From Trueperaceae bacterium (GTDB taxonomy: Bacteria; Deinococcota; Deinococci; Deinococcales; Trueperaceae), in assembly GCA_965215565.1 (NCBI GenBank), contig CBDCDZ010000004.1, positions 256,001 through 320,000 of the forward strand: a stretch of 64,000 nucleotides of DNA. Direction: 5' to 3'. Below the pieces are notes generated by a model. That model saw only the letters and a program-made list of their open reading frames with translations, did no database searches and was not told the DNA's origin. Below, piece after piece: positions 1-64,000 of the stretch (positions within the stretch are counted from its first letter, which is position 1; each line of letters starts with the position of its first letter). The translations under genes and the position numbers were made by a program.

Positions 1-300
1 AAACGTTGCCAAGGGAGGCCATCGGCTTTATCGGACGGCTTCTGGTTGTAGTTGCGCTTTGTCAATACGACGTTGCACATAGAGTGTACGCGGCGTTAAA
101 GCGTCCCTTTCTATAGATTCACAGCTAAAAAGCAGATTTTGATTCTCCCGATCCAATTATACTTCCGCACAATATGAGATATTTCTGCGCAGTCTCTCAT
201 AGTATTTAAGGTGCTTTGTTCAGGTGACGCCGCTCGGGTATATCCATCTGGTCACGCTCAATACGCAAAAAGACGAGGTTCGCTTAGGTTGAATATTAAA

Positions 301-950
301 ACTGAGCAGTGGGGTAAGCCACCGCTCAGTAGGGTCTACCCGCTACGGGTAACAGGTAGGCATTTATCCAGCCAGTCCTCGAGGCCATAGAAGTGTCTTC
401 TATGGCTTCTAGCCATCTTGTATAGACGGCTCCGAACTACCGCCACCGAACCGCGTTCGGTGAGGTTTCTGTCGCTCGTCGAAACGAGCGATACGGTGAT
501 TTCACCGTTCGAGTGCCATTTGACACTCGGCCTTACTTTTTTCATTCTTTTCTTGTTAAATTCAACCAAGCGGCCGTGTGGCTACTCCTTGTCCAGGATA
601 GCAAGGCGTGGCAGCGGAGCGAAAGGTTAGTGACGAAGTTTGCAAAGGAAAATAAAGAGGTGGGGGTGGTGGACTTAAAATAATGAAGTGTCAAGCTCAA
701 GTGAGCCGCGCTCTACTGTTGTGGTGCACGAGGGTTTTGGGAACTCGGGCGATGATGAGGGTGGAGCCTTTGCGCGCTACGTTTACTGTTGTGATATTCG
801 TACCCGAAATGGGATGCATTGTGTCAGTTTTGTCCGGCACAAATGTAGCAGCACCTTGTTTCCTCGCTACGTCGTAGGTTAGGCAAACCTACTCAGCGCT
901 GAATAGATGAGGGCGCGAAGTTTACGAAACAGGCTTCGCGCCCTTATCTG
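301..950 (+). ncRNA. candidate large structured non-coding RNA (unknown family)
   Basis: No convincing ORF. More than 10 hairpins, e.g. GAGGCCATAGAAG/CTTCTATGGCTTC 381-409, TCGCTCGT/ACGAGCGA 472-491 and GTAGGTT/AACCTAC 874-892. Long-range helices 531-563/635-665 and 776-784/841-849. Terminal 19-bp stem 905-949. Most wobble pairs are G-U on the + strand. Confidence 0.55.
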
Positions 951-1025
951 CCTAGCGTGCATCAGCGTTTCTAAACTCTGACTATGCTCTTTTCGTCCTA
1001 ACTTGTACCCGTCCGGTAACTTGGT

Positions 1026-2831
1026 TTAATGTTGCATGTGTTTAGGCGTGCAGTAGGCGGCTGCAGTAGCAGAAGCTAGCTCTCCTCCTTGTGGGCACAG
1101 CTCGCGGTGGAGTGTTTCCGCTGCAACCCTGTCGGGTCCATCGTATTGGGGGCGAAGCTTCAAGGCCGGACCGGGGTAAGGATTATTCACATCTGGTCCA
1201 TGGTTGCTCAGGTAGCCGTTACCGCAGCCGTGCGGCTCGCTACTCTTGTAGTTGACACAGTTGTCGATCCACTGTTGGTTGATATCTGGATGCCAGCCGC
1301 CCCACCAGTCGCCGTGGTTTGAGGCACCTGGGTTAGCGCTAACTTTCTTCGTCATCGGGTCCACATCAGACGCGAGATACCAGCCTGCAGTGCTCTCGTC
1401 TAACTTCAAACGGTAGTAGATGATGTACTGCAGGTGCGGCGTATTTGCTCGCTCCTCGCAGTCGCCCCAGTACCAGTCAAATTTCCTTGGGAGAAACCAA
1501 TTGTCCGGGTTAGATGGGTCCTCTCTATTCCAGCATACAGGAAACTTCACCTGCATCCTCAAGCGTCTGAACTGATGATTTAGGGGGCTCTGGGCGCAGT
1601 CGGGAATAGTATTGCTGGCAGGATTAAAAACTTCGTTTCGCGCATCCGAGCATAAAAAGTTGACTTCGCCGCTCCTCCCTATTCCCAACGTCCCACCTTT
1701 ATCTGCGGATACGTTGTTGCCTTGCTTATCGCCCTTAGCAATCATAGCTGAACCTGGCGGGTACACTATAGAATTCCCATAGCCAAGGTTCTCACCTTTA
1801 TAGTAAATTAGGACGCTTTCCGGAATGCGAACATTACCTTGAGCATCGAATAATGCAGGTACCCAGTAGCCTGTGCGGTTAAGTTCCTGACCGTTACAGG
1901 TGCTGCTGCCGCTATCTTTAAGCGTATCGTAAGTACTGTAAGCGTTCACATCGGTGTTACCGAAATACATGTGCAGGTGTGATGCGCCGGGCTGACCGGG
2001 GTAAACAAGAGGATCATCATAAGCGAAATGCGAGAACCCGCATGTGGTACGAAAAGAGCCCGAGTTCTTGAATGCGACACCCGTTTGGTTGTTGTCAACG
2101 TACTCCTGCCGTGACCCAAAAAGTGGGCTCGTTGCTGGGTCGAGCGGCAGGTCTAGCAGGGGCGTATTGATGAAGGGTGAGTCGTCGTGGTTGCGATTTC
2201 GCACCGAGGCGGATTTGATTAGCTCGAGGTTTTCTTTGTAACTGCCTGTCGTTGGAGCGGGCTTGGGGTTGGCCGGTTGAGTCGGCGTAGTGTTGGGTGG
2301 GTCTGTAGGCGAGCCGCCCGTTGAGGCGGAGCGTAGATTTACGTCGTCGACAAAAACATCTTTACCTGACTGACCTGCGTAAAAGATGAGTTGCTGGTTG
2401 TTCGAAGCGCTCGCTGTAAAGGTGTAAGAGAAGGTCTTGGTTGAGGTGGCGAGGTTAAGCGTTTCATTCCACGAGTCTTGATAGTTTGAGTTGTTCCTTG
2501 TAGCAACTTGAAGTGGACGGTTAGCCGTCGCTTTGGCTTTGAAGCTCAAGGTGTAACGTTCACCCTGCTGCACCGCTACGTTTTGGTAGAGTTGCGCTTT
2601 CCACGGTGTTCCGTCCGAGTTTTGGATGTTGAGTTTGCCCATGCCGTTTTCGGTGACGAGTCGCCCGGTCATCGGAGAGTCGGCGTAAAATGACCAATTA
2701 CTCGCGCCGTTAAAGCTACCGTTCTTGACGAGATTTTGGGCGGTTGGCTCGAGGGTTTCTGGCTCGACTTGCGAACAGGCCACGAGAGCGAGTAAGGCAA
2801 AAAGATAGGTTAGATGCGTTTTTATCTTCAC
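1026..2831 (-). CDS. lipoprotein with N-terminal CBM4/9-type carbohydrate-binding module, P/T linker and DUF1996 domain
   Basis: Lipobox LVAC; NLVKNGSF...W...QLYQ...YTLSFKAKA CBM_4_9 pattern; DUF1996 signature FSHFAYDDPLVYPGQPGASHLHMYFGN...SSTC...YWVP; GGGAGG RBS before the GTG start. Confidence 0.85.
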   Translation of the reverse strand: MKIKTHLTYLFALLALVACSQVEPETLEPTAQNLVKNGSFNGASNWSFYADSPMTGRLVTENGMGKLNIQNSDGTPWKAQLYQNVAVQQGERYTLSFKAKATANRPLQVATRNNSNYQDSWNETLNLATSTKTFSYTFTASASNNQQLIFYAGQSGKDVFVDDVNLRSASTGGSPTDPPNTTPTQPANPKPAPTTGSYKENLELIKSASVRNRNHDDSPFINTPLLDLPLDPATSPLFGSRQEYVDNNQTGVAFKNSGSFRTTCGFSHFAYDDPLVYPGQPGASHLHMYFGNTDVNAYSTYDTLKDSGSSTCNGQELNRTGYWVPALFDAQGNVRIPESVLIYYKGENLGYGNSIVYPPGSAMIAKGDKQGNNVSADKGGTLGIGRSGEVNFLCSDARNEVFNPASNTIPDCAQSPLNHQFRRLRMQVKFPVCWNREDPSNPDNWFLPRKFDWYWGDCEERANTPHLQYIIYYRLKLDESTAGWYLASDVDPMTKKVSANPGASNHGDWWGGWHPDINQQWIDNCVNYKSSEPHGCGNGYLSNHGPDVNNPYPGPALKLRPQYDGPDRVAAETLHRELCPQGGELASATAAAYCTPKHMQH

Positions 2832-3350
2832 GGTTATCGTCCTCCCATAGAATAGTGTCCTAAACTAACTCGGTGTAGATTCGTCCTGTTACATCAGCGA
2901 CCTCCCCAGCACGCTGTAAAGGGCACGCCTGCTACGCTGTTACGTCCACCACATACCCGACAGGTGTATCCATTCGCGGGTGCCAGATGCGAGTATAGGT
3001 AGAGCGCTCCAGCCGATGTAACGCTAAGCTTTTTCTCATCGAGTATCACCGGCACTTTGAAGCGCGGAAGAATTGAGAGATGTGTCACGGTATTGAGTAG
3101 AAGAAGCGCGCGGTGTGGCAATGCCGATTGACATCTACGTAAGATGACGTACGTCTTAGTGAGCTTAGGCTTTAGATTTAAGAGGGATGTCCGAGCTTTG
3201 ACGAGGGTGATACGCGCCGCTTCTGAGCCTCGAGACGTGCGTCCTCACCCCATCATCTACACGGGTATTTCACAAAGGTGAGCACGCAAAGAGAGGACAC
3301 GAACGCCGTGCCCTCTAGGTCCTCTTAGACGCACTTGCGGCGTTTAACCT

Positions 3351-3953
3351 TTAGTTGCTCGCCCTAAGCTCGACATCGTCCAAGCAGATAGTCACGGGCG
3401 CAGCGCTGGCGAATTCACCACCCGTACTCAAGCTGACGCGACCTTCGTTTGCGCTTTCAGTGACCTCAGCGGCGAGCGTGTAGTCGGTCCGGTTGTTGGT
3501 GAGCGCGAACATCTGCTCGCTTAGTGAGGTGTAGTCGTTGCCGTCCTCTTCCAAAGCCGCTCGTATCTGAACGGGTTTGTTGGCGTAGGCATTAAAAGAG
3601 AGCGTGTAACGTTCGCCTGAGCGCAAGGAGAGACCGCCCTGAACGACTTGAGAGTTCCAGACGGCGTCGCCCGCGCTCTCGATGTCGAGGCAGAGTTCGC
3701 CGTAAGAGAAGCTGCTCTCGCCCTGCGCCGCCTCGAGAAAGTACGCGCCCCACCCATCCTCACGGTTGAAAGACGAGTTTTGCAAGAGGTTGGGACCCTC
3801 GGCCGCCTCGCTACTCGCTGCACTATTTGCCATATCATCCGCCGCGCCGCCCGTTGTTCCGCCCACTGTCCCACCTGCTTCTGTTTGTGGCGCGCAGGCG
3901 CTAAGACCTAAAAGAGCAGTGAGTAAAAGGGCGGTTATGTAGGTTGACTTCAT
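3351..3953 (-). CDS. stand-alone CBM4-type carbohydrate-binding lipoprotein
   Basis: ATG at 3953 with AGGAGG RBS; lipobox LSAC; NLLQNSSF..W..GELCLDI..W..Q..YTLSFNAYA..ICLDDV with the CBM4 Cys pair. Confidence 0.85.
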   Translation of the reverse strand: MKSTYITALLLTALLGLSACAPQTEAGGTVGGTTGGAADDMANSAASSEAAEGPNLLQNSSFNREDGWGAYFLEAAQGESSFSYGELCLDIESAGDAVWNSQVVQGGLSLRSGERYTLSFNAYANKPVQIRAALEEDGNDYTSLSEQMFALTNNRTDYTLAAEVTESANEGRVSLSTGGEFASAAPVTICLDDVELRASN

Positions 3954-4071
3954 GTTCGAACCTCCTCGATAAGGTTGCTTGATAGACGCTCTAAAAATGC
4001 TCATAGGGGTTTTATAGGTTGCCTTTCGGAATAATAGGGTGCGGCGACTTCGTCGGGCCGCCGCTCTAAGA

Positions 4072-4665
4072 TTACTCGTCCGCTGCACCATCTTGGACGC
4101 GCACCTCGATGTTATCGAGGCAGAGCGTGACGGGCGTCGTGCTCACGAGGTCGCCGCCCGTGCTCAAGATAATGCGGTTATTGTCGGCTGCCTCCTCTAC
4201 GGTCCCGGTGAATTCGTAGCTGGTCAGCGCGTCCGTAAGTTCGAACGTTTCTCCCGCCAAGGCGGTGTAGTCGTCGCCCTCCTCCTCGAGCAAAACGCGC
4301 ATCTGAAGGCTCTGGTCCGCTTTCGCGTCGAAGCGCGTTGTGTAAGTTGTCCCTACCTCGAGCCCTAGCTCGCTCTGCACAACCTGAATTTGCCACACGT
4401 CGCTGCCTCCATCAGTGATGTCGAGACAAAGCTCGCCCTCCCTGAGTTCGGCTTCACCCTGGGCTGTCTCGAGAAAATAGGACGCCCAGCCTTCGAGCGT
4501 GTCGAACTCACCGTTCTGGACGAGGTTGGGCGATTCTTCGGGTTCGGGCTCAGGCGCAGGTTCTTCAACGGGCTCCGAGGGGGGAGGTGGCGTGTCGGTT
4601 TGAAAGCAAGCGCTCAGTGTCAAGATGGTGGCGGCGGCGAGGAGGCGTAAAAATACCGATTTCAT
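4072..4665 (-). CDS. stand-alone CBM4-type carbohydrate-binding lipoprotein (paralog of the downstream gene)
   Basis: ATG at 4665 with AAGGA RBS; lipobox LSAC; Pro/Glu linker; NLVQNGEF..GELCLDI..LCLDNI. Confidence 0.85.
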   Translation of the reverse strand: MKSVFLRLLAAATILTLSACFQTDTPPPPSEPVEEPAPEPEPEESPNLVQNGEFDTLEGWASYFLETAQGEAELREGELCLDITDGGSDVWQIQVVQSELGLEVGTTYTTRFDAKADQSLQMRVLLEEEGDDYTALAGETFELTDALTSYEFTGTVEEAADNNRIILSTGGDLVSTTPVTLCLDNIEVRVQDGAADE

Positions 4666-5071
4666 AACTTGAATCCTTTCAAAGTGTTTTTGCGTTGACC
4701 GCTTATATGTCAAGGTTCCTTTTATGTGCCGAGACCCCTCTTCCTATCAAGTGGCACACCACATAGCCAAAAGCGTACCTTGCTAGAGAGGCGCAGTTGG
4801 ATTTTATGAGAATTCTCAGCCGTGATTCGGGAACCTCGTGCGAGCGAAGCGTAGGAGGCGGTTGGCGCAGTGGGTAGCGTGACCCACAACCTGACAGACG
4901 ACAAACGGCTAATAGATAGGCGACGATTGGACAGTGGATAGCCCCTTCCTGACAGAACAAATTAGTTAATTTACGTTGCCCATCATACGAACGGATAATG
5001 TGAAAAATGTGTGATTTTCTGTGCTGCCTCAGTCGCTTTGAGCGGCGCGTTGACGGGCGTAAAACGCGCCG

Positions 5072-6169
5072 TTAAAAGCGCGACTTGTAAACTTTTTCGG
5101 TGAAGTCGAGCCAGGTGACTCTGGCGTTGGCTTGTCCTCGCCACCCCGGGGGCGGCTCGAGGCAGAGTTCGAAGTAGGCGGACTCGCCCTTGGCGATAGG
5201 GCCTTCCACCTCGCCCAAAACGAAGCGCTGAGCGCGTGTCTCTCCTCGCACCTCGAAGTCGACGACGACGGTGGCGGTGCGCAGATCATAAGCTTCGTTG
5301 CGCAGCGAGAGCGAGGCGCGCGTCTGACACGTGTCGCCTGAACCGAGCGTGAAGTCGGTGAGTCGGACGCGCGCTAGGTGCGGCAGCATCCGGCGACCTC
5401 GGCTCGCGGTGCGCGTGACGGCGGCTCGGGTCTCGCTATCTAAATTTGCAGCGAAGCGTCCTACTTCGGCTAGGAGGTCCTGCGCCTCCTGGAGCGCGCC
5501 GTCTGCGGCGAGCGTTTCGGCGCTCGCGAGCGCCGCCTCGACGCGCCACAAAGGGTAGGTAACGCGCCACGCGCCCTCCTCCTGGATCAGCTTGAAGCGG
5601 TGCCGCGTCTCTTTGAGGGGCGGCTGGCGCAAGTTACGCAGCGCTTGCGCCAGGCGCTGTTCCTGAACGACGCTGAGCGGGGCGTCAGGACGCCCGAGCG
5701 CCGCCGTGAACGTCCCTCCTAAACTCCGGTAGTCGGGTGCTACGAGCCGCGCGGTGGCGGCGGCGTAAGTCTCTGCGCGCACCACCTCGCTCACCTCGGT
5801 GAAGGCGACGCCCTCTTGCGCCGCCTCAGCATCCGTGATTACCTCAAGGCGCGCGCCGCCATACTGCGAGAAGAAGAGGTGCGGGTAAAGCTCGAAGCGC
5901 ACCCGCGACGAGAACGCCTCCTCGCTGATGACCTCTCTGTCGCCGCTGCTCAAGTAGCGGTACGCCCGCCCTACCTCTCCCGTTTGCAGGACTCGCCAAT
6001 AGTCCTCGGCGGTCTTTTCAAGCGGCGTTTGCGAACTGCAGGCGCTCAAGTAAAGAAAGGCGAGGAGCCACCCGAGTCGGTTGAGAGAGGGTGAAGCAGT
6101 GAACCGGACGGCACGCCGGGCTATCCGGCGAGCCAAGTCGAAAGTTTGAGAAAGGACCGTGATGCTCAT
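5072..6169 (-). CDS. hypothetical lipoprotein
   Basis: 365-aa ORF with high-GC codon usage; LSAC lipobox followed by a PLEKTAEDYWRVLQTGEVGRAYRYLS NTF2-like lipoprotein pattern. Confidence 0.7.
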   Translation of the reverse strand: MSITVLSQTFDLARRIARRAVRFTASPSLNRLGWLLAFLYLSACSSQTPLEKTAEDYWRVLQTGEVGRAYRYLSSGDREVISEEAFSSRVRFELYPHLFFSQYGGARLEVITDAEAAQEGVAFTEVSEVVRAETYAAATARLVAPDYRSLGGTFTAALGRPDAPLSVVQEQRLAQALRNLRQPPLKETRHRFKLIQEEGAWRVTYPLWRVEAALASAETLAADGALQEAQDLLAEVGRFAANLDSETRAAVTRTASRGRRMLPHLARVRLTDFTLGSGDTCQTRASLSLRNEAYDLRTATVVVDFEVRGETRAQRFVLGEVEGPIAKGESAYFELCLEPPPGWRGQANARVTWLDFTEKVYKSRF

Positions 6170-6226
6170 ACGGGCGCAGTGTAGCGAGGATCAAGAGGGC
6201 GCGTCGGCGCTAATTACCGCCCTTAA

Positions 6227-6269
6227 TGCTTAACGTCCCATTTGCTTAACGTCCCATTCGCTTAACGTC
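6227..6269. repeat. 16-bp tandem repeat TGCTTAACGTCCCATT, about 2.7 copies, in a divergent promoter region
   Basis: Two exact copies at 6227-6242 and 6243-6258, plus a partial third copy. Confidence 0.9.
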
Positions 6270-6303
6270 TCGCCGCGCCGCGCCCTGAACTAAGCTATCT
6301 CTC

Positions 6304-9114
6304 ATGCAACCTGAAGCGCCTACACAACCTAAAGCCCCTGCGCAACCTAGAACGATGTGCACGCGATCTACAGCGCGTCCCTACAGCGGATTTCATCACA
6401 AGGTTTTTCATCACAAGGTTGAGACCGCACCCTTCACCGCTGCCAAGTTGGGTTGGCTGAGCGGCGTGCTGCTCCTTGCGCTGCTTATGGGTTGCGGCTC
6501 GAGCCGCAACCCGCATACCTCCGAAGACATCCTCGTGCCGACGCTCAGCGTGACCGAGACGGACAGTTTCACCTTCAGGTTCGCCGCGCTCGGTCTCGCG
6601 CTAGACCTCTCGCCCGGCGAGCCGTCCGAGGGCGCGGAAGACGAGGGCTACGCCTGGAGTTTTGGCGACGGACAGGGTGCTGCGGGCAGGGTTGCCGAAC
6701 ACACCTACGCCGCCGAAGGGCGCTACGAGGTAACGCTTGAAGTCACCGACGCGAACGGGGCGCGCTACACGTTGACGCGCTACGTCTACGCCCGCCCGCT
6801 CGCCCTGAGTCTCTCCTCAGATGCAACGGACCTCGCCCAGAACCGGACGTTCACCTTCCGAAACGTGACGGACGCGCCGCTGACCTGGAGCCTAGACGCC
6901 GAGCCTGACCCGGCGAACCCCAGTCCGGGCGGGTGGTTTGAGGCGCGCCCTGAAAGGGGCACGCTCGCTAGAGGCGAGCGCGTCACGCTCAACCTCACAC
7001 CTGACCCCGGACTCGAGCCGGGGTTTTACTTGTCGACGCTGAGCGTCGTGCACCCCGGAGGCTCGCTCGAGTTCGACGTCGCCGCGCAGCTCGGTCCCGC
7101 ACAGCCGCGCGTGTCGCTGTCCGTGCCCCGCGCTGTGGTGACGCAGGGGCGCAGCGAGGCGGACCTCAGCGTGTGGGTCAGCGGCTTTGCAGAGAGCGCC
7201 TATCTGAGCCTGGAAAACCCGCCGCCCGAGTTGCAACTGCGCCTGCCTGATCCTAAAATCTCCGACACCGAAGCGGGGCTCTTGAGCGTATCGCCCACCC
7301 TGGACGCGCCGCTAGGCGAGCACGTGGTTACGCTCAGCGCGCAGAGCGGTGAGGCGCAAGAGAGGCGAGCGAGCGTCACGCTCATCGTCGAGGTGCTGGC
7401 GCGGGGCGCAGGGCGCGCGCGCGTCAGCGGGCAAGTCGTAACCGAAAATGCAGCCATTCGCATTCCGGTAGATGAGAGCGGGGCCGAACTGAGTGGAGCG
7501 GGGCAGAGCGGGGCGGGGCAGAGTGTCATGACTATCTCTCCAACTGTGAGCCGAGCGCGACCCGCTTTCGTGCTGGGACAACTTCTGCTCAGCTACCGAG
7601 AAGAGGTCCAAGCTGCGAATGCAGAGTGGCGCGGCGCGTTTCTCGAGCGTCAAACCCGGCGCGCCGCACTCGTCGCTGAGTTAGAACGCACCTACGGCTT
7701 TGACGTAGTTGCATCTCTGGGACGCGCCGCCGAGCCGGGTCACGTCGATCTCGTGACACTCGCGCCGGGGCAAGACGTATTGCGAATGGCGGCGAAGCTC
7801 GCCCGCGATCCGCGCATCGCGCACGCGGAGCCGAACTACTACGTAGACGCAGCTTCGGCGACTTCGGCTGCCGAGCATTCGGGTCTGCCCGATGACCCTC
7901 TGCTGTTCGAGCAGTGGGCGCTAGCCGCAGCAGGTATCCCCGCCGCTTGGAGCGCTATTGACGCGGGCGCAGTCTCCGCTGATGTGCCCGCCGATGTAAC
8001 CGTCGCCGTGCTCGACACAGGCTTCGATCTCACTCACCCTGACCTCGCCGCGCAATTTTTGCCGGGTATTGACTTTTGTGCGGGCGAAATGGCGTGCGGC
8101 ACCCAAATGGACGATGACCCAAGTTACAGCAACCCTTCCAACGGGCACGGTACGCACGTCGCGGGCATCATCGGCGCAGTTCCTGATAACGGCGTAGGTG
8201 TCGCAGGCGTCGCGCCCAACGCTCGCCTCTTGCCCGTCAAGGTCTTCGACGATTTTGGCGAAGGCGCGACCGCGGCGGCGCTGATTCAGGCTATCCGTTG
8301 GTCTGCCGGGCTCAGCGTCTCGGGTGCCCCCACCAACGTTCACCCTGCTGATATTATCAACATAAGCCTGGGCGGATTGTTTGGTAGTGCGGCTGTTCAA
8401 AAGGCGGTAGACGAAGCCCGCGACGCAGGCGCACTGGTCATCGCGGCAACCGGCAACAACGACCTCGCAGGTGTTGTGCGGACGCCCGCCGCCGCCGAGG
8501 GTGTACTCGGGGTAGGCGCGGTCAACACTCGTTTCGAGCGGGCGTGCTTCTCGAACTATGGTCAAAAGGGTGTTTACGGTCCCGGTGGTGTAGACCTTAT
8601 GGCTCCGGGTGGAGGCTGCAATGGACTCGGCGTGCTCAGCACGTGGCCGGACGGTTACAGCGAGCAAGCGGGCACCTCGATGGCGACGCCCATCGTCTCG
8701 GGTCTCGCCGCGCTCATGTTAGCCGAACAACCCGAGTTGAGCGTGGCGCAACTTGAGCGCAACCTCCTAGACGCTGCCTACTTCGACGTTGAGTTTATGG
8801 ACACTTACGAATACGGCGCAGGCGTCATCCGCGCCGAGCGGCTCTTGGGCCTGCCTAGCCCCGGCGACGAGGTCACGGTTGCCGCGAGTGCGACGTCTGA
8901 TGGCGAGGACAGTGATGAGGGCGGCGCGGTGGACTACGTCACGCTTGATCTCTACGGAGGCTCGGAGCCCTTCATGCTTAAAGGGCTGCAAGAGGCGCGC
9001 TACACTTTGGAGGTGTCGGCGGGCACGACAAACCGCGCTTACAGCAGCAGCAAGACCCTCGAGCTAGCACTAGGAGAACTCGAGACGACGCTCCCCCTCT
9101 CCTTGAACCCTTAA
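6304..9114 (+). CDS. S8 (subtilisin-family) serine peptidase lipoprotein with PKD and BACON/Ig-like domains
   Basis: Catalytic motifs VAVLDTG, HGTHVAG and GTSMATP; PKD motif WSFGDG..HTY..G.Y.VTL.VTD; LLMGC lipobox. Start uncertain (6304 or 6355). Confidence 0.92.
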   Translation: MQPEAPTQPKAPAQPRTMCTRSTARPYSGFHHKVFHHKVETAPFTAAKLGWLSGVLLLALLMGCGSSRNPHTSEDILVPTLSVTETDSFTFRFAALGLALDLSPGEPSEGAEDEGYAWSFGDGQGAAGRVAEHTYAAEGRYEVTLEVTDANGARYTLTRYVYARPLALSLSSDATDLAQNRTFTFRNVTDAPLTWSLDAEPDPANPSPGGWFEARPERGTLARGERVTLNLTPDPGLEPGFYLSTLSVVHPGGSLEFDVAAQLGPAQPRVSLSVPRAVVTQGRSEADLSVWVSGFAESAYLSLENPPPELQLRLPDPKISDTEAGLLSVSPTLDAPLGEHVVTLSAQSGEAQERRASVTLIVEVLARGAGRARVSGQVVTENAAIRIPVDESGAELSGAGQSGAGQSVMTISPTVSRARPAFVLGQLLLSYREEVQAANAEWRGAFLERQTRRAALVAELERTYGFDVVASLGRAAEPGHVDLVTLAPGQDVLRMAAKLARDPRIAHAEPNYYVDAASATSAAEHSGLPDDPLLFEQWALAAAGIPAAWSAIDAGAVSADVPADVTVAVLDTGFDLTHPDLAAQFLPGIDFCAGEMACGTQMDDDPSYSNPSNGHGTHVAGIIGAVPDNGVGVAGVAPNARLLPVKVFDDFGEGATAAALIQAIRWSAGLSVSGAPTNVHPADIINISLGGLFGSAAVQKAVDEARDAGALVIAATGNNDLAGVVRTPAAAEGVLGVGAVNTRFERACFSNYGQKGVYGPGGVDLMAPGGGCNGLGVLSTWPDGYSEQAGTSMATPIVSGLAALMLAEQPELSVAQLERNLLDAAYFDVEFMDTYEYGAGVIRAERLLGLPSPGDEVTVAASATSDGEDSDEGGAVDYVTLDLYGGSEPFMLKGLQEARYTLEVSAGTTNRAYSSSKTLELALGELETTLPLSLNP

Positions 9115-9192
9115 ACGGTACTGAAAGTTCGCGCTTTGGACTAAAAAAAGAGGACGGGGGTAAGACCGCACCTCTTTAACCAACTGGCTAGG

Positions 9193-9468
9193 TTAGTTCG
9201 TAGCTGGTAGATAAGCTACGTGAACTGTGACTACTGACAAGTCGAGCCCGAGCTTATCCTTGGCTAATTTTACAACGGCGCGGTTGACGAAACCCAAATC
9301 GACATCTCGCCAGCCGCTGCGTCTGCGGAGCACGAAACGAGACCCCGAGACGACGAGGGTGGCTTCCCATCTCACCCGCTGCTGGTAGTCCGTGTAAACG
9401 AGGACGCCATCCCCGTTTTGCAAGGTGATCGAGAGGTCTCGAGCACCCTGCTCGTAGTTGAACTGCAT
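9193..9468 (-). CDS. small hypothetical protein (ORFan-like)
   Basis: ATG at 9468 preceded by GAGGAAAG; followed by a hairpin plus U-tract at about 9143-9177. Confidence 0.6.
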   Translation of the reverse strand: MQFNYEQGARDLSITLQNGDGVLVYTDYQQRVRWEATLVVSGSRFVLRRRSGWRDVDLGFVNRAVVKLAKDKLGLDLSVVTVHVAYLPATN

Positions 9469-9526
9469 AACGCTTTCCTCATAGAAACTACCCGGTGAGT
9501 CTAACAAAGACGTTGCGCCCTCAAAT

Positions 9527-9556
9527 AAAAAAGCCCAGACCTGGTGAGTCTGAGCT
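9527..9556 (-). terminator. intrinsic terminator after 9603..10442
   Basis: Minus strand reads AGCTCAGAC-TCACCAG-GTCTGGGCT-TTTTT. Confidence 0.75.
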
Positions 9557-9602
9557 AGTAGAGGGCTAGGCCCTCGATGTTGCCGGAAAAGAGCAGCGTG
9601 AG

Positions 9603-10442
9603 TTACAAGGTGGCGAGCGCGAATAGCACGAAGTAATTTGTGAACATCCGCACGTAGGAACGCCGCGTGGTCAGCCAAGACGCCCGCATCTGCGGCGTGA
9701 CCACTTTGCCTCTTCTCTTGAGACTCGTCTCGGTCAATCGGACTGACAGCGCGATGACGAAACCTTGCAGATAGAGAGCGATAACGCCGCTGAGAAGCGC
9801 GAGGACAAACGACATGACGAGGTCGTATATGGAGACCTCAACCGTGCGCAGCTTCAGGGCTTCACTAGCCGTTAGCTGCAGAAACAGGTCCCCGCTCACT
9901 TGCGTCAGTAAGCTGGCTCCTACGGAGAATAGTGCGAGCACGCAAGCGTACATGGCGCAGAACTGGAGCCGTTTCCGCAGCGGTACTCGCTCCCCGTCAG
10001 GGCGTGAGAGGCTCGAGGTATATGCAAAATCTCCGCCTACTTTAAGAGGACCCCTGACGACCTCGAGGACGACGAGTGCGGTTGGCCAATCCTCAAGAAA
10101 AGGGATGAAGAACTGGAACATCCAGCCTACAAGGAGGGTGCTGCCGATGTTTTTCAGCAGCGTCTTTGCGCCCTCGGCTGTTTCCCACCGGGGTGAGAAT
10201 GGGCTGTGCGGCGGATGCGCCGTCTGTTCTTCAAGTTGCTCGGTCTGCTCCGCTTCTATACCTGCTCGAAAGCCTTGCCTATAGGCTTGGTCTTTCGCCC
10301 GCTCCAAGTCCCGCTGCAAGAGCAAGCGGCAGGCGTGGAGGTCTGCGCTGGTGAGATTTGCGGGGGCGACTGAGGGGCTCCCTACATCGCTCATCAAAAA
10401 GTCAAGTAGCTCTTTTCCGTTTTGTCGATTGTCATAGTTCAT
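9603..10442 (-). CDS. hypothetical membrane protein
   Basis: 279 aa with several hydrophobic segments; TAATCT -10-like box 5 nt before the ATG; no family recognised. Confidence 0.7.
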   Translation of the reverse strand: MNYDNRQNGKELLDFLMSDVGSPSVAPANLTSADLHACRLLLQRDLERAKDQAYRQGFRAGIEAEQTEQLEEQTAHPPHSPFSPRWETAEGAKTLLKNIGSTLLVGWMFQFFIPFLEDWPTALVVLEVVRGPLKVGGDFAYTSSLSRPDGERVPLRKRLQFCAMYACVLALFSVGASLLTQVSGDLFLQLTASEALKLRTVEVSIYDLVMSFVLALLSGVIALYLQGFVIALSVRLTETSLKRRGKVVTPQMRASWLTTRRSYVRMFTNYFVLFALATL

Positions 10443-10800
10443 GGCAAAGATTAAGTAAACGCCACCCCTAAATTAGCTTATTTTCGTCAGGGACGTGCAA
10501 GTAGAGACCGAACAAGGAGCTAAACGCGGAGGTGAAAGAGGAGAGGGACTGTATCTTTTTAGGCAACGCGCCCCTCTAGTTGTGCATTTCGCTGTCCTAA
10601 GCCCCTTAGAAGAGGTTAGATACCTCTTCAATCCGCAATTTAAGGTCTGAGTCTTGGGCATCTTGATAGCTTCCAACTATCGGAACGCTGTTCAACTAGC
10701 GTGTTAAGAAAATCACGGACCTTTCGCGGTGTTAGGCTGACTAAGCCCAGTGTAGAGGGGCAAAGGACAATGATAATTTAGGCTCCCCTCAGGGAGCAGG

Positions 10801-12837
10801 ATGAAAAAAATGTTGAGGAAAATCGCCGGTCTAGGGCTTGCCCTAGGCCTTGCTTTTACAGGTGCTGCCGTCAGCCCTGTAAAAGCAGTAGAAGAAGAGG
10901 TGCGCTCCGAGCGCATCTCACCCGTTCTCACTGAGAACGCCGCCAGCGCCGACGCTGGCAAAAAAGAAAAAGAGGTTGCGCCAGTCGCGCCTCTCGAAGG
11001 AGCCTTCTCCTTCGTACCCTTCAGTGGCAACACTGAAGCTGCTAGCGCCGACGCTAGCGAAGAAAAGAAAGAAGAGGTTGCACAAAGTGCGCCTCAAGCT
11101 CTCGGCGGCGAGAGCGAAGCGGCTGCACCAGCAGCCATGAATAATTGCGTCCCGTTCAAGCGGGTACGCTGTCATTCAAACGCGCCACCTGGCGCGGAAC
11201 CGGTAGTAGCGGGCCGTCCCGCTGCGCAAAATGTCGCTCATGACCCCCGGTCTGAGCGATTGGTAGGTAGAGGTGTTGACACCTCGAGCCTAGACAAGGC
11301 TTGGAAAAGGATTCATCAAGGGGCGGACATCAATATGTCGCCCCTTAATGACTATTGGAAGAGGCGACAGGAGGAAATCGCCCCTCCCCCCACCTCTTCG
11401 GAGGTGACGCCTTTACCAAAGGTGGAAACTGAGGCGCAACCTCACGCTCCGCCAGAGGGCAATAACCAAGCCGAGATCGACTCGGCACCGTCCAACCGCG
11501 AAAGGGTTGGAATAGAAAAAACCTCAACGGATGTTGAGGGAGGGGCACAAAATCAGGAGGAACCCGCCTCTCCTGCAATTGAAGTTGAACTTGATGAAGA
11601 GGTCATTGAAATACCGGAGGAGCCGACCTCTTCATCTGTCCAAAATGAATCAGAATCTGTGCAAATACAAGCACAGGAGGAACCAACTAAGACAGGTTCT
11701 GATTCTGTCACCGAGGGTGACAACCTTACAGACGAAGATGCGCAGGTTGAAGCGTCCGAATCTGTAGTTGAAGAAAATGTAGTACAAACACAGGAGGAAT
11801 CCGTAGATGAAGCGTCGGGAGGAAACGCCGGCCTAGAAGACAATGTTTCCACAAACGAGAGCGGAAATGCAGAGTCGCTCGAGTCACAAGAAAACCTAGA
11901 GGTACAGGAGATCTCCAACGAAGCGTCAGAGTCTGGGAAGGCTGACGCGGATTTAGAAGAAACTATTCCCGCAGACGAGAGCAACATCGGTGCAGATGAT
12001 GGGCTCGAGTCACAAGAAAACTTAGGAGTGCAGGAGACTCCCAATAACGAAGCGCCAGGGGACGGGAACCTTGACGCGGATTTAGAGGAAACGATTCCCG
12101 CCGACGAGAGTGAGATCGATGATGAACCGCTCGAGTCGGTTGAAGAAGTTGAAGAGGGTGGCCCCCCGGAAATTTCGACAAGTTTAGGATTCACCGGCGT
12201 CGGTGACGAAGAGGAAACCCCCACGTTTGATGTGGGCGTTGGCTTCGTCCAAGATGATTTCGGTGTTGAAACGATCATCAAAACCCCTGTCGGCGGGGGT
12301 GAAACAGCCGTAGACGCAGAAGTTACGCTACCTTTTTCTGAGATAACGTCTGTCAGCTTAAAAGCTGAAGACCTTCTCTCGGAAGGTAGCACCATTACTG
12401 CCAGTGCAGATATTCAAGTGTTGCCAAACTTGATCGTCAGCCCTGGCATCGAAAAATCCTCTGACGAGGCGCTCAAGACCAACCTGAGTGCAGCGTTACA
12501 GGCGACAGAAAATTTGGCTCTAGCCTTTGATATTGAAAACGTCGCAGCAGAACCCGTTTTCAATATCGAAAGTAACCTCGTGCTTGGCGAGCATGAGGTG
12601 GTAGCTAGAATCAAAGACGTGTCCAAAGCAGCACGGACATTCGATCTGGAGGGCTCTATCCAGGTTGTCGAATGGGCAAGAGCCCGCGTCAAATTCGAGA
12701 GCATTTTCAGTAGTCCAGTCGTAGGACTTGGGGCTGACCTTCAACTCACTCGCAGCACCGAGTTGAATGTCGGCGTCAACGACGCCTTTGGGTCCCAGAC
12801 CTACGACGCGAAAATTAAGTACACGTTTGGCTTGTAG
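10801..12837 (+). CDS. secreted acidic protein with probable C-terminal outer-membrane beta-barrel
   Basis: Signal peptide; long Glu-rich disordered region with an internal duplication of about 42 aa (LESQENL..DADLEETIPADES x2); C-terminal ~220 aa of amphipathic beta-hairpins ending IKYTFGL; GGAG RBS and TGATAAT upstream. Confidence 0.75.
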   Translation: MKKMLRKIAGLGLALGLAFTGAAVSPVKAVEEEVRSERISPVLTENAASADAGKKEKEVAPVAPLEGAFSFVPFSGNTEAASADASEEKKEEVAQSAPQALGGESEAAAPAAMNNCVPFKRVRCHSNAPPGAEPVVAGRPAAQNVAHDPRSERLVGRGVDTSSLDKAWKRIHQGADINMSPLNDYWKRRQEEIAPPPTSSEVTPLPKVETEAQPHAPPEGNNQAEIDSAPSNRERVGIEKTSTDVEGGAQNQEEPASPAIEVELDEEVIEIPEEPTSSSVQNESESVQIQAQEEPTKTGSDSVTEGDNLTDEDAQVEASESVVEENVVQTQEESVDEASGGNAGLEDNVSTNESGNAESLESQENLEVQEISNEASESGKADADLEETIPADESNIGADDGLESQENLGVQETPNNEAPGDGNLDADLEETIPADESEIDDEPLESVEEVEEGGPPEISTSLGFTGVGDEEETPTFDVGVGFVQDDFGVETIIKTPVGGGETAVDAEVTLPFSEITSVSLKAEDLLSEGSTITASADIQVLPNLIVSPGIEKSSDEALKTNLSAALQATENLALAFDIENVAAEPVFNIESNLVLGEHEVVARIKDVSKAARTFDLEGSIQVVEWARARVKFESIFSSPVVGLGADLQLTRSTELNVGVNDAFGSQTYDAKIKYTFGL

Positions 12838-13312
12838 GGTTCGATCTCGAGCGGGTTAGCTACCGCTCGAGATCAGCTAAAAGCCAGCGTCTACTCGTCC
12901 TATCGCAGCACGGGCAGTAGACGAGACGACGTGTATCCTGAGGGGAGTGTCGCACTTTATGAGGTTACTCAAACGGTAATCTCGCTAGCATTCGCAGCAC
13001 GCTAGCTTAAAGTGTGACGAATCAATTTCAAGGTGTCAGACCCTGCCGAACCCTGCCGCCAAGGTAGGGAGTCATCTGTTTTTGTCTAACAGATAGTCTA
13101 GGGGAAGGCTGACCCGGCGTGCAGTTATGCACGCCGCCGAGCGAAAAAACGACGTGGGTACTTTGTACGTATCTGCGTTGCTGACGATGCCGAACTGTTT
13201 AGTGTTTTGTTTACACTAAATGGTCTTGGGTGATCCGGCGCGAAACTTGAAGTTTAATTTCAAAACCCTCTCTCGAGGTCAACCAGAACCCCTCCAAGGT
13301 TCTGGTTTTTTC
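12838..13312 (+). ncRNA. candidate structured 3'-trailer RNA with GCAGCAC loops
   Basis: Stems 12843-12874 and 12888-12923, a 3-way junction closed by GTCGCACTTTA/TAAAGTGTGAC, and CGGCGTGCA/TGCACGCCG; ends in terminator AACCAGAACC-CCTCCAA-GGTTCTGGTT-TTTT. Confidence 0.55.
13281..13312 (+). terminator. intrinsic terminator
   Basis: 10-bp stem followed by a T-run. Confidence 0.85.
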
Positions 13313-13339
13313 TTGCCGCTACCTTGAGTAGGTATTAGA

Positions 13340-13804
13340 TAGCAGGTATCATCTGGTCAGAGACACTCTCACTCTACAAAACAATGTCTAGCACGCACTT
13401 TGAAGGATGATACCTGCGCTCATCCGTCTCAGTATGTTTTGGAACTGCCAAAAGTCTGTCTCACTACGTTCGGAGCTGGTTTGAGTGTACTAGCAGGTAT
13501 CATATGGTCAGTTACACTCTCACCAAAAAGAACATCGCCTAGCACGCACTTTCAGGGATGAAGTTCCGCAACGGCAGGGTGGCCTGCCCGTAACGCTAGT
13601 TCTTCGAACTGAGATCTGCGGAGAAGTGTTGCTTCGCATGACTTCGTCCAAGCAACGATAAGTGGAAGTGCTATACGCAATCTTGTGAAGCAATACTCTC
13701 ACTGTAGAAAATACTGCTCAGCACGCACATTATGAGATGAAATTCCGCTAGTCCTTACGGACAGAGACCTGCGGCACTCCGTCTCAATATACGGATACCT
13801 GCTA
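13340..13804 (+). mobile_element. cluster of three MITE-like repeat copies (TAGCAGGTATCA family)
   Basis: Copies at about 13340-13448, 13491-13673 and 13690-13804 share CACTCTCAC..AGCACGCAC..GATGAA..GAGATCTGCG..GGAACTGC with the other copies in the window. Confidence 0.85.
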
Positions 13805-13937
13805 AATCTTATAGAATGCTTACAAATCACCGTGTGCTCTCTTTTCGTTACACTACTATGTATCAGAGTTCGGCGAAGCGTTCCTCTGCTGGACGTCAAT
13901 TCAGAGGTGCTGGCAGCCGCCTTATGAGGAGAAGAAA

Positions 13938-16265
13938 ATGCGATATTCGTTTGATCAGATGCGCAGCTTGCGCCTTTTGCTAACCTTTTTGCTGGGGTGT
14001 CTCGTATCAACGTACGGCTCAGCGCAGGTGGGCGAAAATCTCCTCCAAAACGCTAGCTTTGAAGGCGAGATTGGTTGGAATTTGGGAGTGGACGCTACTG
14101 CGCAAGCGAGCGGCGGCGTGGAGAGCGGCGCTTACTGCGCGGCGGTGGAGCGCGGTGGGGATGAGCCCTGGAGCGTCGCCCTGCGGCAAGACGACTTCGC
14201 GCTGACGAGCGGTCTCTACACGCTTAGCTTCAGCGCCTACAGTGCAGCCGAAGTTGACGCTAAGGTGGGCGTTAAGGTAGGTCAGGCGCAAGCGCCTTAC
14301 ACCGAATACTTTTACCAAGAGCGAACCGTACCAGGTGAGTCTACGCTCTACAGCTTCGAGGCTGAAATTTTCGTCGACGAACCCGATGCGCAGCTCGAGC
14401 TGTTTTTAGGTGGCTCCCTCGGCAACGAGGGCGCAGCGCTCTGCTTCGACGACGTCGTGCTGAGCAGGCTCGCGGCGGAAGAGCGCACTCGCGAGTTCCC
14501 TTACATCATGGTGGATCAGTTCGGCTATCGCCCGGTTGACCCGAAAGTCGCTGTGCTCGTCGATCCGCAAAGGGGCTTTAACGCGGACGACACGTACGTG
14601 CCGGGTGAATGGCTCGAGCTGCGCCGCGCCGACGACGAGCGCGTGGTCTTCCGAGCCGCGCCGACGCCGTGGCGAGAGGGCGACGTGCAGTCTACTTCGG
14701 GCGACAGAGGTTGGTGGCTCGACTTCAGCGAGGTCACGGAGCCGGGCAGCTACATCCTCTATGACCCCGACAACGAGGTACGCTCGTATCCTTTCGACAT
14801 CGCTGAGGATGTCTACCACGAGCCCTTCAAGGCGGCGGTGCGCATGTTCTACTACAACCGCGCCAACCTCGCCAAGGTAGAGCCCTACGCCGACCCGCGC
14901 TGGCGCGACGGACCGTCTTTTATGGGACCCGGACAGGATACCGAGGCGCGTTTCGTCGAGGATAAAGCGAACGTTTACACAGCGCGCGACCTCTCGGGCG
15001 GTTGGTTCGACGCGGGCGACTACAACAAATACGTGACCTTCGCCCACGCGCCGGTACACATGCTGCTCAGCGCGTATGAGCAAAACCGCGAGGTGTTCAC
15101 CGACGACTTTGACCTGCCCGAGTCGGGCAACGGTGTTCCTGACCTCATCGACGAACTCAAGTGGGAGTTCGACTGGCTCAAGAAGATGCAAGTCGCTGAG
15201 GGCGGGGTAATTATCAAAGTGGGCAATATCAACTTTAACGCGGTGTCGCCGCCGAGCGAGGACCCGCGCCCACGCTTTTACGGACCGCTCTGCTCTTCGT
15301 CTACCATTGCGGCGGCTAGCATGTTCGCCCACGGCGCGCTCGTCCTCCGCGACGTTGCGCCGCTCGCCGAGTACGCCGCAGACCTAGAGCGGCGTGCGGT
15401 GCGGGCGTGGCGCTGGTACGAAAAGAACCCCAAACGCGAGGACTGCGACACCCAAGAGATCAAAGCGGGGGACGCAGATCGCTCGCTCGCCGAGCAAGAC
15501 GCGATCCAAGCGGTGGCGGCGGTCTACCTCTTCGCCCTGACAGGCGAGCCGCACTACCAAGACACGCTCATGGAGACCTACGCCAGCACGCGCCCCTTCG
15601 CCGACGCCGCGCCGCGGTGGTCTATGTACAACCCCGCCGAGGGGGACGCGCTGCTCTACTACACCACCTTGAATGGGGCTGACCGCGCCCTGCAGCAGCG
15701 CGTCCGCGAGGCGAAAGTCGGCGGCGCTTACGGCGCGTCTAGAGCCATCTACCAATTCAAGGAGGTGCAAGACCTCTACCGCGCCTACCTGCCGGAGGAG
15801 TCTTACCACTGGGGCAGCAACTACGTGCGTTCGGCGCTCGGCAATACCAACTTAGACATGCTGCACTACAGTCTCGACATCGGGGCGCACCCCCTTTACG
15901 AAGCGAAGGCACTGGGCATCGTGCACTACCTACATGGTGTCAACCCGCTCAACCTGGTTTATCTGACCAACATGGCTGAATTTGGCGCGGAGCGCTCCGC
16001 GAGCCAGATGTGGCACGACTGGTTCGCTGACGGTACGGTCTGGGACGACGCTTTAACGAGCGAGCGCGGACCCGCGCCGGGTTATATAACAGGTGGACCC
16101 AACGCAGCTTACTCGGGTCAAGCCGCGCCGCCTGCAGGCGAGCCCGCGCAAAAGGCCTACCGAGACTGGAACTCAAACTCGGGTCAACCGTGGGAGATTA
16201 CCGAACCCGCCATCTACTATCAAGCTGCCTACGTGAGACTACTTGCGAACTTCTTGGCGCGCTGA
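13938..16265 (+). CDS. glycoside hydrolase family 9 (CBM4 + Ig-like + GH9) secreted endoglucanase
   Basis: Signal peptide; CBM4; IMVDQFGY.P..PKVAV Ig-like N-domain; DLSGGWFDAGDYNKY; C-terminal EPAIYYQAAY; GAGGAG RBS. Confidence 0.93.
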   Translation: MRYSFDQMRSLRLLLTFLLGCLVSTYGSAQVGENLLQNASFEGEIGWNLGVDATAQASGGVESGAYCAAVERGGDEPWSVALRQDDFALTSGLYTLSFSAYSAAEVDAKVGVKVGQAQAPYTEYFYQERTVPGESTLYSFEAEIFVDEPDAQLELFLGGSLGNEGAALCFDDVVLSRLAAEERTREFPYIMVDQFGYRPVDPKVAVLVDPQRGFNADDTYVPGEWLELRRADDERVVFRAAPTPWREGDVQSTSGDRGWWLDFSEVTEPGSYILYDPDNEVRSYPFDIAEDVYHEPFKAAVRMFYYNRANLAKVEPYADPRWRDGPSFMGPGQDTEARFVEDKANVYTARDLSGGWFDAGDYNKYVTFAHAPVHMLLSAYEQNREVFTDDFDLPESGNGVPDLIDELKWEFDWLKKMQVAEGGVIIKVGNINFNAVSPPSEDPRPRFYGPLCSSSTIAAASMFAHGALVLRDVAPLAEYAADLERRAVRAWRWYEKNPKREDCDTQEIKAGDADRSLAEQDAIQAVAAVYLFALTGEPHYQDTLMETYASTRPFADAAPRWSMYNPAEGDALLYYTTLNGADRALQQRVREAKVGGAYGASRAIYQFKEVQDLYRAYLPEESYHWGSNYVRSALGNTNLDMLHYSLDIGAHPLYEAKALGIVHYLHGVNPLNLVYLTNMAEFGAERSASQMWHDWFADGTVWDDALTSERGPAPGYITGGPNAAYSGQAAPPAGEPAQKAYRDWNSNSGQPWEITEPAIYYQAAYVRLLANFLAR

Positions 16266-16305
16266 CGGTTGACGCTCGAGACATACGCCGAGCCTATCCA
16301 AAGGA

Positions 16306-16331
16306 AAACGCCAGCGTTTAGGCTGGCGTTT
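16306..16331. terminator. bidirectional terminator hairpin between convergent genes
   Basis: AAACGCCAGC-GTTTAG-GCTGGCGTTT. Confidence 0.75.
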
Positions 16332-16348
16332 AAGACCGTAAGGGGTAA

Positions 16349-16714
16349 TTACGGTTTGTAAAAAGCTCTTAACCGGGCAACAGTCTGAAGTTGACGGAGC
16401 TGCCAAGTCGAGACTTCTCGGAACGCCTCGAGCCGAGCCTCAGTACAAAGCCGGAGCATCGCGAGTTCTCGGCGGTGCTCGCCTCCCCTGTCGGAGAGGT
16501 CAGCCTCGGCGTGCCGCTCCAACTCCCCGATGACCCGTAGCTGCACTGCCACGAGGTCAACGTCGAACGTGCCGAAAAGCTCGCGGCTACTGCCCTCCAT
16601 AAAGCAGTAGCACTGAGCGTCTGAAAACGGCTTGAGCTGCTCAGTACTTTCCAAGGTGAGCGCATCTTTCAACCTCAGCAGTTCTCCTCTGAGACCTTCG
16701 TATGGTTGTCTCAT
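16349..16714 (-). CDS. hypothetical protein
   Basis: 121-aa helical-looking ORF ending next to the terminator; no family recognised. Confidence 0.55.
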   Translation of the reverse strand: MRQPYEGLRGELLRLKDALTLESTEQLKPFSDAQCYCFMEGSSRELFGTFDVDLVAVQLRVIGELERHAEADLSDRGGEHRRELAMLRLCTEARLEAFREVSTWQLRQLQTVARLRAFYKP

Positions 16715-17078
16715 GACGTTATACCGATAGTAATACTGAACTGAAAGAATGATGGCGTAAATTGAGAGCGTCTGAGGGTACGCGCTGAGAAGCCCTTAGC
16801 CAGAGGTCTAGCGGGAGCGGGACCACGCGACTGCATCTTTGAATCAACGCGCGTCGATAACGGCATAACACGCCCAGCTAAAGGCTCTTTTCCGCGCGGT
16901 TTAGATGTCAAAAGTACGATATCTAAACTTCACTTTAGTATAACAATCACGTTTAGCTTAACCTCTTGCGCGGCGCTTAAAGAAATTTAGGCAGCGCCGT
17001 CGCGCAGCCTAGCAACCTTGTCCGTTGACTTAACCCCACTCGCACGCTGAGCGCTTGCTATGCTCAGCATCAAGAACC

Positions 17079-18078
17079 ATGCACCGCAAGCGGTTCTTAG
17101 AAAAGAAACTGCGGGGAAAGGAGGTCATCCTGAACGCTCTACGCATCTCGTTCGAAAAAACCAGCCCTTTGCCGTGGTTTCTGTCACTGCAAACTCTACA
17201 AAAGAAAAGAATGACAGACACCAACAGAAAGTTCGCTGAGCGTGTGGCTCAGCTCGAAAGAAGACGCGCACAGAACGAAGCGCGCGCAAAAGAATATACG
17301 CCGTCAGGGAGCAAAGCGTTTTGCTCAGAGAGCGCGAGTTAGAGTCGCGTCTCGAGGCGTGCGACATCGTGCTCACGGGCGATGAGCGCGAGCTTAATAA
17401 ATGTGAGACAAGACTCCTTATTCTGGAGCAAGAGCTTCAGAGTAAAGAAGAGGTTGTCGCCGAGTTGGAGAAGCGCATCGTGCGCCCTTCAGATTCGGAA
17501 GCGCCTTCACTGAGCAAACTGGAAGCTCGAGAAGCGCAAGTAGATGAGGCTGATGCGCGCGTTAGTCAACTCGAAAAGGCGCTCTCTAGGCGAGACGTTG
17601 TCTCCGACGCGCCGCATGTCGAGATAGAGGCAGCGCCAGCCCTGCCGGAACAGGAGCTTAACGTCAGCTCCGCTGACGATCCTTGGAAAGCGCCTGAAGG
17701 CGCTCAAGCTGGAGCGCAACCGAGTGCTCTAAGCCCTTCAGAAGAGGCTGAAGCGCCCGAAGTCGAAGAGGCTGAACAGGCTCCGCCTGAAACGCCCGAA
17801 GAAGCCGAACGTGCAGAACGCGCACGTGACCGGGCTAAAAAGGTCCTGGGATACCTACGTGGTTATGGACGACTGCAGGGTTCGCCGGAATCCTCAGCTA
17901 CATCATAGTTCTTAGCCTCGCTTTCGCGCCGGCTCCATACACCCCTTCGTGGGGACCTGCCGTCCGCTACTTCTTCGAGGGCGATCAGCAGAAAAAGCTG
18001 GAGGAAATCCAGAAGCGAAATGCCGAGCTGGAAAAATTGAAAGAAGAGAAGGAGCGTCAGGAGGACCCCACCCGCTAG
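17079..18078 (+). pseudogene. coiled-coil/acidic membrane-anchored protein split by two -1 frameshifts
   Basis: Three consecutive frames join if one A is added at the A4 run 17288-17291 and at the A5 run 17837-17841. The last segment, KGPGIPTWLWTTAGFAGILSYIIVLSLAFAP...EDPTR*, is a TM helix plus coiled coil. Start is 17079 or 17211. Confidence 0.65.
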
Positions 18079-18375
18079 AACTTTGACAGTTCGTTAGATG
18101 AGATACCTCGAGCATCCCTTCCCTACGCTGCACTTAGGGAAAATGAGCGCCGCTGCACTCTGCGCTTCTCTTGTGAGCCTCGAGGTTGAGAAGAGGACTT
18201 CTTGGTGAGCACTGCTGCACCGCTCCACCCAGGAAACCGCCTCTACGCTCGTCCGCTCTACGGGCGAGTATCTCTTGGGTCAACGCATCTTCTACATGTG
18301 TTGACCGCGTTTACGGGTGAGAAACCATCCTTTTCTCACTTCTGAATAGACCCCGACTGGGGTCTATTTTTTTTG
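18079..18375 (+). ncRNA. candidate structured 3'-trailer RNA with three GCTGCAC loops
   Basis: Hairpins TTCCCTA-CGCTGCACT-TAGGGAA, GAGCGC-CGCTGCACTCT-GCGCTT and GAGC-ACTGCTGCACC-GCTC; enclosing helices ACCTCGAG/CTCGAGGT or GAGATAC/GTATCTC; ends in a terminator. Confidence 0.6.
18346..18374. terminator. intrinsic terminator (possibly bidirectional)
   Basis: AATAGACCCC-GACT-GGGGTCTATT-TTTTTT. Confidence 0.88.
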
Positions 18376-18799
18376 CTCCTGTGGCGGTTTGAACAGAGGT
18401 GTAATACCCTTTCCGGTTAAACACGCTACAAAGTAGTGTGTTTAATCCCGAACAGAGTGAGTAGAAACAGCGACGGATTCCGGTGAGTAGCGGAAAAATG
18501 CGAATGCATTTTGTAGTGGATTCACCCGGAATCCGTATAAATCACGCTAACTTGAAATTGGCGAGTCATGGGAAAGAAATCACAAATGATATTGTTAGGT
18601 CTTATTTTAAGAGGATAGGCTAGCGGGGTAGTCGTGTGAAGTTTGAAGAGGTAGAGTTGTATAAGCTGAGGTGCAAACACAGGTTTCATAAGCGAAAGCG
18701 TCAGGAAGATTAAAGAAGGGGAGATGTAAGCGGAAAGCTCACATCTTAAAGTCCCCGAAAGACGCTCAGATTAGCTCTGAGCACCTAAAATGTGTCGGA

Positions 18800-19924
18800 T
18801 TACGCTTTGCTTGCTATACGGTGCAATACTCGCGCTACCCAGTGTCTAAACGGCGTGCTTAGCGCCATCAAGGTAACAAGAGGTAGTATTGGCGCTACGC
18901 CCAGGTTCAGAAAGAGCGGTGAATTAGCCGCTACGAGTTCGCCTGGAATTGTGGCGAGTCTGTACGAGCCGTCAATGAACTGCCGCGCTACAGCAGCCGA
19001 CGGTAAGCCCCGCAGACCCTCTAAGTAGATGATCTCCGACTCCCGCTCCAAGAGCGCGAACATCGCGCCTTCCACGAAGATGCCGAAAAAAACTAGACCG
19101 CCAAGCTCGAGCTGCGCACCTGCCAAGATGAGGGCTAACCCTGCAAATTGAACTGTAAGCAACGCGCGCAAGCTCAAAGGTTTGCGGTAAAAGCAGGTCA
19201 CGATAACGCCAACGAGCGCCGCGAATTGCCGGAGCCCTTTGACCCGCCCCGCGTCGGTGCGTTCCCCAAGCAGCAGTTCTGACAGGGGGAATAGGGCAAT
19301 TTCCACCAGACCGTAGCAGGTCTGAATCGCGACGAAGACGATCACCCCCTTACCAAACGCACTCGGCGGATGGGTTGCGCTAGGGGGCGCTTCTTCGACC
19401 TCTTCTTCCGCCTCGAGAACTTTCTCCAAGCGATATGTTACGTACGCTGAAAAGATCAGCAGTACGATAGCCATACCGAAGGCGAAGCGCCAGCGGTTCG
19501 CTTCAACGAGAAACTCTGCCACTGGACTGAGGGCGGCGTTGGCGAGATAGAACCCGCCACCTGTGATGATAGTGGCGTTACGGGCTCCTAAAACCCTATC
19601 TACAAAACCTAAGTTAGCTGGAATGAGGAAAATCCTCGTGATTCCAACCAATAGGTAACCTGCTGGAAGGAGCGTCCGGTTCATCATCATGACGAGCGCT
19701 ACAACGCATATCATCGCCCCGTAGAGCAAGATGCGCTCGTCGGGAATACGGCGGATGTAGTAGCGCAGGAAGACAGATGCGGCTGCCACAATGTATGTGA
19801 CGGTCCGCAAATTCGCTAGGAGGGTTAGCTGGTCTGACAGCAGAAGGTCTGTTGTGACCCAACTCAGTGTTCCCCAAGCGAAAAAGAACAGAACCGTTAG
19901 AACGGTCAAGGTTTTTTTGTTCAC
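18800..19924 (-). CDS. divergent MFS-like multi-pass membrane protein
   Basis: 374 aa with about 11-12 hydrophobic helices in two halves joined by an acidic loop; WRFAF motif at the position of the MFS GWR motif. Confidence 0.7.
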   Translation of the reverse strand: MNKKTLTVLTVLFFFAWGTLSWVTTDLLLSDQLTLLANLRTVTYIVAAASVFLRYYIRRIPDERILLYGAMICVVALVMMMNRTLLPAGYLLVGITRIFLIPANLGFVDRVLGARNATIITGGGFYLANAALSPVAEFLVEANRWRFAFGMAIVLLIFSAYVTYRLEKVLEAEEEVEEAPPSATHPPSAFGKGVIVFVAIQTCYGLVEIALFPLSELLLGERTDAGRVKGLRQFAALVGVIVTCFYRKPLSLRALLTVQFAGLALILAGAQLELGGLVFFGIFVEGAMFALLERESEIIYLEGLRGLPSAAVARQFIDGSYRLATIPGELVAANSPLFLNLGVAPILPLVTLMALSTPFRHWVARVLHRIASKA

Positions 19925-20578
19925 TTTTTTCTTTGTAAATTTTCAATGTGCACGGTTGCTGAGCAACCTGGCGCAGTGCGCCATCATGAGTTGCCAAAGC
20001 AACCCGACACGAAAGACAGTGTTACATATCAACTGGCACGGCGTGAGGCTAACGGTTTTGACCTGTCGCGACGCTTAGATGGTTGTACGCATCCCATTTG
20101 CCACGCTTGCTGATACGTGCGTGAAATTTAGATAGTGGCTCTACTTGAAATGAAACTAATGTCAAAACAAGGTGTTCAACCCCCTGTTCATCACGTGGAG
20201 ACGGCAGAGAGAGCACGCGGCGGCATTCGTCTTAGAACCGCCACCAAAATTTGCTAGGAAACTAACGCCTTTTTTCTTGCCGCAATGGAGGGTGTTGGGT
20301 ACTTCTTCGGTGAAGATGAGAGTGCGTTATACATATATTCATTCTAATTATGAGGACTTGAAACGTAATGACGCGCTGTAGTGAATGGACTTTTTAGTAT
20401 GGAACAGAGCGGCCACAATTTTGAGAATAAGCGTTCAGAACAGCGTTTCTCGTGCTACGTAGACGACTTAAATAGTCCGACTTTGGACTACGTAGCCCAT
20501 TACGTACGCGGTTTTGCGGATGTGGAAAACTTAACAAACCTTCATAATCGTCCTACAACCACTCAAAGGGAGGACATC

Positions 20579-21229
20579 ATGAGTCGTTTTCTTAATCCGT
20601 GCACGAATACCAGCGCAGAGCCTAGGCAACCCGCCTGGCAACGTTACGAAGATTTCGAGGAAAGGTTGCCCAACCACGTGTTGGCGCAACGTGTAGCGGC
20701 TGCGGCCGGCGTCAGCACGCAAAGTGTGATCCGCGCGGCGCGGCGGCGCTACCGCAGCGAAGGCAAACGTGACCGCAGGCGCTTAGACGGTTGCCCCTAC
20801 ACGTTCGTGAGTCTGTCTCTCTGGGATGATTATATGCAAGTCGGTCACATCTTCCGCGTGCCTGAGCGCCCTGCCGGTTGGCTCACCGTCAAAGCGGTGA
20901 TCGCCCAAGGAATCGGCAAGCGCCGCGTTTACGAACTCATTCATAGCGGCGACTTAGAAGCTGTGTACGTGGGCAACACCATGTTCGTCGAGCCCGACTC
21001 AGTCACGCACTACCTGCGCGAACAGCGTGAGTATAAGCCGTGTGCGGGCTGGGTGCTCGTAAGCGAGGTGTACGAGAAAGCGGGCACTTCGAAGCAAGCG
21101 CTGTCGAACTACCTCAAGCGTCACGGCGTCCAGACGCGCCGCTTCAAGCACCCGGTAAGAGACCAGCATGTCGCTTACATGCCCGCCGAGGATGCCGAGC
21201 GCTACCTCGCCATCCCGAGAGACCGCTGA
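20579..21229 (+). CDS. DNA-binding protein with tandem HTH domains including an excisionase-like (HTH_17) domain
   Basis: GGGAGG RBS before ATG 20579; WLTVKAVIAQGIGKRRVYELIHSGDLEAVYVG..V...SV..YL; further HTH-like segments at both ends. Confidence 0.7.
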   Translation: MSRFLNPCTNTSAEPRQPAWQRYEDFEERLPNHVLAQRVAAAAGVSTQSVIRAARRRYRSEGKRDRRRLDGCPYTFVSLSLWDDYMQVGHIFRVPERPAGWLTVKAVIAQGIGKRRVYELIHSGDLEAVYVGNTMFVEPDSVTHYLREQREYKPCAGWVLVSEVYEKAGTSKQALSNYLKRHGVQTRRFKHPVRDQHVAYMPAEDAERYLAIPRDR

Positions 21230-22104
21230 TGCGCCCCTTACGTGGTGCTGCTTGCGTTATGGTGGCGCTACTCGTCGGGGGCGCGTTCGCGCAGAACTTC
21301 ACGCTGCGCTACCTCGATCTAAGCGACCTCTTCCACACACCTGCCACGCTCACGCTTTCGCCTGACTATCAAACCACGCTCCAGTTCGAAGGGTTAGCTG
21401 TCGAGCAGGTGAGCACGGGGCGCGCGGACCTGCTCACCGCCGAGGTCTCAGGGAGCACGATCCGGTTGCGGGCGAACGCGAGCGTCATCAACACCGACCT
21501 CACGGTTATCGCGGGGGGACGCACCGCCCTCTTCACCCTCCGGGCTGATCCTACCTCGGACGCTCCGCGCCACTACCTCGTCCGCGACTTGCCACCCGCG
21601 CCTCGAGGACCACCCCAAGCATCAATTCAAGAATCAACCAGGTCATCTACTGATACATCTGAACGTGGAGGGAGCACCGGAGGTGGCGATAACCAGCTGC
21701 AGGAAAGCCGCGCCGACTTGAGCGGGTCCGCGCGCAGCGTCGTGTCGCTGCCCGGCACGGATTTTCAAGCCTCGGCGTACCGCAACGGGGACGAAGTCGT
21801 GATCCAGTACGTGCTCAGCAACGTAGGAGACGATCCGCTCCACGTTGATCCGCAACGCCTCAAGCTTCACTACGGCGACGCCGAGTTGCCCTACACCCTC
21901 TGGCGCGTGCCCGAGCGTAAAAGCGACATCCGCCTAGCGCCCGGCGCGTCCGAATATGGCACGCTCATTATCTCGGATCCCCCACAGGGCGCGGACCGCG
22001 TCCTGCTGCGCTGGGTGCTCTCGCGCATCGGCTCGTCGACGTTCGGCACGCTCGAGTGGAACCTCACCCTGCCCCCCGTGACAGAGGGGTTGACGCAGCC
22101 CTAG
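21229..22104 (+). CDS. secreted VirB9/TrbG/TraK-like conjugative core-complex protein
   Basis: TGATG overlap with the previous gene; signal peptide (AFA/Q); L.LSPDYQTTLQF...I.LRA...TDLTV..GGR...F.L pattern; linker and a second beta-rich domain. Confidence 0.55.
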   Translation: MRPLRGAACVMVALLVGGAFAQNFTLRYLDLSDLFHTPATLTLSPDYQTTLQFEGLAVEQVSTGRADLLTAEVSGSTIRLRANASVINTDLTVIAGGRTALFTLRADPTSDAPRHYLVRDLPPAPRGPPQASIQESTRSSTDTSERGGSTGGGDNQLQESRADLSGSARSVVSLPGTDFQASAYRNGDEVVIQYVLSNVGDDPLHVDPQRLKLHYGDAELPYTLWRVPERKSDIRLAPGASEYGTLIISDPPQGADRVLLRWVLSRIGSSTFGTLEWNLTLPPVTEGLTQP

Positions 22105-22112
22105 CGTTGGAC

Positions 22113-23591
22113 TTACTCGATCAGCCTCAGCCGCCGCGCTCTCGACGCGGCGGCTGTTCGCGTGGAGACGCCCAGCTTGCTGTAGACGTTGCTGAGGTGC
22201 GTGCTCACGGTGCGGTGTGAGATGTCCAACTGCTCGGCGACTTCTCGGTTGGAGAGCCCTTGCGCCACGAACTTTAAGACGTCTAGCTCGCGCTCGGTCA
22301 GCGCTTCGGCGAGGAAGAGGTCCGGCTCGTCCGCGCCGATGTTCGTGCCTATATTCGCGTCTACGTCATCTGACGTAAACGGCGAAGGCGCGCCAGAGAC
22401 GACGTTTTGCCCATACGTAGTGCCTTCTGAAGCTTGGGGCGCGCTCTCGCGTGCGGCTCCGCCGGGCGCTTCATCTGAGGTCTCAGGGTTGTCTTCGGGC
22501 TGCGGCGGTTCGGAGGTGGAGGCGAGGTAGTCCTTATAGGCACGCTCTAACTGCGGGCGTTCCCCTGTGGCGTCCACCTCGAGCCGTAAAAAGGACCGGA
22601 TGACGTGGAGTAGACGGTAGCACCCTGTCCCTAGAGGCTCGATGAGGTGGGCGCTGAGGAGCCCCTCGAGGATGAGCGTCAGGGTGTCCGGCTGGTCCAC
22701 TAAGTCCGGCGCGGCGCGCTCCAAAAGGGACGCGAGCGCCGAGTGTTCAAACGGACCCTCCAGCAAACTCGCCACCTTGAGTACGCCCTGCTCTCCGGCG
22801 CTGAGGCGCACGTAGCTCCAGCGTACCGCCTCGAACAGGCTGCGGTGGTGCGCGTCTTTGGCGTTCATCGTCCACAAATTGAGATAGGCGGGGTACTCGA
22901 GTTCTTGTAAGAGCGCCTGGGGCGACGCACGTTTAAGCTGCCGCGCCGCCGCGACGATAGCTAGAGGCAGTCCGTCGAGCCGGTGGCATAGCTGCGCGAT
23001 GGTCTGAGCGGTTTCGCCGCGCAGCGCGGCGGGCGCGAGGTTGGCGCTGCGGGCGAAGAGGGCTACCCCTTCGTTATAGCTGAGCGTTTCATTCTGGCTC
23101 AGATCGGGTAGCGGAAGGGCTGAGACCGTGAAGAGGTGTTCGTCCGCGAACCCGAGCGGGCGGCGGCTCGTCACCAAGATGGTGAGGTTCGGGCAGGCGT
23201 CGAGGAGAAAGCGCACACTGGGCGCGGCGGGTAAGAGGTGCTCGAACGTGTCCAACACGAGCAGCATCGCCCTGTTACGCAAATAGGCTCTTAGCGACTC
23301 CTTGATGGACCAGAGCGTCCGCTCCGAGTCAGGCAAGTCGAGCGCCTCCGCGACGGCGGCTAAAAAGACCACCCAGTTTTCAAGCTCTGCTAGCTCGGCG
23401 GTGACTGCGCCGTCAGGCAGCGTGTGGCGGACCGTGGACGCCACGGCGGACGCCAGCCACGTTTTGCCGACGCCCGGCGCGCCCGTAAGCGTGACGAGCT
23501 GGACGTCAGCGCTGAGGACGAGCCGCACACAGGCGCGCACCTCGTCAGCAGAGCGTTCTGTGATTCCCTCTGAGCGCGTATGCAACATCAT
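22113..23591 (-). CDS. STAND/NB-ARC ATPase-LuxR HTH transcriptional regulator
   Basis: Walker A GAPGVGKT, LLVLDTFEHL, LVTSR and LDGLPLAI motifs; C-terminal LTERELDVL..VAQGLSNREVA..L.IS.RTV..HLSNVYSKLGV. Confidence 0.9.
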   Translation of the reverse strand: MMLHTRSEGITERSADEVRACVRLVLSADVQLVTLTGAPGVGKTWLASAVASTVRHTLPDGAVTAELAELENWVVFLAAVAEALDLPDSERTLWSIKESLRAYLRNRAMLLVLDTFEHLLPAAPSVRFLLDACPNLTILVTSRRPLGFADEHLFTVSALPLPDLSQNETLSYNEGVALFARSANLAPAALRGETAQTIAQLCHRLDGLPLAIVAAARQLKRASPQALLQELEYPAYLNLWTMNAKDAHHRSLFEAVRWSYVRLSAGEQGVLKVASLLEGPFEHSALASLLERAAPDLVDQPDTLTLILEGLLSAHLIEPLGTGCYRLLHVIRSFLRLEVDATGERPQLERAYKDYLASTSEPPQPEDNPETSDEAPGGAARESAPQASEGTTYGQNVVSGAPSPFTSDDVDANIGTNIGADEPDLFLAEALTERELDVLKFVAQGLSNREVAEQLDISHRTVSTHLSNVYSKLGVSTRTAAASRARRLRLIE

Positions 23592-23650
23592 GATTATCCT
23601 ATCTTATTGTAATTGTAACTTCTCTTAGGCGCTGAGCACAGTATATCTCG

Positions 23651-23836
23651 TAGCAGGTATCATCTGGTTTGAAACACTCTCGCTTTTTAGAACATTGTTT
23701 CGCTCTGCGAAAACTGCGTAAGCAGCACGCACATTTTGAGATGAAATCCCGCAACGGCAGGGCGGCCTGCCCGTAACGCTAGTCCTTGCGGACAGAGATC
23801 TGCGCCCCTTTGTCTCAGTATGTTTTGGAAATGCTA
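23651..23836 (+). mobile_element. MITE-like repeat copy
   Basis: TAGCAGGTATCATCTGG...GTATGTTTTGGAAATGCTA. Confidence 0.85.
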
Positions 23837-24049
23837 TCGGTATACGCAATACGAATTCCGGTTGATTCGCTAGCACAGCGAATCAAGCCGAGCGAAATCT
23901 TCAGCTGCTCAGGTGCAGGTCTTGCCGGAGACGCAGGAGCGTCCGGTCCCTGGACCTCTCGCTCGAGGGTTCGTCCTTAGGTGCGCTTGTCAGTTATGAC
24001 CGCACCGTCTTCCGAGGTAGACTTTTGTATATGGACGTAACGAACAGAT

Positions 24050-24514
24050 ATGGCTGAACCCATAGAGACGGCTGAGCGCTCGGTCTGCGGGGGCTGCCCC
24101 TTCCGCGTGAGCAACCACGGCAAGCGCGCGCCCAAGGGGTGGTACAGCCGGGCTAACTTGCTGCGCTTGTGGCGAGGGGTCAGCGAGGGGGAACGGCTCG
24201 TCTGCGCCGAACTTCGGGCGGCGCAAGGCGGAGGGGCTAAGCGCGAATGCGCCGGGGCGCTCTATCTGGTGCTGCGCCACCTCGAGGCGGCTGAGCACGG
24301 GACGCTGCACCGCGCCGCGATTCCCCTAAGCACCGCCGGGCTAGCCCGCTGGCGCAGCAGGCTCGCGCCGACTCCTCTAGGGCGGCGCAGTGAAGCTGCC
24401 GCGCCGCCTTTCTACCTCTCCTCGTCCAGGGAATTGGGTGTTCCCTGGGACTGCCCCGTCACGAACGCCTCGGGTGACTTGGGGGATGAACTAGAGAATG
24501 AGGCGTTTAATTAG
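24050..24514 (+). CDS. small Cys-rich protein, DUF6283-like
   Basis: CGGCPFR...VC...ECAGA metal-binding pattern. Confidence 0.55.
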   Translation: MAEPIETAERSVCGGCPFRVSNHGKRAPKGWYSRANLLRLWRGVSEGERLVCAELRAAQGGGAKRECAGALYLVLRHLEAAEHGTLHRAAIPLSTAGLARWRSRLAPTPLGRRSEAAAPPFYLSSSRELGVPWDCPVTNASGDLGDELENEAFN

Positions 24515-24598
24515 GTGTTGGCTTTCCAAACTGTCCTCTATCTAATGTGAGACCGCTTAACTGCATCTGAGCGGCGGCGTACCGCTAAACTCGAGTCG

Positions 24599-25912
24599 AT
24601 GGACCATGATGATACCCTCGGCGAAAGACGGCGGCGCGGCGTCCCCTGGCAGGAGAAGGCGGACGGTTATCAGGCGTATCAGCCAGCACCTGCGTCCTCT
24701 GCCGAGGAAGACGAAGAGCATATTAGGGATGAACAAGGTGCAGTAACGCCTAACGGGATTCCAAGCGCGCAGGGGCGCGTTCAGCGTCCGACGGGACCCG
24801 TTGCGGCTACGGGTGCGACACCTTCCACATCAACCGCTACCGCCAAAGGAACGCAGGGCGAGCCAAAGGTGCCGCGCAAAGGTCAGAAAAGTCCCCAGGA
24901 GACGAAGGCGATGTTGGCGCGTCTCAACCGCGAGGCTAGGGGCGTAGAGGACACCAAGCGGAGCGCGCGTCAGACAGAAGCTGCCCTGAAACGCAGGCGC
25001 GACGCGGCTGTAGCGGCTCAAAAAGGAAAGGCAACTGGTAACGCGCCCGCCCGTGTCACCCAGCGCCGCGCCGACGGGCGTGAGCGCGAGGTGCAGATGC
25101 GGCGCATCCGTCAGGACCGCAAGCGCAGCTTCTTCTCTCGGCTCGTCGAGCGGCTGCGCCACAAAAAGGTGGAGGAGGACGAGCAGCAATTAGGGGTGCT
25201 GGACCGGCTGCAGCGCGCACGTCTAGCGCGGCAACAGCGCCGCGAGCAAGCCGAGCTTGCCGCCGCTTACCGCGCGCGTTTCGAGAAGCTCGAGCGGACG
25301 CGCAACGCGCAGCGTCAGAAGGAGGGCGGGCGCGGCGAGCCGAAGGGCGTGCGCGAACGCAGCACGAAACGCGACGCCCAAGATATCGAGGCGCGCCTGC
25401 GCGACCGCGCCGAAAAGAAGTACCGCGAAGAGCGCGAGCGGCTACTCAAGCGCTACCGCGAGGAGCGCAGGCGTTTGAGCGCGCGCTACCGCGCCCACGC
25501 GGGCCGAACTGCTCAGGGAGGCGGACGTGCGCAGCCGCGTATACAACGGTTTCTAAAAACCCTGCGCCAGCGCCGCCTCATACGCTACCGACAGGTGCGC
25601 CGAGTCCGGCGTCTCAGGCGGGTCCGGCGAACGCGGCTGAGGATAGAGCGCGACCGGCTCGAGCGTAACCGCGAGTTGAGGCAGCGCGAGCAACTCCGGC
25701 GCGAGCAGGTCCAGCGCGAGCAAGCAAAGCCTGATCCGAGACGAGAACCACGTCACCGAGACCAAGAGCGGCGTGAGAGGACACGTCTCAACGCTGAACG
25801 TGCCGAGCGCCAACGCCGCGAGCGGCGCGTTCGTCAAGATAGGGAGCGGGAGCGCCGCGTGAGAGACCGCGAGCGGGAGCGGCGAAGTCGGGCGCGGCGC
25901 GAGCGCCGCTAG
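24599..25912 (+). CDS. extremely Arg/Glu-rich coiled-coil hypothetical protein
   Basis: 437-aa ORF; TAAACT -10 box 7 nt before the ATG; RER/RDR-rich C-terminus. Confidence 0.65.
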   Translation: MDHDDTLGERRRRGVPWQEKADGYQAYQPAPASSAEEDEEHIRDEQGAVTPNGIPSAQGRVQRPTGPVAATGATPSTSTATAKGTQGEPKVPRKGQKSPQETKAMLARLNREARGVEDTKRSARQTEAALKRRRDAAVAAQKGKATGNAPARVTQRRADGREREVQMRRIRQDRKRSFFSRLVERLRHKKVEEDEQQLGVLDRLQRARLARQQRREQAELAAAYRARFEKLERTRNAQRQKEGGRGEPKGVRERSTKRDAQDIEARLRDRAEKKYREERERLLKRYREERRRLSARYRAHAGRTAQGGGRAQPRIQRFLKTLRQRRLIRYRQVRRVRRLRRVRRTRLRIERDRLERNRELRQREQLRREQVQREQAKPDPRREPRHRDQERRERTRLNAERAERQRRERRVRQDRERERRVRDRERERRSRARRERR

Positions 25913-25983
25913 AAGAGGGCGTGACCCTAGCGGATATCTCGGCGGATATCTCGAGGGTCAACGAACACCGCTCGAGCATGGCT

Positions 25984-26676
25984 TTACTCTCCCTCGTCGC
26001 TAGGGCGGTGAAAGAGCGTGAGCGAACCTCCGGTCTGATCCTCGGGTGTAACTTGGAACGGCTGCGCAGCGCCGTTCGAAAAGAGGAGCGAGCTTTCGGC
26101 GGGCTGCGCCCCCTGCACGGTGTCTCTTTGGTAGAGCGTGAGCGATTGAGGCAGCCCTGTCTGTTCTGGCGCGCTTTCTGACGGGGCAGCTTCAGTGACG
26201 ACGGTCTGCGCGGGTGCGGTCTCGCCGCGCTGCCGCTTGAAGTCCTCGTAAAAAGCGATGACGGCGGGCACGTACGCTTGTGTTTCGTCGTAAGGGGGGA
26301 CGCCCCCATAGCGCTTGACCGCGTTCGGACCTGCGTTGTAGGCGGCTAGCGCGTGCTCTAAATTGCCAAAGGTGTCGAGCTGGGCGCGCAAATAGCGCGC
26401 CGCCCCCTCGAGGTTCTCGGCGGGTTGCCAGGGGTCCACGCCTAGCCCCTGCGCGGTCATCGGCATGAGCTGACCCAACCCGATAGCGCCAGCCGGCGAG
26501 ACGGCGTCGGCGCAGTAGCGCGACTCTTGCCAGACCAGCGAGGCGAGCAGCTCGGCTTCTAAACCGTGCCGCGCCGCCGCCGCCACGGTGTCCTCCCAAT
26601 GCTGGACCGTGATCTCGCCACACGCCAGGACCGAGTTTAAGGTGGCGAGGAGGAAGAGGGCACGTAAATAGGTCAT
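25984..26676 (-). CDS. lytic transglycosylase (SLT domain, VirB1-like)
   Basis: QES...AVSPAGAIGLGQLMP...ENLEGAARYL...ALAAYNAGP...YGGVPPY.ETQAYV; N-terminal signal/lipobox VLAC. Confidence 0.93.
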   Translation of the reverse strand: MTYLRALFLLATLNSVLACGEITVQHWEDTVAAAARHGLEAELLASLVWQESRYCADAVSPAGAIGLGQLMPMTAQGLGVDPWQPAENLEGAARYLRAQLDTFGNLEHALAAYNAGPNAVKRYGGVPPYDETQAYVPAVIAFYEDFKRQRGETAPAQTVVTEAAPSESAPEQTGLPQSLTLYQRDTVQGAQPAESSLLFSNGAAQPFQVTPEDQTGGSLTLFHRPSDEGE

Positions 26677-26755
26677 AAGTAGAGGGTCTTACGCAGAACT
26701 TTAGCTTTAGCGCTTTCTATTGTAACCCAGCCCCCCGCGTCTTGCGCACATTATA

Positions 26756-26932
26756 TAGCAGGTATCATCTGGTCAGCTTGGGCGAAGCCATGCGAAGCAA
26801 CGCTCTCACTAAGAAGAACATCGCCTAGCACGCACTTTCAGGGATGAAGTTCCGCTATTGCTGCGCAATGAGATCTGCGGAGAAGTGTTGCTTCGCATAG
26901 TTGCACTCAAGCAATGATAAGTGGAACTGCTA
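26756..26932 (+). mobile_element. MITE-like repeat copy
   Basis: TAGCAGGTATCATCTGG...GATAAGTGGAACTGCTA. Confidence 0.85.
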
Positions 26933-27085
26933 ATAAAACGCGAACCAAAACGCTTCGCGAGCTAGCGGAGCGCAGAGGTCAAGGCGCGCTTCGTCAAACG
27001 TGAGACAGTCACGGGTAACCGGGCTGTTTCATAGTGGAAAGACTTGGGCGCGCCTCGCGGGGTAGCCTAGAGTGAGGAGGACGAC

Positions 27086-28465
27086 ATGGCATTGGACGCG
27101 ATCATTATCGGCGCAGGGCAGGGCGGCGGACCTCTCGCGGGCGCACTTTCAGAGGCGGGGCGCAAGGTGGCGCTCATCGAGAAGGCGCACGTGGGCGGGA
27201 CCTGCGTGAACGAGGGCTGCACGCCAACCAAGACGATGGTAGCGAGCGCGCGGGTGGCGCACGTCGCGCGGCGGGCGGCGCATTACGGCGTTCACGTGGG
27301 CTCGGGGGACATATCCGTCGACATGAAGAGGGTCCGCGAGAGGAAGAATGAGGTTGTCGCCACCTTCCGCGAGGGGAGCGAGAAGGGCGTTCGGGACAAA
27401 GAGAACGTCGAACTGCTGATGGGCACGGCGACATTCACCGGTGAGAAAACGGTAGAGGTCAGCCTAAACGACGGCGGCACCCGCGAGTTAAACGCCGATA
27501 CCATTGTCATCAACGCAGGTCAGCGTCCGAACATCCCGCCGGTCGAGGACTTGGACAGCGTTCCTTACCTGACCTCGACGTCGGTCATGGAGCTTGACGA
27601 GGTGCCGAAGCACCTGCTCGTCTTGGGCGGCGGCTACATCGGCTTGGAGTTCGCACAGATGTTCCGCCGCTTCGGAGCCGAGGTGACCGTCGTGCAGCGG
27701 AACAGCCAGCTTTTGCCGAGGGAGGATGAAGACGTCGCCGACACCGTCGCCGACATTTTGCGGGATGACGGTATCACCGTTTTGCTGAACAGCGAAGCGC
27801 AGCGTGTATCGCAGGAAGATGGAGTCTCGCTCACTGTGAAGGGCGAAGGGGGCGAACGGACCTTGCGCGGCTCGCACCTTTTGGTGGCGACGGGGCGCAA
27901 GTCGAACAGCGACACGTTGAACTTAGAGGCAGCAGGTGTGAAGGTCGATAAGCGCGGCAACATCGAGGTGAACGGGAGTTTGGAGACGAATGTCCCCGGA
28001 GTCTACGCCATCGGCGACATCAAGGGCGGTCCTGCATTTACCCACGTCTCTTACGACGACTACCGCATCTTGAGAGACAACCTCTTAAATGACGCGAAGA
28101 GGACGATTGACGGGCGCATCGTCCCGTACACCGTTTTCATGGATCCGCAACTCGGTCACGTGGGGCTCAACGAGAAAGACGCCAGGGACGCAGGCTACAA
28201 CGTCAAAGTGGCCAAGATGCCGCTCGCCTACGCCGCGAGAGCTATCGAAATTGACGAGACGCGCGGGCTCCTCAAAGCCGTCGTGGACGCCGACACCGAC
28301 AAGATTTTAGGCGCGACGATGCTGAGCTTCGACGGCGGCGAAGTCGTCACCATAGTCCAGACGGCGATGCTCGGCAGGGTGCCCTATCAAGTGCTGCGCG
28401 ACAGTCCCTTCTCGCACCCTACCTTAGCGGAGTCGCTCAACAACCTCTTTTCGTCGTTCGAGTGA
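27086..28465 (+). CDS. class I pyridine nucleotide-disulfide oxidoreductase (mercuric-reductase-like/RclA-like)
   Basis: IIIGAG, GGTCVNEGCTPTK and LGGGYIGLEFAQ motifs; C-terminal HPTLAE; no C-terminal CC pair. Confidence 0.92.
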   Translation: MALDAIIIGAGQGGGPLAGALSEAGRKVALIEKAHVGGTCVNEGCTPTKTMVASARVAHVARRAAHYGVHVGSGDISVDMKRVRERKNEVVATFREGSEKGVRDKENVELLMGTATFTGEKTVEVSLNDGGTRELNADTIVINAGQRPNIPPVEDLDSVPYLTSTSVMELDEVPKHLLVLGGGYIGLEFAQMFRRFGAEVTVVQRNSQLLPREDEDVADTVADILRDDGITVLLNSEAQRVSQEDGVSLTVKGEGGERTLRGSHLLVATGRKSNSDTLNLEAAGVKVDKRGNIEVNGSLETNVPGVYAIGDIKGGPAFTHVSYDDYRILRDNLLNDAKRTIDGRIVPYTVFMDPQLGHVGLNEKDARDAGYNVKVAKMPLAYAARAIEIDETRGLLKAVVDADTDKILGATMLSFDGGEVVTIVQTAMLGRVPYQVLRDSPFSHPTLAESLNNLFSSFE

Positions 28466-28563
28466 GGAGGAAGTAGGAATAAATGAGGTGAGAACCAAGA
28501 ATTCTACTCTCTTCTTACTCTCAGCTTTGACTCAGGTGCTCGAGCAAGAGGTACGATGTCGGC

Positions 28564-28992
28564 ATGGCACAAGGTTTATTCAACCTCATCAATATCCTCC
28601 CGCTCCCCATCTGGCTCGGGATGCTCCTCTTCCCGCGTGCGCGCTTCACGGAGCGTCTAGTCCTCGCGTACTGGCCCTACATCGCGCTCGGCGGGGTATA
28701 CACGCTTCTCTTGCTCGTCGCGCTCGCGACGGGCTCGGGCAGCTTCGACCTCTCGTTCGATACGTTGCGGGCTAGCTTTTCGCAGGAGTGGACCTTTTTG
28801 GCGGGGTGGGCGCACTACATCGCTCTGGACCTCTTCGTGGGCGTGTGGATCTTTCGCGACGCGAAGTACTGGGGCGTCAACCCGCGCTTATTCGTCTTAC
28901 TCACGCTCTTCTTTGGACCGCTCGGCTTGGCGAGTTACCTGATGGCGCGCCAGCGCAAGCAGAAAGATGACCCGGTGCGGGTGCTGAATTAG
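28564..28992 (+). CDS. ABA4-like (DUF4281) membrane protein
   Basis: W.HY.A.DLFVG.WI..D...L.LT..FGPLGL..Y signature. Confidence 0.88.
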   Translation: MAQGLFNLINILPLPIWLGMLLFPRARFTERLVLAYWPYIALGGVYTLLLLVALATGSGSFDLSFDTLRASFSQEWTFLAGWAHYIALDLFVGVWIFRDAKYWGVNPRLFVLLTLFFGPLGLASYLMARQRKQKDDPVRVLN

Positions 28993-28995
28993 AGG

Positions 28996-29991
28996 CTAGT
29001 CCCGCTCGACTCGGTAGATGACGCCGCGGCTGAAGTCGCTGATCAAAAGACTGCCGTCAAGCCCTAAAAGGTGTTGCGGTGCTTGCAACCCTGTAACGAA
29101 CGGCTCGACGTTGCCGCTCTCAAGCGAAACGCGAACGACGCCCGCTTCTACGGGTCCCCACAGCGCGACTAAAAGCGCACCCTTCTCGAAAGGCGACATG
29201 ATGACGCTCGTCGGCGTCGAGTTGGGCGCGAAGAGTGCCAGGGGAGCCTGGGTTTCCTCGCACTCCTCCGCCGTGCCGCCGTAGTTCCGCGCCGCCTCTT
29301 GCTCTCCGTAACACTGCGGCCAACCGTAGTCGCTGCCCTCAGTGATGAGGTTGAGTTCGTCCGGCGGCGCTTGACCGTTCACAGGGTCGTCGCCGACTTC
29401 GGTGGAGAAGAGTTCACCATTCTTGCTGAAAGTATGCGCGTAGGCCCCTTTAAGCCCCGTCGCGACGGCTGAGGGATTCGTCGAATCGTCGGGGTCTAGG
29501 CGCTGGAGCGTCCCTGAGCCTTCCTGCGCTTTGTTTCCTACGCGGCGTCCGCTCGTCTCGAAGAGAAGTTGACCGTCCGGCGTCACGGTGAGGGTGCCGT
29601 TCGAACGTCCGTTGAAAGGCAAATCGGATAAAACCGTCTCAGGCGCACCTACACCTGGTTCTGTAAGCGGCGCACGGAGCAGGGCGCGTCCCGCTGCAAC
29701 CCACAGATAACCGCCCGAAACAGCAATGCCGGTAGGTTTTAAGAGGCTGTCGAGGAGCACCTCGCGCTCATCCGTTTCCATCGACAGCGCCACGACTTGC
29801 CCCGTCCCTGCATTTTCGCCCCCGGCGAGTTGTGCCAGCCAGAGCCGTTCATCCGGTCCTACAATCATCTGCGTCGGGCCGCGCAGCCCTTCGGCGAAAA
29901 CCGAAGCGCTGTAGCCATCCGGTAACGTCAATTGGGCGAAAGCGAAACTGAGGACGAGCGTGCTGAGCAAAGATAGAAGAGCTTTAGACAT
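28996..29991 (-). CDS. glucose/sorbosone dehydrogenase-like beta-propeller protein
   Basis: Signal peptide; LPDGY...FAEGL..P; PPDELNLI.EG.DYGWP.CYG. Confidence 0.85.
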   Translation of the reverse strand: MSKALLSLLSTLVLSFAFAQLTLPDGYSASVFAEGLRGPTQMIVGPDERLWLAQLAGGENAGTGQVVALSMETDEREVLLDSLLKPTGIAVSGGYLWVAAGRALLRAPLTEPGVGAPETVLSDLPFNGRSNGTLTVTPDGQLLFETSGRRVGNKAQEGSGTLQRLDPDDSTNPSAVATGLKGAYAHTFSKNGELFSTEVGDDPVNGQAPPDELNLITEGSDYGWPQCYGEQEAARNYGGTAEECEETQAPLALFAPNSTPTSVIMSPFEKGALLVALWGPVEAGVVRVSLESGNVEPFVTGLQAPQHLLGLDGSLLISDFSRGVIYRVERD

Positions 29992-30042
29992 CGTTCAATG
30001 TAACAGCCTCGCCGTGCCCGCGCCGTGAGCTACGTTCACGCT

Positions 30043-31074
30043 TTAAGGTTGCTCGAGTGGCTGAATCCACACGTTGCGGTAATGCACCCTGTCGCGGTGT
30101 GCTTGTAAGACGACAGGACCAACTTCAGAATCTTCGGTGTTACCGAGGCGTGTGGGTCCTGGAATTTGTACGTCCTCTTGAATGAGCGTCCCATTGAGGC
30201 GCACGCTGACCCGCGCGTCCTCGACTTTTGCCCCCGCTTCAAAGCGCGGCGCGCTGAAGAGGATGTCGTAGCGCTGCCACTCCCCGGCGGGCAAGCTCGC
30301 GTTGGTGCTCGCGTCCGACACGCCGTAGACCGCGCCTACATCGTCTTCGCCCTCCAACGTTCGCCCATAAGAGTCGAGCACCTGAATCTCGTAGCGCCCT
30401 TGTAAGTAGACGCCGCTGTTCCCCCGCGCCTGCTCGTCGGCGTCTTCGGGGCTTTCTGGCACGTTAAATTCGACGTGGAGCCAGAAATCTCTGTAGACCT
30501 CTTTCGTGCGGAGGTCGTTGTCGCCTACACTGTCGCCGGGAAGGACCTCGAGCGCTCCCTCCTCGATTGTCCACAGCTCACCGCCTTCTTCTTCGGGCTC
30601 CCAGGCGGATAAGTCCGAGCCGTTAAAGAGTGCGGTTGCATCTGGTGGGAGAGGGGTGACGTCGAGGCTCGAGTACGCTGAAGCCCCTGCCGCATTCACC
30701 GCCCGCAGGCGGTACGTATAAGGTCGCCCTAAGATAACCTCTTCGTCGCGGTACTCGGTTGTGTCAGCGCCCAATGTGGCGACAAGTGCGAAGGTGTCAC
30801 CGGACAAGAGGTTTTGACGCTCGAGTTCGAACGAAGCCTCGCCCTCCACATCGTCCCAAGCGAGGACGGCGGCGGCAGATGTGCCCTCCCCAAAGTCTGC
30901 TGCAACCGTCGACAAGGTGAGGCCGCTGGGAACAGAAGGAACTTCCGATACGTCCGGCTGGGACGGCTGAGTCGGCTCCGCTTCCCCACTACAAGAGGCC
31001 AGCAAGACCAAAAGACAAAGGAGCACCGCTAAGGCGCTCCTCTTCATTGAGATTGCGTTCGCAGTGATCATCAA
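30043..31074 (-). CDS. lipoprotein with fibronectin-III and DUF1080 (3-keto-disaccharide hydrolase-like) domains
   Basis: LASC lipobox; YTYRLRAVN Fn3 motif; LFNGSDLSAW..GNSGVYLQGRYEIQVLDS..GEWQRYDI.F..LQAH..V.YRNVWI. Confidence 0.88.
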   Translation of the reverse strand: MMITANAISMKRSALAVLLCLLVLLASCSGEAEPTQPSQPDVSEVPSVPSGLTLSTVAADFGEGTSAAAVLAWDDVEGEASFELERQNLLSGDTFALVATLGADTTEYRDEEVILGRPYTYRLRAVNAAGASAYSSLDVTPLPPDATALFNGSDLSAWEPEEEGGELWTIEEGALEVLPGDSVGDNDLRTKEVYRDFWLHVEFNVPESPEDADEQARGNSGVYLQGRYEIQVLDSYGRTLEGEDDVGAVYGVSDASTNASLPAGEWQRYDILFSAPRFEAGAKVEDARVSVRLNGTLIQEDVQIPGPTRLGNTEDSEVGPVVLQAHRDRVHYRNVWIQPLEQP

Positions 31075-31173
31075 TATGCCTCTACGATGAATGAACGCGG
31101 GTATTATCCCCGAACGTGCGCTACAGTCAGTGCTTTTTCACTGAAAGCATCGGTGACCAGATAAGACCTGCTA

Positions 31174-32427
31174 CTAGTTGACCATCTTCGTGCGCCGCGA
31201 CTGGAAGTCCATCAGGATGTACTGCCCAATCGTGTGTGGCGTCGTGAAGTAGGCTTTGCCGTTTGTCATCGCTGAGACGCGCTGCACGAACGCCATGAGT
31301 TCGGGGTCACGCGCTAGCATAAACGTGTTCACCTGAATCCCTTGGCGGCGGCAACTGCCGACCTCCCGGAGCGTCTCGCCCAAAACCATCGGGTCCAGCC
31401 CATAAGCGTTTTTGTAGACGCGCCCGTTGGGGAGGGTGATCGCGGAGGGCTTGCCGTCCGTGATCATCACGATCTGCTTCATGTCCTTGTTTTGACGCTT
31501 CAAAATCTTCTGCGCTAAGCGCAAACCTTCAGCGGTGTTGGTGTGATACGGTCCCACCTGCGACTGGGCGAGCTTGGCTAAGGGAATCTCCTCGGCGGAG
31601 TTGTGAAACAAGACGAACTTGATGACGTCGCCGGGGTACTGCGTCTGGATGAGGTGAGAAAGTGCCAACGCCACCTGTTTGGCGGGCGTGAAGCGGTCCT
31701 CGCCGTACAAAATCATCGAGTGCGAGCAGTCGAGCATGACGACAGTTGCAGCCGACGAGTTGTACTCGGCTTGCATGACCTCTAAGTCGCCGTAGTCTAG
31801 ATTGAACTTGCCATCCTCGAAGCCGCGCTGCGCCGCGTTCTTAAACGTTTCGGAGAGGTTGAGGTTCATGGTGTCGCCGAACTCGTACGGTTTGGACTCG
31901 GCGGTGGCTTCGACGCCCGTCGTTTGAAACTGCGTTTCGTGTGCGCCGATAGACGACTTGCCTGCGCCACCTAAGACATCTTTGAGCGTGCGGTAGCCTA
32001 GAAAGTCGATGGCTTTGTTCGTCAGCTCGAACTTGACCTGACCGGGGTCGCGGTCGGGTCCTTGTCCGCCCTGACCACCGGGCTGGTTGGGGTCGCCGGG
32101 CTCCTGCCCCTCTTGCGGCTTGAGGTAGCCCTCGCGCTCTAAGCGCTGCGCCAACTCCTTGACGACTTCGCCAAGCTGCGAGTCCATCCAGTCCTCGTTT
32201 TCCATCGCTTGCTCGATCATCTCGTCCGAGACGAGTTCGTTGTTGATTAAAGCCTCGGCGATGGCGTCGTAGAGGTCTTGCATGGTCTGCTGATAGTTCG
32301 GATCGGGGTCCCAGGGGTTGCGCTGAAAGCCCGACTCTAGAAGGCGGTCCTGAATCATCTTCATCAGGTCAGCCATATCCAAATCGTCTAAGGTGGCTTC
32401 ATATTTGGAGTAACGAGTCGCGGACAT
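31174..32427 (-). CDS. vWA domain-containing protein (partner of the adjacent AAA+ ATPase)
   Basis: MIDAS motif DCSHSM, TNTAEGL and MITDGKPS. Confidence 0.9.
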
Positions 32428-32451
32428 TTGGTTCTCCTAACGGAGAGCGTC

Positions 32452-32565
32452 TCAGCATCTCAGCTAGTCAGCTTGTTTCGTTCCACCTGCGCGGAAACTG
32501 CGTAATCCGAAAACTTCGTAACAGGAAAAACCTGAAATGCCGACTAGCTGACTAGCTGATTAGCT
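32452..32565. repeat. inverted octamer (TCAGCTAG) tandem-repeat hairpin
   Basis: TCAGCATC-TCAGCTAG-TCAGCTTG ... CCGACTAG-CTGACTAG-CTGATTAG. Confidence 0.75.
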
Positions 32566-32569
32566 CTTT

Positions 32570-34015
32570 CTAATTCCAACGCCTACGCGCCGCTTGCCCC
32601 ATATCGGGCTCCGCCGCGCTGTAGCCGCGCTCTTCGCTTCTGGCGACTTGCTTGCGGGCATAAAGACCTTCTAGAACGAATTCGGCGGCGGCAGCTAAGT
32701 CGTCGCTCTCCTTGCCTTCAGCGAGTTCGCCCGCTGCGCCCATAAGTCCGGGGACGCTGCCCAAGACTTCTGGAAGCTGTTCGGTGCGGAGCGTATCGGG
32801 AACCTTGAGGGTGTTATCGGTATCAAAGAACTCAGTGATGGTGCTGGTTTCTAAATTGACACCTCGGCGGCTAAAGACCTGCCCGATGGCGCGGCGCACG
32901 ATGTCTTTGGCGACGACTTCGCCCCCTTTGAGTTCGCCTTCATATTCAAGCTCCAACTTCCCTGTCACCGCTGAAAGCCCTGCGTAGAGGTCGATGACGC
33001 GGGCAATCGGCGTGCTCTCGCCTAACATGTAGGCGCGGCGCTCCGCGTTACTCGCGACGTTCTCTAAAAGGCTGATGGGCAGACGCTGCGAGACGCCCGA
33101 GTGCTTGTCCACGCGGGAATCGTCGCGCGCTTGAAACGCCACCTCTTCGATGATCTCCGCGACGTACGAGGGGATTTTGACCTTGTTGCCCTCACCCGCG
33201 CTCCGCCCGAGCCACGCTTCTTGCGAAGTAATGGCCATGCTCTCCTCGACGGTGGCGGGATAGTGCGTGCGAATCTCCGAGCCGATGCGGTCTTTTAAGG
33301 GCGTGACGATCTTACCTCGCGCCGTGTAATCCTCGGGGTTGGCGCTAAAGACCATCATCACATCTAAGGGCAGGCGAATCGGGTAGCCCTTAATCTGCAC
33401 GTCGCCCTCTTGCATGATGTTGAACAGAGCGACTTGCACTTTACCGGAGAGGTCCGGGAGTTCGTTCATGGCGAAGACGCCGCGGTTGGCCCTTGGAAGA
33501 AGCCCGTAGTGGACACTTCTCTCGTCACCCATCTTCGTGCCGAGCCTGGCGGCTTTGATGGGGTCGATGTCGCCGATGATGTCGGCCACAGTGGCGTCCG
33601 GCGTAGCGAGCTTCTCGACGTAGCGGGCGTCTTTGGGGAGCCAGGTAATCGGTGTGGCGTCGCCCTCTTCCGCGACAATTTGCTTGCCGACAGCGCTGAC
33701 CGGGTTGAAGGGATCGTCGTTGAGTTCGCTCTCCGCAACCACCGGAATCTCGTCGTCTAAAAGCTCCACGAGTTGACGCAAAATGCGCGTCTTCGCCTGA
33801 CCGCGCAGTCCCAATAAGATAAAGTTGTGGCGGCTCAACAGAGCGTTGACGATTTGCGGCGTGACCGAGTTCTCGTAGCCAACGATGCCGGGGAAAATAG
33901 CTTTGTTTTCTTTCAAAAGGCAGATCAGGTTGTCGCGCAGTTCTTGCTTGACGCTGCGCCCGGACTTCGTGCTCCAGGGCGTGGCGCGGAGGTCTCCGAG
34001 TGTTGTAGCTTTCAT
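32570..34015 (-). CDS. MoxR/Mg-chelatase-like AAA+ ATPase
   Basis: GLRGQAKT Walker A variant, EKLATPD, RANRGVFAMNELPDL and SANPEDYT.RG.I.TPLKDR motifs. Confidence 0.92.
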   Translation of the reverse strand: MKATTLGDLRATPWSTKSGRSVKQELRDNLICLLKENKAIFPGIVGYENSVTPQIVNALLSRHNFILLGLRGQAKTRILRQLVELLDDEIPVVAESELNDDPFNPVSAVGKQIVAEEGDATPITWLPKDARYVEKLATPDATVADIIGDIDPIKAARLGTKMGDERSVHYGLLPRANRGVFAMNELPDLSGKVQVALFNIMQEGDVQIKGYPIRLPLDVMMVFSANPEDYTARGKIVTPLKDRIGSEIRTHYPATVEESMAITSQEAWLGRSAGEGNKVKIPSYVAEIIEEVAFQARDDSRVDKHSGVSQRLPISLLENVASNAERRAYMLGESTPIARVIDLYAGLSAVTGKLELEYEGELKGGEVVAKDIVRRAIGQVFSRRGVNLETSTITEFFDTDNTLKVPDTLRTEQLPEVLGSVPGLMGAAGELAEGKESDDLAAAAEFVLEGLYARKQVARSEERGYSAAEPDMGQAARRRWN

Positions 34016-34168
34016 GCTTTACTCCCCATATCTCCGATGGCGTGTGCTTTTTTATACATGACCATGTTCTATGTTAGCACCCCCAAAGCTGTGAGCTATG
34101 TGTAGGAGAGCGATATTGACCTTCATCGTTTGCGCTGGCGACAGGGTTGCAAAGAGCCGAGAATGAAA

Positions 34169-34624
34169 CTATTCACCGAGGTATACACGCAACTTGGTGT
34201 TGAAGAATGAAATACGCTGTAAATTTGATGATACGCAAAAAATTTGCCCTGCACAGGGGAGGCGCAGGGCACTTAGAGAGGAGATGGCGGAGGCACGGCT
34301 CAACGTCCTAGCCTCCTCGCTTAGCACTCGGCTAAACTGAGGGTAGTTTACGGGAAAGACTCTTACAAAGTTCTTACAACTGCACATCGCGAAAGTTGGG
34401 TGGAGGATTTGCAAAGAGGTTTTCACGGTAGCGATAGCGTCATCTTCGAAACCGTCTTCTACGTCGAGCCAGAAGTCGATGTCGGAGCAAGCGTCCACGC
34501 GGTTTAGGGCACCGGCACCCTCGAGCCACGCTGCGTGGATGCTCGGATGATGCGAACAGGTCTCGCGGAGCGTCTGAACGATGGCGTTTCTAGCAGAGAT
34601 GTGAATGGCGTCAGACTCGAGCAT
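34169..34624 (-). pseudogene. truncated nucleotidyltransferase-domain gene
   Basis: N-terminal AAWLEGA.A..RVD..SDIDFWLDV NTase motif; the sequence then loses protein-like character. Confidence 0.5.
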
Positions 34625-34701
34625 CCGTACAAGCCTAACCTTTCGCAGTCATCGCCTGTTCAGCTTCTTTTCGCTCACACGATTCGCGTTATGCTCCCTC
34701 C

Positions 34702-35952
34702 ATGATTAGACGAGCGGAATTTTTGAGCGTCGGTACGGAACTCCTACTCGGCGAGATTGTGGATACGAACAGCGCGTGGCTCGCTCAGGATGTAGCGCGG
34801 CGCGGCGTGGACGTACTCTGGTCGCAGCGTGTTGGGGATAACTTAGGGCGCATCGTGGAAGGTCTGAATCAAGCCTTATCGCGCAGCGACTTAGTGGTGA
34901 TGTGTGGCGGCTTGGGTCCAACGGATGATGACATGAGCCGCGAAGCGATCTCGGAGGCGGTAGGGGAGACGCCCGAAGTCGATGAGGCTTTAGAGCGCAC
35001 CTTGCGCGAGTGGTTCCAGACGTTCAGCCGCACGATGCCCGAGCGCAACCTCAAACAAGCGTGGCTCATTCCCTCGGCGGAGGCGCTGCCCAACCCGTTA
35101 GGAACTGCGCCGGGGTGGTTTGTGCGCACAGGTGACGGAGCGGCTGAGAAGGTGATCGTGGCGTTGCCGGGTCCACCCAGGGAACTGCAAAGGATGTGGC
35201 TTAAAGAGGTGGTGGGGCGGCTCGAGCTGCCCCAGTCCGCCCTCTACAGCAAAACCTTCAAAACACAAGGGCTGGGCGAGTCGGCGGCGGCGGAGAAGTT
35301 GGGTGAATTGACCCTCCGAGCCAACCCGAGCGTCGCCACCTACGCCAAACGTGACGGCGTCCACGTGCGCGTGGCGGCAAAAGCGGAGACCGACGAGGAA
35401 GCCGAGCAACTTGCTGCGCCCGTCGCCAGTCAGGTGCGGGGCGCGCTGGGCTCGCGCATTTGGGGCGAGGACGACGACGAACTCGCCGCGCTCATCGTTC
35501 AGAAACTAAAAGAGAACGGCAAAACGCTCGCGCTCCTAGAAGGCGTCACGAGCGGGCTCCTTAGCGACCTCATCACCTCGGTTGCGGGCGCGCCCTCGGT
35601 TTACCCCGGCGGCGTGGTAGCCTGCGGTGCGCAGACGAAGGCAGCGTTTGGCGTGCCCGAAGAGGTTTTGGATGCGCATGGGGACGTTTCAGAGGAGACC
35701 GCTAAAGCGATGGCGAAGGCTGCTGCAGAGCGCTTTTCGTCGGACTACGGGCTCGCCACAGTAGGCGTTCCTGGTCCCTCCGAAGAGGACGGCAAACCCG
35801 TCGGCGAGATGCACCTAGCGCTCTACGACGCGGCGCAGCGTACGGGCGAGGCGCGCAGCTTCAAGCTCCCCGAGTTGGAGCGCAACTGGCTCCGCGAACG
35901 CACCGCTTACGCCGCACTCGCCTTTTTGTGGGTACATCTGCGAGATGAATAG
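34702..35952 (+). CDS. cinA: competence/damage-inducible protein A (NMN deamidase-related)
   Basis: [25 protein letters not shown] and LPGPPRE motifs; CinA C-domain; immediately upstream of recA. Confidence 0.95.
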
Positions 35953-36008
35953 TTGATTTTAGCTCAGCAGCTTCGCGCTGCTTAACCACCTATCACTTGG
36001 AGGCACTT

Positions 36009-37055
36009 ATGGACGAACAACGAAAACGCAGTTTGGACACCACCCTCTCGCAGATCGAGAAACAGTTTGGCAAAGGGGCTGTCATGCGCCTGGGCGACGA
36101 AGGGAGCCTGACCCCCCAAGGCGTCATCTCAACGGGCTCGATGTCAGTGGACTTGGCATTAGGGGTAGGCGGGGTACCGAGAGGACGGATCATCGAGGTG
36201 TACGGACCCGAGTCCGGGGGTAAAACCACGCTCTCACTTCATATCGTGGCGGAAGCGCAAAAACAAGGCGGCGTGGCTGCGTTCGTAGACGCCGAACACG
36301 CCCTGGACCCCTCCTACGCGAAAGCACTCGGCGTGGATACCGAAAACCTGCTGGTCTCGCAACCCGATACGGGCGAACAAGCCTTGGAGATCACCGAACT
36401 CCTGGTTCGTAGCGGCGCAGTGGACGTGATCGTGGTGGACTCGGTGGCTGCTCTCGTGCCCAGGGCTGAAATCGAAGGGGAGATGGGCGACTCTCACGTC
36501 GGCTTACAAGCCCGCTTGATGAGCCAAGCCTTGCGCAAGCTAACAGGTGTTTTATCCAAAAGCCACACCACGGCGATTTTTATCAACCAGATCAGAGAGA
36601 AGATCGGCGTGTTGTACGGCAACCCGGAGACGACGCCTGGGGGACGCGCCCTGAAGTTCTACTCCTCAGTCAGGATGGAAGTGAGACGTAAAGGGGACGT
36701 GAAGTCGGGCGCAGATAAGGTAGGGAACCGCACCCGGGTCAAGGTCACGAAGAACAAAGTTGCGCCGCCCTTTAAGGAAGCGGAAGTGGAGATCATGTTC
36801 GGACGGGGGATTGACAAACTCGGGGACCTGATCAACATCGCTAGTGACTTAGACATCGTGCAGAAGTCGGGCTCGTTCTATAAGTACGAGGGCAGTACGA
36901 TTGGGCAGGGCAAGGAGAAAGCGAGTACCTACCTAGAGGAGCACCCACAGCTCATCGAGGAGGTCAAGCAGAAGGTCATGGCTGCGATTCAAGGTGTGCC
37001 CTATGAGCCTAAAGTGGGTGGGGATGATGGGGACGGGGAGGCTGATGAGGAATGA
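36009..37055 (+). CDS. recA: recombinase RecA
   Basis: [36 protein letters not shown] and [12 protein letters not shown] motifs; GGAGG RBS before ATG 36009. Confidence 0.99.
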
Positions 37056-38722
37056 ACGCCCTCCTATTCATCGTCGCGCTGCTCTTGGGCGGCGCGGTAG
37101 GGGGGGTGATCGGCTTTTTAGTGCGCCAGCGCCGCGACGAAGAGGTCACCGCGCGGGCGCAGGAGGAGGCGGCTGAGCTTAGACGCAGCGCTCAAGAGGA
37201 GGCGGAGCGCGTTGTCTCGGGGGCGCAAGCCGAACGGCGCGACCTCATCGCAGCGGAGCGCGAAAGGTTGGAGGCGGAAGCGCTTAGAGCAAGAAATATC
37301 TTAGAAGCCGATCTAGAGCGCCTTCGTCAGGTTGCCCAGGAGGACCTCTCGAGAGGTCGCACTGCCCTGGAAGAGGAACGCGCCAGCGTGCGCGAACTGC
37401 GCGACGAGGTCAAGCGCGACCGTGAGCGCGTGGACGCCTCCGAAGAGCGCCTCAACAGGCGAGGGGAGCAGCAAGACGCTCGCGCCCTGCGCCTGGACGA
37501 TCAAGAGGAACGCTTAGACGCGCGCGAAGCGGAGTTGAGGGTCAAGGCCGACGATCTCGACAAGGAGCGTGCCGAAGTCGAGCGCCAGCTCTACGAGACC
37601 GCGCAACTGACCCGCGAGGGAGCCTCCGAGATTATCCTCACCCGTCTGGACGGCGAGTTGGAGCGCGAAAAAGCCACGCGCATCCGCGCCGAACTCGACA
37701 AAGCGGACGCTGAAGCCAAGCGCAAGAGCACCAACATCATCGCGCAAGCGATTCAGCGAAGCGCGTCAGAAGTTTCTGCCGCCATCAGCGTCTCCGTCGT
37801 GCCCATTCCCAGCGACAACATGAAAGGGCGTATCATCGGGCGCGAGGGGCGCAACATCCGCGCGTTTGAAGCCCTGACGGGCGTGGACCTCATCATCGAC
37901 GACACACCCGAAGCCGTGCTGCTCAGCTCGTTTAACCCTATCCGCCGCGAGGTTGCCAAGCTCGCCCTGACCGAACTCGTCGCCGACGGGCGCATCCACC
38001 CCGCCCGCATCGAGGAGATGGTGCAAAAGGCGCAGACCGAGATGCAGTCCTATATCCGTGAGCGCGGCGACGAAGCCGCCTTAGAAGCTAACATCGTCGG
38101 CATCAAACCGGGGATGCTGCAACTCTTAGGGCGGATGCACTTTCGCACCTCTTACGGGCAAAACGTCCTCATCCACTCCGTCCAGGTGGCGTACCTCACG
38201 GGCATCATCGCTGCTGAAATCGGGCTGGACGAGAACCTAGCGCGGCGTGCCGGGCTGCTGCACGACATCGGCAAGTCCATCGACCGCGAAATCGAGGGCA
38301 CCCACACCGAAATCGGCGCGAACTTAGGGCGTCGCTTCGGTGAGTCGAAAGAGGTCATCGACGCGATTGCCCACCACCACGACTTAGAACTCGCCGAAAC
38401 GCTCTATCCGGTTATCGTCTCCGCTGCCGACGCGATTAGCGCGGCGCGTCCCGGCGCACGCCGCGAGACGTTGGAGACCTACCTCAAACGCTTGGAAGGC
38501 TTAGAGAGTATCGCCACAAGCTTCCCTGGCGTCGAAAAGTCCTACGCCATCCAAGCCGGACGCGAAATCCGCATTATCGTCGAGCCGGAAAAGGTGGACG
38601 ACGCCTCGGCCGTTCTACTCGCTAGGGATGTCGCCAACCGCATCGAGCAAGACATGGAGTATCCGGGGCAGGTTCAAGTCACCGTTGTGAGGGAATCCAG
38701 AGCGGTGCAGTACGCGAGGTAG
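37052..38722 (+). CDS. rny: ribonuclease Y
   Basis: N-terminal TM helix, coiled coil, KH motif ([13 protein letters not shown]) and HD motif (LLHDIGK). Confidence 0.98.
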
Positions 38723-38795
38723 AGAGAAAGGTTAAAGAGAAAAGGACTGAGAGAAAAGTAAAATCTTTCACCTCAGTCCTTTTCTCTTTTCTCTC
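38722..38795. repeat. long purine/pyrimidine inverted repeat (terminator-like)
   Basis: AAAGAGAAAAGGACTGAG ... CTCAGTCCTTTTCTCTTT. Confidence 0.75.
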
Positions 38796-38864
38796 GCCTT
38801 GTACAACCTCGAGCCCCACCCCCTCCACACGGTAAACTTGGGCTATCTTCTCCCTGGAGGCTCC

Positions 38865-40958
38865 GTGCTAACGCTACCTGAAAAACTTTTATTTGTCGTT
38901 TTGGCTATGGTTTCATTTTATTTTACGTATATCGGTTTCAAACGCATCGTAGACGCGGTTCGGCGTGGCGATAAGGGCTACTATCCGCGCTTCAACCATC
39001 TGAGCGAGCGCATCGGCAAGTCTTTAGCGCGAACACTTTCGCAGGAGTCGGTCTTTAAGGATAGACCCGTCGCGAGCGCGTTTCACTCATTTATCTTTTA
39101 CGGCTTCGTCTTCTATGCGCTGGTGAATGTGATGGATGGATTGGAGGGCTTCGTCCCCGCTGCCTACCATCCCGACTGGGGCTTCGTCGGCAATGTGTAC
39201 CGCTTCGGCGCGGATATCTTTAGCGTTTTAGTCATCATCGGCGTCGTTTATTTTCTGGTCAGACGCTTTATCACGGGCGATAAGCGGTTGGCGTTCAACG
39301 AGAATACACCGCTTCATGAAAAGGTCAGAGCAGGCAGCATCAAACGTGACAGCCTCATCGTCGGCGCGTTTATTATCCTGCACGTCGGCTTTCGGCTCTT
39401 CGGCGCGGGCTACCTCTTGGCGGCGGAAGGTCACTTGGACGCTTGGCAACCCTTCGCAAGTCTGATTGCCAATATTGCAGGCTTTGGCGATAACCGCATC
39501 ATCGGCTGGCACATCGGCTGGTGGGGGGCGCTGGGGCTCATTCTCGCCTTTTTGCCGTATTTTCCGCGCAGCAAACACATTCACCTCTTCGCGGCTCCGG
39601 TGGATTACGCCTTAGAGCGTCGCTATGAGGATGGACGCGAGGTCTCGACAGGAGCGCTAGAACCGATTGACTTTGAGGACGAAACCTTAGAGCAGTTCGG
39701 CGTGGCGAAACTAGAGCACCTCCGCCAAACTCAGCTCTTGGACGCCTACGCCTGCATCCAATGCAACCGCTGCACGAACGTCTGCCCCGCGCAGCAGACG
39801 GGCAAAGCGCTCTCGCCTGCTGCCCTCGAAATCAACAAACGCTACGAACTCAACCAAGTCTCACCGCTTCTCGCGGCGGGCGAAGAAACGCCGCGCCCTG
39901 TAATGGACTTCGTGCTGGACGAAGCCTCTTTATGGGCGTGCACGGCGTGCGGAGCGTGCATGGACATCTGTCCGGTGGGTTGCAACCAGATGATCGACAT
40001 CATCGACATCCGCCGCGACCAGGTGATGATGCAAGGCGAATTTCCCGCCGAACTCGCCAATGCCTTTCGCGGCATGGAGCGCACGGGCAACCCCTGGGGC
40101 ATCTCGCAGGACAAGCGTGAAGAATGGACCCAAGATTTACCGGGATTAGAGGTTCCGACTGTCGAGCAGAACCCCGACTTCGAAGTGCTTTACTGGGTGG
40201 GCTGCGCGGGCTCCTACGACCCGCAAGCGCAAAAGACAGCGCGGTCTATGGCGTCCATTTTAGACCATGCAGATATCAACTACGCTATCTTAGGACGCGG
40301 CGAGAAGTGCACAGGCGACCCGGCGCGGCGCTCCGGCAACGAATACCTCTACTATCAGTTGGCGACCGAAAACGTGATGACCTTGAACGAGGTCTTGGTT
40401 GACCAAGCACTAGACGAGTCTAAGAAAAAGCGCGTCGTCACCACCTGCCCGCACTGCTTCAATGCCCTTCTGAACGACTATCCGCAGCTCGGTGGCGACT
40501 ACGACGTGGTGCACCACACGCAGCTTATCGAAGAGCTGATGCAAGTTGGAAAGTTGCCCCCGCTCGACCTCTCGGGTAACGTCACCTATCACGATCCTTG
40601 CTATCTGGGACGGCACAACGGCGAGTACGACGCACCTAGAAATATTTTACAAACGAGCGGCTTGAGCCTCACTGAGATGCCACGCAACCGGAACAATTCG
40701 TTCTGCTGCGGCGCGGGCGGCGCGCAGTTTTGGAAAGAGGAAGAAGCGGGAACCGAGCGCGTTTCAGAAAACCGCTACCGTGAGGCGAAGGCGACGGGCG
40801 CGGAAAAGGTGGCGACGGGCTGTCCGTTTTGTAAGGTGATGCTCTCGAGCAGCGACAGCGCCGAAGCCGAAAACGCTCCTGAAGTGGTGGACGTGGCGCA
40901 AATTGTGGCAGACCGTTTAGAGCGTATTTCAGCGCGGTTGAGGAGTGCAGCAGGTTAG
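38865..40958 (+). CDS. membrane Fe-S oxidoreductase (FadF/heterodisulfide-reductase-like, CCG domains)
   Basis: TM N-domain, CIQCNRCTNVCP, CTACGACMDICP, YHDPCYLGR and FCCGAGG motifs; GGAGG RBS before GTG 38865. Confidence 0.93.
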   Translation: MLTLPEKLLFVVLAMVSFYFTYIGFKRIVDAVRRGDKGYYPRFNHLSERIGKSLARTLSQESVFKDRPVASAFHSFIFYGFVFYALVNVMDGLEGFVPAAYHPDWGFVGNVYRFGADIFSVLVIIGVVYFLVRRFITGDKRLAFNENTPLHEKVRAGSIKRDSLIVGAFIILHVGFRLFGAGYLLAAEGHLDAWQPFASLIANIAGFGDNRIIGWHIGWWGALGLILAFLPYFPRSKHIHLFAAPVDYALERRYEDGREVSTGALEPIDFEDETLEQFGVAKLEHLRQTQLLDAYACIQCNRCTNVCPAQQTGKALSPAALEINKRYELNQVSPLLAAGEETPRPVMDFVLDEASLWACTACGACMDICPVGCNQMIDIIDIRRDQVMMQGEFPAELANAFRGMERTGNPWGISQDKREEWTQDLPGLEVPTVEQNPDFEVLYWVGCAGSYDPQAQKTARSMASILDHADINYAILGRGEKCTGDPARRSGNEYLYYQLATENVMTLNEVLVDQALDESKKKRVVTTCPHCFNALLNDYPQLGGDYDVVHHTQLIEELMQVGKLPPLDLSGNVTYHDPCYLGRHNGEYDAPRNILQTSGLSLTEMPRNRNNSFCCGAGGAQFWKEEEAGTERVSENRYREAKATGAEKVATGCPFCKVMLSSSDSAEAENAPEVVDVAQIVADRLERISARLRSAAG

Positions 40959-40978
40959 AGAAGAAGCGAGTCGGTATT

Positions 40979-41040
40979 TCAGCCGGTCAGCTAGTCAGGT
41001 TTTTGCTCTTTCTGACAAGCTGAAGTGCTGACAAGCTGAC
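40979..41040. repeat. inverted octamer (TCAGCTAG/CTGACAAG) tandem-repeat hairpin
   Basis: TCAGCCGG-TCAGCTAG-TCAG ... CTGACAAG-CTGAAGTG-CTGACAAG-CTGAC. Confidence 0.75.
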
Positions 41041-41098
41041 GCGCCTTCAGGACATTCGCCCTACCTCCAAATCCGCCTCGAGCTTCTATACTAAAGAC

Positions 41099-41692
41099 AT
41101 GAACCGACTCTGGCTCTTAGCCTCTCTCGCCCTGCTTTCGGTGTGCTTGGCGGTGTTCAGCTTCTACCAACTGAGCCGCGCCTCGTCCGCGGAGCTTTAC
41201 GGCACCGTCGTGGATAGCAAACCTGTGGTGGGCGAAATTGAACTGACTAACGGCGAGGGCAAGCGCGTCAAGCTCTCGGATTATCAGGGCGATGTACTTT
41301 TAGTCTTCTTCGGTTTTACGAACTGCCCCGACGTGTGCCCGATGACGATGGGACGTCTCGGCAAAATGTACCGAGATATGGGCGAACCCGACGACGTACA
41401 AGTCGCCATGATCACCGTTGACCCGGCGCACGATACGCCCGAGGTTTTGGCGAACTACGTCAGCGCGTTTCACCCTGACTTTGCGGCGCTGAGCGGCTCG
41501 CAAGCGGACATCGCGAACGCGGCGAAGACGTTTTTTGTCGGGTATAGGGGTATCGAAGATAAACAGTTCGTCCACACGGATACGGTGGCGATGCTTGACC
41601 GTGAAGGGCGGATGCGCCTCGTGTATGGTCAAGATAAAGTCAAGCATATCGGGGAAGATTTAGAGACGGTGCTAGCACAACGGGACTTCTAA
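41099..41692 (+). CDS. SCO1/SenC family copper chaperone
   Basis: FFGFTNCPDVCP, ITVDP.HDTPE and the conserved His (VHT). Confidence 0.95.
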   Translation: MNRLWLLASLALLSVCLAVFSFYQLSRASSAELYGTVVDSKPVVGEIELTNGEGKRVKLSDYQGDVLLVFFGFTNCPDVCPMTMGRLGKMYRDMGEPDDVQVAMITVDPAHDTPEVLANYVSAFHPDFAALSGSQADIANAAKTFFVGYRGIEDKQFVHTDTVAMLDREGRMRLVYGQDKVKHIGEDLETVLAQRDF

Positions 41693-42489
41693 ACGCTGAG
41701 CTTCGACGAACAGGTCTGCTCGCCTGTAGAGAGGTTGTCAAGTACCTCTTCCGGCGAGATTTTTTCTTGACGCACCTTCTCTAAACCTACTGCAAAGCCT
41801 GCTCGCTCTGACAAACCTAGCACTGGATAGCCGACCGAAGTCGCCGCTTTATCCCCATACAAACAGGCAAAGACAGTAGGGGTTTCGGTTGTGCCTGCGT
41901 AAGGCGTCACAACCTCTAAACTATAGGCAATGTCGTCAGCGTCCAGCCACTGCTCGACGCCGGCGAAGGTCAGTGCTAATCCTTCTTGCCTCAGGTGCGC
42001 TGCTAATGATTTCGGCAAGCCAGTACGTTGCTGATAGAGGGCTCTATAGACTTGCGCTAAGACCTTTTCGCTTATCTTGGGTCTCGTCACCTGTTCGCTT
42101 GTCCAAAAAAGCGTCACTGTCCAGCCTCGTGAAGCCTCCGCGCGGGTGTTGAAGCGGTGCGTCCAATCGGTGAGGTAACGGTCTGTCCAACCTCCTTGGG
42201 CGTCGTCAGCCACGACGAGACCATGTCGAAGTTCGGGGACGTGCGCCAAGCGTTCCACTGCCTCTTCTACTGCCTCCGCCGCAACTCCTTCAGCGTTCAA
42301 CTCGAGCACCCTATTCAGCGTTTCGGCTACATGCACTTTGCCCATCGGATTCAACACGCTAAGTGGCAAGACCATCTCTTGTCCACCCCCTGTCATCAGC
42401 TCGAGGTAGCATTCAAAACGTGCCCAGCCACGCGGCAGGTCATAGAGGTCGCGCTGTTGTTGTAAAAGTGGAATATGAGCGAGAGACAT
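41689..42489 (-). CDS. conserved hypothetical protein
   Basis: Protein-like from MSLAHIPLL (ATG 42489); NPMGK.HV, DD..GGWT.RY and LYGD..A..GY motifs. The longer 5' extension lies in MITE sequence. Confidence 0.75.
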   Translation of the reverse strand: MSLAHIPLLQQQRDLYDLPRGWARFECYLELMTGGGQEMVLPLSVLNPMGKVHVAETLNRVLELNAEGVAAEAVEEAVERLAHVPELRHGLVVADDAQGGWTDRYLTDWTHRFNTRAEASRGWTVTLFWTSEQVTRPKISEKVLAQVYRALYQQRTGLPKSLAAHLRQEGLALTFAGVEQWLDADDIAYSLEVVTPYAGTTETPTVFACLYGDKAATSVGYPVLGLSERAGFAVGLEKVRQEKISPEEVLDNLSTGEQTCSSKLSV

Positions 42490-42496
42490 AATATAA

Positions 42497-42797
42497 AGCA
42501 GTTCACAGAAGTACTGAATTGGAAGAGCGCAAGCATCATTTAAGAATATGCGTGTTCGCCCAAGTTCTCTAACGTGAGACTGGCTCAAACCAAATGATAC
42601 TTGCTATAGATGTCTAGTTTGGACGCTCGGCGGGTGTTTGTCAAGGTGCAAAAAGCCTACAACCTTCCGGGCTGTAGGCTTGATTATAGCGGTTATCAGA
42701 AGTACTGAGCTTGAATCACGCAGATATCATCCCTTAAAGTGCGTGCTGTACGATATTTTATCTCGTGAGATTGGCTCAAACCAGATGATACCTGCTA
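42497..42797 (-). mobile_element. two short (~110 bp) MITE-like copies flanking a terminator hairpin
   Basis: 42497-42606 and 42687-42797 both end in CCA(A/G)ATGATAC(T/C)TGCTA; hairpin AAGCCTAC/GTAGGCTT lies between them. Confidence 0.8.
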
Positions 42798-42815
42798 TAG
42801 TAGCGCTGTTTGAAC

Positions 42816-43466
42816 CTAAAAAGACACACTCACCGCAAAATCTGCAAGCTCTCCCTGATCGAAGCTGTAACGCCCGCGCGTACCGCTAATCACGCCTACG
42901 TCGCGCATTTCCCCCAGCGTCGCGGTAGTAGTCTCACGGGCTGCGCCCACCATCGCCGCGAAATTATCGTGGGTGAGGGGCAGCGTCAAACGAACTTGAC
43001 CCTCTTCGGAGGTGTGACCGAAGCGCTGACCCAAACGTAGAAAGGCCCTCGCTAACCGCGCGTTTACGGGCAAATCCGTATCCTCTAAGGCGTCGCGTAG
43101 ACGAGTGAGATAGAGTCCCGACGCGGCGTGCAGCGCGTCTTGAAGCTCGAGCTGTTCTTTCAACAGCACACTTACGCGCACCCTCGGTGACAGCGCCTCG
43201 GCGCTCTCCTGATACGTGTGGTGCAGCGGCGTAATCGCGCCGAGATAGTCGCCCGGTCCCACCACACTGACGATGCGCTCGCGCCCGCTCAAGAGGTCTA
43301 AGCTGAGTTTTAAGAGTCCTTCTTCGACGTGATAGACCGCGCTGGCGTCGTCGCCTAAATAATAAAGCGTGTCACCCTTGCTCAAATTCCGACTCGGATA
43401 GTCGTGCGCTGCAGGTGGCGGCGGCGGATTCCCCTGGGGATGCTGGACAAAGCTTAACGCTGACAT
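42816..43466 (-). CDS. Crp/Fnr family transcriptional regulator
   Basis: cNMP-binding fold (LYYLGD..Y.V.EG.LKL..GPGDYLG) and HTH LTH..FA.MVGAARETTT. Confidence 0.93.
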   Translation of the reverse strand: MSALSFVQHPQGNPPPPPAAHDYPSRNLSKGDTLYYLGDDASAVYHVEEGLLKLSLDLLSGRERIVSVVGPGDYLGAITPLHHTYQESAEALSPRVRVSVLLKEQLELQDALHAASGLYLTRLRDALEDTDLPVNARLARAFLRLGQRFGHTSEEGQVRLTLPLTHDNFAAMVGAARETTTATLGEMRDVGVISGTRGRYSFDQGELADFAVSVSF

Positions 43467-43525
43467 AAATGATTATACTCGCTGATTGTCACGCAGCGAG
43501 TATCACATGTCATGTTGAGCGCAGT

Positions 43526-44806
43526 TTAGGTCGGTGCTAGAGAGGGGGCTGCTTGATACACCACCCTACCGCGCACAAATGTTAAACGTGCCCAACCTCT
43601 TAGGGATTGAGCCTCCCACGGGCTAAATTTAGCTTTGCTTTTGAACGCTCGAGGGTCAACGGGTCGGTCTGAGTCCAAGTCAATCACCGTGAGGTCGGCG
43701 GGGTGTCCGGGCTCGAGCTTGGGCGCGTCCCAGCCCATCACTGCTGCTGGACCTTTCTGCAAGAGGTCGAGCAGTTCTTCTAACGTCAGCACACCTGCCC
43801 CCACGAGTTCGGTGTAGAGCAGCGGAAAAGTCACTTCGATGTTCGCGATGCCGAAGGGAGCCTCCAATATGTCTCGCTCTTTCTCCGCTTTCGTGTGCGG
43901 CGCGTGGTCCGTACCGATGCAGTCCACCACGCCTCGCTTCAGCGCGTCTCGCAGGTAGTCCACGTCCTCTTGCGTGCGGAGCGGCGGCGCAACTTTATAA
44001 ATAGGGTCGAAAGAGGTCAAGGTCTCGTCCGTCAAGGTGAGGTGATGCGGCGTGACCTCACAGGTGACGGGTGCGCCTTGGTCTTTGAACCATTCGACAA
44101 CCTGCATTCCGCGTTTTGAAGAGACGTGCGCAATGTGAACCCTCGTCCCCGTCATCAGCGCAATTTCGCAGTCGCGGTAGATCATCGTCGCCTCTGCTGA
44201 GATGGGATTACCCGGTAGCCCCAACCGCTGACTGACCACCCCTTCGTTCATCGCGCCGTCTTGCCGTAGCGACGGGTCTTCCGAATGCGTCTGAATAATC
44301 AAGCCGAGTTCGGCCGCATACTCACACGCGCGGCGCATCAGGTGACTGTCTACGACAGGAATCCCGTCATCCGTAATCATCACCGCGCCCGCCTCTTTCA
44401 AAGCTGCAAAGTCGGTAAGCTGTTTTCCTTGCAGACCTCTACTCAAGGTTGCCGCAGGACGCAGCCGCGCTTGTCCGATGCGCTCCGCTTTGGCGATAAG
44501 TTCCGCCACCACGCTGGGGTCGTCCACAGGTGGCGACGTATTCGCCATACTCACAACGGTTCCGTAACCGCCCGCCGCCGCCGCTCCTAGCCCCGAGCGC
44601 AAGTCCTCTTTGACCTCTTGCCCCGGCTCGCGCAGGTGGGCGTGGAGGTCGATAAGCGCAGGCGTGACGAGATTGTTTTCAGCGTCGTACGTTTCGTCTA
44701 CCTCTCCCTCTAAGTTGAAGCCTTCGATGAGACCATCTTTGAGGTAGAGGTTGGTGGAGGTGTCTGAGTCGAGAAGGTGGGCGTTTTTAACCAGAATTCT
44801 GGACAT
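43526..44806 (-). CDS. pyrC: dihydroorotase
   Basis: DLHAHLREPG, HIAHVS, CEVTPHHL, KVAPPLR and TDHAPH motifs. Confidence 0.97.
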   Translation of the reverse strand: MSRILVKNAHLLDSDTSTNLYLKDGLIEGFNLEGEVDETYDAENNLVTPALIDLHAHLREPGQEVKEDLRSGLGAAAAGGYGTVVSMANTSPPVDDPSVVAELIAKAERIGQARLRPAATLSRGLQGKQLTDFAALKEAGAVMITDDGIPVVDSHLMRRACEYAAELGLIIQTHSEDPSLRQDGAMNEGVVSQRLGLPGNPISAEATMIYRDCEIALMTGTRVHIAHVSSKRGMQVVEWFKDQGAPVTCEVTPHHLTLTDETLTSFDPIYKVAPPLRTQEDVDYLRDALKRGVVDCIGTDHAPHTKAEKERDILEAPFGIANIEVTFPLLYTELVGAGVLTLEELLDLLQKGPAAVMGWDAPKLEPGHPADLTVIDLDSDRPVDPRAFKSKAKFSPWEAQSLRGWARLTFVRGRVVYQAAPSLAPT

Positions 44807-44823
44807 GTAAGCTCCTAAAAGAA

Positions 44824-44892
44824 GCTGTTAGCCATTAGCTGTTAGGTATTAGCATCGAAAGCTAACAGCTAAAGGCCAAGAGCTAATCGCTA
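44824..44892. repeat. inverted heptamer (GCTGTTA/GCTAACA) tandem-repeat hairpin
   Basis: GCTGTTA-GCCATTA-GCTGTTA-GGTATTA ... GCTAACA-GCTAAAG-GCCAAGA-GCTAATC. Confidence 0.75.
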
Positions 44893-45852
44893 TCTTTTTC
44901 CCACTAACAGCGTATAAAGCACCGCCATCCGAATCGGCACCCCGTTCGCCACCTGCGTCTCAATCACGCTCCGCTCCGAATCTGCGAGCGTCCCCGAAAG
45001 TTCCACATCGCGGTTCATCGGTCCGGGGTGCATGATGAGCGCGTCCGGGTGAGCGTGTTTCATCACCTCTTCAGTGACTTGGTAGCGCGTTTGATATTCG
45101 GCTAAGGAGGGGAGAAGTCCTGCATTCATCCGCTCCATCTGTAAACGCAACGCCATCACCACATGTGCACCTTCGGCGGCTTCGTAAATGTTGTTCGTTA
45201 AGGTGACGTTGTATTGCTCTAACTCCTTTGGCAACAGCGTCCTCGGTCCGCAAAGCGTCACTTCCGCCCCCAATTTCGTCCAGAGTTCGACATTGGAGCG
45301 GGCGACTCTCGAGTGCATCACATCCCCGACAATCGCCAACTTCTTCCCCGCAAATCCGTCAAACCCGCTGAACTCTTTAGAAAAGGTATAGGCGTCCAAA
45401 AGCGCCTGCGTCGGATGGGCGCGGCGTCCGTCGCCTGCGTTGACAATCGCGGCGTCCGTCCATTTGGTGAGCTGATAGGGCACGCCCGCTGCACGGTGCC
45501 GCACGACGTAGAGGTCGGCTTGCATGGCGTCTACGGTCTTGAGCGTATCTTTTAAGGATTCACCTTTGCTGAGGCTCGAGCCCCCCGCCGCAAAGCTCAT
45601 CACATCCGCTGACTGCGCCCGCGCCGAGCGCTCAAAGGAGAGCCGCGTGCGCGTCGAAGGCTCAAAGAAGAGCGTGCCCACTGTAAAGCCTTGCAGCGCC
45701 GGAACCTTTTTAATCGTGCGCGTCATGACCTGCGCCATCACGTCCGCCGTGTTGAATAACGCCGTGACCTCTTCGGCGCTCCAGTCCTGCAAATCGAGCA
45801 GATGACGCTTCTTCGCCTTCGCCGCTTCGGGAACCTGCACGGTCTGAATCAT
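44890..45852 (-). CDS. pyrB: aspartate carbamoyltransferase catalytic subunit
   Basis: [34 protein letters not shown] and HPGPMNR motifs. Confidence 0.98.
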
Positions 45853-46394
45853 GCCAGCTCCATGAGGTCTACGCCCTCTTCACCATCTACAGATTCCAAC
45901 TTCACCTTCACAACCTCTTGCTTGCTCGTCGGCACGTTCTTGCCGACAAAGTCCGCCCGAATTGGCAGTTCCCTATGCCCCCTATCCACCAACACCGCAT
46001 ACTGGATCACCGAGGGACGCCCCATGTCGATGAGGGCGTCTAGTGCGGCCCGCGCCGTCCGCCCCGTATAGAGCACGTCGTCACAGAGCACCACGCGCAC
46101 GCCTTGGATGTCGAAGGGGACTTCCGTCCTTTTCACGACAGGTTGTAGGGCAATTTCGGAGAGGTCGTCGCGGTACAAGGTGATATCGAGCTTGCCGAGC
46201 AGCGGTTTGACGTTTTCGAAGCTCTCAATTAAACCCGCTAGATGCTCCGCAATCGGCACGCCCCGCGTGTGGATACCCACCAGCGCCAAGTTCTGTGCGC
46301 CCTTGTTACTCTCGACGATTTCGTGGGCGATGCGCGTCAAAGCGCGGTTAATTTCCGCAGTGGTCATGAGGGTGGCTTTGTGGGTCATGCTCAT
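45849..46394 (-). CDS. pyrR: bifunctional pyr operon regulator/uracil phosphoribosyltransferase
   Basis: [25 protein letters not shown] and [11 protein letters not shown] motifs; GAGG RBS before ATG 46394. Confidence 0.98.
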
Positions 46395-46416
46395 AGCGCA
46401 CCTCTCATGATGTGCC

Positions 46417-46520
46417 AAAAAAAAGCGCCGTCAGCGCGGCGTGAAAGGGCTTGATTGTGTGGTTGACCTCTTGCATGGTTGGTTCCTTTCCGGTCTCGCG
46501 GGACCGAGTTAAAGGGTTGT
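46417..46520 (-). promoter_or_regulatory. PyrR-binding attenuator leader (binding loop plus terminator)
   Basis: Minus strand CCTTTAACTCGGTCCCGCGAGACCGGAAAGG matches the PyrR binding-loop pattern; downstream CGCCG-CGCTGA-CGGCG-C-T8 terminator. Confidence 0.9.
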
Positions 46521-46618
46521 TGAAGAAGTGTACATTTTTTATACTTCTTCGTCAATTTGCAGAGACAGCTCGAGTTCACGTCTACTGAATCTGAGACCTA
46601 GATGATATATTTTGATAA

Positions 46619-47770
46619 ATGACCTTGAAGCAAGAACTTGGCGACATTACAACTCAGCTTGATGACTGGCTGAAAATGGGTCTCAATGAAGCGCAAACGA
46701 CTCAAGCAATCGTTCTAAGGCTTTTGCGAGCCCTTGAATATGATATTTGGAATCCTATAGAGGTGTTTGCTCAGGAAACTGGTAACGCAGGAATTCCTGA
46801 CTTTATCGTGAGTCAGCAAGGTAAACGTCGTTTCGTCATCGAGGTAAAAAAATTAAATGCCGTTTTAGACGAAAAAATGAAGACGCAGGCTGTTTCCTAC
46901 GCAAATAATCACGCTATGCGTTGGGCAATTCTTACGAACGGTTCTGAGTGGCTATTTTTCGATAGCTTTATGCAAAATAAACAAGCTCACAACCGACTCG
47001 TCCTCACCTTATCGCTAAAAGGCTTAGATTTGCAGCTTTTGACGCAGTATTTTGAGCGCTTACTTCACGCTTCAATCTGGACGAATTCCTCTAACAATGT
47101 TGAGGAGACTGCAAGAGATATTCAGGCGCATATTGAGCTAAACAGCAGACTTCAACCTCTTGCTAAGAGGCTCGAGAAACTAATGGAAGAGTATACAGTT
47201 CAAGATTTCGAAGCAGGTCTAAAGCTGGCAAAACGCCTGAACGTCTGGGATGAGGATAGCGTCAAGTTATTAGACAGTAACCTAGAAACTTTCCGACGAC
47301 TCACCATCAATACTGAAGTGGAGCACCAAGTAGACTCTGAATACGCTGGTCACGAGAAAAATGTCACCTTAGAAAATGCACTGCAACTTGGGATTCAAAA
47401 AACATCTCCTCACACTAGGAAAGAGGGTAAGTCTTCTGGACTCGAGGCATTTGTAGACAACGAAAAGGTGCAGGCGGCAAGCTGGCGAGATATTCATGCG
47501 GGGATTGCCGAGGCGTTTTTGATTTTAGGTCACGGCGAACTTCTTGAAGAAAGTGCCCACATCTACCGAAGTACTGAAGAAAGACGTATGACAAATGGGA
47601 AGACTTATCCCCCTAGTGCTTATAGAAAGCTGAGCGACGGGCGTTTTCTGTTTCTGCATTACAGTTCGAAGGACCATCTTGGGCGTATTAAAAAATTACT
47701 TCGAGCTGTGAATGCGCCATCAGGTGTTATCAGTGCCAACTACAAGGAAAACGAGTTTGCTCTACCCTAA
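46619..47770 (+). CDS. HsdR-N-type PD-(D/E)xK endonuclease-domain protein (stand-alone, AT-rich)
   Basis: NEAQT..IV..L.ALEYDIWNP.EV, PDF...IEVKK, QAVSYA and ILTNGSEW motifs; markedly AT-rich relative to the flanks. Confidence 0.85.
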   Translation: MTLKQELGDITTQLDDWLKMGLNEAQTTQAIVLRLLRALEYDIWNPIEVFAQETGNAGIPDFIVSQQGKRRFVIEVKKLNAVLDEKMKTQAVSYANNHAMRWAILTNGSEWLFFDSFMQNKQAHNRLVLTLSLKGLDLQLLTQYFERLLHASIWTNSSNNVEETARDIQAHIELNSRLQPLAKRLEKLMEEYTVQDFEAGLKLAKRLNVWDEDSVKLLDSNLETFRRLTINTEVEHQVDSEYAGHEKNVTLENALQLGIQKTSPHTRKEGKSSGLEAFVDNEKVQAASWRDIHAGIAEAFLILGHGELLEESAHIYRSTEERRMTNGKTYPPSAYRKLSDGRFLFLHYSSKDHLGRIKKLLRAVNAPSGVISANYKENEFALP

Positions 47771-47828
47771 GTTTTGAGAAGAGACAGATGATAGCGCTTC
47801 TAAACCAAAACCGCACCGCCCTCGAGCC

Positions 47829-48083
47829 TCACGCCACCCTCTCCACCTCTTCCCCTACCTCATACAAAAACTCAGGCGCAAAGTCCGCACCATTCGGCCA
47901 CTCAACCGTGTTCGTCTCAGGGTTCACAGCGACTTGCTGAAATAGTTCTTTATCCTTTAGCGGTTCAAATACTTCACCGTAGAGTTCTGACTCGAGGTCA
48001 ACACGCTTACTAACGCCGTTATCAAAGGTCACGTTCAAGCAGTGTCCATCTAAAACCTCTACATCAGTTACGTGCAAAAACAT
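47829..48083 (-). CDS. DUF2442 domain protein (antitoxin-like)
   Basis: V.DV..L.G..L.VTF.NG..K.VDL..GEVFEPL.D..F.QV..T..WPNGADFAPE.LYE. Confidence 0.92.
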   Translation of the reverse strand: MFLHVTDVEVLDGHCLNVTFDNGVSKRVDLESELYGEVFEPLKDKELFQQVAVNPETNTVEWPNGADFAPEFLYEVGEEVERVA

Positions 48084-48136
48084 CGTTACGATAAAGTCTC
48101 CTAATTCTCTACACTAATAGGCTCGAGCCTCTCCTC

Positions 48137-49042
48137 CTACCCAACAGCCTGCGGCGTCATCTCCTCCAACAATCTGAGTAGCGCCACATCCTTCTGCTTC
48201 GCCTCGAGCATCACATCATAGGGCTCATCGCCGCCGATTTGGTCTAGCGTGCCAGTCACTTGCAAAAAGTCGCCTAGCTCAACGAAGTCGGCGTGCGCCG
48301 TGGTGAAGTCTCTGGGCGAGGAGAGGTGAAACTTGGGGATGCGCCCGCCCCAGGTATTGACAACGCGCTCCACGAGTTCGGTAAGTCCTTCGTCCCACCT
48401 TTCACGTACAGGATTGAGCTTGTGGTGGAAGAAGTCGAAGATGACGGGCAGCCCTGCGCTTTCGCAGACGCTCAGTACGTCTTCGGTGTGAAAGGTGCGG
48501 TCATCGTTTTCTAAGGTGAGCTTACCTTTCGCCAATGGGGAGAGGAGACCGATGTTCTTCTCCAACCTCTTCAGCGCCGTAACTTTGTCGCCATAAGCGC
48601 CGCCCGCGTGCAGCGTCATGGTGCCGCTGCCGGGGTCCACCGCTTCTAAAAAGGCGGCGTGGTATTCAAGCTCCCTGACCGAAGCTGCTACGACGTTTTC
48701 CTTAGGTGAGTTGAGCACCGTGTACTGTCCGGGGTGCATGGAGAGGCGCATGGCGTGTTGCCGCGCGAAGTCGCGAATTTCCGTGAGTTCCTTTTCGAAG
48801 CGTTCAAGCCAGTTGAAGGGGAAAGCTTCGTGCGAGGCGAGTGGGATGATGGAGGAGCCGATGCGCAGAAAGTGGATGCCCTGGGTGAGGTTCCACTCGA
48901 GCATCTTTTGAAGCGTCATTAGGTTTTCGCGGGCCACGGCTTCGGCTTTCTCGCTCGTAAGGTTGGCAAGCCGTACAGTTCTACCCGTTGTATATTTTAG
49001 CGTGACGTTGGTACAGGGATAGCCCAAGTAGCGCAGTTTCAT
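48137..49042 (-). CDS. uvsE: UV DNA damage endonuclease
   Basis: LGYPC.N, RLSMHPGQYTVLNSP, HAGGAYGDK, LENDD, FDFFHH and MLEAK.KD motifs. Confidence 0.96.
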   Translation of the reverse strand: MKLRYLGYPCTNVTLKYTTGRTVRLANLTSEKAEAVARENLMTLQKMLEWNLTQGIHFLRIGSSIIPLASHEAFPFNWLERFEKELTEIRDFARQHAMRLSMHPGQYTVLNSPKENVVAASVRELEYHAAFLEAVDPGSGTMTLHAGGAYGDKVTALKRLEKNIGLLSPLAKGKLTLENDDRTFHTEDVLSVCESAGLPVIFDFFHHKLNPVRERWDEGLTELVERVVNTWGGRIPKFHLSSPRDFTTAHADFVELGDFLQVTGTLDQIGGDEPYDVMLEAKQKDVALLRLLEEMTPQAVG

Positions 49043-49091
49043 CCGTTTACTCTAAAACGTGGGGGCGGGCTGTACCGTAAAGTGAACTAAG

Positions 49092-49247
49092 AGCAGTTCC
49101 AAAACATACTGAGACGGATGAGCGCAGATCTCTGTCCGCAAGGACTAGCGGGATTTCATCTCTGAATGTGCGTGCTAAACATTGTTCTATAGAGTGAGAG
49201 CGTTGCTCCGCATCGCTTCGCGCACTCTGACCAGATGATACCTGCTA
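49092..49247 (-). mobile_element. MITE-like repeat copy
   Basis: AGCAGTTCCAAAACATACTGAGAC...CCAGATGATACCTGCTA. Confidence 0.85.
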
Positions 49248-49533
49248 TAAGTTGGGTGGTCTCGGCAGCTAGGGCGCGAGGTTGGAGGACTTGGGCGTGC
49301 CGACGGAGGGCGGCTCGAGTACGGAGCGACTGCCCCAACATCTGGCGGCACTCCGCCGAGCACTTCCACCTCTTTCGCGCAACGCCGACAGGTCTTTGGT
49401 TGGCGGACGAACTCATCAACTTAGGTATCGCGGATGTCTTCCTCGACGCTGCCGGGTTCGCTTAGTATGGTCCCTGACGTAAGAATTCTGATAGACTGAT
49501 GAGACAGACCAATTCGTAGCGAAAGGTAGCTCT

Positions 49534-50865
49534 ATGAAATCAACGCGCTTTATCCTCGTGCTCCTCCTCTGGAGTGGCGTGCTCGCCCAAATGTCCGAGC
49601 CAGCCGCCCAGCAGACGGGCGTCAGCGACACGGACAACCGCATCGACCTCATCCGACAGGACGCGCCCGAGCTTGCGGCGCACGGACCCTATGACATCGG
49701 CGTACGCACCCTGGACCTCGTCAACGAGGACGAACTCGACATCGTGAACGCGGCACCCGGCGAGCCGATTCCGCGCTATGACCGCCCGCTCACCGCCGAA
49801 GTTTGGTATCCCGCCGCGCTGTCTGGCGCTGAGCCGAGGGGCGAGTACGCTGCCACGACGAGAGACGGCACCCCTACTACACTCGTCGGACGCGCTGTGA
49901 GGGGCGCTGAACCCGACACCGAGGGCGCGCCCTATCCGCTCATCATCCTCTCGCACGGCTACCCCGGCAACCGCTTTTTGCTCAGTCATTTAGGTGAAAA
50001 CCTCGCCTCGAAAGGCTACGTGACGGTCTCCATCGACCACACCGACAGCACCTACAGCGACCAGGCGACGTTCGGCAGCACGCTCCTCAACCGCCCAGTG
50101 GACCAGCAATTTGTGTTAGACGAGATGGCGCGGCTTTCGCAGGAGGACAGGGGCAGCTTTTTAGCGGGGCTCGCCGACGCGGACGAGACGGGTATTGTCG
50201 GCTACTCGATGGGCGCGTACGGCGTGGTGAACCTGCTCGGGGGCGGCTTTACGCAGACGAGCGTCGAGTCAGACTACGCGCCGCCGAACGGGGTTCTCGC
50301 CCTGAGGCAAGCGGGCAACGAGGTTTATGAGGGGAGCGTAGACCCGCGCATCAAGGCGGCCGTAGCGATTGCGCCATGGGGCATGAACACCGGTTTTTGG
50401 GACGCGGAGGGGCTCGCGGGTATCGAAACACCCATCTTCTTTATGGCGGGCAGCGCTGACGACGTCTCGGGCTACCGTGAGGGGACGAAAGCGATCTTCG
50501 AGCGGGCGGTGAACGCCGAGCGCTACTTGCTCACCTTCGAAAACGCGAACCACAACGCCGCCGCACCTATCCCTGCGCCCACCGAGACGTGGGGAGAAGA
50601 GAGCTTCATGCACTACGCGGACGCGGTCTGGAACACGGTGCGCATGAACAACATCGCGCAGCATTTCGCCACCGCCTTTTTTGACCTCGAGCTTAAAAAT
50701 GACGAGGAGAAGGGCGCATACTTGGACCTACTCCGCAACGCCGAAGACGGCGTCTACGCAGTGGACGCCTCGGGCGACTTCACCGAGGAGCACACCTACT
50801 GGCGCGGTTTCCCGAACCGCACGGCGGTGGGTCTCACCTTGGACTATGAGACGCCCTCGGAATGA
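49534..50865 (+). CDS. secreted alpha/beta hydrolase (dienelactone hydrolase/PAF-AH-like)
   Basis: Signal peptide; YPLIILSHGYPG, GYSMG nucleophile, DDVSG and ANHNA motifs. Confidence 0.9.
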   Translation: MKSTRFILVLLLWSGVLAQMSEPAAQQTGVSDTDNRIDLIRQDAPELAAHGPYDIGVRTLDLVNEDELDIVNAAPGEPIPRYDRPLTAEVWYPAALSGAEPRGEYAATTRDGTPTTLVGRAVRGAEPDTEGAPYPLIILSHGYPGNRFLLSHLGENLASKGYVTVSIDHTDSTYSDQATFGSTLLNRPVDQQFVLDEMARLSQEDRGSFLAGLADADETGIVGYSMGAYGVVNLLGGGFTQTSVESDYAPPNGVLALRQAGNEVYEGSVDPRIKAAVAIAPWGMNTGFWDAEGLAGIETPIFFMAGSADDVSGYREGTKAIFERAVNAERYLLTFENANHNAAAPIPAPTETWGEESFMHYADAVWNTVRMNNIAQHFATAFFDLELKNDEEKGAYLDLLRNAEDGVYAVDASGDFTEEHTYWRGFPNRTAVGLTLDYETPSE

Positions 50866-50867
50866 GG

Positions 50868-52415
50868 TCAGGCGTCCGCTCGGTCTCCTGTTTGTAAGGG
50901 AATAGGGGCGTACCCCTGTGCGTCATAGCGCTTCGTGAGGATGTCGGTGACAGCCTCTAGTGACCCCTCACGAAAGCCGAAGCTGACAAGTGCGGGACCG
51001 GGCAAGTCGGTCACGTGGTAAGGATTCCATAAGGCGACGTGGACGAAGTCTCGGGCGTGCTCCCCTGCGTGCTGTGCAGCGACGTCAGCTAAATTCACCT
51101 CTTCGGGTTCCATGCGCGTGCGCGAGGTGGAGATGAACAGGGTCACGTCGTGACGCGCGGCGGCTGAGAGGACCGCTTCGCGGCTCGAGCCAGGCTCAGC
51201 GCGTTTGTAAAAAACGTGGCTGACACCGAAGCCTCGAGCCCTCAACATTTTTATCAGTCTCTCGGTAGGCGGCGCGAGCGTGTCACTCGCCGCGCCGCCT
51301 ACGCTATCTTCCGCCGCGATAACAACGAGGCTCATTTCGTCAAGTTCTGGCAAAGCGCCAATGAGGACGACGCCACGCCGCGCCGCCTCGGTGAGAAGCG
51401 CCCTATCACCCTCTTGCCAAGCGCTCTCAGGGTCAGGCTGAGCGGGGTAGGTATGGGCGAGCCTGCGCAGTCTCCGAAGTTTTCCCTCAACCTCTTCTTC
51501 ATCCAAGCGCCCTTCTCTCAGCGCCCGGTCAATACCTTGTAGGATGGTTTCATGTGTGCTGATAAGTCCGGCGTGGACATCAAAAAGCGGCATGTCGATA
51601 CCCGCGACCAGCGCGCGCACCACCGCCTCGGTAGGGGAGAAGAGGTCCGCGACGGCGTGCATCTCGAGCGCGTCCGTAAAGCTCACCCCGTCAAAGCCGA
51701 GGTCAACACGCAAGAGGTCCGTCATCACCGTGCGCGATAAAGTTGCCGGCAACTCAGGGTCTAAAGCGGTGATGCGCCCGTGGTAGCTCATGACGCAGGC
51801 TGCGCCCGCTCCAAACGCCTTTTTGAATGGGACGAGTTCAACCTCTTGTAAACGTTCTAGCGGTACATCCAACGTCGGCAAGCTTAGGTGCGAGTCCGTA
51901 TCCGTGTCACCGTGACCGGGAAAGTGTTTGACCGTTGCCGCGACGCCCTCGCTCTGTAAACCGCGAACGTAAGCCGCGACGTGCTCAGCGACGTGCGCGG
52001 GGTCACTCCCGAAAGACCGCTCGCCGATGACGGGATTGCGCGGGTTGTTGTTCACGTCCGCGACGGGCGCGAAGTTGACGCCCACGCCCACCGAACGCAA
52101 ACCTCTTGCGGTTGCAGCGGCAACCTTGTAGGTCAGCTCGCGGTCATTCGCCGCGCCTAGGAGCATCGTACCGGGCGAGTAAGGAACGTCCAACACCCGC
52201 ACCACACTGCCGCCCTCTTGGTCCGTAGCGATAATGAGGTCTGGTCCGAGCAATTCACGCAGTTCACTTGTCAACTCCGCTGCCTGAACGCGGTCACGGA
52301 AGTTGCGGCTGAAGAGGCACACGCCGCCTACCTTATAATTTGCAAAAAAAGCGCGTTCGTCCGGGGTGAGCGTGGGACCGGAGAGGTCAACCATCAATAC
52401 TCTGTGCGGGTTCAT
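50868..52415 (-). CDS. nagZ: GH3 beta-N-acetylhexosaminidase
   Basis: DQEGG, NFAPVADV, KHFPGHGDTDTDSH (NagZ signature) and TDALEM motifs. Confidence 0.92.
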   Translation of the reverse strand: MNPHRVLMVDLSGPTLTPDERAFFANYKVGGVCLFSRNFRDRVQAAELTSELRELLGPDLIIATDQEGGSVVRVLDVPYSPGTMLLGAANDRELTYKVAAATARGLRSVGVGVNFAPVADVNNNPRNPVIGERSFGSDPAHVAEHVAAYVRGLQSEGVAATVKHFPGHGDTDTDSHLSLPTLDVPLERLQEVELVPFKKAFGAGAACVMSYHGRITALDPELPATLSRTVMTDLLRVDLGFDGVSFTDALEMHAVADLFSPTEAVVRALVAGIDMPLFDVHAGLISTHETILQGIDRALREGRLDEEEVEGKLRRLRRLAHTYPAQPDPESAWQEGDRALLTEAARRGVVLIGALPELDEMSLVVIAAEDSVGGAASDTLAPPTERLIKMLRARGFGVSHVFYKRAEPGSSREAVLSAAARHDVTLFISTSRTRMEPEEVNLADVAAQHAGEHARDFVHVALWNPYHVTDLPGPALVSFGFREGSLEAVTDILTKRYDAQGYAPIPLQTGDRADA

Positions 52416-52564
52416 CGTCGGCTTCCTATCCTCGAGGGGGCTCGAGTGATTTGGTTCGTGGTTCGGTAGAAACTCATGTTCCTAAAAATAGGGGCTCGAG
52501 CCCTTTTATACTGTTCTACTACCCTAGAAAAGTCATAGTTATCATCCTTGGTGAGGGCGTGCAG

Positions 52565-52630
52565 GGCGTAGGGGTAATTCATGAGTCACCCCTACATTTG
52601 CCTCCTTCTGTAACTTCCCAGCGAGGTCTA
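52565..52630. repeat. GTAG-type REP-like palindrome (copy 1)
   Basis: GTAGGGGTAATTCATGAGTCACCCCTAC plus a conserved tail; second copy at 63265. Confidence 0.8.
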
Positions 52631-52689
52631 CCAGTACTAGAATCCCAGTATGTAAAGAGGTCAGCGCGTCCAACACCAATGAACCGCAT

Positions 52690-53787
52690 CTATAACCCCT
52701 GCACGTCCGCCGCGTCCCGCAGGGCGTCGCCTAAAAAGTTGAACGCCAACACCGCCACGACGATGAATAAACCGGGAATGAGCAACCACGGATAGAGCCG
52801 CAAGGTTTCAAAGTTTTGCGCGTCCGCTAGGAGCAGGCCCCAAGAGGTCATCGGCTCCTTGATGCCGAGCCCTAAAAAGGACAGGGCACTCTCGCCTAAA
52901 ATATACGCGGGCAGCGCGAGCGTCGCCGCCACAATGAGATAAGAGGTCAAGTTCGGCAAGACGTGACGGAGGATGATGGGCAAGTCGCGCACGCCCAGTG
53001 CCCGCGCCGCCTGCACGTAATCTGCCTCCCTTGCGGATAAGACTTGCCCCCGCACCACCCGCGCCAGCGCCGCCCACCCGATGAGCGACAACACCGCCAC
53101 GATGCCCACGTAGACCCACGTCGAGGGCCACGTCGCCGGAATAATCGTGGCGAGCGCCAAGAGGAGCGGCAGGCGCGGGAAGGAGAGCATCACCTCGATA
53201 AAGCGTTGCAGCGCGGTGTCGAGCAAACCGCCGTAAAAGCCGCTGACGCCCCCGACGAAAATACCGATGGAGAACGAGATGAGGATGCCGATGAGCCCCA
53301 CCGTCAGCGAGACTTGCGAGCCAACCAAGGTGCGGCTCAACACGTCGCGCCCGAAGCGGTCCGTGCCGAGTGGGAAGAAGAGACCCTCTTCGATGCCGAA
53401 GAGGTGGCGCTCGGTGCGGAAGAGCCCTAAAAAGGTGTAGGGTTCGCCCTTTACGAAAAACCTGAGCGGTTGCGGGTTCGTCTGGTCCGCTTGGTAAATA
53501 CGCTCAAAGGTGACGGGGTCTCTGGCTTGCTCTAGCGGGTACACAAAGGGACCCCGAAACTCCCCCTCGTGAAAGAGGTACAACCCCTGCGGTGGCAGGT
53601 GCGGAAAGTCGCGGTGCTGTGTGGTGATGTTGTAGGGCGCTAAGAACTGCGAAAAGAGTGCCATGAGGTACAAGAGGATAAGGGTGACGCCGCCCGCTAC
53701 GCCGACTTTAGAGCGCTTGAAGCGCCGCCAGCCGAGGCGGAAGGGGGAGACGGCACTCGAGTCTTCTCGAGTCGCATCTTTAGTCAT
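52690..53787 (-). CDS. peptide ABC transporter permease (OppC/DppC family)
   Basis: PLGTDRFGRDVLSR and YVQAARALG...IILRHVLPN motifs. Confidence 0.95.
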   Translation of the reverse strand: MTKDATREDSSAVSPFRLGWRRFKRSKVGVAGGVTLILLYLMALFSQFLAPYNITTQHRDFPHLPPQGLYLFHEGEFRGPFVYPLEQARDPVTFERIYQADQTNPQPLRFFVKGEPYTFLGLFRTERHLFGIEEGLFFPLGTDRFGRDVLSRTLVGSQVSLTVGLIGILISFSIGIFVGGVSGFYGGLLDTALQRFIEVMLSFPRLPLLLALATIIPATWPSTWVYVGIVAVLSLIGWAALARVVRGQVLSAREADYVQAARALGVRDLPIILRHVLPNLTSYLIVAATLALPAYILGESALSFLGLGIKEPMTSWGLLLADAQNFETLRLYPWLLIPGLFIVVAVLAFNFLGDALRDAADVQGL

Positions 53788-54751
53788 ACCGAATCCTCGG
53801 GTCCGCCCACGCGAGCGCCAGGTCAGCTAAGAGGTTACCGATCATTAAAAGGAGGCTGGTGAGGAGCAAAAGCGTCATCGCGACGTACTGGTCTTTAGCC
53901 AAAAGAGAATCGTAGAGAAGCCGCCCCACAGCGGGCAAGTTGAGCACAATGGAGACGATGATTGTGCCGTTGATGAGTTCGGGTAAACTCAGCCCGGCGA
54001 GGGAAATGAGCGGGTTGATCGCGTTACGGACCGCGTGGCGGTTGATGACGACGCGCTCTTTCAACCCTTTCGCCCGCGCCGTGCGTACAAAGTCCGCGCT
54101 CAGCACGTCCAGGAGGTTGGCCCGCATCTGCCGCATCACCGTGGCGATGCCCGCCGTGCCGATGGCTAAAACCGGAATCCACATGTGATTGAGAAAGTCT
54201 AAGACTTTGCCCCAACTCCAGGGCGCGCCGATATATTGCGGGCTAAAAAGTCCGCCGACTTGCGAGCCGCCGAAATTCAGCACGAGGGCGACGAGGAGCA
54301 AGGCGACTAAAAAGTCGGGGACGGCGAGACCGATATAGCCAATGAAACTCGCCACCGCGTCCGTAAAGCCGTTGCGCCGCACGGCAGTATAGATACCAAG
54401 AGGTATGGCGACGAGCCAGGAAAAGACGAGCGTCACGCCCGCCACGACAATCGCCCAAAAAAGCTGCTCCCCGACGAGGCTCGAGACCGGTCGATTCGCA
54501 AAGAATGAAAAGCCGAAGTCACCCCGCGTCACAATGCCCCAAATCCAGCGCAAGTACTGCTCGTACGCTGGTCTATCCAAGCCGAGTTGCGCTTCTAAAC
54601 GCGCTACGGTTGCCGCGCTGAAACGCGGGTCTTCAAGGTAGCGGTCCGTAAAACTCCCCGGTTGCAGTTGAATCACGGTGAAGCAGACCACCGAGACGAG
54701 GAGCAAGGTGGGGATGAAGATGAGGATGCGGCGTAAGAGGTAGTTGAGCAT
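53780..54751 (-). CDS. peptide ABC transporter permease (OppB/DppB family)
   Basis: YLLRRIL, GLDRP..QY..W, GDFG.SF and DFVRTARAKGL motifs. Confidence 0.95.
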   Translation of the reverse strand: MLNYLLRRILIFIPTLLLVSVVCFTVIQLQPGSFTDRYLEDPRFSAATVARLEAQLGLDRPAYEQYLRWIWGIVTRGDFGFSFFANRPVSSLVGEQLFWAIVVAGVTLVFSWLVAIPLGIYTAVRRNGFTDAVASFIGYIGLAVPDFLVALLLVALVLNFGGSQVGGLFSPQYIGAPWSWGKVLDFLNHMWIPVLAIGTAGIATVMRQMRANLLDVLSADFVRTARAKGLKERVVINRHAVRNAINPLISLAGLSLPELINGTIIVSIVLNLPAVGRLLYDSLLAKDQYVAMTLLLLTSLLLMIGNLLADLALAWADPRIRYD

Positions 54752-54760
54752 AGCTTAAAA

Positions 54761-55636
54761 TCAGTGCCTACTTCTGACAACGTCGTGAATCCAGCTCAAA
54801 TGACTTGAAACTCTGGTGTAATGTTCAACCGTGCCGTACATTTGAATAGGAATGTCACCTCTCCGTGCACGTTCATCCAGCTCTTCTGTTGGATAGCTGC
54901 TGTACGAGCTAATACCAGCAATCTTATCTCCTTCTTCGGTTGAGATAAGTGCAGGCCCGCCGCTGTCACCGGGTCCGTTGACCCCTTCCAGCGGCAAAGC
55001 GTCTACCATACCAGGTGCGTCAAAATCGAAAGCGAGCATTCCATCGGTGATTTTCGAAATGACATTTCTTGTCTGGCGAAATTTGCCGTCGTCAAGCTCG
55101 CCCCCTTGAATGATTCCCACCTTACCCGTACTAAACGCGCCCCAGCCAAGCATCGAAACTTCCTGACCAACTTCGTCATCATTTTGGTAAAGCGCTATAG
55201 GTTTGACGTGAGTTGCAGGACGCTCGAGCCTGAGAAGCGCAATATCGTGGGGACCAGCACCTTTCTCTAAAGCGGTGAATACGCTCTCTACGAATACGTT
55301 AGAGGTAGTGTCTTCACGGTGACCTCTCGCTCCACGAAAGAGCATTTTGACCTCATCAATCGCGCTACATTCTGGTGGATAAACTGCGTCAATGATTGTA
55401 TGCTCGCGGTCTGCTATCTGAATCTTAAAGGGCACTTCTTCGTAGTTGTCCTTGATCAGTAAATAAAGACAGTGCGCCGCTGTTATCGCCCACGTTTCGG
55501 CTACGAGCGTTGCCACGCCGCTCGCAGGTTGCAACTGGAAAACCGCCGGATGGTCAGCTTCGCAAGCCAAATATTCAGTTGGATTGACATCATGGCGAAT
55601 GACCACTACGTACACCTTCTCAGTCTGGACACTCAT
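54761..55636 (-). CDS. trypsin-like (S1) serine protease
   Basis: ITAAHC, HDIALL and GDSGGP catalytic motifs; lower GC than the flanking genes. Confidence 0.92.
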   Translation of the reverse strand: MSVQTEKVYVVVIRHDVNPTEYLACEADHPAVFQLQPASGVATLVAETWAITAAHCLYLLIKDNYEEVPFKIQIADREHTIIDAVYPPECSAIDEVKMLFRGARGHREDTTSNVFVESVFTALEKGAGPHDIALLRLERPATHVKPIALYQNDDEVGQEVSMLGWGAFSTGKVGIIQGGELDDGKFRQTRNVISKITDGMLAFDFDAPGMVDALPLEGVNGPGDSGGPALISTEEGDKIAGISSYSSYPTEELDERARRGDIPIQMYGTVEHYTRVSSHLSWIHDVVRSRH

Positions 55637-55654
55637 CTACCCTAGCAATGAAAT

Positions 55655-55697
55655 AGAGAGGTCAATAGAGTCGAACCGCATCTCTATTGACCTCTCT
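55655..55697. terminator. 16-bp stem-loop after the substrate-binding protein gene
   Basis: AGAGAGGTCAATAGAG ... CTCTATTGACCTCTCT. Confidence 0.7.
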
Positions 55698-55700
55698 TCG

Positions 55701-57479
55701 CTACTCGCTGATGAAGTAAAGCGGCAGCGGGTTGTACCCAGGAATCACGCCTAAGCTGTAGACGAAGTTCTGCACGCGGTTGTACACGGCGGCGACGTTC
55801 GCGCCCTTAGCGATCATAATCACCGGGACGTTCTCGGCGTTGAGACGTTGCCACTCGGCGTAGAGTTCTTGGCGCTCAGCCTGGTCGGTGGAGGTGGCGG
55901 CTTCGTTGAAAATCTCGAACACGCGCGTTTCCCATTCGTCCATCGCCTCTATGTTAGCGCTGCCGCCCTCTTCGCTGGGCTGGGTGGCGCGGTGCCAGTA
56001 GTAGAGCGAGCCGCCCGGCTGCCAGATGGGTTTGCGCAGCTCGGGGTCGGGTTGGTTGCCGAAAGCGACGAGAATCGCTTCGAAGTCGCCCGCTAAGGCG
56101 GTGCCAAAGAGCGACGAGCCCTGGACGCCCTGCAAGTTGACGCGCACGCCTGCCTGGCTGAAGTCGTTTTGTAGAATCGTTGCGATGTCCGTGAAGATGG
56201 CGGAGTCCGAGTTGTAGGTGAGGGTGAACTCGAGCGGCTGTCCTTCCGAGAGGTTGCGTATCTCATCCCCGTCAGTGTCGGTATACCCGAGTTCGTCCAA
56301 CGCGGAGTTCGCCGCGTCCAAATCGAACATGTTCATGAGGTCAGTCGTGTCGGTATAAAAGGTGTTGTCTGCTGGTGCGGTGGGCGTGCCGGGAATCTCG
56401 GCTAAGCTGTTGTACACGTCGTCGATGACGCGCGCTCTATCTACGGCGTATTCCATCGCCTTGCGAAATTCAACCGAAGAGAATACCTCAGCCAGTGCTT
56501 CATTCGCTGGGTTGAAGTTAAAGGCTAAATGCGGCGGCGAGCCGAACAGCGCGTCGCTGCGAATCACGCGGAAGGGTGCGCCGTCCACCTCCCGCGACTT
56601 GAAGTCAGGAAACTGCGCCCCCGAGATGTTGAGCTGGTCGATATTGCCCGCCAAAAACTGCGCCGTTTGCGCCTCCGTGCCGGGCGTGATGAGGTACTCA
56701 ATCGTCTCGACGTAAGGAAGTTGCGTACCCGCGCTGTCCACTTTCCAATAGTTCGGGTTTTTCTGCAAGGTGACGAGTTGACCGGGCGTGTAATTTTGCA
56801 GCGTGTACGGACCTGTCCCGACGACTTCGCTCGGGTCCACGTCGGTGGGCCAGGCGTTGTTGATGTCGGCGGGCTCCGCGCCGCCCTGGACGCTAAAGCT
56901 TTCTAACTTATGCTCGGGCATGATGAAGAAGCGCTGCTGCAGCAAGAATGCGGCGGAGGCGGTCGGGAGCGTCATCCGCACCGTCATATCGTCCACCTTT
57001 TCAAAGGTGACGTTCTCCTCTTGACCGTCCAAGGTGAAGACGAACTGCGCCGCGTCGCCCGCCCGCGCTTCGGGATTCGTGATGATCTGCTCGTAGGTGA
57101 AGATCACGTCGTCGGCATCAAAGGGTTCGCCGTCACTCCAGGTGACGCCTTCGCGCAGATTGAAGGTGTAGACGGTGCCGTCCTCGGAGATGTCCCACGA
57201 GGCGGCTAGCGCGGGCTCTAACTCGTACGTCTCTAAGTTGAACTCGACTAAGCTGTCAAACATCTGCTGCGACAAGGTCTGCGAGACGCTGCTGACTTCG
57301 CCGTAGTAAAAGAAGCGCGGCGGGGCGTCGTCGAGCGCTAGAGTAAGCGTGCCGCCCGCTTCGCCAGGGGTGATGTCCAGAGCGCTGTAGTCGGGGATGG
57401 TTTTGGGCTGAGCGAAGGCTGCGCTGCTCAGCAAAAAGGCGAGCAGCAGAATTAGGGCTGGATAGACGGAACGCTTCAT
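55701..57479 (-). CDS. family 5 ABC transporter substrate-binding protein
   Basis: LEPALAASW.ISEDG..YTFNLREGVTWSDG.PF.ADDV.FT, GTGPY and KNPNYW motifs; AAGGAGG RBS. Confidence 0.96.
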   Translation of the reverse strand: MKRSVYPALILLLAFLLSSAAFAQPKTIPDYSALDITPGEAGGTLTLALDDAPPRFFYYGEVSSVSQTLSQQMFDSLVEFNLETYELEPALAASWDISEDGTVYTFNLREGVTWSDGEPFDADDVIFTYEQIITNPEARAGDAAQFVFTLDGQEENVTFEKVDDMTVRMTLPTASAAFLLQQRFFIMPEHKLESFSVQGGAEPADINNAWPTDVDPSEVVGTGPYTLQNYTPGQLVTLQKNPNYWKVDSAGTQLPYVETIEYLITPGTEAQTAQFLAGNIDQLNISGAQFPDFKSREVDGAPFRVIRSDALFGSPPHLAFNFNPANEALAEVFSSVEFRKAMEYAVDRARVIDDVYNSLAEIPGTPTAPADNTFYTDTTDLMNMFDLDAANSALDELGYTDTDGDEIRNLSEGQPLEFTLTYNSDSAIFTDIATILQNDFSQAGVRVNLQGVQGSSLFGTALAGDFEAILVAFGNQPDPELRKPIWQPGGSLYYWHRATQPSEEGGSANIEAMDEWETRVFEIFNEAATSTDQAERQELYAEWQRLNAENVPVIMIAKGANVAAVYNRVQNFVYSLGVIPGYNPLPLYFISE

Positions 57480-57623
57480 ACATCCTCCTTGGAGCTATCG
57501 TTGGTACTCTAGCCTATACCAATACAAGACCATTTGCAATCGTCCTACTACTTTTGTGTGGTAGGTGATTTGTCCGGTTTATAGGTTGTGAGGTTAAAGG
57601 TCGCAAGATTGATATACGAGCAA

Positions 57624-57652
57624 GAGGGGCTCGAGTCTAAACTCGAGCCCCT
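57624..57652. repeat. CTCGAG-based palindrome (left of vapBC)
   Basis: GAGGGGCTCGAG-TCTAAA-CTCGAGCCCCT. Confidence 0.85.
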
Positions 57653-57702
57653 AGATAACGCTCTCCCTTTGAGGTGCAGACACCGTGAAACAGTACGGGC
57701 GC

Positions 57703-58110
57703 TCAACCTGCTGGTAGCAGTATCACCTTTGGACCTTTACCTTTGTACTTTGCCATATCACTGTCTGTAGTGTAGAGCGTATCCGCCCCAGCCGACAAAG
57801 CCGAGCCGAGAATGAGACTGTCCGCCATCGACAGGCCGTTGCCGTGCGCGATGCGGGCAGCTCGCTCGACTAATACGTGACTGTCTCGGTCCAAATAGAT
57901 TACACGGCACAAACTAGGCAAGAGCGCTAGGAGTTTTTCGGTGCGTCCCTGTTCGGTTACTCCTTTAAGCGCGAGGCGGCGCAACTCGTACAGAGAGACA
58001 ACACTTATGATCAGTTTTTGATTGCGCGCCCGAGCCGTAGCCCATACCTCGGCAGCCTGAGTGTTGGCGCTAAGGTACGCGACGAAAAAGCCAGTGTCGC
58101 ACGCGCTCAA
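57703..58110 (-). CDS. vapC: PIN-domain toxin (VapC family)
   Basis: ACDTG..., ISVVSLYEL, LSMADSLI..A..LYTTD motifs; start overlaps the antitoxin stop. Confidence 0.9.
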   Translation of the reverse strand: MSACDTGFFVAYLSANTQAAEVWATARARNQKLIISVVSLYELRRLALKGVTEQGRTEKLLALLPSLCRVIYLDRDSHVLVERAARIAHGNGLSMADSLILGSALSAGADTLYTTDSDMAKYKGKGPKVILLPAG

Positions 58111-58328
58111 GTGTCACGAATCTCCCGCAAAGCCTCTTTGTAGGTAGGCTTTGCGAATCCCTCTCCTACCAGCGCTTCTAGCGCCACGTAAGCTTCGTCT
58201 TCCTCGAGCTGCTCGAGCCTGAGCTTCACAGCTTTAGAGACAAAGGCGGACATCGACTCGTTTAAGCTCCGCGCTTTGGTCTGCGCTTCGCTGGCGAGTT
58301 GGTCGTCTAGGGTTGTGGTGATGCGCAT
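58107..58328 (-). CDS. vapB: ribbon-helix-helix antitoxin (VapB-like)
   Basis: MRITTTLDDQL..EA...A......S.FV..AV; upstream of and overlapping the PIN gene. Confidence 0.85.
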   Translation of the reverse strand: MRITTTLDDQLASEAQTKARSLNESMSAFVSKAVKLRLEQLEEDEAYVALEALVGEGFAKPTYKEALREIRDT

Positions 58329-58508
58329 AAGTCACTCCTCTGCATACAAATGTGCCTACTCGCTTGCAGCATTGTAGCACATACCAAGAAGCCTCGAGGC
58401 TCACCCAGGATGGAAGTGGGTACGGGTAAAGGTACGCCTGAGCCCACAGGTCAAGCCGAAGAAAACACCTGCTCCCAGCCCTAGCAAGGGTTTACAAGAC
58501 AAGAAGGA

Positions 58509-58537
58509 AGGGGCTCGAGCTTAGACTCGAGCCCCTC
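58509..58537. repeat. CTCGAG-based palindrome (right of vapBC, inverted relative to the left copy)
   Basis: AGGGGCTCGAG-CTTAGA-CTCGAGCCCCTC. Confidence 0.85.
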
Positions 58538-59920
58538 TCAACCCCTTACATCACCTAAATCTTTTCGAGGAGTGGTGGGGCTGACATGATGCCGTCGTAG
58601 CAGCGTAAGCCCGACAATGCCTGCAACGACGTAGCCCGCGCCTTGCACATTGATAACCAGTCCTACGCCGAGTGAATCGCCTAGCACGGCCGCTAGCCCC
58701 ATACCGGTGAGGTTGAAAAGTGCCATCGTCGCGCCATAGGCTCCGAAGACGCGCCCCCTAAAACTATCTTCGACACCCGTTTGGAGGAGCGTGAGCAGTC
58801 CAGCGCTGTAGGCGGATACCGGCACTCCAGCCAGAGCGATCAGTAAAAGTGCGGGTAGAACACCGGGGATAAAGTAGGGGTAGTTGAAAATCATTAGGTC
58901 GATGATCCCTAAGCTGAGCCCGCCCCAGCCCAACAGCCGGTGCGGTGCCGTGCGCCCGGCTAGCCCCGAAGTTAGCACGCCGCCGCCGATGCCGCCGACA
59001 GCTTGCGCTGACATGAGCCACCCTACCGCCGCCGCTTCCCCTCGCAACACTTCGGTTACAAAAGGGATAAAGAGCACTGCCATCACGCCTTCGCCTACGG
59101 AGGCGGCGGCAACGATGAGAAAGAGCAGGCGTATCATACGGTCACCGATGACGCGCTCAAGCCCCTCGAGCCACGCTCGCCACATCCCTCTAAGCCCGGC
59201 TAGCATGTCCGTCTGTTCTAAATTCACTTGCGCTGGAGCAGTTTTCGTTTGAACGAGCGCCACACACCCAGCCGCCACGAGAAAGGACGCCGCGTCGAGA
59301 ACGACAACCCCCGATAAGCCCACCCCTCCCACAACTACGCCGCCGAGGGCAGGGCCGACGAGCCGCGCCAAGTTGTTGTTGAGCGCGTTGAGCGCGTTTG
59401 CAGCGGCAAGCTGCTCCTTTTGAACTACGCTCGGCAAAAAGGCGTTCTCGGCAGGGATGAAAAAGCGGTTGATGATCGCTTGAACGAAGGCAACCCCGTA
59501 GACGAGCCAGAGCCAACCCGTAGAGGGTACAAGGGCTAGAGGAAGCACTGCAGCGCAGGACAACAAGTTGGTCACGATCAGAGTGCGCCGCCGGTCCCAG
59601 CGGTCCACGAAGATACCCGCTACCGAGCCGAGCAGGATGCGAGGCAGCGTGCCCGCCATGAAGATCAAGCCGGTCGCAAGCGTCGAGCCCGTCGTGTTGA
59701 AGACGTAAACGGGTAGACCGATCTGCAGCGCCCAGCCACCCATCATCGAGACCAGTCCGCCCCACCAAAGCAGGGCGAAATCTCGGTTCGCTGTCAAAAG
59801 GTCGCGCGGTCCTATCGCCGCAAGCGAACCTCGTCGCGCGTTACGTACGTCACGCTGCTCAGCCGCGTGCTGCAAACGTTCTCTGTAGCGCCGCCGCGCC
59901 TCTCTTCCGTCGAACCTCAT
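58538..59920 (-). CDS. MFS transporter (MFS_3/H+ antiporter-like)
   Basis: NRDFALLW.G..VS..G, AGIFVDRWDRRR, ARLVGPALGG and LQ..V....RGRVF motifs. Confidence 0.93.
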   Translation of the reverse strand: MRFDGREARRRYRERLQHAAEQRDVRNARRGSLAAIGPRDLLTANRDFALLWWGGLVSMMGGWALQIGLPVYVFNTTGSTLATGLIFMAGTLPRILLGSVAGIFVDRWDRRRTLIVTNLLSCAAVLPLALVPSTGWLWLVYGVAFVQAIINRFFIPAENAFLPSVVQKEQLAAANALNALNNNLARLVGPALGGVVVGGVGLSGVVVLDAASFLVAAGCVALVQTKTAPAQVNLEQTDMLAGLRGMWRAWLEGLERVIGDRMIRLLFLIVAAASVGEGVMAVLFIPFVTEVLRGEAAAVGWLMSAQAVGGIGGGVLTSGLAGRTAPHRLLGWGGLSLGIIDLMIFNYPYFIPGVLPALLLIALAGVPVSAYSAGLLTLLQTGVEDSFRGRVFGAYGATMALFNLTGMGLAAVLGDSLGVGLVINVQGAGYVVAGIVGLTLLRRHHVSPTTPRKDLGDVRG

Positions 59921-59950
59921 ACTTCTAGCGTCGGTGCTATCCTACTGCAG

Positions 59951-60631
59951 ATGAAAGACTCAAATTCGAGTAGGACAGCTAAGGGTTTCTACACCGTGAC
60001 CGATACGAAACAAGCGGCGCTGCTGACAGGAGCAACCAGCAAAGCGTTCTTCAAGCCGTTCTTGGCGCGAGAATGCAGCGTGAGTCAGGCTGCTGCAGAG
60101 GTGGGCTGTCAGCTCAACACGATGCTCTACCGGGTCAAGGTGTTTCTGGACGTGGGCCTACTCACCGTCGTGCGCGAAGAGAAGCGGGTGGGGCGAGCCA
60201 TCAAAATCTACCGCTCGGTTCATGATGCCTACCTCATTCCTGACGGCGTAACCCCCTACGCTGACCTAGAAGAGCGCCTGAAGCAGCAGATCAAGCCTTT
60301 TTGGGAGACGCTCATGCGTTCGCTCGCGCGTACCTACCGTGAGCGCGGCTGGGGCGGACAGACCCTCCGCCGCACGGCTGAAGGGGTGGTGACGACGAGC
60401 CTAGCGATTAAAGAGGTTGCTCCGACAGACTTCTGGTCAGCCGAGCCCCCTTACGAGGTGTATTCGGACGTGGGGCTTCATCTCACGCCGGAAGAGGCGG
60501 AAGCCCTGGCGTACCGGTTACTCGAGTTGCTCAAAGATACCTCAAAAAATGTGGCGAAGCAGGGAAAGAAGCAGGGAAAACGGTACGCCTTACAGGTAGC
60601 GTTGGTGCCAGTGGATGAGCGAGAGGGTTGA
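59951..60631 (+). CDS. ArsR-like winged-helix transcriptional regulator
   Basis: PFL.RE.SVSQAA.E.G...N..LYRV..FL..GLL.V.RE.KR.GR.IK.Y; divergent from the MFS gene. Confidence 0.85.
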   Translation: MKDSNSSRTAKGFYTVTDTKQAALLTGATSKAFFKPFLARECSVSQAAAEVGCQLNTMLYRVKVFLDVGLLTVVREEKRVGRAIKIYRSVHDAYLIPDGVTPYADLEERLKQQIKPFWETLMRSLARTYRERGWGGQTLRRTAEGVVTTSLAIKEVAPTDFWSAEPPYEVYSDVGLHLTPEEAEALAYRLLELLKDTSKNVAKQGKKQGKRYALQVALVPVDEREG

Positions 60632-60659
60632 GTCGGCTTGGTCGGGACCTCCTTTCTTA

Positions 60660-60842
60660 TAGCACCACAACATACTGAGACAGTTGAGCGCAGACCTCTG
60701 TCCGCAAGGACTAGCGTTACGGGCAGGCCGCCCTGCCGTTGCGGGATTTCATCCCTCGAAGTGCGCGCTAGACTGTTCATTTCTCCCTAAGGGTGTCTCT
60801 GACCAGCTCCGACCAACGGGAGACAGACTTTGATACCTGCTA
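60660..60842 (-). mobile_element. MITE-like repeat copy
   Basis: TAGCAC..CATACTGAGAC...TGATACCTGCTA, carrying both optional internal modules. Confidence 0.85.
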
Positions 60843-61919
60843 TTACATCTCTTCGCGCCTGCCCATTTCCTGCGCCACAGCCTCATAAAACGCTCTACGT
60901 AAGGCGTGAATATTCTGTCCCCTCTTTCGGTGCGGATGCACGCGGTTCGTGAGCAGCACCGCGAACCATCCCTGCACGGGGTCTATCCACAAACTCGTAC
61001 CTGTAAAACCTGTGTGACCGTAAGCAGACGAACTCGCGAGGCTGCCGACGCTCGAGCCCACCCCACCAAGCTGCCATCCTAGCCCTCTCCTCACGCCGTC
61101 CGCCTCGACGTGCACCAAAACCGCCTCACGGAGTAGCGTCTCACTCCCTAACCTCTTATCCAGTTTCAACCAGGCTTGCGCGTAATAGGCAATGTCTTGC
61201 GCCGTGCCGAAGAGCCCGGCGTGTCCAGCAACCCCGTCCATTACAAAAGCGTTCTCGTCGTGGACGACGCCCCCCAGCATCGTGCCGCGCCAGCCGCAAT
61301 CCTCAGTGGCGGCTACCGGGACGTTATGAAGAGGTCCGAAGGAGAGGTGGGACAACTCGAGCGGCTCAAAAATATGCGCCCCTGCAAATTCATCTAACCG
61401 CTGTTTGCTCACCCGCTCCACCACCGCGCCCAAGAGGATGAAGCCTAAATCGCTGTAAACGTAGGTCGGCTCTCCCAAAGAGGTCTGCAACACGTTGGCG
61501 AGCGCCGTGCGCCGTTCACTGACCTGAGCAAAGAGCGGCGTCCAAGCGGGCAGCCCGGACGTGTGCGTGAGGAGTTGTCTGAGCGTCACGTCGGCGAGAG
61601 AAGGTGACTGCGCCCAGCCTGCGTTACTGAAAAAGCGACTGACGGGGTGCTCGAGCCTCACCTCTCCCGCATCTACCAGATGCAGAATGCTCGGCAAGGT
61701 CGCGACGACTTTGGTGAGCGAAGCCAAGTCGAAGCGCGTGTCCAGCGTGACCGCTTCGCCACCAGATTCTTCACTAGAACTATCGCTGTAGCGCCTCACG
61801 CCTGTGGCTGCGACGATATCGTAGTGGTTCAGCGTGCCCGCAACGGCAACCGCACAGGGAATCTCGCCCTTCGCTACGGCGTCTGTTAGGAGGGCTCGAG
61901 CCTCACCGAAAGGTCTCAC
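60843..61919 (-). CDS. beta-lactamase-family serine hydrolase (AmiE/NamA-like candidate)
   Basis: FDLASLTK (SxxK), LLTHTSGL, YSDLGF, GHAGLF, GHTGFTGT and LTNRVHP motifs. Confidence 0.9.
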   Translation of the reverse strand: MRPFGEARALLTDAVAKGEIPCAVAVAGTLNHYDIVAATGVRRYSDSSSEESGGEAVTLDTRFDLASLTKVVATLPSILHLVDAGEVRLEHPVSRFFSNAGWAQSPSLADVTLRQLLTHTSGLPAWTPLFAQVSERRTALANVLQTSLGEPTYVYSDLGFILLGAVVERVSKQRLDEFAGAHIFEPLELSHLSFGPLHNVPVAATEDCGWRGTMLGGVVHDENAFVMDGVAGHAGLFGTAQDIAYYAQAWLKLDKRLGSETLLREAVLVHVEADGVRRGLGWQLGGVGSSVGSLASSSAYGHTGFTGTSLWIDPVQGWFAVLLTNRVHPHRKRGQNIHALRRAFYEAVAQEMGRREEM

Positions 61920-62043
61920 ATCAGCCTGCTAGCTCGAGGTGAAAAGAAGGTGTACCGTTTCGTGGTTGCGAAAATGGGTTCGCGTCTCTCACAAATAGTC
62001 TGTTGCCGAATACGTAAGTGGTACACCGCCGGCGAGAAAGAGG

Positions 62044-63195
62044 TCACGGCGTCGCCACGCTGAGCTTTCCTGCGATGACGGCGCGGCGTGCGCCCGTCGC
62101 GTTCGGCAAGGTATTCGGGAGACCGTGCCGCGCGAAACAACCCATCACAGCGAAGGCGAGGGCTTCACGGTCTTTGGCGTTCCAGCCTAAGTCAGCGAAC
62201 GTATTGACATTTGTTGTGAGACGTTCGCGCAGCATAGCTACGAGCGTCGCGTTAAACGTGCCGCCTCCAGCAAAGATGATTTCATCCACGTGAGGGACGA
62301 AGCGTTCGTACGCCTCTGCGATGGACGCGGCGGTGAAGGCGGTCAGGGTGGCGATGAGGTCGTCAGGTTCCAACCTCTTTAAGGGGACCTCTTTCTCCAC
62401 CTCCGCAAGCGTGAAGACCTCTCGCCCCGTCGTCTTAGGCGGCGGACGCTGCAAGTAAGGGTGCGCTATGAGGTCGGAGAGCACTTTGTCATCGACTTGA
62501 CCTCTCGCGGCGTGGCGTCCGTCTGGGTCGTACTCGAGTCCATAAAACTTCTCCATCGCCTCGTCAATCAGACAGTTGGCGGGTCCGGTGTCAAACGCAA
62601 AAACTTCGTTCGGGTCGCCGTTCGCAGGCAAATAGGTGAGGTTCGAAATGCCGCCTAAGTTGTGAATAGCCCGCGCCACACCGGGCTCGTGAAAGAGTTG
62701 AAAGTCGCCGAACGCAACTAGCGGCGCACCCTGTCCGCCCGCCGCCATGTCCCCCTGCCGAAAGTCTGAGTAGGCCGGGACGCGGCAGCGCTCCGCGACG
62801 AGGCTCGCTTCACCGAGTTGGAGGGTGCTAAGGGTGTGCCAGCCTCTCGAGTCGTCTTTCAGAGGGATGTGATAGATCGTCTGCCCAGAGAGCGCGACTA
62901 AATCTATATGCTCGTCTGCGCTTTCCTGCACCTCTAGGGCGAGGTCCGCGTAAGCGTGACCTACCTCGGCGTGAAGCTGGGTGAGGAGCGCAACATCTGA
63001 GGTTGCGGGACGCATAGCGTGGCGCAGTCTACCTCGTAAGGCGGAGGGGTAGGGCGTTGAAGCCCTCGCTAGGACGCGCCACTCGAGCTTGCCGCCCTCA
63101 CGCGCCAGCCGCACGAGCACCGCGTCCACGCCGTCGAGCGAGGTGCCCGACATCAGCGCTAAGACGTTGAGGGGTGGCAAGGTTACATCTTTCAT
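62044..63195 (-). CDS. anmK: anhydro-N-acetylmuramic acid kinase
   Basis: MSGTSLDGVD, DFR..DMAAGGQGAPLV, NLGGISN, FDTGPAN, PPKTTGRE.F and EALAFA motifs. Confidence 0.97.
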   Translation of the reverse strand: MKDVTLPPLNVLALMSGTSLDGVDAVLVRLAREGGKLEWRVLARASTPYPSALRGRLRHAMRPATSDVALLTQLHAEVGHAYADLALEVQESADEHIDLVALSGQTIYHIPLKDDSRGWHTLSTLQLGEASLVAERCRVPAYSDFRQGDMAAGGQGAPLVAFGDFQLFHEPGVARAIHNLGGISNLTYLPANGDPNEVFAFDTGPANCLIDEAMEKFYGLEYDPDGRHAARGQVDDKVLSDLIAHPYLQRPPPKTTGREVFTLAEVEKEVPLKRLEPDDLIATLTAFTAASIAEAYERFVPHVDEIIFAGGGTFNATLVAMLRERLTTNVNTFADLGWNAKDREALAFAVMGCFARHGLPNTLPNATGARRAVIAGKLSVATP

Positions 63196-63264
63196 ACTGT
63201 GTCATTCATACTGCTCAACCTCTTTGAATTTTGCACAATCATCTTTCTTTGCGAGGGAGTGTGC

Positions 63265-63334
63265 GGCGTAGGGGTGATTCATGAATCACCCCTACTGCAT
63301 TTGCCTCTTTCTGTGACTTTTCTAGCGTGGTCTA
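63265..63334. repeat. GTAG-type REP-like palindrome (copy 2)
   Basis: GTAGGGGTGATTCATGAATCACCCCTAC plus a tail similar to the 52565 copy. Confidence 0.8.
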
Positions 63335-63341
63335 ACCATAC

Positions 63342-64000
63342 TTAGCGGTACGCCTGCCACTCCGGTTCGTGCTCGAAAATCCAGCGGTAGTAGTCCTGTC
63401 CTTGTAACTCCGTCGCGGCGGCTTCGTCCACGATGACTTTGCAGTTCGGGTGGAGTTGCAGCGCCGTCGCGCTGATCATGGCGGTAATGGGACCCTCCGT
63501 AGCTTTCGCCAGGATGGACGCTTTGCGCTCACCTGTCACGAGCATGACGATCTCTTTCGCCTCTAAAATCGTACCGACGCCCATCGTGAGTGCCCGTTCG
63601 GGAACGTGTTCCGCGCCGCCGAAAAACTCGGCGTTCTGCTCCCGCGTCGTGGGCGTGAGTGCTTTGTCTCTGGTGCGCGACATGAGCGAGGAGAGCGGCT
63701 CGTTGAAACCGATGTGTCCCGTTTCGCCTAGTCCCAGAAGCTGAAGGTCGATGCCGTCCGCCGTTTTGATGCTCGCTTCGAAGCGGCGGCATTCGGCGTC
63801 CAGGTCAGGGGCGACGCCGTTGGGCAGATGGGTGTGATCGGGGTTGATGTCCACGTGGTCGAAGAGGTGCTCTTTCATATAAGCGTGATACGAGCGCGGG
63901 TCGTCCGGGGTCAAGCCGACGTATTCGTCTAAATTAAAGGTGCGGCACGCTGAGAACTCGAGCCCCTGTTCACAGTACTTGACGAGTTCGCGGTACACAC
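63342..64000 (-). CDS. nagB: glucosamine-6-phosphate deaminase (5' end outside window)
   Basis: TFNLDEYVGL, LLGLG..GHIGFNEP, ALTMGVGTI and A.ALQLHP motifs. Confidence 0.96.
   Translation of the reverse strand, partial: VYRELVKYCEQGLEFSACRTFNLDEYVGLTPDDPRSYHAYMKEHLFDHVDINPDHTHLPNGVAPDLDAECRRFEASIKTADGIDLQLLGLGETGHIGFNEPLSSLMSRTRDKALTPTTREQNAEFFGGAEHVPERALTMGVGTILEAKEIVMLVTGERKASILAKATEGPITAMISATALQLHPNCKVIVDEAAATELQGQDYYRWIFEHEPEWQAYR

Follow-up and report, generated by a model that had tools for sequence, protein, structure and literature searches.

A shared loop motif on unrelated hairpins of two envelope-gene transcripts in a Trueperaceae bacterium

Two foreign-looking envelope genes in a 64,000-nt stretch of a Trueperaceae genome (the window) carry one short sequence, (C)GCWGCA(C), in eight predicted hairpin loops: three at the coding end of gene 1, two in the trailer behind it (trailer 1), and three in the trailer behind gene 2 (trailer 2). 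Five columns of this consensus are invariant over the eight unrelated stems, which have no common sequence. Shuffle tests and a preference for folding on the + strand support the proposal of a first-pass annotation that a loop motif is repeated on unrelated stems of the RNA strand, and they support a selected, non-random recurrence. Because three of the eight copies lie within coding sequence, the signal belongs to the mRNA. We tentatively read the loops as a private, multivalent, cis-acting tag for one putative sequence-specific RNA-binding protein, with pairing between the two messages as a close rival.

Eight loops on two transcripts

The two transcripts hold nine copies of GCWGCA, eight in predicted loops and one (11122) in a stem. 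All five loop sequences reported in the first-pass annotation were found at their coordinates; to these we add three within the gene-1 coding sequence, at 12544, 12628 and 12752. Loops are 10–13 nt long, and the offset of the motif within the loop differs from hairpin to hairpin. The trailer-1 loops are open (0.91–1.00 unpaired) and those of trailer 2 are softer (0.35–1.00 unpaired per base). The degenerate base W segregates by locus, being A in all five gene-1 loops and U in all three trailer-2 loops. We considered whether a coding repeat had been duplicated and left a relic in frame, and rejected this on finding the copy at 12994 out of frame relative to that at 12752. The motif, its loop placement and recurrence, both mRNA folds, the protein architectures and the foreign codon usage were computed here.

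Both trailers are far more stable than their dinucleotide shuffles (trailer 1: z −7.06 on the + strand, −4.98 on the − strand; trailer 2: z −5.11 and −4.13). Since their G-U-rich stems fold better on the + strand, RNA is favoured over cruciform DNA. As had been claimed, the trailers are unrelated (longest common sequence 8 nt), and each is closed by an intrinsic terminator consisting of a stem and a U-run. Both are single-copy by blastn and part of trailer 1 was matched in 0/40 relatives, which excludes a REP/MITE-like repeat. Rfam returned no family at the gathering threshold (0 matches in the window) and a further Rfam search gave only E ≥ 3.3. The best sub-threshold match, a minus-strand SAH riboswitch (19.9 of 37 bits, E 0.25), was rejected on its score and for want of a close downstream gene. 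The dispersed repeat beyond trailer 1 was likewise set aside as part of the motif system, being an abundant REP/MITE-like element.

Table 1 Features of the two loci in the window
Feature	Position	Strand	Remarks
91-aa basic beta-rich ORF	9193..9468	−	4 metagenomic homologs, 67–78% identity
279-aa membrane ORF	9603..10442	−	divergent from gene 1; 0/127 family genomes
Gene-1 leader hairpin	10776..10802	+	GGGAGC purine tract paired
Gene 1	10801..12837	+	signal peptide, long acidic disordered linker, C-terminal 16-strand porin-like barrel
Candidate docking site	12486..12496	+	11-nt gene-1 site, perfect 10-nt complement of two trailer-2 loops
Motif hairpin 1	12526..12570	+	coding; long stem; loop UCGCAGCAG; enclosed 0.98, unpaired 0.99
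Motif hairpin 2	12616..12642	+	coding; loop AAAGCAGCAC; enclosed 0.76, unpaired 0.85
Three-way junction	12718..12807	+	coding end; holds motif hairpin 3 (12736-12771), loop ACUCGCAGCACC
Trailer 1	12838..13312	+	~10 hairpins
Motif hairpin 4	12888-12931	+	trailer 1
Motif hairpin 5	12984-13006	+	trailer 1
Three later trailer-1 hairpins	13070-13099, 13150-13180, 13186-13235	+	common UUUGU loop
Trailer-1 terminator	13281-13307	+	stem and U-run
REP/MITE-like repeat copies	13340..13800		abundant in this genome, G001, G002, G005
GH9 cellulase gene	13938..16265	+	between the two units; native codon usage
Upstream ORF, 43 codons	17211..17342	+	overlaps gene-2 start; read from frame
Gene-2 hairpin	17309..17326	+	purine tract paired with TTG start
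Gene 2	17321..18078	+	coiled coil, acidic linker, one transmembrane helix, charged tail
Trailer 2	18079..18375	+	motif hairpins 6–8, two further hairpins, terminator
Loops of motif hairpins 6–8	18125-18134, 18151-18161, 18211-18221	+	trailer 2
Further trailer-2 hairpins	18247-18269, 18278-18306	+	CUCUA/CUUCUAC loops
Trailer-2 terminator	18344-18369	+	stem and U-run

Recurrence and genome-wide use

In a blind k-mer test, the observed sharing (6/96 loops) was matched by 1/1000 loop shuffles. With another folding scheme C[AT]GCAC occupied 8/104 loops; the maximum across 94 native gene pairs was 6, so that none (0/94) equalled the observed count, and other hairpin-packed genes shared at most 4–5 loops. 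Sequence alone is a weak discriminator: the same count arose in 9/1000 shuffles, yet in 141/2532 real intergenic pairs with repeats unmasked. The motif is absent from the loops of four further hairpin-packed units in this genome, and therefore folding alone does not yield it.

These counts bear on the view that the motif is a by-product of selection for folding only (decay resistance), its loops recurring through local duplication, through the Ala-Ala and Arg-Ser-Thr codons that encode turns of the barrel, and through chance agreement across loci. The coding copies do coincide with codons at beta-turns of the barrel, two loops with a common 7-mer occur in 89/3154 intergenic strands (three with a common degenerate 7-mer in 15/3154), the motif has no genome-wide use, and each trailer has a second repeated loop type, different between the two. 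Set against this are the shuffles and native pairs just described, the lower maximum in other hairpin-packed genes, and the five non-coding copies; moreover, because the stems have no common sequence, duplication is not visible. We regard a by-product as unlikely.

A genome-wide motif system, as first proposed, is not borne out: intergenic motif copies are in loops in 21/199 cases, like ten control heptamers (3/84 to 13/199 and 11/93). Of 2150 motif copies in the genome, 69 are on stems of at least 7 bp, equal to the reverse-complement pattern, and 256 are loop-placed; among these only three clusters of loop copies occur, two of which are the gene-1 and gene-2 loci. The motif complement is not enriched near gene starts in this genome. 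Pairing with 16S rRNA, which contains the complement GUGCUGC, was rejected, since that region is helical in the ribosome.

Two hairpin-packed envelope genes

Gene 1 encodes a 678-aa product, and its homologs begin at ATG 10810. The AF2 model of its barrel (residues 451–675) has a pLDDT of 77–94 per block; the top Foldseek matches were R. blastica porin (E 1e-8), and an Atlas search with the barrel retrieved porin-like or unnamed clusters only. Hairpins cover 0.31 of the coding sequence versus 0.10 in synonymous shuffles, ranking it second of 3772 ORFs. At motif hairpin 1, codon-level pairability ranked 1/624 in P0001, P0002 and P0009. The residues at the coding loops permit the motif in close homologs only.

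Gene 2, with a product of about 250 aa, appears as two frames because the assembly lacks one G after 17847; the extra G is seen in contigs of runs X1 and X2, and homolog P0007 agrees. With that base added, trailer 2 lies directly after its gene, as had been stated. Gene 2 is moderately hairpin-packed (rank 14/3772 ORFs for the 17321-17908 frame), and an Atlas search with it gave no match. The description of both as ORFan envelope genes holds in part: the computed architectures are of envelope type, and homologs exist for both, so that neither is a strict ORFan.

By codon usage gene 1 and gene 2 look foreign or imported (GC3 0.51 and 0.53). The intervening GH9 gene has a GC3 of 0.76 and is not hairpin-packed (z 1.6); its homolog in G005 lies in another neighbourhood.

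Strains and relatives

In the stem of the three-way junction, 3/3 listed substitutions of a strain contig give Watson–Crick pairs with the opposite base of the window, a result drawn from 6 of 26 differences in one contig, among those listed, with two of the three stem changes being transitions, which pair easily. The three remaining listed substitutions of this stretch fall outside stems. A strain contig also has a 3-nt insertion within the 12628 loop.

No gene-1 family locus was found in the genome, metagenome and viral collections, plasmids or phages searched; 127 family and 363 phylum genomes gave only weak matches (E 2e-3 to 2e-4), one of them in G110, and the gene-2 tail was present in 0/5 genomes. 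Where two motif copies lie close together in G001 or G002, both were in loops in 0/18 cases (18 of 53 pairs examined). Pattern scans of viral sequences gave at least 228 loci, at least five of them non-tandem with two loop copies, all from one family, of which L097 runs antisense to a Cys-rich ORF; the other top-ranked viral loci among those listed were tandem repeats. Searches of small plasmids by tblastn with 14 island proteins matched no plasmid contig, and searches of PHROGs and NCBIfam gave no significant family. The reach of the motif so far is one species and two genes.

A proposed tag for an RNA-binding protein

A common sequence with one tolerated position is what would be expected if one protein reads both RNAs, and the superposition of motif copies on coding sequence with strong stems adds support. 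Precedents for such reading are CsrA with its GGA loops (PMC7652899) and U1A with its AUUGCAC loop (PMC13187837). The two genes, presumably imported, would supply an outer-membrane barrel bearing a long acidic tether, together with a membrane protein that crosses the bilayer once and carries an acidic linker. Each is probably transcribed as a near-fully folded mRNA in which the ribosome-binding site is paired, the 3′ trailer is long and structured, and transcription ends at an intrinsic terminator. The loops of such RNAs would be almost the sole readable sequence, and the consensus would be on display in five loops of mRNA 1 and in three of mRNA 2, all towards the 3′ end. One putative protein may then handle both messages alike, conferring protection from 3′ decay or joint gating of translation or membrane delivery. 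Each of the three roles suggested in the first-pass annotation (protein platform, seed-presenting 3′ RNA, localisation signal) may apply. Should the loops bind protein, they would form a new motif–protein pair for post-transcriptional control, encoded in coding sequence and UTRs, in a lineage genome without CsrA, Hfq or RRM.

Several observations count against the protein tag. Searches for CsrA, Hfq and RRM proteins revealed no binding protein: CsrA (PF02599) was found in 0/1 genome (the control gave hits in 3/14), RRM (PF00076) in 0/1 (control 2/14), and no Hfq gene was found in the genome. Motif use elsewhere in the genome is not above background, and a tolerant protein does not require the A/U split of W by locus. 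The place of the motif in the loop varies, and a strain carries the insertion in the 12628 loop.

Speculatively, the 91-aa ORF could encode the protein that binds the loops. It had no significant Pfam or PDB match, and it was found in 0/363 other phylum genomes and in no viral contigs. The ENA contigs of its homolog P0027 and of gene-1 homolog P0002 have the same length (17604).

Possible pairing between the two messages

In the close rival to the protein tag, a possible but more doubtful reading, three trailer-2 loop seeds (on the full mRNA or released) would bind gene-1 mRNA, coupling stability, translation or location without a chaperone. The contacts would be 10 bp at the docking site and 5–6-bp kissing with GCAGC loops, the latter being possible since GCAGC is the reverse complement of GCUGC. 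Among 3914 ORFs, none but gene 1 matches two trailer-2 loops with perfect complementarity over at least 10 nt, and the site is the sole sense-strand copy of seven in the genome. Predicted duplex energies are −17.4 and −19.9, loop pairs score −9.9 to −10.7 across loci versus −4.8 to −6.9 within a locus, the segregation of W is complete, and the genome lacks Hfq. On the other side, the complement emerged after about ten pairings had been tried, and the shared flanks (5′ C, 3′ AC) would be C-A mismatches in the kissing pair, for which this reading does not account. For the trailer-1 loops neither gene offers a 10-nt target (the best, 7–8 nt at 10861, is inside a strong stem), and the docking site, 1.7 kb from the start of the coding sequence, is partly paired in a hairpin arm (probability 0.58). 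If the loops do pair messages, this would be bacterial multivalent mRNA–mRNA docking between envelope genes.

Less likely still is a multivalent mRNA heterodimer in which GCAGC/GCUGC loop arrays and the 10-bp docking co-regulate or co-localise two halves of an envelope complex, perhaps with a small protein, imported alongside, as a clamp on the GCAC portion common to the loops.

Comparison with known RNAs

Pairing of a regulatory 3′ UTR with a second mRNA is described for Listeria hly-prsA2 (PMC8722363) and S. aureus vigR (PMC9217812), which provide precedents for message pairing. As in these, here a 3′ UTR is complementary to the mRNA of a functionally related envelope gene, with predicted pairing of 10/10 nt between two trailer-2 loops and gene-1 mRNA. 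Unlike in those cases, three loops present the putative seed, its predicted target falls in the 3′ third of the coding sequence, and the target RNA has near-identical loops.

CsrA reads GGA repeated in loops of the CsrB/RsmZ hairpins (PMC7652899), and the likeness that suggested a sponge is that one short motif recurs in the loops of hairpins with nothing else in common. In that system, however, the motif is GGA, which occurs in none of the GCWGCAC loops, CsrA ligands favour 6-nt loops and short stems rather than 10–13-nt loops and long stems, and CsrB has about 22 copies against 3–5 here, which are within mRNAs, partly coding, in a genome without CsrA. Loops repeated on variable stems ahead of a terminator would suit free-standing sponge RNAs of the CsrB type, or a signal in the DNA itself such as a cruciform, methylation or origin site. 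With three copies coding, just 2–3 per trailer, no promoter-like site seen at the start of either trailer and no CsrA gene, this is the least probable explanation, and a free-standing sponge is not supported.

Programmed cut sites, cleaved by a sequence-specific endoribonuclease so as to process or shut off nuclease-resistant messages, are also very unlikely. The loops are the main unpaired sequence in both RNAs, and cuts at their 3′ placement would detach the protective trailer, but no nuclease candidate is linked to them, and the genome contains 2150 copies of the 6–7-nt site without any indication of a special role.

The eukaryotic U1A protein reads AUUGCAC in the loop of U1 snRNA hairpin II, the stem serving as scaffold (PMC13187837). 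That site is likewise a heptamer ending in GCAC in a hairpin loop, and the trailer-2 loops share UGCAC with it, whereas the first bases differ here and no RRM_1 gene was found in the genome. A literature search for this motif or architecture gave no match by title or abstract start, with subscription journals mostly outside coverage. The eight loops and one locus-splitting base offer a handle on roles of hairpin-packed bacterial mRNAs beyond decay resistance.

The leaders

The gene-1 leader 5′ arm (10783-10793) is a perfect 11-nt complement of a trailer-1 linker (12937-12947); complements of at least 11 nt between leader and trailer occur in 38/3528 genes, and the minimum-energy fold of the whole gene-1 mRNA retains the local leader hairpin. 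Leader hairpins are found in both genes, and the 11-nt complement in gene 1 only. The predicted paired Shine-Dalgarno region, the structured 3′ end and the possible 5′–3′ long-distance pairing of gene 1 recall type I toxin mRNAs (T1TAdb, PMC8594479), which differ in having 150–400-nt mRNAs for 20–60 aa, against ~2.5 and 1.1 kb for about 675 and 250 aa here, where moreover no antisense RNA was identified. By its overlap, the 43-codon ORF may be translationally coupled to gene 2. The leaders of both genes have TCAGGGAGCA in common, a 10-mer with nine copies in the genome.

A loop motif shared by two unrelated trailers

Genes 1 and 2, which encode a porin-like barrel and a single-pass membrane protein in a near-complete genome of 4.49 Mb, are each followed by a structured 3' region (trailers 1 and 2). 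In the assembly the gene-2 frame is broken, and contigs from sequencing runs X1 and X2 have one extra G after 17847. As the metagenomic homolog P0007 is also continuous through the transmembrane helix to the same C-terminus, we place the gene-2 ORF at 17321–18078 and the start of trailer 2 at 18079.

Both trailers (folded as 12838–13320 and 18075–18380) are far better folded than 100 dinucleotide shuffles (z −7.06 and −5.11). The reverse strands fold less well (z −4.98 and −4.13), as expected if G-U pairs in the plus-strand RNA matter. Each trailer is single-copy and ends in a terminator-like stem, their longest common sequence is 8 nt, and none of 40 relatives matched the trailer-1 part. No Rfam family reached threshold for either (best sub-threshold E 0.25), and the locus belongs to none of the families tested. 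On the minus strand of trailer 2, a sub-threshold likeness to the SAH riboswitch (19.9 of 37 bits, E 0.25) arises from sequence complementary to two of the motif hairpins.

The first-pass annotation had described five hairpin loops sharing a heptamer, and all five were found in place; further motif loops lie in the gene-1 coding end. GCWGCA (W, A or U) occurs nine times in the two transcripts, eight times in a hairpin loop and once, at 11122, within a stem. The motif-bearing stems are unrelated, and five loop columns are invariant. In long context the trailer-1 motif loops are 0.91–1.00 unpaired and those of trailer 2 are softer; the loop at 12994 is enclosed at 0.16 in a 77-nt window and at 0.99 in longer context. 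On the 3' side of its motif hairpins each trailer repeats a second loop type: trailer 1 shows UUUGU three times, and trailer 2 shows CUCUA/CUUCUAC twice.

Coordinates of motif loops and of other features in the window and host genome
Feature	Position	Strand	Basis
Motif loops, gene-1 coding end	12544, 12628, 12752	+	fold
Motif loops, trailer 1	12905, 12994	+	fold
Motif loops, trailer 2	18127, 18152, 18214	+	fold
UUUGU loops, trailer 1	13070–13235
CUCUA/CUUCUAC loops, trailer 2	18247–18306
SAH riboswitch likeness	18138–18234	−
Trp-containing helix of gene 1	about 11280–11370 (residues 159–187)
REP/MITE-like repeat	13340–13800, 23650–23840, 26755–26935
121-aa ORF	16349–16714	−
Excisionase-like HTH gene and overlapping gene	20381–22104	+
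437-aa ORF	24599–25912	+
876-aa gene (L022)	G000:C4:2827202–2829832	−
Amylase/MFS-like genes (L023)	G000:C4:4371278–4374138	+
292-aa gene (L024)	G000:C4:3582040–3582918	+
560-nt structured region	G000:C4:445166–445726	+

A blind search for the most common degenerate 6-mer in the 96 loops returned GC[AT]GCA, in six loops, a count that 1 of 1000 loop shuffles reached. With the folding scheme changed, 8 of 104 loops contained C[AT]GCAC; the corresponding count was 3–6 across 94 random native pairs (a single pair reached 6) and 2–5 when four other hairpin-packed units were taken singly or in two pairings. Those four units had no motif in their loops. Against this, by sequence alone the count is unremarkable, being reached in 141 of 2532 real intergenic pairs (repeats unmasked), and a degenerate 7-mer common to three loops occurs on 15 of 3154 intergenic strands. 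We consider it improbable that the loops are a by-product of folding and codons.

A genome-wide motif system did not emerge: copies were not enriched, 69 of 2150 lying on long stems, and 21 of 199 non-repeat intergenic copies fell in loops (controls, 3.6–11.8%). The 256 loop-placed copies formed only three clusters, two of them the gene-1 and gene-2 loci. From the blind tests, the lack of genome-wide enrichment and this clustering, the motif signal is real and local. The original interpretation, of trailers as binding platforms or seed-presenting 3' RNAs, is partly supported: the loops are present, look selected and have no Rfam family at threshold, and genome-wide use is not borne out.

A REP/MITE-like modular repeat with 12-bp inverted arms has many copies genome-wide, some variants carrying GCAGCAC. 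It is found in relatives G001, G002 and G005 and unmatched in the other 37 of 40; repeats of all families together mask 156,778 of 602,900 intergenic bases.

Hairpin packing of the whole mRNAs

The unit to consider is the entire mRNA. Folding places gene-1 hairpins back-to-back between the leader and about 11540 and once more beyond 12300; in 150-nt windows z was −3.9 to −8.1 across 10800–11400, −6.4 at 12300 and −5.1 at 12500, with a weakly folded middle (11500–12200, z −0.1 to −2.5). When 3772 crudely called ORFs were each ranked against four synonymous-codon shuffles, gene 1 came second (hairpin cover 0.31 vs 0.10, z 6.0); gene 2, by its main frame, came fourteenth (z 3.4), and the GH9 cellulase gene between them showed ordinary packing (z 1.6). 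Both leaders contain TCAGGGAGCA (nine genome copies) and fold a purine tract into a hairpin, which in gene 2 takes in the TTG start. That the motif belongs to a free sponge RNA or a DNA signal seems hardly credible to us.

L022 leads all ORFs of the genome in hairpin packing (z 8.6, cover 0.49 vs 0.22); it has a weak C-terminal GNAT match and no GCWGCAC loops in its coding part. Also hairpin-packed are the alpha-amylase-like and MFS-like genes of L023 (z 5.2 and 3.7), L024, which has no Pfam match and adjoins an opposite-strand 16S rRNA gene (z 3.9), and, somewhat, the 121-aa ORF, which has no significant family match (z 2.9). The 560-nt structured region (z −6.5) lies 3' of a 732-aa gene, has one loop AUUGCACCC and may contain an uncalled small ORF.

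Strain variation and origin of the genes

One X1 strain contig differs by 26 letters over 12474–13366 and has a 3-nt insertion inside the 12628 loop. Of six substitutions among its listed differences, three fall in the coding-end stem (12733 with 12793, 12735 with 12791, 12739 with 12768), each making a Watson-Crick match to the base that the window has opposite, assumed unchanged; of the rest, 12726 and 12727 fall at unpaired bases, and 12710 is beyond this stem. Judged from the protein sequences of the gene-1 homologs P0002, P0003, P0009 and P0004, codon pairability at the 12544 and 12752 hairpins ranks near the top of 624 positions, on scores that alternating beta-strand residues favour.

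In the gene-1 product a signal peptide and a long acidic disordered linker are followed by a C-terminal domain that has 16 strands in its AF2 model (pLDDT 77–94 per block) and whose best Foldseek matches are 16-strand porins. A short Trp-containing helix within the linker recurs in close homologs and is a possible binding motif. At an E cut-off of 0.001 a profile search returned 18 proteins, those looked up coming from ENA, JGI/IMG or Logan, and 363 other genomes of the phylum gave only weak matches. GC3 is 0.51–0.53 in genes 1 and 2, below the genome's 5th percentile (0.56), and both therefore look imported.

Possible roles of the loops

Our analysis suggests that the loops most likely function in the manner of a multivalent protein-binding tag, or of a regulatory 3' UTR that pairs through seeds in its loops. 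The simplest reading of a 7–8-nt consensus that recurs on unrelated stems of both mRNAs is a site bound by one protein, and we tentatively regard the loops as such a putative tag. CsrA with its GGA loops and U1A with its AUUGCAC loop are precedents for a protein reading a loop motif (PMC7652899 and PMC13187837). Searches with positive controls found no CsrA, Hfq or RRM_1 gene in the genome, so the binding protein would belong to another family. Our guess at a candidate is the basic 91-aa product of an ORF next to gene 1, a homolog of which lies on a contig equal in length to that of a gene-1 homolog; family and structure matching gave no fold evidence for it. Use of the same loops as nuclease sites appears very unlikely.

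Three patterns emerged once some ten pairings had been tried. The W base splits by locus, being A throughout the five gene-1 loops and U throughout the three of trailer 2. Gene-1 positions 12486–12496 could pair perfectly over 10 nt with either of two trailer-2 loops, and the linker between the trailer-1 motif hairpins (12937–12947) could do so over 11 nt with the gene-1 leader. GCAGC is the reverse complement of GCUGC, and loop duplexes reach −9.9 to −10.7 across loci vs −4.8 to −6.9 within a locus. The 12486–12496 site is the only sense copy of seven in the genome, and gene 1 the only ORF of 3914 with a 10-nt complement to two trailer-2 loops; the trailer-1 loops have no comparable target in gene 1 or gene 2. 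Direct pairing of the gene-1 mRNA with trailer 2 would account for the W split and for the unique target site, and has precedents in hly-prsA2 and vigR (PMC8722363 and PMC9217812), but it leaves the motif's shared flanking bases unexplained; we judge it somewhat unlikely, and a heterodimer of the two mRNAs more doubtful.

The leader–linker complement arose in none of 200 leader shuffles; 38 of 3528 genes reach 11 nt, and the whole-mRNA fold of gene 1 retains its local leader hairpin despite it. The predicted paired-up start regions of both mRNAs, and the possible 5'–3' pairing in gene 1, are reminiscent of type I toxin mRNAs (PMC8594479), membership of which is ruled out by size. No description of the motif was found in the literature searched, which included few subscription journals.

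Other features

The tandem excisionase-like HTH gene, with a homolog in G005 only among five genomes tested, overlaps a gene of which the genome has three further paralogs. The 437-aa ORF is very Arg/Glu/Gln-rich, has no family match and adjoins a lytic transglycosylase gene. In the 23.7-kb contig G000:C3 an 11-kb plasmid is repeated about twice in tandem, probably as an assembly concatemer.
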